Source of the DNA: a virus
Taxonomy: Duplodnaviria; Heunggongvirae; Uroviricota; Caudoviricetes
Length of the DNA stretch: 5,051 bases
Direction: 5' to 3' (one strand)
Virus record (IMG/VR): IMGVR_UViG_2734482004_000002
Positions 1 to 5,051 of the stretch are shown here, piece by piece (within the stretch, counting starts at the first letter, position 1; every line of letters begins with the position of its first letter). The notes under the pieces were generated by a model. It had not been told where the DNA came from. It did no database searches and was given only the letters and a program-made list of their open reading frames with translations. The translations under genes and the position numbers were made by a program.

Positions 1-1
1 G

Positions 2-352
2 CGTCACTGTACGTTGCTCCATGACAGACAGGCATGGAGCAACGACTCCGGTACGGATGAATGGCATAGTTGGGCGCAACATTATGCGGTTAATTTGCCG
101 ACATCTTCTGGAATTGGCTTTGATCGCTCTGATTTAGCCGTTATCGCCGCGATGAATCATATTGGGGTGGCGATGGGAAGGAAACGTCTGGTACAAAAAA
201 GGCTTGCCAGTGGTGAGCTCGTCGCGCCGTTTGGCGATATGACGGTGAAATGCCATCAGCATTATTACATCACTACATTACCGGGCAGGCAGTGGCCAAA
301 AATTGAGGCATTTATTACTTGGTTAAGAGAACAGGTAAAAACCACTTCATAA
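2..352 (+). CDS. dsdC: LysR-family transcriptional regulator, C-terminal effector-binding part only; 5' end lies outside the window. Probably the host gene flanking the prophage.
   Basis: Open frame runs from the window edge (codons in register with 14..352, no upstream stop) to a stop at 350-352. The translated C-terminus is LysR-like by eye. The dsdC name is by locus context only (tRNA-Arg-type att core plus torI-like gene next door, as at the E. coli K-12 argW/KplE1/dsdC locus), not by sequence match. Confidence 0.5.
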   Translation, partial: RHCTLLHDRQAWSNDSGTDEWHSWAQHYAVNLPTSSGIGFDRSDLAVIAAMNHIGVAMGRKRLVQKRLASGELVAPFGDMTVKCHQHYYITTLPGRQWPKIEAFITWLREQVKTTS

Positions 353-450
353 TGAATAAGACCACGAGTTCCTGGTGTGCCTTATTCGGCATTGCTAGTG
401 CGAATTTAATAATTTACGGTTTTTACGTGGTTTTAGGGATAAACACAAGA

Positions 451-466
451 ATGGTGTCCCCTGCAG
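451..466 (-). other. 16-nt tRNA 3'-end segment (T-stem 3' strand, acceptor 3' strand, discriminator, CCA); probable prophage attachment core (attR)
   Basis: Minus strand reads CTGCAGGGGACACCAT: a 7-nt acceptor strand AGGGGAC, A, CCA preceded by CTGC. Not part of an intact tRNA here; the flanking sequence at 467 onward is unrelated. Matches my recollection of the E. coli tRNA-Arg (argW) 3' end. Confidence 0.5.
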
Positions 467-523
467 ACATCTACTTGAGGCGGCAGGGGATTGATTGGAA
501 TGGTGTTTTTTAGATGTGAGAAA

Positions 524-545
524 TATTTTACCCGCTATTTTACCC
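524..545. promoter_or_regulatory. Two 10-bp direct repeats TATTTTACCC (524-533 and 536-545, 12-bp period) between the att core and the excisionase gene; candidate excisionase/integrase arm-type binding sites
   Basis: Exact direct repeat read from the sequence, about one helical turn apart; the second copy overlaps the stop codon of the 540-740 gene. Binding function is inference only. Confidence 0.2.
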
Positions 546-740
546 ATTGGCGCGGCTTAAGAGCTTATTTTTGAATTCACAATGGTCACGATATAACCAT
601 CTTGCTCGCCCGTGGATAACTTTGGCTTTTGGCAGGTCGCCGGACTTAATCCGGTCATAGATGAAGGTTTTACCGAAGCCAGTATCGGCCATGATGAATT
701 TCAAATCAACCAGTGAATCAGGTTGTAGTTCGTGTTGCAT
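540..740 (-). CDS. torI: AlpA/TorI-family excisionase (recombination directionality factor), 66 aa
   Basis: ORF MQHELQPDSLVDLKFIMADTGFGKTFIYDRIKSGDLPKAKVIHGRARWLYRDHCEFKNKLLSRANG has the AlpA-type winged-helix pattern. GGAGA Shine-Dalgarno 9 nt before the ATG at 740. Size and position next to an argW-type att core match KplE1 TorI as I recall it. Confidence 0.7.
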   Translation of the reverse strand: MQHELQPDSLVDLKFIMADTGFGKTFIYDRIKSGDLPKAKVIHGRARWLYRDHCEFKNKLLSRANG

Positions 741-759
741 GAGTGCTATCTCCGAATAG

Positions 760-775
760 GGAATCGAACCTGCAA
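760..775 (-). other. tRNA T-arm fragment (TTGCAGGTTCGATTCC on minus strand), displaced 294 bp from the tRNA 3' end at 451-466
   Basis: Contains the canonical T-loop GGTTCGATTCC. Its 5' T-stem strand GCAGG is exactly complementary to CCTGC formed by joining to the 451-466 segment. Not a functional tRNA on its own. Confidence 0.45.
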
Positions 776-780
776 ATCAG

Positions 781-808
781 GCAATAAAAAACCGCCATCA
801 GGCGGCTT
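781..808 (-). terminator. Rho-independent terminator at the end of the leftward early operon
   Basis: Minus strand GCCGCC-TGAT-GGCGG followed by TTTTTTATT, directly after the stop of the last operon ORF (TGA sits in the loop). Confidence 0.55.
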
Positions 809-1026
809 GGTGTTCTTTCAGTTCTTCAATTCGAATATTAGTTACGTCTGCATGTGCTATCTGCGCCCACAGCATCCAGGGGTCATAGCAGTCGTTGATG
901 TTCTCTGCTTCGATAACTCTGTTGAATGGCTCTCCATTCCATTCACCNNNNNNNNNNGATGTTCTCTGCTTCGATAACTCTGTTGAATGGCTCTCCATTC
1001 CATTCACCTGTGACTCGGAAGTGCAT
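798..1026 (-). CDS. Small hypothetical phage protein, about 55 aa once the duplicated gap is collapsed; reading frame is interrupted by the assembly gap in the given coordinates
   Basis: ATG at 1026-1024 with GGAGA Shine-Dalgarno 7 nt upstream. If 948-1008 (gap plus second repeat copy) is removed, the frame continues as MHFRVTGEWNGEPFNRVIEAENINDCYDPWMLWAQIAHADVTNIRIEELKEHQAA and stops at 798-800 inside the terminator hairpin. A competing 62-aa frame from ATG 1106 exists. Confidence 0.3.
897..1008. repeat. 51-bp exact direct duplication (897-947 and 958-1008) flanking a run of 10 N (948-957); probable scaffold or assembly artifact
   Basis: Both copies read GATGTTCTCTGCTTCGATAACTCTGTTGAATGGCTCTCCATTCCATTCACC. 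Overlapping contig ends joined by N's is the usual cause. Confidence 0.7.
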
Positions 1027-1067
1027 TTATCATCTCCATAAAACAAAACCCGCCGTAGCGAGTTCAG

Positions 1068-1094
1068 ATAAAAGAAATCCCCGCGAGTGCGAGG
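1068..1094 (-). terminator. Possible weak intrinsic terminator or attenuator hairpin just downstream of the ASCH-like gene
   Basis: Minus strand CCTCGC-ACTC-GCGGGG (6-bp stem with one G-U pair) followed by ATTTCTTTTAT. Weak U-tract; lies inside the operon. Confidence 0.25.
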
Positions 1095-1098
1095 ATTA

Positions 1099-1383
1099 TC
1101 ATTCATTGTCGATATTCACCTTTATAGCGAACACCTTTACCGGTTTATCGCCGAAGTGCGGATGTGTGATTGTCTTGATTTCATATCCACCATACGGAAC
1201 ATCAATTCTGCGGCTGGAATCGTCGCGCTTCGGATATCCCTTCGTGATAATCAGGCGGTCATACTCGCGGAACATAATTCGCTTATTCCAGTAGTCATTA
1301 CACAGGCGATACTCTTCCGTTTTCTCTCCGCGAATCATGGCATCGAAGTATTCACCTTTGACGGCAAGTTGCAGGTTAGCCAC
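1099..1383 (-). CDS. ASCH-domain (PUA-like fold) protein, 94 aa
   Basis: N-terminus MANLQLAVKGEYFDAMIRGEKTEEYRLCNDYW fits the ASCH signature by eye. Start overlaps the upstream ORF by 8 nt. Confidence 0.55.
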   Translation of the reverse strand: MANLQLAVKGEYFDAMIRGEKTEEYRLCNDYWNKRIMFREYDRLIITKGYPKRDDSSRRIDVPYGGYEIKTITHPHFGDKPVKVFAIKVNIDNE

Positions 1384-1663
1384 GACCTTCCTCCTTTGGC
1401 TTGTGAATTTGTATCGTCATGCCGCTTTGAGTGGTGACTACAACGACAGAACCAGGCTTAAGGCTGTTAAGATTGAATGCTTCGTAAAACGAATCCAAGG
1501 CCAGCGCTTTTTTATTCTTCCGGTTCCACCAACGCCATCCATTGCTACAGGCTACACTGACAATCCACTGTCCACTCCTGTAAGCCATATAAAACCAGAT
1601 GAGCAAAACCTGAATGAATGCTATCCAGTCAATAATCGTATATTTCGCGAAGGAGACCATCAA
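1376..1663 (-). CDS. Small membrane protein of unknown function, 95 aa
   Basis: ATGA start/stop overlap with the upstream gene. Hydrophobic segment IIDWIAFIQVLLIWFYMAY followed by a Trp/Arg/Lys-rich stretch WRWWNRKNKK. No family recognised. Confidence 0.55.
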   Translation of the reverse strand: MMVSFAKYTIIDWIAFIQVLLIWFYMAYRSGQWIVSVACSNGWRWWNRKNKKALALDSFYEAFNLNSLKPGSVVVVTTQSGMTIQIHKPKEEGRG

Positions 1664-2232
1664 TTAACCTCCTGCGGCGGTTCCGGTAGAGGCATCCAGT
1701 ACAAGGCGTTCCCTAACCACGATAAAGTGCCGTCGCTCAACTCCACGTATTCCCCTTGTACCTGTCCTGCCATATACTCGCCGTGCTTTGAATAAATTAA
1801 AATCCAATCATCTTGAGCGGGCATTCGCTCACTACAGCTTATCCAACCATCCGGAGTTACCGGATAGTTGCCCGACAGCTCGTTCAACTTGTAAGTTTGG
1901 CTTACAGGTTCGGCTTCCAGTTCTGCAATGCGCTTCTCTGCAGCTTCCAGCTCAACGCGCAGCTTCCCTACCGTTAGCGCAATTTCCTCGTTCTCCTGGT
2001 CGCGGCGTTTGATGTATTGCTGGTTTCTTTCCCGTTCATCCAGCAGCGCCAGCACGGTTTCTGGTCCGGTCAGAAATTTGAAGGCGTTGAGCGCATCAAT
2101 ATCCACACCGTAATCCTTAAGTTCCTGTTCACTTAACAAATCATCATCAACTGGCAACATTAACAGGCGTTCCATTGCCGGAATTGCACGTTCTGCCGCC
2201 TCACGCAGTGCCTGATAGTTAATTTTGGTCAT
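1660..2232 (-). CDS. Ea22-like prophage protein with C-terminal DUF551 domain, 190 aa
   Basis: N-terminus MTKINYQALREAAERA and C-terminal WISCSERMPAQDDWILIYSKHGEYMAGQVQGEYVELSDGTLSWLGNALYWMPLPEPP are typical of the ead/Ea22-like family. GGGGGA Shine-Dalgarno 6 nt before the ATG. Confidence 0.75.
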   Translation of the reverse strand: MTKINYQALREAAERAIPAMERLLMLPVDDDLLSEQELKDYGVDIDALNAFKFLTGPETVLALLDERERNQQYIKRRDQENEEIALTVGKLRVELEAAEKRIAELEAEPVSQTYKLNELSGNYPVTPDGWISCSERMPAQDDWILIYSKHGEYMAGQVQGEYVELSDGTLSWLGNALYWMPLPEPPQEVN

Positions 2233-2233
2233 A

Positions 2234-2533
2234 TCACATCCCCCTGAAGCCGTTGCATTTACGTAAAAAATCGCAGATATAGCCCTTCATTTTTTCGTGC
2301 CAATCTCGATCATTCCCATTGCACCAACCATCAGGTGGAGTCCAGTTTTCTATCAGAGCAGCCATTTTCTTTGCTTTCGCCGGAGTAGCTGTTGCGGTAT
2401 CGCAGTAATGACGAGTGTCAACCAACGTATCCATACCATCGATATCAAGTACGCAAAACCATGTGTGATTCGGCATTTCAACAGATGGTATTTGTTGCCC
2501 ACGTCGACGTTTATCAATAAGACATACAGTCAC
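2234..2533 (-). CDS. Hypothetical Cys-rich phage protein, 99 aa
   Basis: ATGA overlap with the upstream gene stop. Six Cys, three His and four Trp in 99 residues. An alternative internal start at MPNHTW is possible. No family recognised. Confidence 0.55.
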   Translation of the reverse strand: MTVCLIDKRRRGQQIPSVEMPNHTWFCVLDIDGMDTLVDTRHYCDTATATPAKAKKMAALIENWTPPDGWCNGNDRDWHEKMKGYICDFLRKCNGFRGM

Positions 2534-3066
2534 TGGTTGCCTCCTTTGCGAAGCTGGGCAGCAAAGTCAACTAACCACTCAGTCATTTCAACCTTCCCTA
2601 CCAGGTCTGAACCAGGGTGCATACAGCAATCACTCTGCGCCGCTTTGAAATCCTTATACTCATATTCTTGGGCCACCAGATTTTTTGCAGCTTCTATAGC
2701 AGCATCCACCCCCTGCGCCCGCACTTCAGCCAGAAAAGCATCGGTGGCTGGGGTTTCAGTAACATCATCTTCCCATTCGCTAAACTCCTCACGACAAAAG
2801 TCATTAAATTCCTTCTCAGATTGCTTAAGTGAGGTATTTTCAGCAGCCATCTTCGCGCATTTAGCCTCAAGGTTATCAATCGTGATTCCAGCAGAACTAC
2901 ACTCCCGCAACGCCGTTTCCAGTTTTGATTCAAGTTCGCCGAACTTACGGACAAGGTATTCAGCGTTTGTTTCGTTAACCTTTAAATCACTTGGGATGCA
3001 TTTACCTTTCAGAAAACCATCCATCTCAATTAGTGACATTTGTTTCATTTCTTCCCACTCCGCCAC
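2530..3066 (-). CDS. Hypothetical acidic, probably coiled-coil phage protein, 178 aa from the GTG start (about 172 aa if the ATG at 3048 is used); possibly Ea22-like N-terminal type
   Basis: Long minus-strand ORF in the operon. The 3066 start is GTG; in-frame ATGs at 3048 and 3039 are alternatives. Glu/Ala/Lys-rich sequence. Confidence 0.6.
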   Translation of the reverse strand: MAEWEEMKQMSLIEMDGFLKGKCIPSDLKVNETNAEYLVRKFGELESKLETALRECSSAGITIDNLEAKCAKMAAENTSLKQSEKEFNDFCREEFSEWEDDVTETPATDAFLAEVRAQGVDAAIEAAKNLVAQEYEYKDFKAAQSDCCMHPGSDLVGKVEMTEWLVDFAAQLRKGGNQ

Positions 3067-3142
3067 ATCGCATTCAGATATTTGTTGTCATTAACAGAAC
3101 CGAAACTCTTTCTCTTAAGCAAGTCCTCTCATGGTAAATTCC

Positions 3143-3439
3143 TCAGTCATTACTGATAGCGCCATAGCGTGAGCGGTAATTACGCAGGCGCGGGTCGATA
3201 TATTCAGGGAAGTGGGTATATGTGGCTTTGCGGAATGGTCGGATTGATGTCTGGTAAATTCGCTCGCGTTCTTCTTTCTCTGCAAGCCATATACAGTGGC
3301 GAAATTCCTTTTCCTCTTTCGTTTCCTGCGGTAGAGACATTATTCGATCGTAGTTTTTTCTGAATTTATCCAGCACCTCCGATACGGAATTGCCGGAACA
3401 GCGGCGCGGGTCATCCGCACCATACAAAGGCGCTGGCAT
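3143..3439 (-). CDS. Hypothetical 98-aa phage protein; sits where P22 has abc2 (anti-RecBCD), but homology is not shown
   Basis: Good Shine-Dalgarno AAGGA 7 nt before the ATG at 3439. Sequence MPAPLYGADDPRRCSGNSVSEVLDKFRKNYDRIMSLPQETKEEKEFRHCIWLAEKEERERIYQTSIRPFRKATYTHFPEYIDPRLRNYRSRYGAISND. The Abc2 suggestion rests on gene order and size only. Confidence 0.65.
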   Translation of the reverse strand: MPAPLYGADDPRRCSGNSVSEVLDKFRKNYDRIMSLPQETKEEKEFRHCIWLAEKEERERIYQTSIRPFRKATYTHFPEYIDPRLRNYRSRYGAISND

Positions 3440-3462
3440 AATTAAATCCTTATTTTTCTAAA

Positions 3463-3846
3463 TCAGAATGGGATGGAATCGTCGTATTCAGGATTATTTT
3501 GATGATTGCTACTTTGCTGCTGTTGGCTGTTTCCTGAAGTTGCAAATCCAATCTTTGCATTCAGTAATTCAAGAGTGATTGATTGACCATTTTGCCCCTG
3601 ATAAACATCAACCCTGATGTTTTCTCCGGTAATTTCTACAATGCCTCCTTCAACCAGAACGCTACGATAGTAATCCGCTTGCGCTCCCGGCTTGGCAAAT
3701 ACAACGGCGCTGTAGTTTGTCCATTCTTTCTTTTTTGTCTGGCGATCGTAATACTGAACGCCAGCACGGATGTTGAATCCGATATTTTCCCCGCCCTGAA
3801 ACTCTCTTGCGGGTTTGTTTAGTCTTACTGTAATCGAATGTGCCAT
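3463..3846 (-). CDS. ssb: Phage single-stranded DNA-binding protein (SSB-like OB-fold with acidic C-terminal tail), 127 aa
   Basis: Start ATG shares TAATG with the erf stop. OB-fold-like pattern (KKEWTNYSAVVFAK, VLVEGGIVEITGENIRVDVY), a Gln-rich linker and a C-terminal DDSIPF resembling the DDDIPF tail of bacterial SSB. The ORF track's longer 157-aa version is an upstream extension overlapping erf. Confidence 0.7.
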   Translation of the reverse strand: MAHSITVRLNKPAREFQGGENIGFNIRAGVQYYDRQTKKKEWTNYSAVVFAKPGAQADYYRSVLVEGGIVEITGENIRVDVYQGQNGQSITLELLNAKIGFATSGNSQQQQSSNHQNNPEYDDSIPF

Positions 3847-4451
3847 TAAGCAGTTGCCCCTTCTAATTCGTCTCGTCTGATGTTGTAAACGTCCTGCGCT
3901 TTGTGCTGCTCCGGCGTCCCTTCGAGCATCTTCCACGCTTTGGCGAACGCCTGTTTAAGCTCTTCTACGGTGTTTTTCTGCATTGCTGCGTCAGTGAATG
4001 CTTTTAGAACCTGTTCAGGTGTAAGTGATGGTTTTGATTGCTTTGCTGCTGCGTTCTGCTGATGTTTATGCTCGTCTGTATCTGCATCTTTCGCATCATC
4101 AATGCCGAACAAACCATTGAGGCAATACTTGCGTGCATAAGAGCTTGTAGCTCCCGTAACTTGTGCAGAATCCATTCCTTTCTTGCTTTCTTCCTCTCGT
4201 GCAAGAGCGGTTGCCGTATGACTGTTTTCGCCATCGGTAATAGTTGCCGTGGCTTTCACGTAATACCGATCACCAATCAACACAACTTCATCGCTGATTG
4301 ATAAAAACAGACCGTTCAGTAACGGCTTAACGCCTTCAAGAATATCTTCGCAGCTTCTGTATTTATATTTGCCGAATGAGTTGTACTGATTCTTTGGCGC
4401 GTTCAGATTCTCCTGAATAGCTGCCAGTCTTGCGTAAAATTCTTTGCTCAT
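3846..4451 (-). CDS. erf: Erf-family single-strand annealing recombinase (P22 Erf-like), 201 aa
   Basis: MSKEFYARLAAIQENLNAPKNQYNSFGKYKYRSCEDILEGVKPLLNGLFLS and SSYARKYCLNGLFGIDD are hallmark Erf sequences. True start is the ATG at 4451 with GAGAG upstream; the track's TTG start at 4481 adds 10 residues. Confidence 0.85.
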   Translation of the reverse strand: MSKEFYARLAAIQENLNAPKNQYNSFGKYKYRSCEDILEGVKPLLNGLFLSISDEVVLIGDRYYVKATATITDGENSHTATALAREEESKKGMDSAQVTGATSSYARKYCLNGLFGIDDAKDADTDEHKHQQNAAAKQSKPSLTPEQVLKAFTDAAMQKNTVEELKQAFAKAWKMLEGTPEQHKAQDVYNIRRDELEGATA

Positions 4452-4552
4452 ATGATTGCTCTCAGAATGGACACGGCCCAAGGAAATAACGCTGATTTAA
4501 TACTTCGACTCGGGACAAATTAAGGCATACCCGCATTCCTTCGCGGTCACCA

Positions 4553-4711
4553 TTATGGCGATACCAGAGAGCTTTCTGCGTGTACATGCGTCTCTGTAAC
4601 TTGCTCTCCTTCACTGTGGTTGCAAGTGACATGAATATCTCCTTCGTTACCGATTAATTCTTTAATCTGACGAATGAATTCTTCGTCTGACCAGTTATCT
4701 GTAAAACTCAT
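4553..4711 (-). CDS. Small acidic hypothetical protein, 52 aa, in the positional slot of P22 arf (accessory recombination function)
   Basis: Found by hand translation; not in the supplied ORF track. ATGA overlap with the kil-like stop. MSFTDNWSDEEFIRQIKELIGNEGDIHVTCNHSEGEQVTETHVHAESSLVSP. The arf assignment is positional only. Confidence 0.4.
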   Translation of the reverse strand: MSFTDNWSDEEFIRQIKELIGNEGDIHVTCNHSEGEQVTETHVHAESSLVSP

Positions 4712-4860
4712 TTCCTGCGATACCACGGAAGGTTGATAGCTGATTTCATCGCTTTATTTGCTTCAAGCCACATTTTGGAATCACCAATAAATCTGGCTAT
4801 TACTGCTTTGTTCTGTGCAGCACGAAGCATCTGGTGATTGATGGCTATTTCATTGCGCAT
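4708..4860 (-). CDS. kil: Kil-like host cell-division inhibitor, 50 aa
   Basis: Hand-translated MRNEIAINHQMLRAAQNKAVIARFIGDSKMWLEANKAMKSAINLPWYRRK. The IARFIGDSKM motif resembles lambda/Rac Kil, and it lies directly downstream of cIII as in lambda and P22. Confidence 0.5.
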   Translation of the reverse strand: MRNEIAINHQMLRAAQNKAVIARFIGDSKMWLEANKAMKSAINLPWYRRK

Positions 4861-4976
4861 AATAAGACCTCAACTCTTTTCCATCCGTCACGTAATTTAC
4901 GGGTGATTCGTTCAAGTAAAGATTCATTTAGTTGGAAGGCACCCATGCGAGCGCCTCCCGCGATTGCGTAAATCAT
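4845..4976 (-). CDS. cIII: cIII-like protein (FtsH inhibitor that stabilises CII), 43 aa
   Basis: Hand-translated MIYAIAGGARMGAFQLNESLLERITRKLRDGWKRVEVLLCAMK. The core ESLLERITRKLRDGWKR matches the conserved lambda CIII helix. AAGGAA Shine-Dalgarno 6 nt before the ATG. Overlaps the kil-like start by 16 nt. Confidence 0.75.
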   Translation of the reverse strand: MIYAIAGGARMGAFQLNESLLERITRKLRDGWKRVEVLLCAMK

Positions 4977-5051
4977 GGGTGGTTCCTTATGTTGGTTTTA
5001 TTAGTAGGTTATTTTTGTTGCGAATACTTCGCCTTTTACGATGGCTGTTAT

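Follow-up and report, generated by a model that had tools for sequence, protein, structure and literature searches.

The window, by which we mean the whole 5,051-nt stretch of DNA that was analysed (IMG/VR record IMGVR_UViG_2734482004_000002), represents one end, attR, of a P22-like prophage of the CUS-3 type, which the IntS/TorI module has integrated in argW. Positions 380–860 are 100% identical to Escherichia coli ATCC 11775/DSM 30083 (NZ_CP033092.2). In this complete genome the prophage spans ~43 kb, with intS and the intact tRNA-Arg(CCU) gene argW at the far end, and its two ends match phage CUS-3 at 100% (2367 nt) and 99.96% (2601 nt) identity. Both intS, at attL, and torI, at attR, are oriented as the tRNA. 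The features around attR, in window positions, are listed below; the remainder of the window is the early-left region of the P22-like prophage.

14–352, plus strand: 3′ end of dsdC, the bacterial flank of attR (open reading frame, annotated dsdC in NZ_CP033092.2)
451–466, minus strand: B, the attR core CTGCAGGGGACACCAT, the last 15 nt of argW plus 1; the real crossover segment
467–539, minus strand: proximal P arm of attR, from the torI stop to the core, holding GGGTAAAA at 533–526
540–740, minus strand: torI, encoding a 66-aa excisionase (recombination directionality factor, RDF); open reading frame, annotated torI
741–759, minus strand: torI leader CTATTCGGAGATAGCACTC with the Shine-Dalgarno sequence GGAG at 753–750; CGGAGAT...ATG is kept across lineages
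760–775, minus strand: A, TTGCAGGTTCGATTCC, equal to argW 46–61 (T-stem 5′ strand, T-loop and CC); direct repeat D8
769–760, minus strand: family-wide core GTTCGATTCC within A, with the TorI-type pentamer GTTCG at 769–765
772–784, minus strand: TTGCCTGATTTGC, annotated in HK620 as the cII binding site of pI (HK620 1689–1701 and 1664–1702, offset +917)
783–808, minus strand: intrinsic-terminator-like hairpin AAGCCGCCTGATGGCGGTTT plus T run, directly upstream of A and shared with lambda 29098–29180

An earlier note on this DNA had called attention to two short minus-strand segments that resemble pieces of one tRNA. Positions 775–760 indeed read TTGCAGGTTCGATTCC (A) and positions 466–451 read CTGCAGGGGACACCAT (B), each occurring once in the window. 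In the same genome argW, identified by ARAGORN as tRNA-Arg with anticodon cct, reads ...GGGCTAATTGCAGGTTCGATTCCTGCAGGGGACACCA and ends in ...CTAATTGCAGGTTCGATTCCTGCAGGGGACACCA. A equals argW 46–61 and B starts at 61; the two segments, both identical to argW, thus abut with a 1-nt overlap while torI lies between them, and joined they give the last 30 nt of the gene. The proposed alignment to argW of the same genome bears this out, as deletion of 466–759 recreates argW 46–75 exactly. Both A and B are exact direct repeats with argW across the prophage (repeats D8 and D6). The match of A to argW is beyond chance: local alignment of argW with the 400 nt left of the core scores 32, and the maximum in 1000 shuffles is 27. 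The 47-kb prophage region does hold further exact repeats of 16–17 nt (D4, D5 and D9), which speak for a fortuitous 16-mer; however, none of them abuts the att core in tRNA coordinates, no shuffle reached the alignment score, and the element recurs in many genera. Coincidence is thereby refuted and keeps a vanishingly small probability, and A is likely to be derived from a tRNA.

The resemblance to a tRNA is restricted to the 3′ 30 nt (argW 46–75), and upstream of A lies the terminator hairpin, not a tRNA 5′ half. The tRNA prediction that the earlier note had suggested came back empty, with ARAGORN calling 0 genes in the sequence with 466–759 deleted as well as in the window, and Rfam matched no tRNA in window 380–900 even at E ≤ 10, returning two sub-threshold sRNA matches only. 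A split tRNA or tRNA pseudogene was rejected, as neither ARAGORN nor Rfam finds a cloverleaf. We also discarded the P′ arm as a further degenerate tRNA 3′ half (316 of 1000 shuffles reach its score). The 294-bp gap between A and B had been described as holding only the excisionase gene and its leader. Both are there, but the P arm of attR lies inside as well, and the gap contains two GGGTAAAA repeats, at 545–538, overlapping the torI stop, and at 533–526. A 50-aa open reading frame (window 395–547, minus strand) runs across the attR core into bacterial DNA. Its counterparts, HK620 hkaB and Sf6 gene 17, cross the attP core in the free phage, so integration alters the C-terminus of the product.

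B (451–466) is the crossover core. It is the 16-nt core of KplE1 (PMC2951348), coincides with the 17-bp att of Kapi1 (PMC8787464) and is annotated as attR, at 450–466, in the phiv205-1 record. Membership of the prophage in the IntS/TorI argW module is evident from the core CTGCAGGGGACACCAT, which is duplicated at both prophage ends with one copy forming the argW 3′ end. In virion genomes (Sf6, HK620, Kapi1, N7 and others) window 450–849 is one contiguous block of ~98% identity, with the order terminator, A, torI, B, int on the tRNA strand. This contiguity argues that the attP structure was brought by the phage and not made at this attR, and it contradicts an insertion at the present site. In the prophage int lies at attL and torI at attR; the crossover therefore took place to the right of torI, at B, and within B we infer the overlap to be TGCAGGG. 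A 135-bp attR extending from the dsdC-side flank to the torI 3′ end recombines in vitro (PMC3509656). As this fragment ends inside the torI 3′ end, it does not include A, which is thus not needed for excision in vitro. A product of recombination between two A copies (argW 5′ part, A, torI) was found in 0 of 5,426 complete E. coli genomes at ≥80% query coverage. We are confident that A is a phage-borne, conserved element that does not serve in crossover.

These data also bear on the idea that A is a second att core, at which the prophage or a nested element recombines with another segment of argW. A is an exact 16-nt direct repeat found in argW and near the other prophage end (D8), and the CUS-3 record (CP000711) annotates it as attL core and as attR core. 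Yet the ends of that record are 99.96–100% identical to the present prophage, whose integrase is annotated IntS, and the CUS-3 integrase gene is 1158 nt long, as in Sf6 and HK620, and lies at the same distance from the core. The record stops at A, hence without torI, and the near-identical phiv205-1 annotates B as attR. Moreover, the virion order A-torI-B-int is incompatible with crossover at A given the order in the prophage, and the sequence following A (CTATTCG) has no overlap region in common with argW (TGCAGGG). With the recombinant expected of A absent from all 5,426 genomes, we consider a second core highly improbable. Two nested cores from successive integrations, which the earlier note had offered as one explanation, likewise find no support in this host: the attR without A works in vitro (PMC3509656), the A × A product is absent and the intS/torI order points to B. 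Nothing is inserted or nested at the present site in this host.

The CUS-3 att-core annotation at A is almost certainly a mis-call, made because argW shares two adjacent 16-nt repeats with the phage. CP000711 is bounded by A (attL core at 1–16, attR core at 40192–40207) and omits torI and the true attR core, which lies about 310 bp further on. The att cores given in GenBank for CUS-3 (A) and phiv205-1 (B) thus conflict, and the evidence favours B. Tools that set prophage boundaries by direct repeats may err likewise at argW.

How A arose is a separate question. The earlier note had proposed that the excisionase cassette was inserted into a tRNA 3′ half. The geometry behind this proposal stands, since A and B abut in tRNA coordinates with torI between them; as an account of ancient origin it fits poorly. 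Outside E. coli, most TorI-type modules have TTCGATGTA as the 9 nt to the left of the core; this stretch is in register with TTCGATTCC of the tRNA, and the shared TGCAGGGGACACCA comes next. There are thus two copies of the T-loop, one in A and one in the core-adjacent remnant, which indicates a partial duplication and not a clean split. Judged from these alignments, an ancient duplication would be a better fit than the splitting of a single tRNA half, and it may have come from a target-site-like repeat or from an old nested event in the phage lineage.

To follow A through related modules, we gathered loci by TorI protein similarity, which reached relatives of at least 62% identity, together with three phage relatives at 76–80% DNA identity. 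The torI gene is present in HK620 and Sf6 at ~98% DNA identity, and HkaC and P18 are given as 100% identical proteins (PMC3509656). The A box is part of the module in E. coli K-12 KplE1 too, a comparison that the earlier note had recommended. The same note held that absence or variability of 760–775 among otherwise identical prophages would suggest a chance sequence; the exact 16-mer is kept in 78 of 83 E. coli loci, but the other five carry single-base variants, and such variants occur at about the same rate as in the rest of the leader. Across several lineages with unrelated DNA upstream, (C)AGGTTCGATTCC is found 19–25 nt before the xis start. Its carriers are E. coli, a Serratia, a Citrobacter, a Pantoea, Edwardsiella, P. 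stewartii and Hafnia. Erwinia phage Midgardsormr38 has the box twice upstream of ORF37, as CAGGTTCGATTCCCGT and CAGGTTCGATTCCCAC, 16 nt apart. In E. coli, Serratia, Citrobacter, Pantoea, Edwardsiella, Hafnia and this Erwinia phage the distance to the start codon is constant at ~19–20 nt. The box was not found in Klebsiella phage Chronis, Erwinia phage EhrS49, Dryocola, Tatumella, Rahnella or a more distant Pantoea set. In Rouxiella and Rahnella (L018, L421, L422) the att core reads TGTAGGGGACACCA where others have TGCAGGGG, which implies a tRNA-Arg with a different T-stem. These two are the only lineages with a different core (TGTAGGGG), and both are without A.

The distribution is bimodal. 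Among the 75 unique leaders of the protein-similarity set, GGTTCGATTCC occurs with 0–1 mismatch in 51 and with ≥4 mismatches in 24, and none has 2–3; these leaders are not phylogenetically independent, so the bimodality could partly reflect recent horizontal spread of one leader. Shuffled leaders give 3–7 mismatches. The invariant part is GTTCGATT(C/T)C, and the T-stem bases drift; the invariant GTTCGATTCC covers the T-loop and two further bases. A lies within a 25-nt cassette, which related modules either contain almost intact or lack cleanly. Leaders without the cassette show an exact 25-nt loss, in which terminator-TTATTGCCTG is joined directly to GAGAT, and natural TTATTGCCTGGAGAT leaders exist. 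A single decayed copy of the box was seen (L364, CCAGATTCCC). As many viable modules are devoid of the box, any function must be dispensable, and the element looks constrained where present, yet dispensable. No genome with contiguous A-B at the phage end was seen among the best 25 matches, all of which were split into two pieces, in a search that joins pieces and may hide a rare contiguous case. A scan of viral contigs with the pattern GGTTCGATTCC-N5-10-GGAG returned mostly real tRNAs.

The box also occurs with a sister Xis family whose proteins begin MRELRDDSLIDMKF and are ~35–40% identical to TorI as judged by eye, not computed. This family (L335–L414, viral contigs) includes Salmonella phage g341c. 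Its arm repeats are GGGCATAA, in contrast to GGGTAAAA of the TorI type, while the core is the same TCTGCAGGGGACACCA. The leader is often that of TorI-type modules and sometimes matches a TorI-type Citrobacter locus base for base, other variants have CAGTTCG, TGTTCG or AAGTTCG ahead of the remaining box, and some leaders are precisely without the 25-nt cassette; the box is also missing from many modules of this family. Leader and xis are swapped as separate mosaic pieces.

Could A be a neutral relic? An ancestral attP core of ≥30 nt identical to argW might have been interrupted by an xis cassette between T-loop and T-stem, leaving A as the stranded, functionless left piece. The exact reconstruction of argW 46–75 from A and B with a 1-nt overlap, the position of A at the left edge of homology between otherwise unrelated phages, the decayed copy in L364 (CCAGATTCCC) and the single-base variants in E. 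coli would all agree with this history. Against it stand the pattern of intact or deleted copies, with 0 intermediates over 75 leaders, and the retention of the T-loop part while the T-stem part drifts. In most relatives TTCGAT stands in register beside the core, so the copy at the core is missing nothing. The insert would also need to carry the whole P arm, and the indel observed in relatives is the 25-nt cassette holding A, not xis. We regard a relic as unlikely and selection on A for a function as probable. On balance, we read A as a phage-borne, conserved, tRNA-derived box in the xis leader whose role is likely regulatory, with a TorI operator and/or a pI element as the leading guess.

The mechanism we find most likely involves TorI itself. 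A heads the xis-attP-int module that the phage carries before it integrates; on the tRNA strand the order is terminator, A, Shine-Dalgarno sequence, torI, P arm, B, P′ arm, intS. A would be an old partial second copy of the T-arm of the target tRNA, i.e. of the left half-site of attB, that has been retained as a cis-regulatory box in the excisionase leader. TorI may bind GTTCG of A; once bound, it would exert feedback on the transcription that reaches torI and intS, be it from pL or from pI, a predicted cII-dependent promoter overlapping A. In attL, a change of GTTCG, GATCG or GTCCG to CAAGC inactivated the five TorI sites, TAAA is the motif common to IntS arm-type sites, and TorI represses PintS through the GTTCG-type sites I4 and I5 (PMC2951348). 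In the KplE1 literature, control of RDF expression is the step that decides excision (PMC2951348). Because TorI already represses PintS via such sites, a TorI operator before torI is the most concrete mechanism available. By sequence pattern, attL of the present genome has five TorI-type sites plus TAAA-type arm sites overlapping PintS, and the five-site layout is kept in the P′ arms of Sf6, HK620, Midgardsormr38, Chronis and EhrS49.

A carries the pentamer GTTCG at 769–765, and 12 nt downstream of it a second canonical pentamer follows in P. stewartii (GTTCG), in Edwardsiella (GTCCG) and in a sister-family locus, L413 (GATCG). We did not find an array of phased candidate TorI sites at A, there being one pentamer in E. 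coli and a second canonical one in these 3 lineages only. The spacing of 12 nt differs from the 10- or 20-nt phasing in attL, and A offers one good pentamer where binding to attL is highly cooperative over five sites (PMC3509656). Besides, a TorI operator would account for GTTCG but not for the equally invariant ATTCC. TorI binding as the function of A is thus a tentative proposal that may well prove wrong. A structured leader RNA is not supported: single-sequence folds differ between lineages, and RNAalifold on 39 unique leaders gave essentially no consensus (-1.3 kcal/mol). An anti-Shine-Dalgarno element and a T-arm-mimic RNA were abandoned as explanations.

A could instead be mainly promoter DNA, namely the second half-site plus spacer of a cII/C1-dependent pI from which, as in lambda, Int would be made without Xis upon lysogenisation. 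Over window 747–785 a 'phage integration' promoter plus cII site is annotated in HK620 and pI in Sf6, the hairpin and first TTGC have their homologue in the DNA directly before the lambda cII box TTGCGTGTAATTGC and xis, and the present prophage encodes a CII-family protein. The candidate, TTGCCTGATTTGC, can be read as TTGC-N5-TTGC or as TTGC-N6-TGCA at the position homologous to the lambda box; its first TTGC (784–781) is common with lambda and its second is the start of A. Yet both annotations are predictions only, the TTGC repeats are spaced by N5, not N6, and a sigma-70 scan detected neither hexamers nor a promoter near A. The candidate site is not conserved beyond E. coli phages, and non-E. 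coli leaders keep GTTCGATTCC without the TTGC repeat; cII therefore cannot explain the conserved core. We rate a primarily promoter role as rather unlikely. The integrase provides a further candidate ligand: because GGTTCGATTCC, the conserved block, stops precisely at the point in argW where the inferred 7-bp overlap TGCAGGG starts, A may mimic the left (B) core-type half-site of attB and be recognised by the IntS core-binding domain, either as a decoy or within a looped attP complex. That the box is kept in two Xis families with different arm repeats (GGGTAAAA and GGGCATAA) and the same core would suit this role. However, core-type binding by lambda Int tends to be weak unless arm contacts are made, the sister family has C sites (GATGTC or GGTGTC) unlike A, and both overlap and core-type sites are putative. 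A is also ~300 bp away from the core, and excision in vitro proceeds without it (PMC3509656). Recognition by IntS is accordingly a distinctly improbable reading. Returning to an operator, a bolder version is that phages targeting tRNA-Arg(CCU) have copied the left half of their attB, the T-loop box GTTCGATTCC, and domesticated it as an operator before the excisionase gene that is read by excisionase and/or integrase. This is speculative and, we believe, probably not the case; if it were, the tRNA T-loop would be the ancestor of the very GTTCG pentamer that TorI-type excisionases recognise.

Comparison with known systems places the locus firmly among its relatives. The IntS-TorI module of KplE1 (CPS-53), HK620, Sf6 and CUS-3 has the same 16-nt core, the same TorI as reported for HK620 and Sf6, the same intS beside argW, an attL with five GTTCG-type TorI sites, and torI beside dsdC as the final gene of the prophage. 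We see no difference, and the present prophage is a member. The A region takes the position that the pI/cII box has in the early-left operon of lambda, from which a promoter would yield Int but no Xis. In contrast to lambda, tRNA-identical sequence stands in place of the second half-site and spacer, the spacing between half-sites is 5 here and 6 in lambda, and attP lies between xis and int here but after int in lambda. Window 783–860 aligns with lambda J02459 29098–29180, the hairpin and flanking ~80 nt being ~96% identical, with the joint of the mosaic located within the cII box.

Some RDFs also regulate transcription of the region they belong to, among them P2 Cox, 186 Apl and P4 Vis. The likeness to these, and to TorI acting on PintS, is that A puts the same pentamer before torI; unlike in those systems, A is a single site or an irregularly spaced pair and not a cooperative array, and it is a candidate site only. 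tRNA 3′ fragments at prophage ends are said to be ordinary att duplications. B is exactly such a duplication and restores the tRNA 3′ end after integration, whereas A is an additional copy, of the neighbouring tRNA segment, which does not recombine, lies ~300 bp into the phage arm and forms a conserved box.

The earlier note knew of no description of this architecture for the argW/KplE1-type site. In part this holds: no paper discussing the split arrangement was found in the literature searched (King et al. 2007, Clark 2001, Casjens 2004 and Panis 2007 lay outside its scope), and a literature search for the 14-mer itself returned no phage paper. The 16-mer is, however, already annotated in the CUS-3, HK620 and Sf6 records, once as att core (CUS-3) and twice inside a predicted pI promoter (HK620 and Sf6). 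A is a conserved box before the excisionase gene of a well-studied phage family, which is ordinary biology with one modest lead. New are the correction of the CUS-3 boundary, the wide occurrence of the GTTCGATTCC box, which many enterobacterial modules share, among them some of the sister Xis family, its intact-or-deleted pattern, and the coincidence of GTTCGATTCC with the published TorI pentamer GTTCG, which is a cheap, testable lead. The understanding of tRNA-targeted integration is unchanged, and the practical value lies in annotation.

Several further features of the prophage were noted. At window 897–1008, 10 N (948–957) separate exact 51-nt copies (897–947 and 958–1008). The 51-nt segment is single-copy in the complete genome and in CUS-3; the duplicate and N run are a scaffold-gap artefact, which breaks a small lambda-like open reading frame. 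In ATCC 11775 the prophage has ISEc12 (IS21 family) before the tailspike gene, and several early genes are frameshifted or truncated (L109 35797–38099 and 1682–3435, NZ_CP033092.2), so that it is probably defective. A long tandem array with a 14-nt scored period occupies L109 41209–41523, at the 5′ end of an acyltransferase gene. The CUS-3 record labels its equivalent the neuO poly-psi heptanucleotide (AAGACTC) repeat, which is a tract for phase variation.

Follow-up and report, generated by a model that had tools for sequence, protein, structure and literature searches.

Genes between abc2 and torI in prophage CUS-3: a probable mosaic accessory segment of the early-left operon

What is encoded by the packed run of six minus-strand genes between positions 1099 and 3439 of this DNA, and do its members act together? 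The window, by which we mean the whole 5,051-nucleotide stretch analysed, corresponds to the right end of prophage CUS-3/phiv205-1. CUS-3, a prophage of E. coli K1, is a P22-like Lederbergvirus; it sits beside dsdC and has the gene order cIII-kil-erf-ssb-abc2-...-torI-attR-dsdC. A KplE1-type recombination module has been reported for CUS-3, HK620 and Sf6 (PMC2951348). CUS-3, phiv205-1 and 110 E. coli genomes show 99.7-100% identity to this region. Of 5,426 complete E. coli genomes, 110 (~2%) carry the whole six-gene block at 100% identity, and about 65% contain fragments of it. An earlier note, made from the letters and their open reading frames, had placed the run in the variable region of a lambdoid early-left operon, and it does lie there, in an operon of lambdoid/P22-like type between erf/ssb and the xis/att end. 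The features of the window are as follows.

1-352: host dsdC
About 450-466: attR, positioned from the phiv205-1 annotation
540..740, minus strand: torI/xis excisionase of the KplE1-type module, 100% identical to K-12 TorI and the last gene before attR
798..1026, minus strand: next small early-left gene, whose product has 55 aa where the genome is intact (PGAP and CUS-3 annotation; phrog_676, E 4e-40)
1076..1097, minus strand: terminator-like hairpin, its 9-bp stem leading into a T-rich tail (consensus scan, pattern match only)
1099..1383, minus strand: ASCH-fold protein, 94 aa, with the GxKxxExR signature (G19, K21, E24, R26) and Tyr12
1376..1660, minus strand: DUF4752 protein, 94 aa from ATG 1660, pI 9.8 (PF15944, E 2.6e-34; phrog_667)
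1660..2232, minus strand: Ea22-family protein, 190 aa, pI 4.4 (PF13935, E 1e-29; PF04448, E 6e-11)
2234..2533, minus strand: DUF7739 protein, 99 aa, pI 7.6, homologue of Sf6 gene 22 (PF24881)
2530..3048, minus strand: YfdS-family/HkaH protein, 172 aa (178 aa from GTG 3066), pI 4.45 (phrog_614, E 4e-67)
3045..3128, minus strand: DUF2737 gene remnant, 27 codons from the 3' end and lacking a start codon (PF10930, E 2.5e-8)
3143..3439, minus strand: abc2, anti-RecBCD protein 2, 98 aa (PF11043, phrog_656)

The six open reading frames of 98, 178, 99, 190, 95 and 94 aa (3143-3439, 2530-3066, 2234-2533, 1660-2232, 1376-1663 and 1099-1383, all on the minus strand) are where they had been placed. They are genuine genes and not chance ORFs, because a Shine-Dalgarno-like sequence precedes each probable start by 6-13 nt, each ORF has a Pfam and/or PHROG family match at E <= 1e-21, and all are annotated in CUS-3, phiv205-1 and RefSeq E. 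coli genomes. Some starts and junctions need correction. The supposed ATGA at 2530-2533 reads GTGA, a GTG start over a TGA stop, and that at 1660-1663 reads TTGA; the better start of the DUF4752 gene is ATG 1660, which follows AGGAGG, creates a 1-nt TGATG overlap, yields a 94-aa product and is also chosen by PGAP. The 8-nt overlap at 1376-1383 (GTGGCTAA) had been read correctly. The ORF given as 178 aa is present, but its start is most likely ATG 3048, which has GGAG/GGGAAG upstream and gives 172 aa, whereas GTG 3066 has no Shine-Dalgarno sequence; PGAP and the CUS-3 record both use ATG 3048. The gap between ORF 1 (abc2) and ORF 2 holds the 81-nt DUF2737 remnant, which matches only profile positions 28-53 of 53, is called a pseudogene missing its N-terminus by PGAP, and overlaps ATG 3048 of the next gene with its TGA (ATGA); it is a recombination or deletion scar. 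A 265-aa antisense ORF (2297-3094, plus strand) was rejected as a gene, its length not being kept in diverged relatives.

Directly after the ASCH stop codon, the hairpin at 1076..1097 would mark the 3' end of the packed run; the consensus scan predicted two terminator-like hairpins, which could end some transcripts. The 798..1026 gene is broken in the window by 10 N and a 51-nt duplication (897-947 = 958-1008), the sole notable repeat present. Searches of the window with Rfam (E <= 1) and ARAGORN found no RNA family and no tRNA, and an NCBIfam search returned nothing useful.

The first of the six genes had been listed as uncharacterised, which is incorrect: its product is Abc2, a well-studied modifier and hijacker of RecBCD with a cryo-EM structure from P22. 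It matches PF11043 over its full length (E 4e-62, 206.8 bits, cut-off 25; residues 1-98 on profile positions 1-97) as well as phrog_656 ('abc2 anti-RecBCD'), is about 90% identical end to end to P22 Abc2 (PDB 8B1T/8B1U; E 1.4e-56 for 8B1T chain A), conserves Pro68 and the 'IRPFRK' segment relative to it, and is 99-100% identical in 80 IMG/VR loci. P22 Abc2 binds RecC and modifies RecBCD activity, and has been solved bound to RecBCD (PMC9836394); the near identity of the two proteins suggests that the 98-aa protein would do likewise. Since abc2 belongs to the erf-ssb-abc2 recombination module, the accessory block consists of five genes, not six.

Two of these five encode acidic proteins with a coiled coil. 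In the 172-aa protein, which PGAP names as YfdS family, a YfdS-type head at the N-terminus is followed by a coiled coil and by a C-terminal domain (CTD-X) that phages exchange. Residues 9-48 of ORF 2 are 73% identical to residues 2-41 of K-12 YfdS (E 3e-20) and the remainder is unrelated, the likeness to YfdS being confined to the head, with no DUF551 hit in ORF 2. Its C-terminal two thirds match phrog_368, which links the Ea22 head to CTD-X. For the 190-aa protein the label Ea22-like/DUF551 is confirmed by the PF13935 and PF04448 matches, which cover an Ead/Ea22 head with coiled coil at residues 3-104 (104 bits, cut-off 27) and a DUF551 C-terminal domain at residues 129-187 (43.5 bits, cut-off 22), an architecture of the Ea22_V2 type (PMC10834534). 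This ORF is uninterrupted here, though PGAP splits it. Its product had been counted among those without an assignable function, but it belongs to a studied family, for which a pro-lysogenic effect (lambda and Stx-phage Ea22) and tetrameric assembly have been reported (PMC7093339, PMC10834534). Pairwise comparison of ORF 2 with ORF 4 found no similarity; they have their architecture in common, but not their sequence. Domain shuffling is evident among related ORFs: the YfdS-type head occurs with CTD-X in 44, without it in 14 and with DUF551 in one, the Ea22 head plus coiled coil occurs with DUF551 in 13 and with another C-terminal domain in 7, and DUF551 stands on other N-termini in 41. The two proteins illustrate a combinatorial exchange of heads and C-terminal domains that links K-12 YfdS with the Ea22 family.

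The products with DUF7739 and DUF4752 fall in small enterobacterial phage families without an assigned function, whose invariant motifs are kept down to 47-55% identity. DUF7739 matches PF24881 over its full length (77.6 bits, cut-off 27). Its description as Cys-rich is true of this copy, which has six Cys, but not of the family, in which Cys93 alone is invariant; a Zn- or metal-binding motif was rejected for that reason. The protein is predicted to be a small alpha/beta protein (one of five AF2 models was confident) and is possibly a protein-binding inhibitor, although the fold matches to DMP12 and CdiI, inhibitors of the DNA-mimic and immunity-protein-like kinds, were weak, and a Foldseek search of the predicted viral structures in BFVD gave no significant match. 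A DNA-mimic reading was set aside as improbable, the charge being near neutral (pI 7.6). DUF4752 matches PF15944 with 117.5 bits (cut-off 27), is present in 70 phage records and carries a GWRWWNR motif that is invariant in the family alignment. It had been called a membrane protein, and one hydrophobic segment at about residues 9-27 (Kyte-Doolittle 19-mer mean 1.82) bears this out; it is probably a single-pass inner-membrane protein with a small, cytoplasmic C-terminal domain. PDB sequence searches with the five proteins other than Abc2 gave chance-level matches only.

The last gene, for which no function had seemed assignable, encodes a protein with the catalytic signature of ASCH amidohydrolases. 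Its label as ASCH-like is upheld by fold and motif: the predicted structure is a PUA-like beta-barrel with helix alpha1 between strands 1 and 2, and the GxKxxExR motif, as defined in PMC6803910, lies in the alpha1-beta2 region as the octapeptide G19-E-K21-T-E-E24-Y-R26, in which G19, K21, E24 and R26 are invariant in 35 homologues. No Pfam family, the ASCH profile included, reached E <= 0.01, and an ASCH-family profile search of PDB sequences reached no ASCH entry. Its identity among copies from Escherichia, Salmonella, Klebsiella, Enterobacter and Erwinia is 74-100%, 40 positions being invariant, and homologues come from both virulent and temperate phages. In TthASCH, EOLA1 and TRIP4, catalysis requires the Lys/Glu dyad of the octapeptide (bioRxiv 10.64898/2026.02.27.708502), and other ASCH members are reported to have N4-acetylcytidine (ac4C) amidohydrolase, tRNA deacetylase or ssRNA nuclease activity (PMC6972931, PMC5615036, bioRxiv 10.64898/2026.02.27.708502). 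We infer that the 94-aa protein belongs to the GKER subgroup as a small amidohydrolase that binds nucleic acid or modified cytidine and most likely acts on N4-acetylcytidine, free or in tRNA. This gives a concrete, testable biochemical prediction, namely ac4C or tRNA deacetylation via K21/E24.

Whether the genes form a unit was addressed with 65 related phage loci whose abc2 is at least 98% identical. The five downstream genes assort there in 12 different presence/absence patterns, none being present in 26 of the 65, ASCH alone in 14 and all five in only 5-8, and the distance from abc2 to xis ranges from 2.3 to 4.9 kb. Because they assort independently across these loci, the five genes are mosaic modules that are swapped one by one and not a functional unit; gene-neighbourhood conservation, suggested as a check, does not keep the block together. 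The claim that the genes are co-translated as a unit goes too far: the stop/start overlaps point to probable translational coupling of neighbours, but the genes themselves are exchanged independently. Neighbouring genes overlap by 4, 1-4 and 8 nt and no promoter-like site lies within the run, a tight packing that would suit a single system of interdependent parts, such as a toxin-antitoxin, defence or exclusion operon. Overlapping junctions are, however, the norm throughout lambdoid early operons, the conserved co-occurrence expected of such a cassette was not seen in the 65 loci, in which many gene subsets follow the same abc2 allele with 'none' and 'ASCH only' the commonest, and a search of PADLOC-DB with the six proteins found no defence-system match (best E 0.015-0.07, partial alignments), which together make a co-functioning system very improbable. 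Equally hard to credit is that the ORFs other than abc2 are decaying, non-functional filler. The DUF2737 remnant proves that decay happens in this region, and the region is dispensable in related phages, as is established for the ea genes of P22, but all five ORFs are intact with strong Shine-Dalgarno sequences, and conservation is at the protein level, both in ASCH across genera and in the invariant motifs of DUF4752 and DUF7739.

We therefore favour, with a probability of roughly 0.88, the reading that these genes make up a non-essential accessory segment ('ea/hka') in the distal part of the CUS-3 early-left (PL) operon, mosaic in origin and with products that act separately. The genes are already catalogued and are ordinary phage genome content, not a new system, and every ORF falls in a named family; the earlier hedge that the block might equally be ordinary phage filler was the better description. 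As to the statement that no biochemical function could be assigned to any of the six, most still lack one but Abc2 is characterised; they do not all match characterised families, one being well characterised, two partly so and three without known function. CUS-3 sits beside dsdC in the KplE1-type layout int/attL ... torI/attR. Under this reading, the segment would on induction or infection be transcribed leftward from PL under N antitermination and translated as a packed run, with neighbours coupled through their overlapping stop and start codons. Abc2 would act on RecBCD, as demonstrated for the P22 orthologue, and separately from the other products. The two acidic proteins (YfdS head with CTD-X; Ea22 head with DUF551) may be adaptors that oligomerise and offer their variable C-terminal domain to a target in the host; by analogy with Ea22, they would bias the lysis/lysogeny decision or host survival. 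ASCH would act as an amidohydrolase, DUF7739 as a small soluble protein-binding inhibitor and DUF4752 at the inner membrane. The gene set would have arisen by mosaic recombination between lambdoid phages and not as a co-evolved system. The functions proposed here, other than that of Abc2, are drawn from fold, motif or family phenotype.

When such genes would be expressed bears on a further explanation, that they serve lysogenic conversion or benefit the host and are expressed while the prophage is repressed. The CPS-53/KplE1 element of K-12 carries yfdQ-yfdR-yfdS-yfdT-torI at the same chromosomal site and operon position, with an identical torI; there, deletion of yfdS sensitises the host to H2O2 (PMC3105296), and overexpressed yfdQRS or yfdQRT inhibits replication initiation (PMC4776307), in keeping with a dampening of DnaA-dependent initiation by yfdQRST. 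This prophage-state phenotype of yfdS also counts against the favoured reading, to the extent that some of the genes may act in the lysogen and not in lytic growth. Only the YfdS head and torI have counterparts here, though: YfdQ, the DnaA binder YfdR and YfdT do not, ORF 2 carries another C-terminal domain in place of the DUF551 of YfdS, and the consensus scan of 1099-3439 found no sigma-70-like promoter, so that expression would not be expected while PL is repressed. We consider this explanation unlikely. A tentative possibility, and one that refines the mosaic-accessory explanation and is compatible with it, is that at least one of ASCH, DUF7739, DUF4752 and the two coiled-coil proteins serves counter-defence or host takeover, each acting alone on a specific target in host immunity or physiology. 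Such genes occur beside abc2 and ral in lambdoid accessory regions. The position in a hypervariable region beside an anti-RecBCD gene agrees with this, the occurrence of ASCH homologues in virulent as well as temperate phages fits a role in lytic growth, and the screen of Silas et al. drew counter-defence and abortive-infection-trigger genes from accessory regions that contain abc2 (bioRxiv 10.1101/2023.04.06.535777). Against it, no homology to described anti-defence proteins was found, the fold matches are weak, the BFVD search gave nothing, the near-neutral charge of DUF7739 speaks against a DNA mimic, and a literature search found no paper mentioning DUF7739 or DUF4752.

Some modest interest remains in whether ASCH, DUF7739 and DUF4752 take part in host takeover or counter-defence, and it is rather doubtful that at least one of them has a new host-directed activity during lytic growth. 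ASCH, with its invariant GKER motif and its spread over temperate and virulent phages that infect several bacterial families, could erase N4-acetylcytidine on host elongator tRNA-Met or scavenge ac4C, and if so would reprogramme translation or blunt tRNA-directed defence; DUF7739 could inhibit a host nuclease in the manner of an immunity protein, and DUF4752 could be a membrane-anchored exclusion or division factor. A counter-defence or tRNA-modifying role, if proved for any of them, would enlarge the known set of phage host-takeover functions. The sequence does not set the locus apart from hundreds of equivalent lambdoid accessory regions; the analysis takes Abc2 off the list of unknowns, and the remaining genes, as independent mosaic modules, are to be treated singly and not as a cassette.

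Comparison with known systems agrees with this picture. CUS-3 (CP000711) and phiv205-1 (MN340231) are essentially the same sequence (99.7% identity over 85-100% of the window), with an identical gene set and order annotated as ECRS218_0056-0061, including hkaH and hkaJ; this is the 'hka/ea' region in the right arm of P22-like Lederbergvirus prophages that occupy the argW/dsdC site. The window differs in nothing substantive, adding only the N gap and the duplication outside the six genes. Shigella phage Sf6 has the same operon layout in genes 25-18 (abc2 ... xis), and its gene 22 encodes a 92%-identical DUF7739 protein, after a DUF2737/HkaI gene and before an Ea22-like gene, but it carries genes 24, 23, 20 and 19 instead of the YfdS-like, DUF4752 and ASCH genes, which shows the mosaicism. 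P22 Abc2 shares Pro68, which engages PpiB, and likewise adjoins erf/ssb; in the copy here one residue is inserted and a few are substituted in the C-terminal third, and the partner gene abc1 of P22 is absent, an SSB gene standing in its position. The 190-aa protein resembles the Ea22 of lambda and Stx phages (exo-xis region) in being acidic and encoded between recombination genes and xis, but its C-terminal domain is unrelated to that of lambda Ea22, solved by NMR, and the pro-lysogenic phenotype of the lambda/Stx proteins would be putative in a P22-like phage; the neighbouring 172-aa protein has the same architecture as Ea22 with a different head (YfdS-type) and C-terminal domain. The 94-aa protein is predicted to share its beta-barrel and helix alpha1 with the ASCH GKER subgroup (TthASCH 2DP9, EOLA1 5Y7D and TRIP4; also the ac4C amidohydrolase YqfB), and it has the Tyr-(8)-Lys-x-x-Glu-x-Arg spacing of TthASCH and the very motif residue numbers of EOLA1.

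The 5,051-nt window is matched over 100% of its length by phiv205-1 and over 85% by CUS-3, both P22-like Lederbergvirus phages and both at 99.7% identity (megablast); at least 80% of its length is matched in 110 of 5,426 complete E. coli genomes, many at 100% identity. The RefSeq/GenBank annotation, supplemented by PHROG for the two small ORFs, gives the following gene order.

4845-4976, minus strand: cIII
4708-4860, minus strand: kil
4462-4726, minus strand: two small overlapping ORFs (56 and 57 aa) between erf and kil
3846-4451, minus strand: erf
3463-3846, minus strand: 127-aa protein labelled "hypothetical", flanked by erf and abc2
1099-3439, minus strand: the six ORFs under study, after the 127-aa gene and before a 55-aa ORF
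540-740, minus strand: torI/xis, followed by attR
1-352, plus strand: 3' end of host dsdC

The cryptic prophage CPS-53/KplE1 of E. coli K-12 occupies the same site and ends in yfdP-yfdQ-yfdR-yfdS-yfdT-ypdJ-torI-attR-dsdC, and the shared recombination module of the KplE1 type, in which int lies at attL and the excisionase at attR, has been described in CUS-3, HK620 and Sf6 (PMC2951348). Taken together, the phage matches, the gene map, the K-12 site and the module identify the six ORFs as the variable, att-proximal segment of the early-left operon of an already known prophage; the gene map thus bears out the operon placement proposed in the earlier note for what it regarded as an uncharacterised accessory block. 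None of the six proteins matched a defence system, and no RNA family or tRNA was found in the window.

The attR core is placed differently in the phage records, at ~760-775 in CUS-3 and ~450-466 in phiv205-1 (window coordinates); the former placement would put torI/xis outside the prophage, and the latter is favoured by the K-12 CPS-53 boundary, 73 nt beyond torI. A run of 10 N at 948-957 separates the copies of an exact 51-nt direct duplication (897-947 = 958-1008), and every matching genome is shorter by 61 nt. The feature is an artefact of scaffolding or assembly, and its effect is to merge two frames into a spurious 102-aa ORF at 798-1106; the gene actually present is the 55-aa phrog_676 ORF.

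All six ORFs lie exactly where the earlier note had listed them, and each probable start has a Shine-Dalgarno (SD) sequence upstream.

3143-3439, minus strand: abc2, SD AAGGA
2530-3048, minus strand: YfdS-like gene (ORF 2), ATG 3048, SD GGAG/GGGAAG
2234-2533, minus strand: DUF7739 gene, GTG 2533, SD AAGGAGG
1660-2232, minus strand: Ea22-like gene (ORF 4), ATG 2232, SD GGGGGA
1376-1660, minus strand: DUF4752 gene, ATG 1660, SD AGGAGG
1099-1383, minus strand: ASCH gene, GTG 1383, SD AAGGAGGA

The alternative start of ORF 2, GTG 3066, has no SD sequence upstream, which makes a length of 172 aa from ATG 3048, the start chosen by PGAP and in the CUS-3 record, more likely. The genes are as closely packed as the note had described, but the ATGA motifs it quoted read GTGA at 2530-2533 (YfdS-like/DUF7739) and TTGATG at 1658-1663 (Ea22-like/DUF4752; an overlap of 1 nt with the ATG start, 4 nt with TTG). 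The DUF7739/Ea22-like junction (2230-2236) consists of TGA, 1 nt and ATG, and that between DUF4752 and ASCH (1376-1383) reads GTGGCTAA. A genuine ATGA is found at 3045-3048, where the YfdS-like ATG overlaps the stop codon of a DUF2737 remnant (3045-3128, minus strand) of 27 codons without a start codon, matching positions 28-53 of the 53 in PF10930 (E 2.5e-8). An intact DUF2737 (HkaI-like) gene occupies this position in related loci, and the remnant is a scar left by past recombination. On the opposite strand, a 265-aa ORF (2297-3094) that overlaps the YfdS-like and DUF7739 genes was rejected as a conserved gene because the longest antisense open frame at the equivalent position in diverged relatives spans only 105-154 codons; a plus-strand ORF annotated over the ASCH gene in CUS-3 is probably spurious as well.

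No sigma-70-like promoter was found within 1099-3439; a terminator-like hairpin (1076-1097) lies directly past the ASCH stop codon and a stronger one (789-808) past the 55-aa ORF. The genes would be transcribed from PL under N antitermination, and the overlapping junctions may couple translation of neighbouring genes. The gene content of related loci shows whether they also travel as a unit. With Abc2 as anchor, the best 80 IMG/VR loci (Abc2 identity 98-100%) were taken, genes were placed by tblastn (at least 70% identity and at least 80% coverage), and the 65 loci with at least 2.5 kb downstream of abc2 were counted. None of the five downstream genes (YfdS-like, DUF7739, Ea22-like, DUF4752 and ASCH) was present in 26 of the 65; 14 had ASCH only, four DUF4752 and ASCH, four DUF4752 only, and all five genes occurred together in just 5 (8 when a variant DUF4752 is counted as well). 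There were twelve presence/absence patterns in total, and abc2 and xis lay between 2.3 and 4.9 kb apart. Of the 5,426 E. coli genomes, 110 have the block in full and 3,513 have pieces of it. Furthermore, the segment at 1944-2751, which extends from the Ea22 head through DUF7739 into the C-terminal part of the YfdS-like gene, recurs at 98% identity in several phage-plasmids (~96 kb) of E. coli, evidence that P22-like prophages exchange DNA with phages carried on plasmids. The gene set is a snapshot of mosaic exchange, not a system.

Exchange is also evident within genes. ORF 2 is acidic (pI 4.45) and matches phrog_614 with no Pfam match; its residues 9-48 share 73% identity with residues 2-41 of K-12 YfdS and the remainder does not align, so that only its N-terminal head belongs to the YfdS family. 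ORF 4 is a member of the Ea22 family, with Ead_Ea22 at residues 3-104 and DUF551 at residues 129-187, the architecture of Ea22_V2 of Stx phages (PMC10834534). RefSeq (PGAP) cuts this 190-aa gene (1660-2232; L001 7599-8171) into a C-terminally truncated pseudogene and a 54-aa ORF; the frame has no interruption, the records of CUS-3 and phiv205-1 carry the gene in one piece, and the split is an annotation artefact, apparently caused by the chimeric domain architecture. Both proteins were cut into head, coiled-coil and C-terminal segments, which were searched against all ORFs of the loci. The YfdS head was found with CTD-X (our name for the C-terminal domain of ORF 2) in 44 ORFs, without it in 14 and with DUF551, the K-12 YfdS arrangement, in one; the Ea22 head and coiled coil carried DUF551 in 13 ORFs and other C-terminal domains in 7; DUF551 and CTD-X stood on other N-termini in 41 and 4 ORFs, respectively. 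These combinations, together with phrog_368, which joins the Ea22 head to CTD-X, place ORF 2 and ORF 4, which share no pairwise sequence similarity, in a single class of combinatorial proteins, in which an oligomerising head plus coiled coil displays a C-terminal domain that can be exchanged. Ea22 is tetrameric and pro-lysogenic (PMC7093339, PMC10834534), and in K-12 yfdS influences tolerance to H2O2 and, together with yfdQR, the initiation of replication (PMC3105296, PMC4776307). The Ea22-like protein, and by its architecture the YfdS-like one, may be oligomeric adaptors biasing phage development or host survival.

The 98-aa ORF, counted among the uncharacterised six in the earlier note, proved to be Abc2 and so drops out of the unknowns: the PF11043 match spans the whole protein (E 4e-62), phrog_656 matches as well, and identity to P22 Abc2, as resolved in complex with RecBCD by cryo-EM (8B1T/8B1U), is ~90%, Pro68 being retained. 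By close orthology it should modify RecBCD. The 127-aa protein matches phrog_44 (E 3e-29) and ends in DDSIPF, an SSB-type acidic tail, which identifies it as a short phage SSB; P22 has abc1 at this position instead. Abc2, erf and the 127-aa protein constitute a recombination module. The 56- and 57-aa ORFs, counterparts of Sf6 genes 29 and 30, match two PHROGs, phrog_1723 and phrog_2123, that carry the label "recombinase", and may provide Arf-like accessory recombination functions.

DUF7739 (PF24881, 77.6 bits; phrog_1239) is a small family (46 clusters in a set of 5.8 billion proteins, 72 representatives in one of 1.84 billion, and 20 phage records, Sf6 gene 22 and HK75 among them); its product might bind and inhibit a host protein. 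DUF4752 (PF15944, 117.5 bits; 47 clusters, 70 phage records) is exclusively enterobacterial and has a single hydrophobic segment (~residues 9-27) and, directly after it, the motif GWRWWNRK, which is invariant. Under the positive-inside rule its C-terminal 55 residues should be cytoplasmic, and the protein probably acts at the inner membrane. No paper mentioning DUF7739 or DUF4752 was found in the searchable literature library.

The residual interest lies in the genes singly, above all ASCH, for which a specific biochemical prediction is possible. The 94-aa protein matches phrog_625, is named "ASCH domain-containing" by PGAP and has no Pfam match; it belongs to ASCH by fold and motif rather than by Pfam profile, and YTH and EVE domains rank lower than the ASCH-fold matches. 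G19-E-K21-T-E-E24-Y-R26 is the ASCH GxKxxExR signature, located in the alpha1-beta2 segment as in EOLA1 (PMC6803910), and Tyr12 and the four defining residues are invariant across the family. In a 2026 preprint, 19 ASCH proteins, none from phages, removed N4-acetylcytidine from tRNA, and the Lys/Glu dyad of the octapeptide was essential in the "GKER" subgroup (bioRxiv 10.64898/2026.02.27.708502). The phage protein would bind a modified cytidine, either within RNA or as the free nucleoside, and probably deacylate it. Homologues occur in 332 phage records, including virulent Salmonella siphoviruses, Ralstonia phages and a Sinorhizobium jumbo phage, and their presence in virulent phages suggests a role in lytic growth.

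The locus as a whole is real but ordinary and already known, being the published CUS-3 hka/ea region; its equivalents in Sf6 and HK620 were reportedly described as mosaic twenty years ago.
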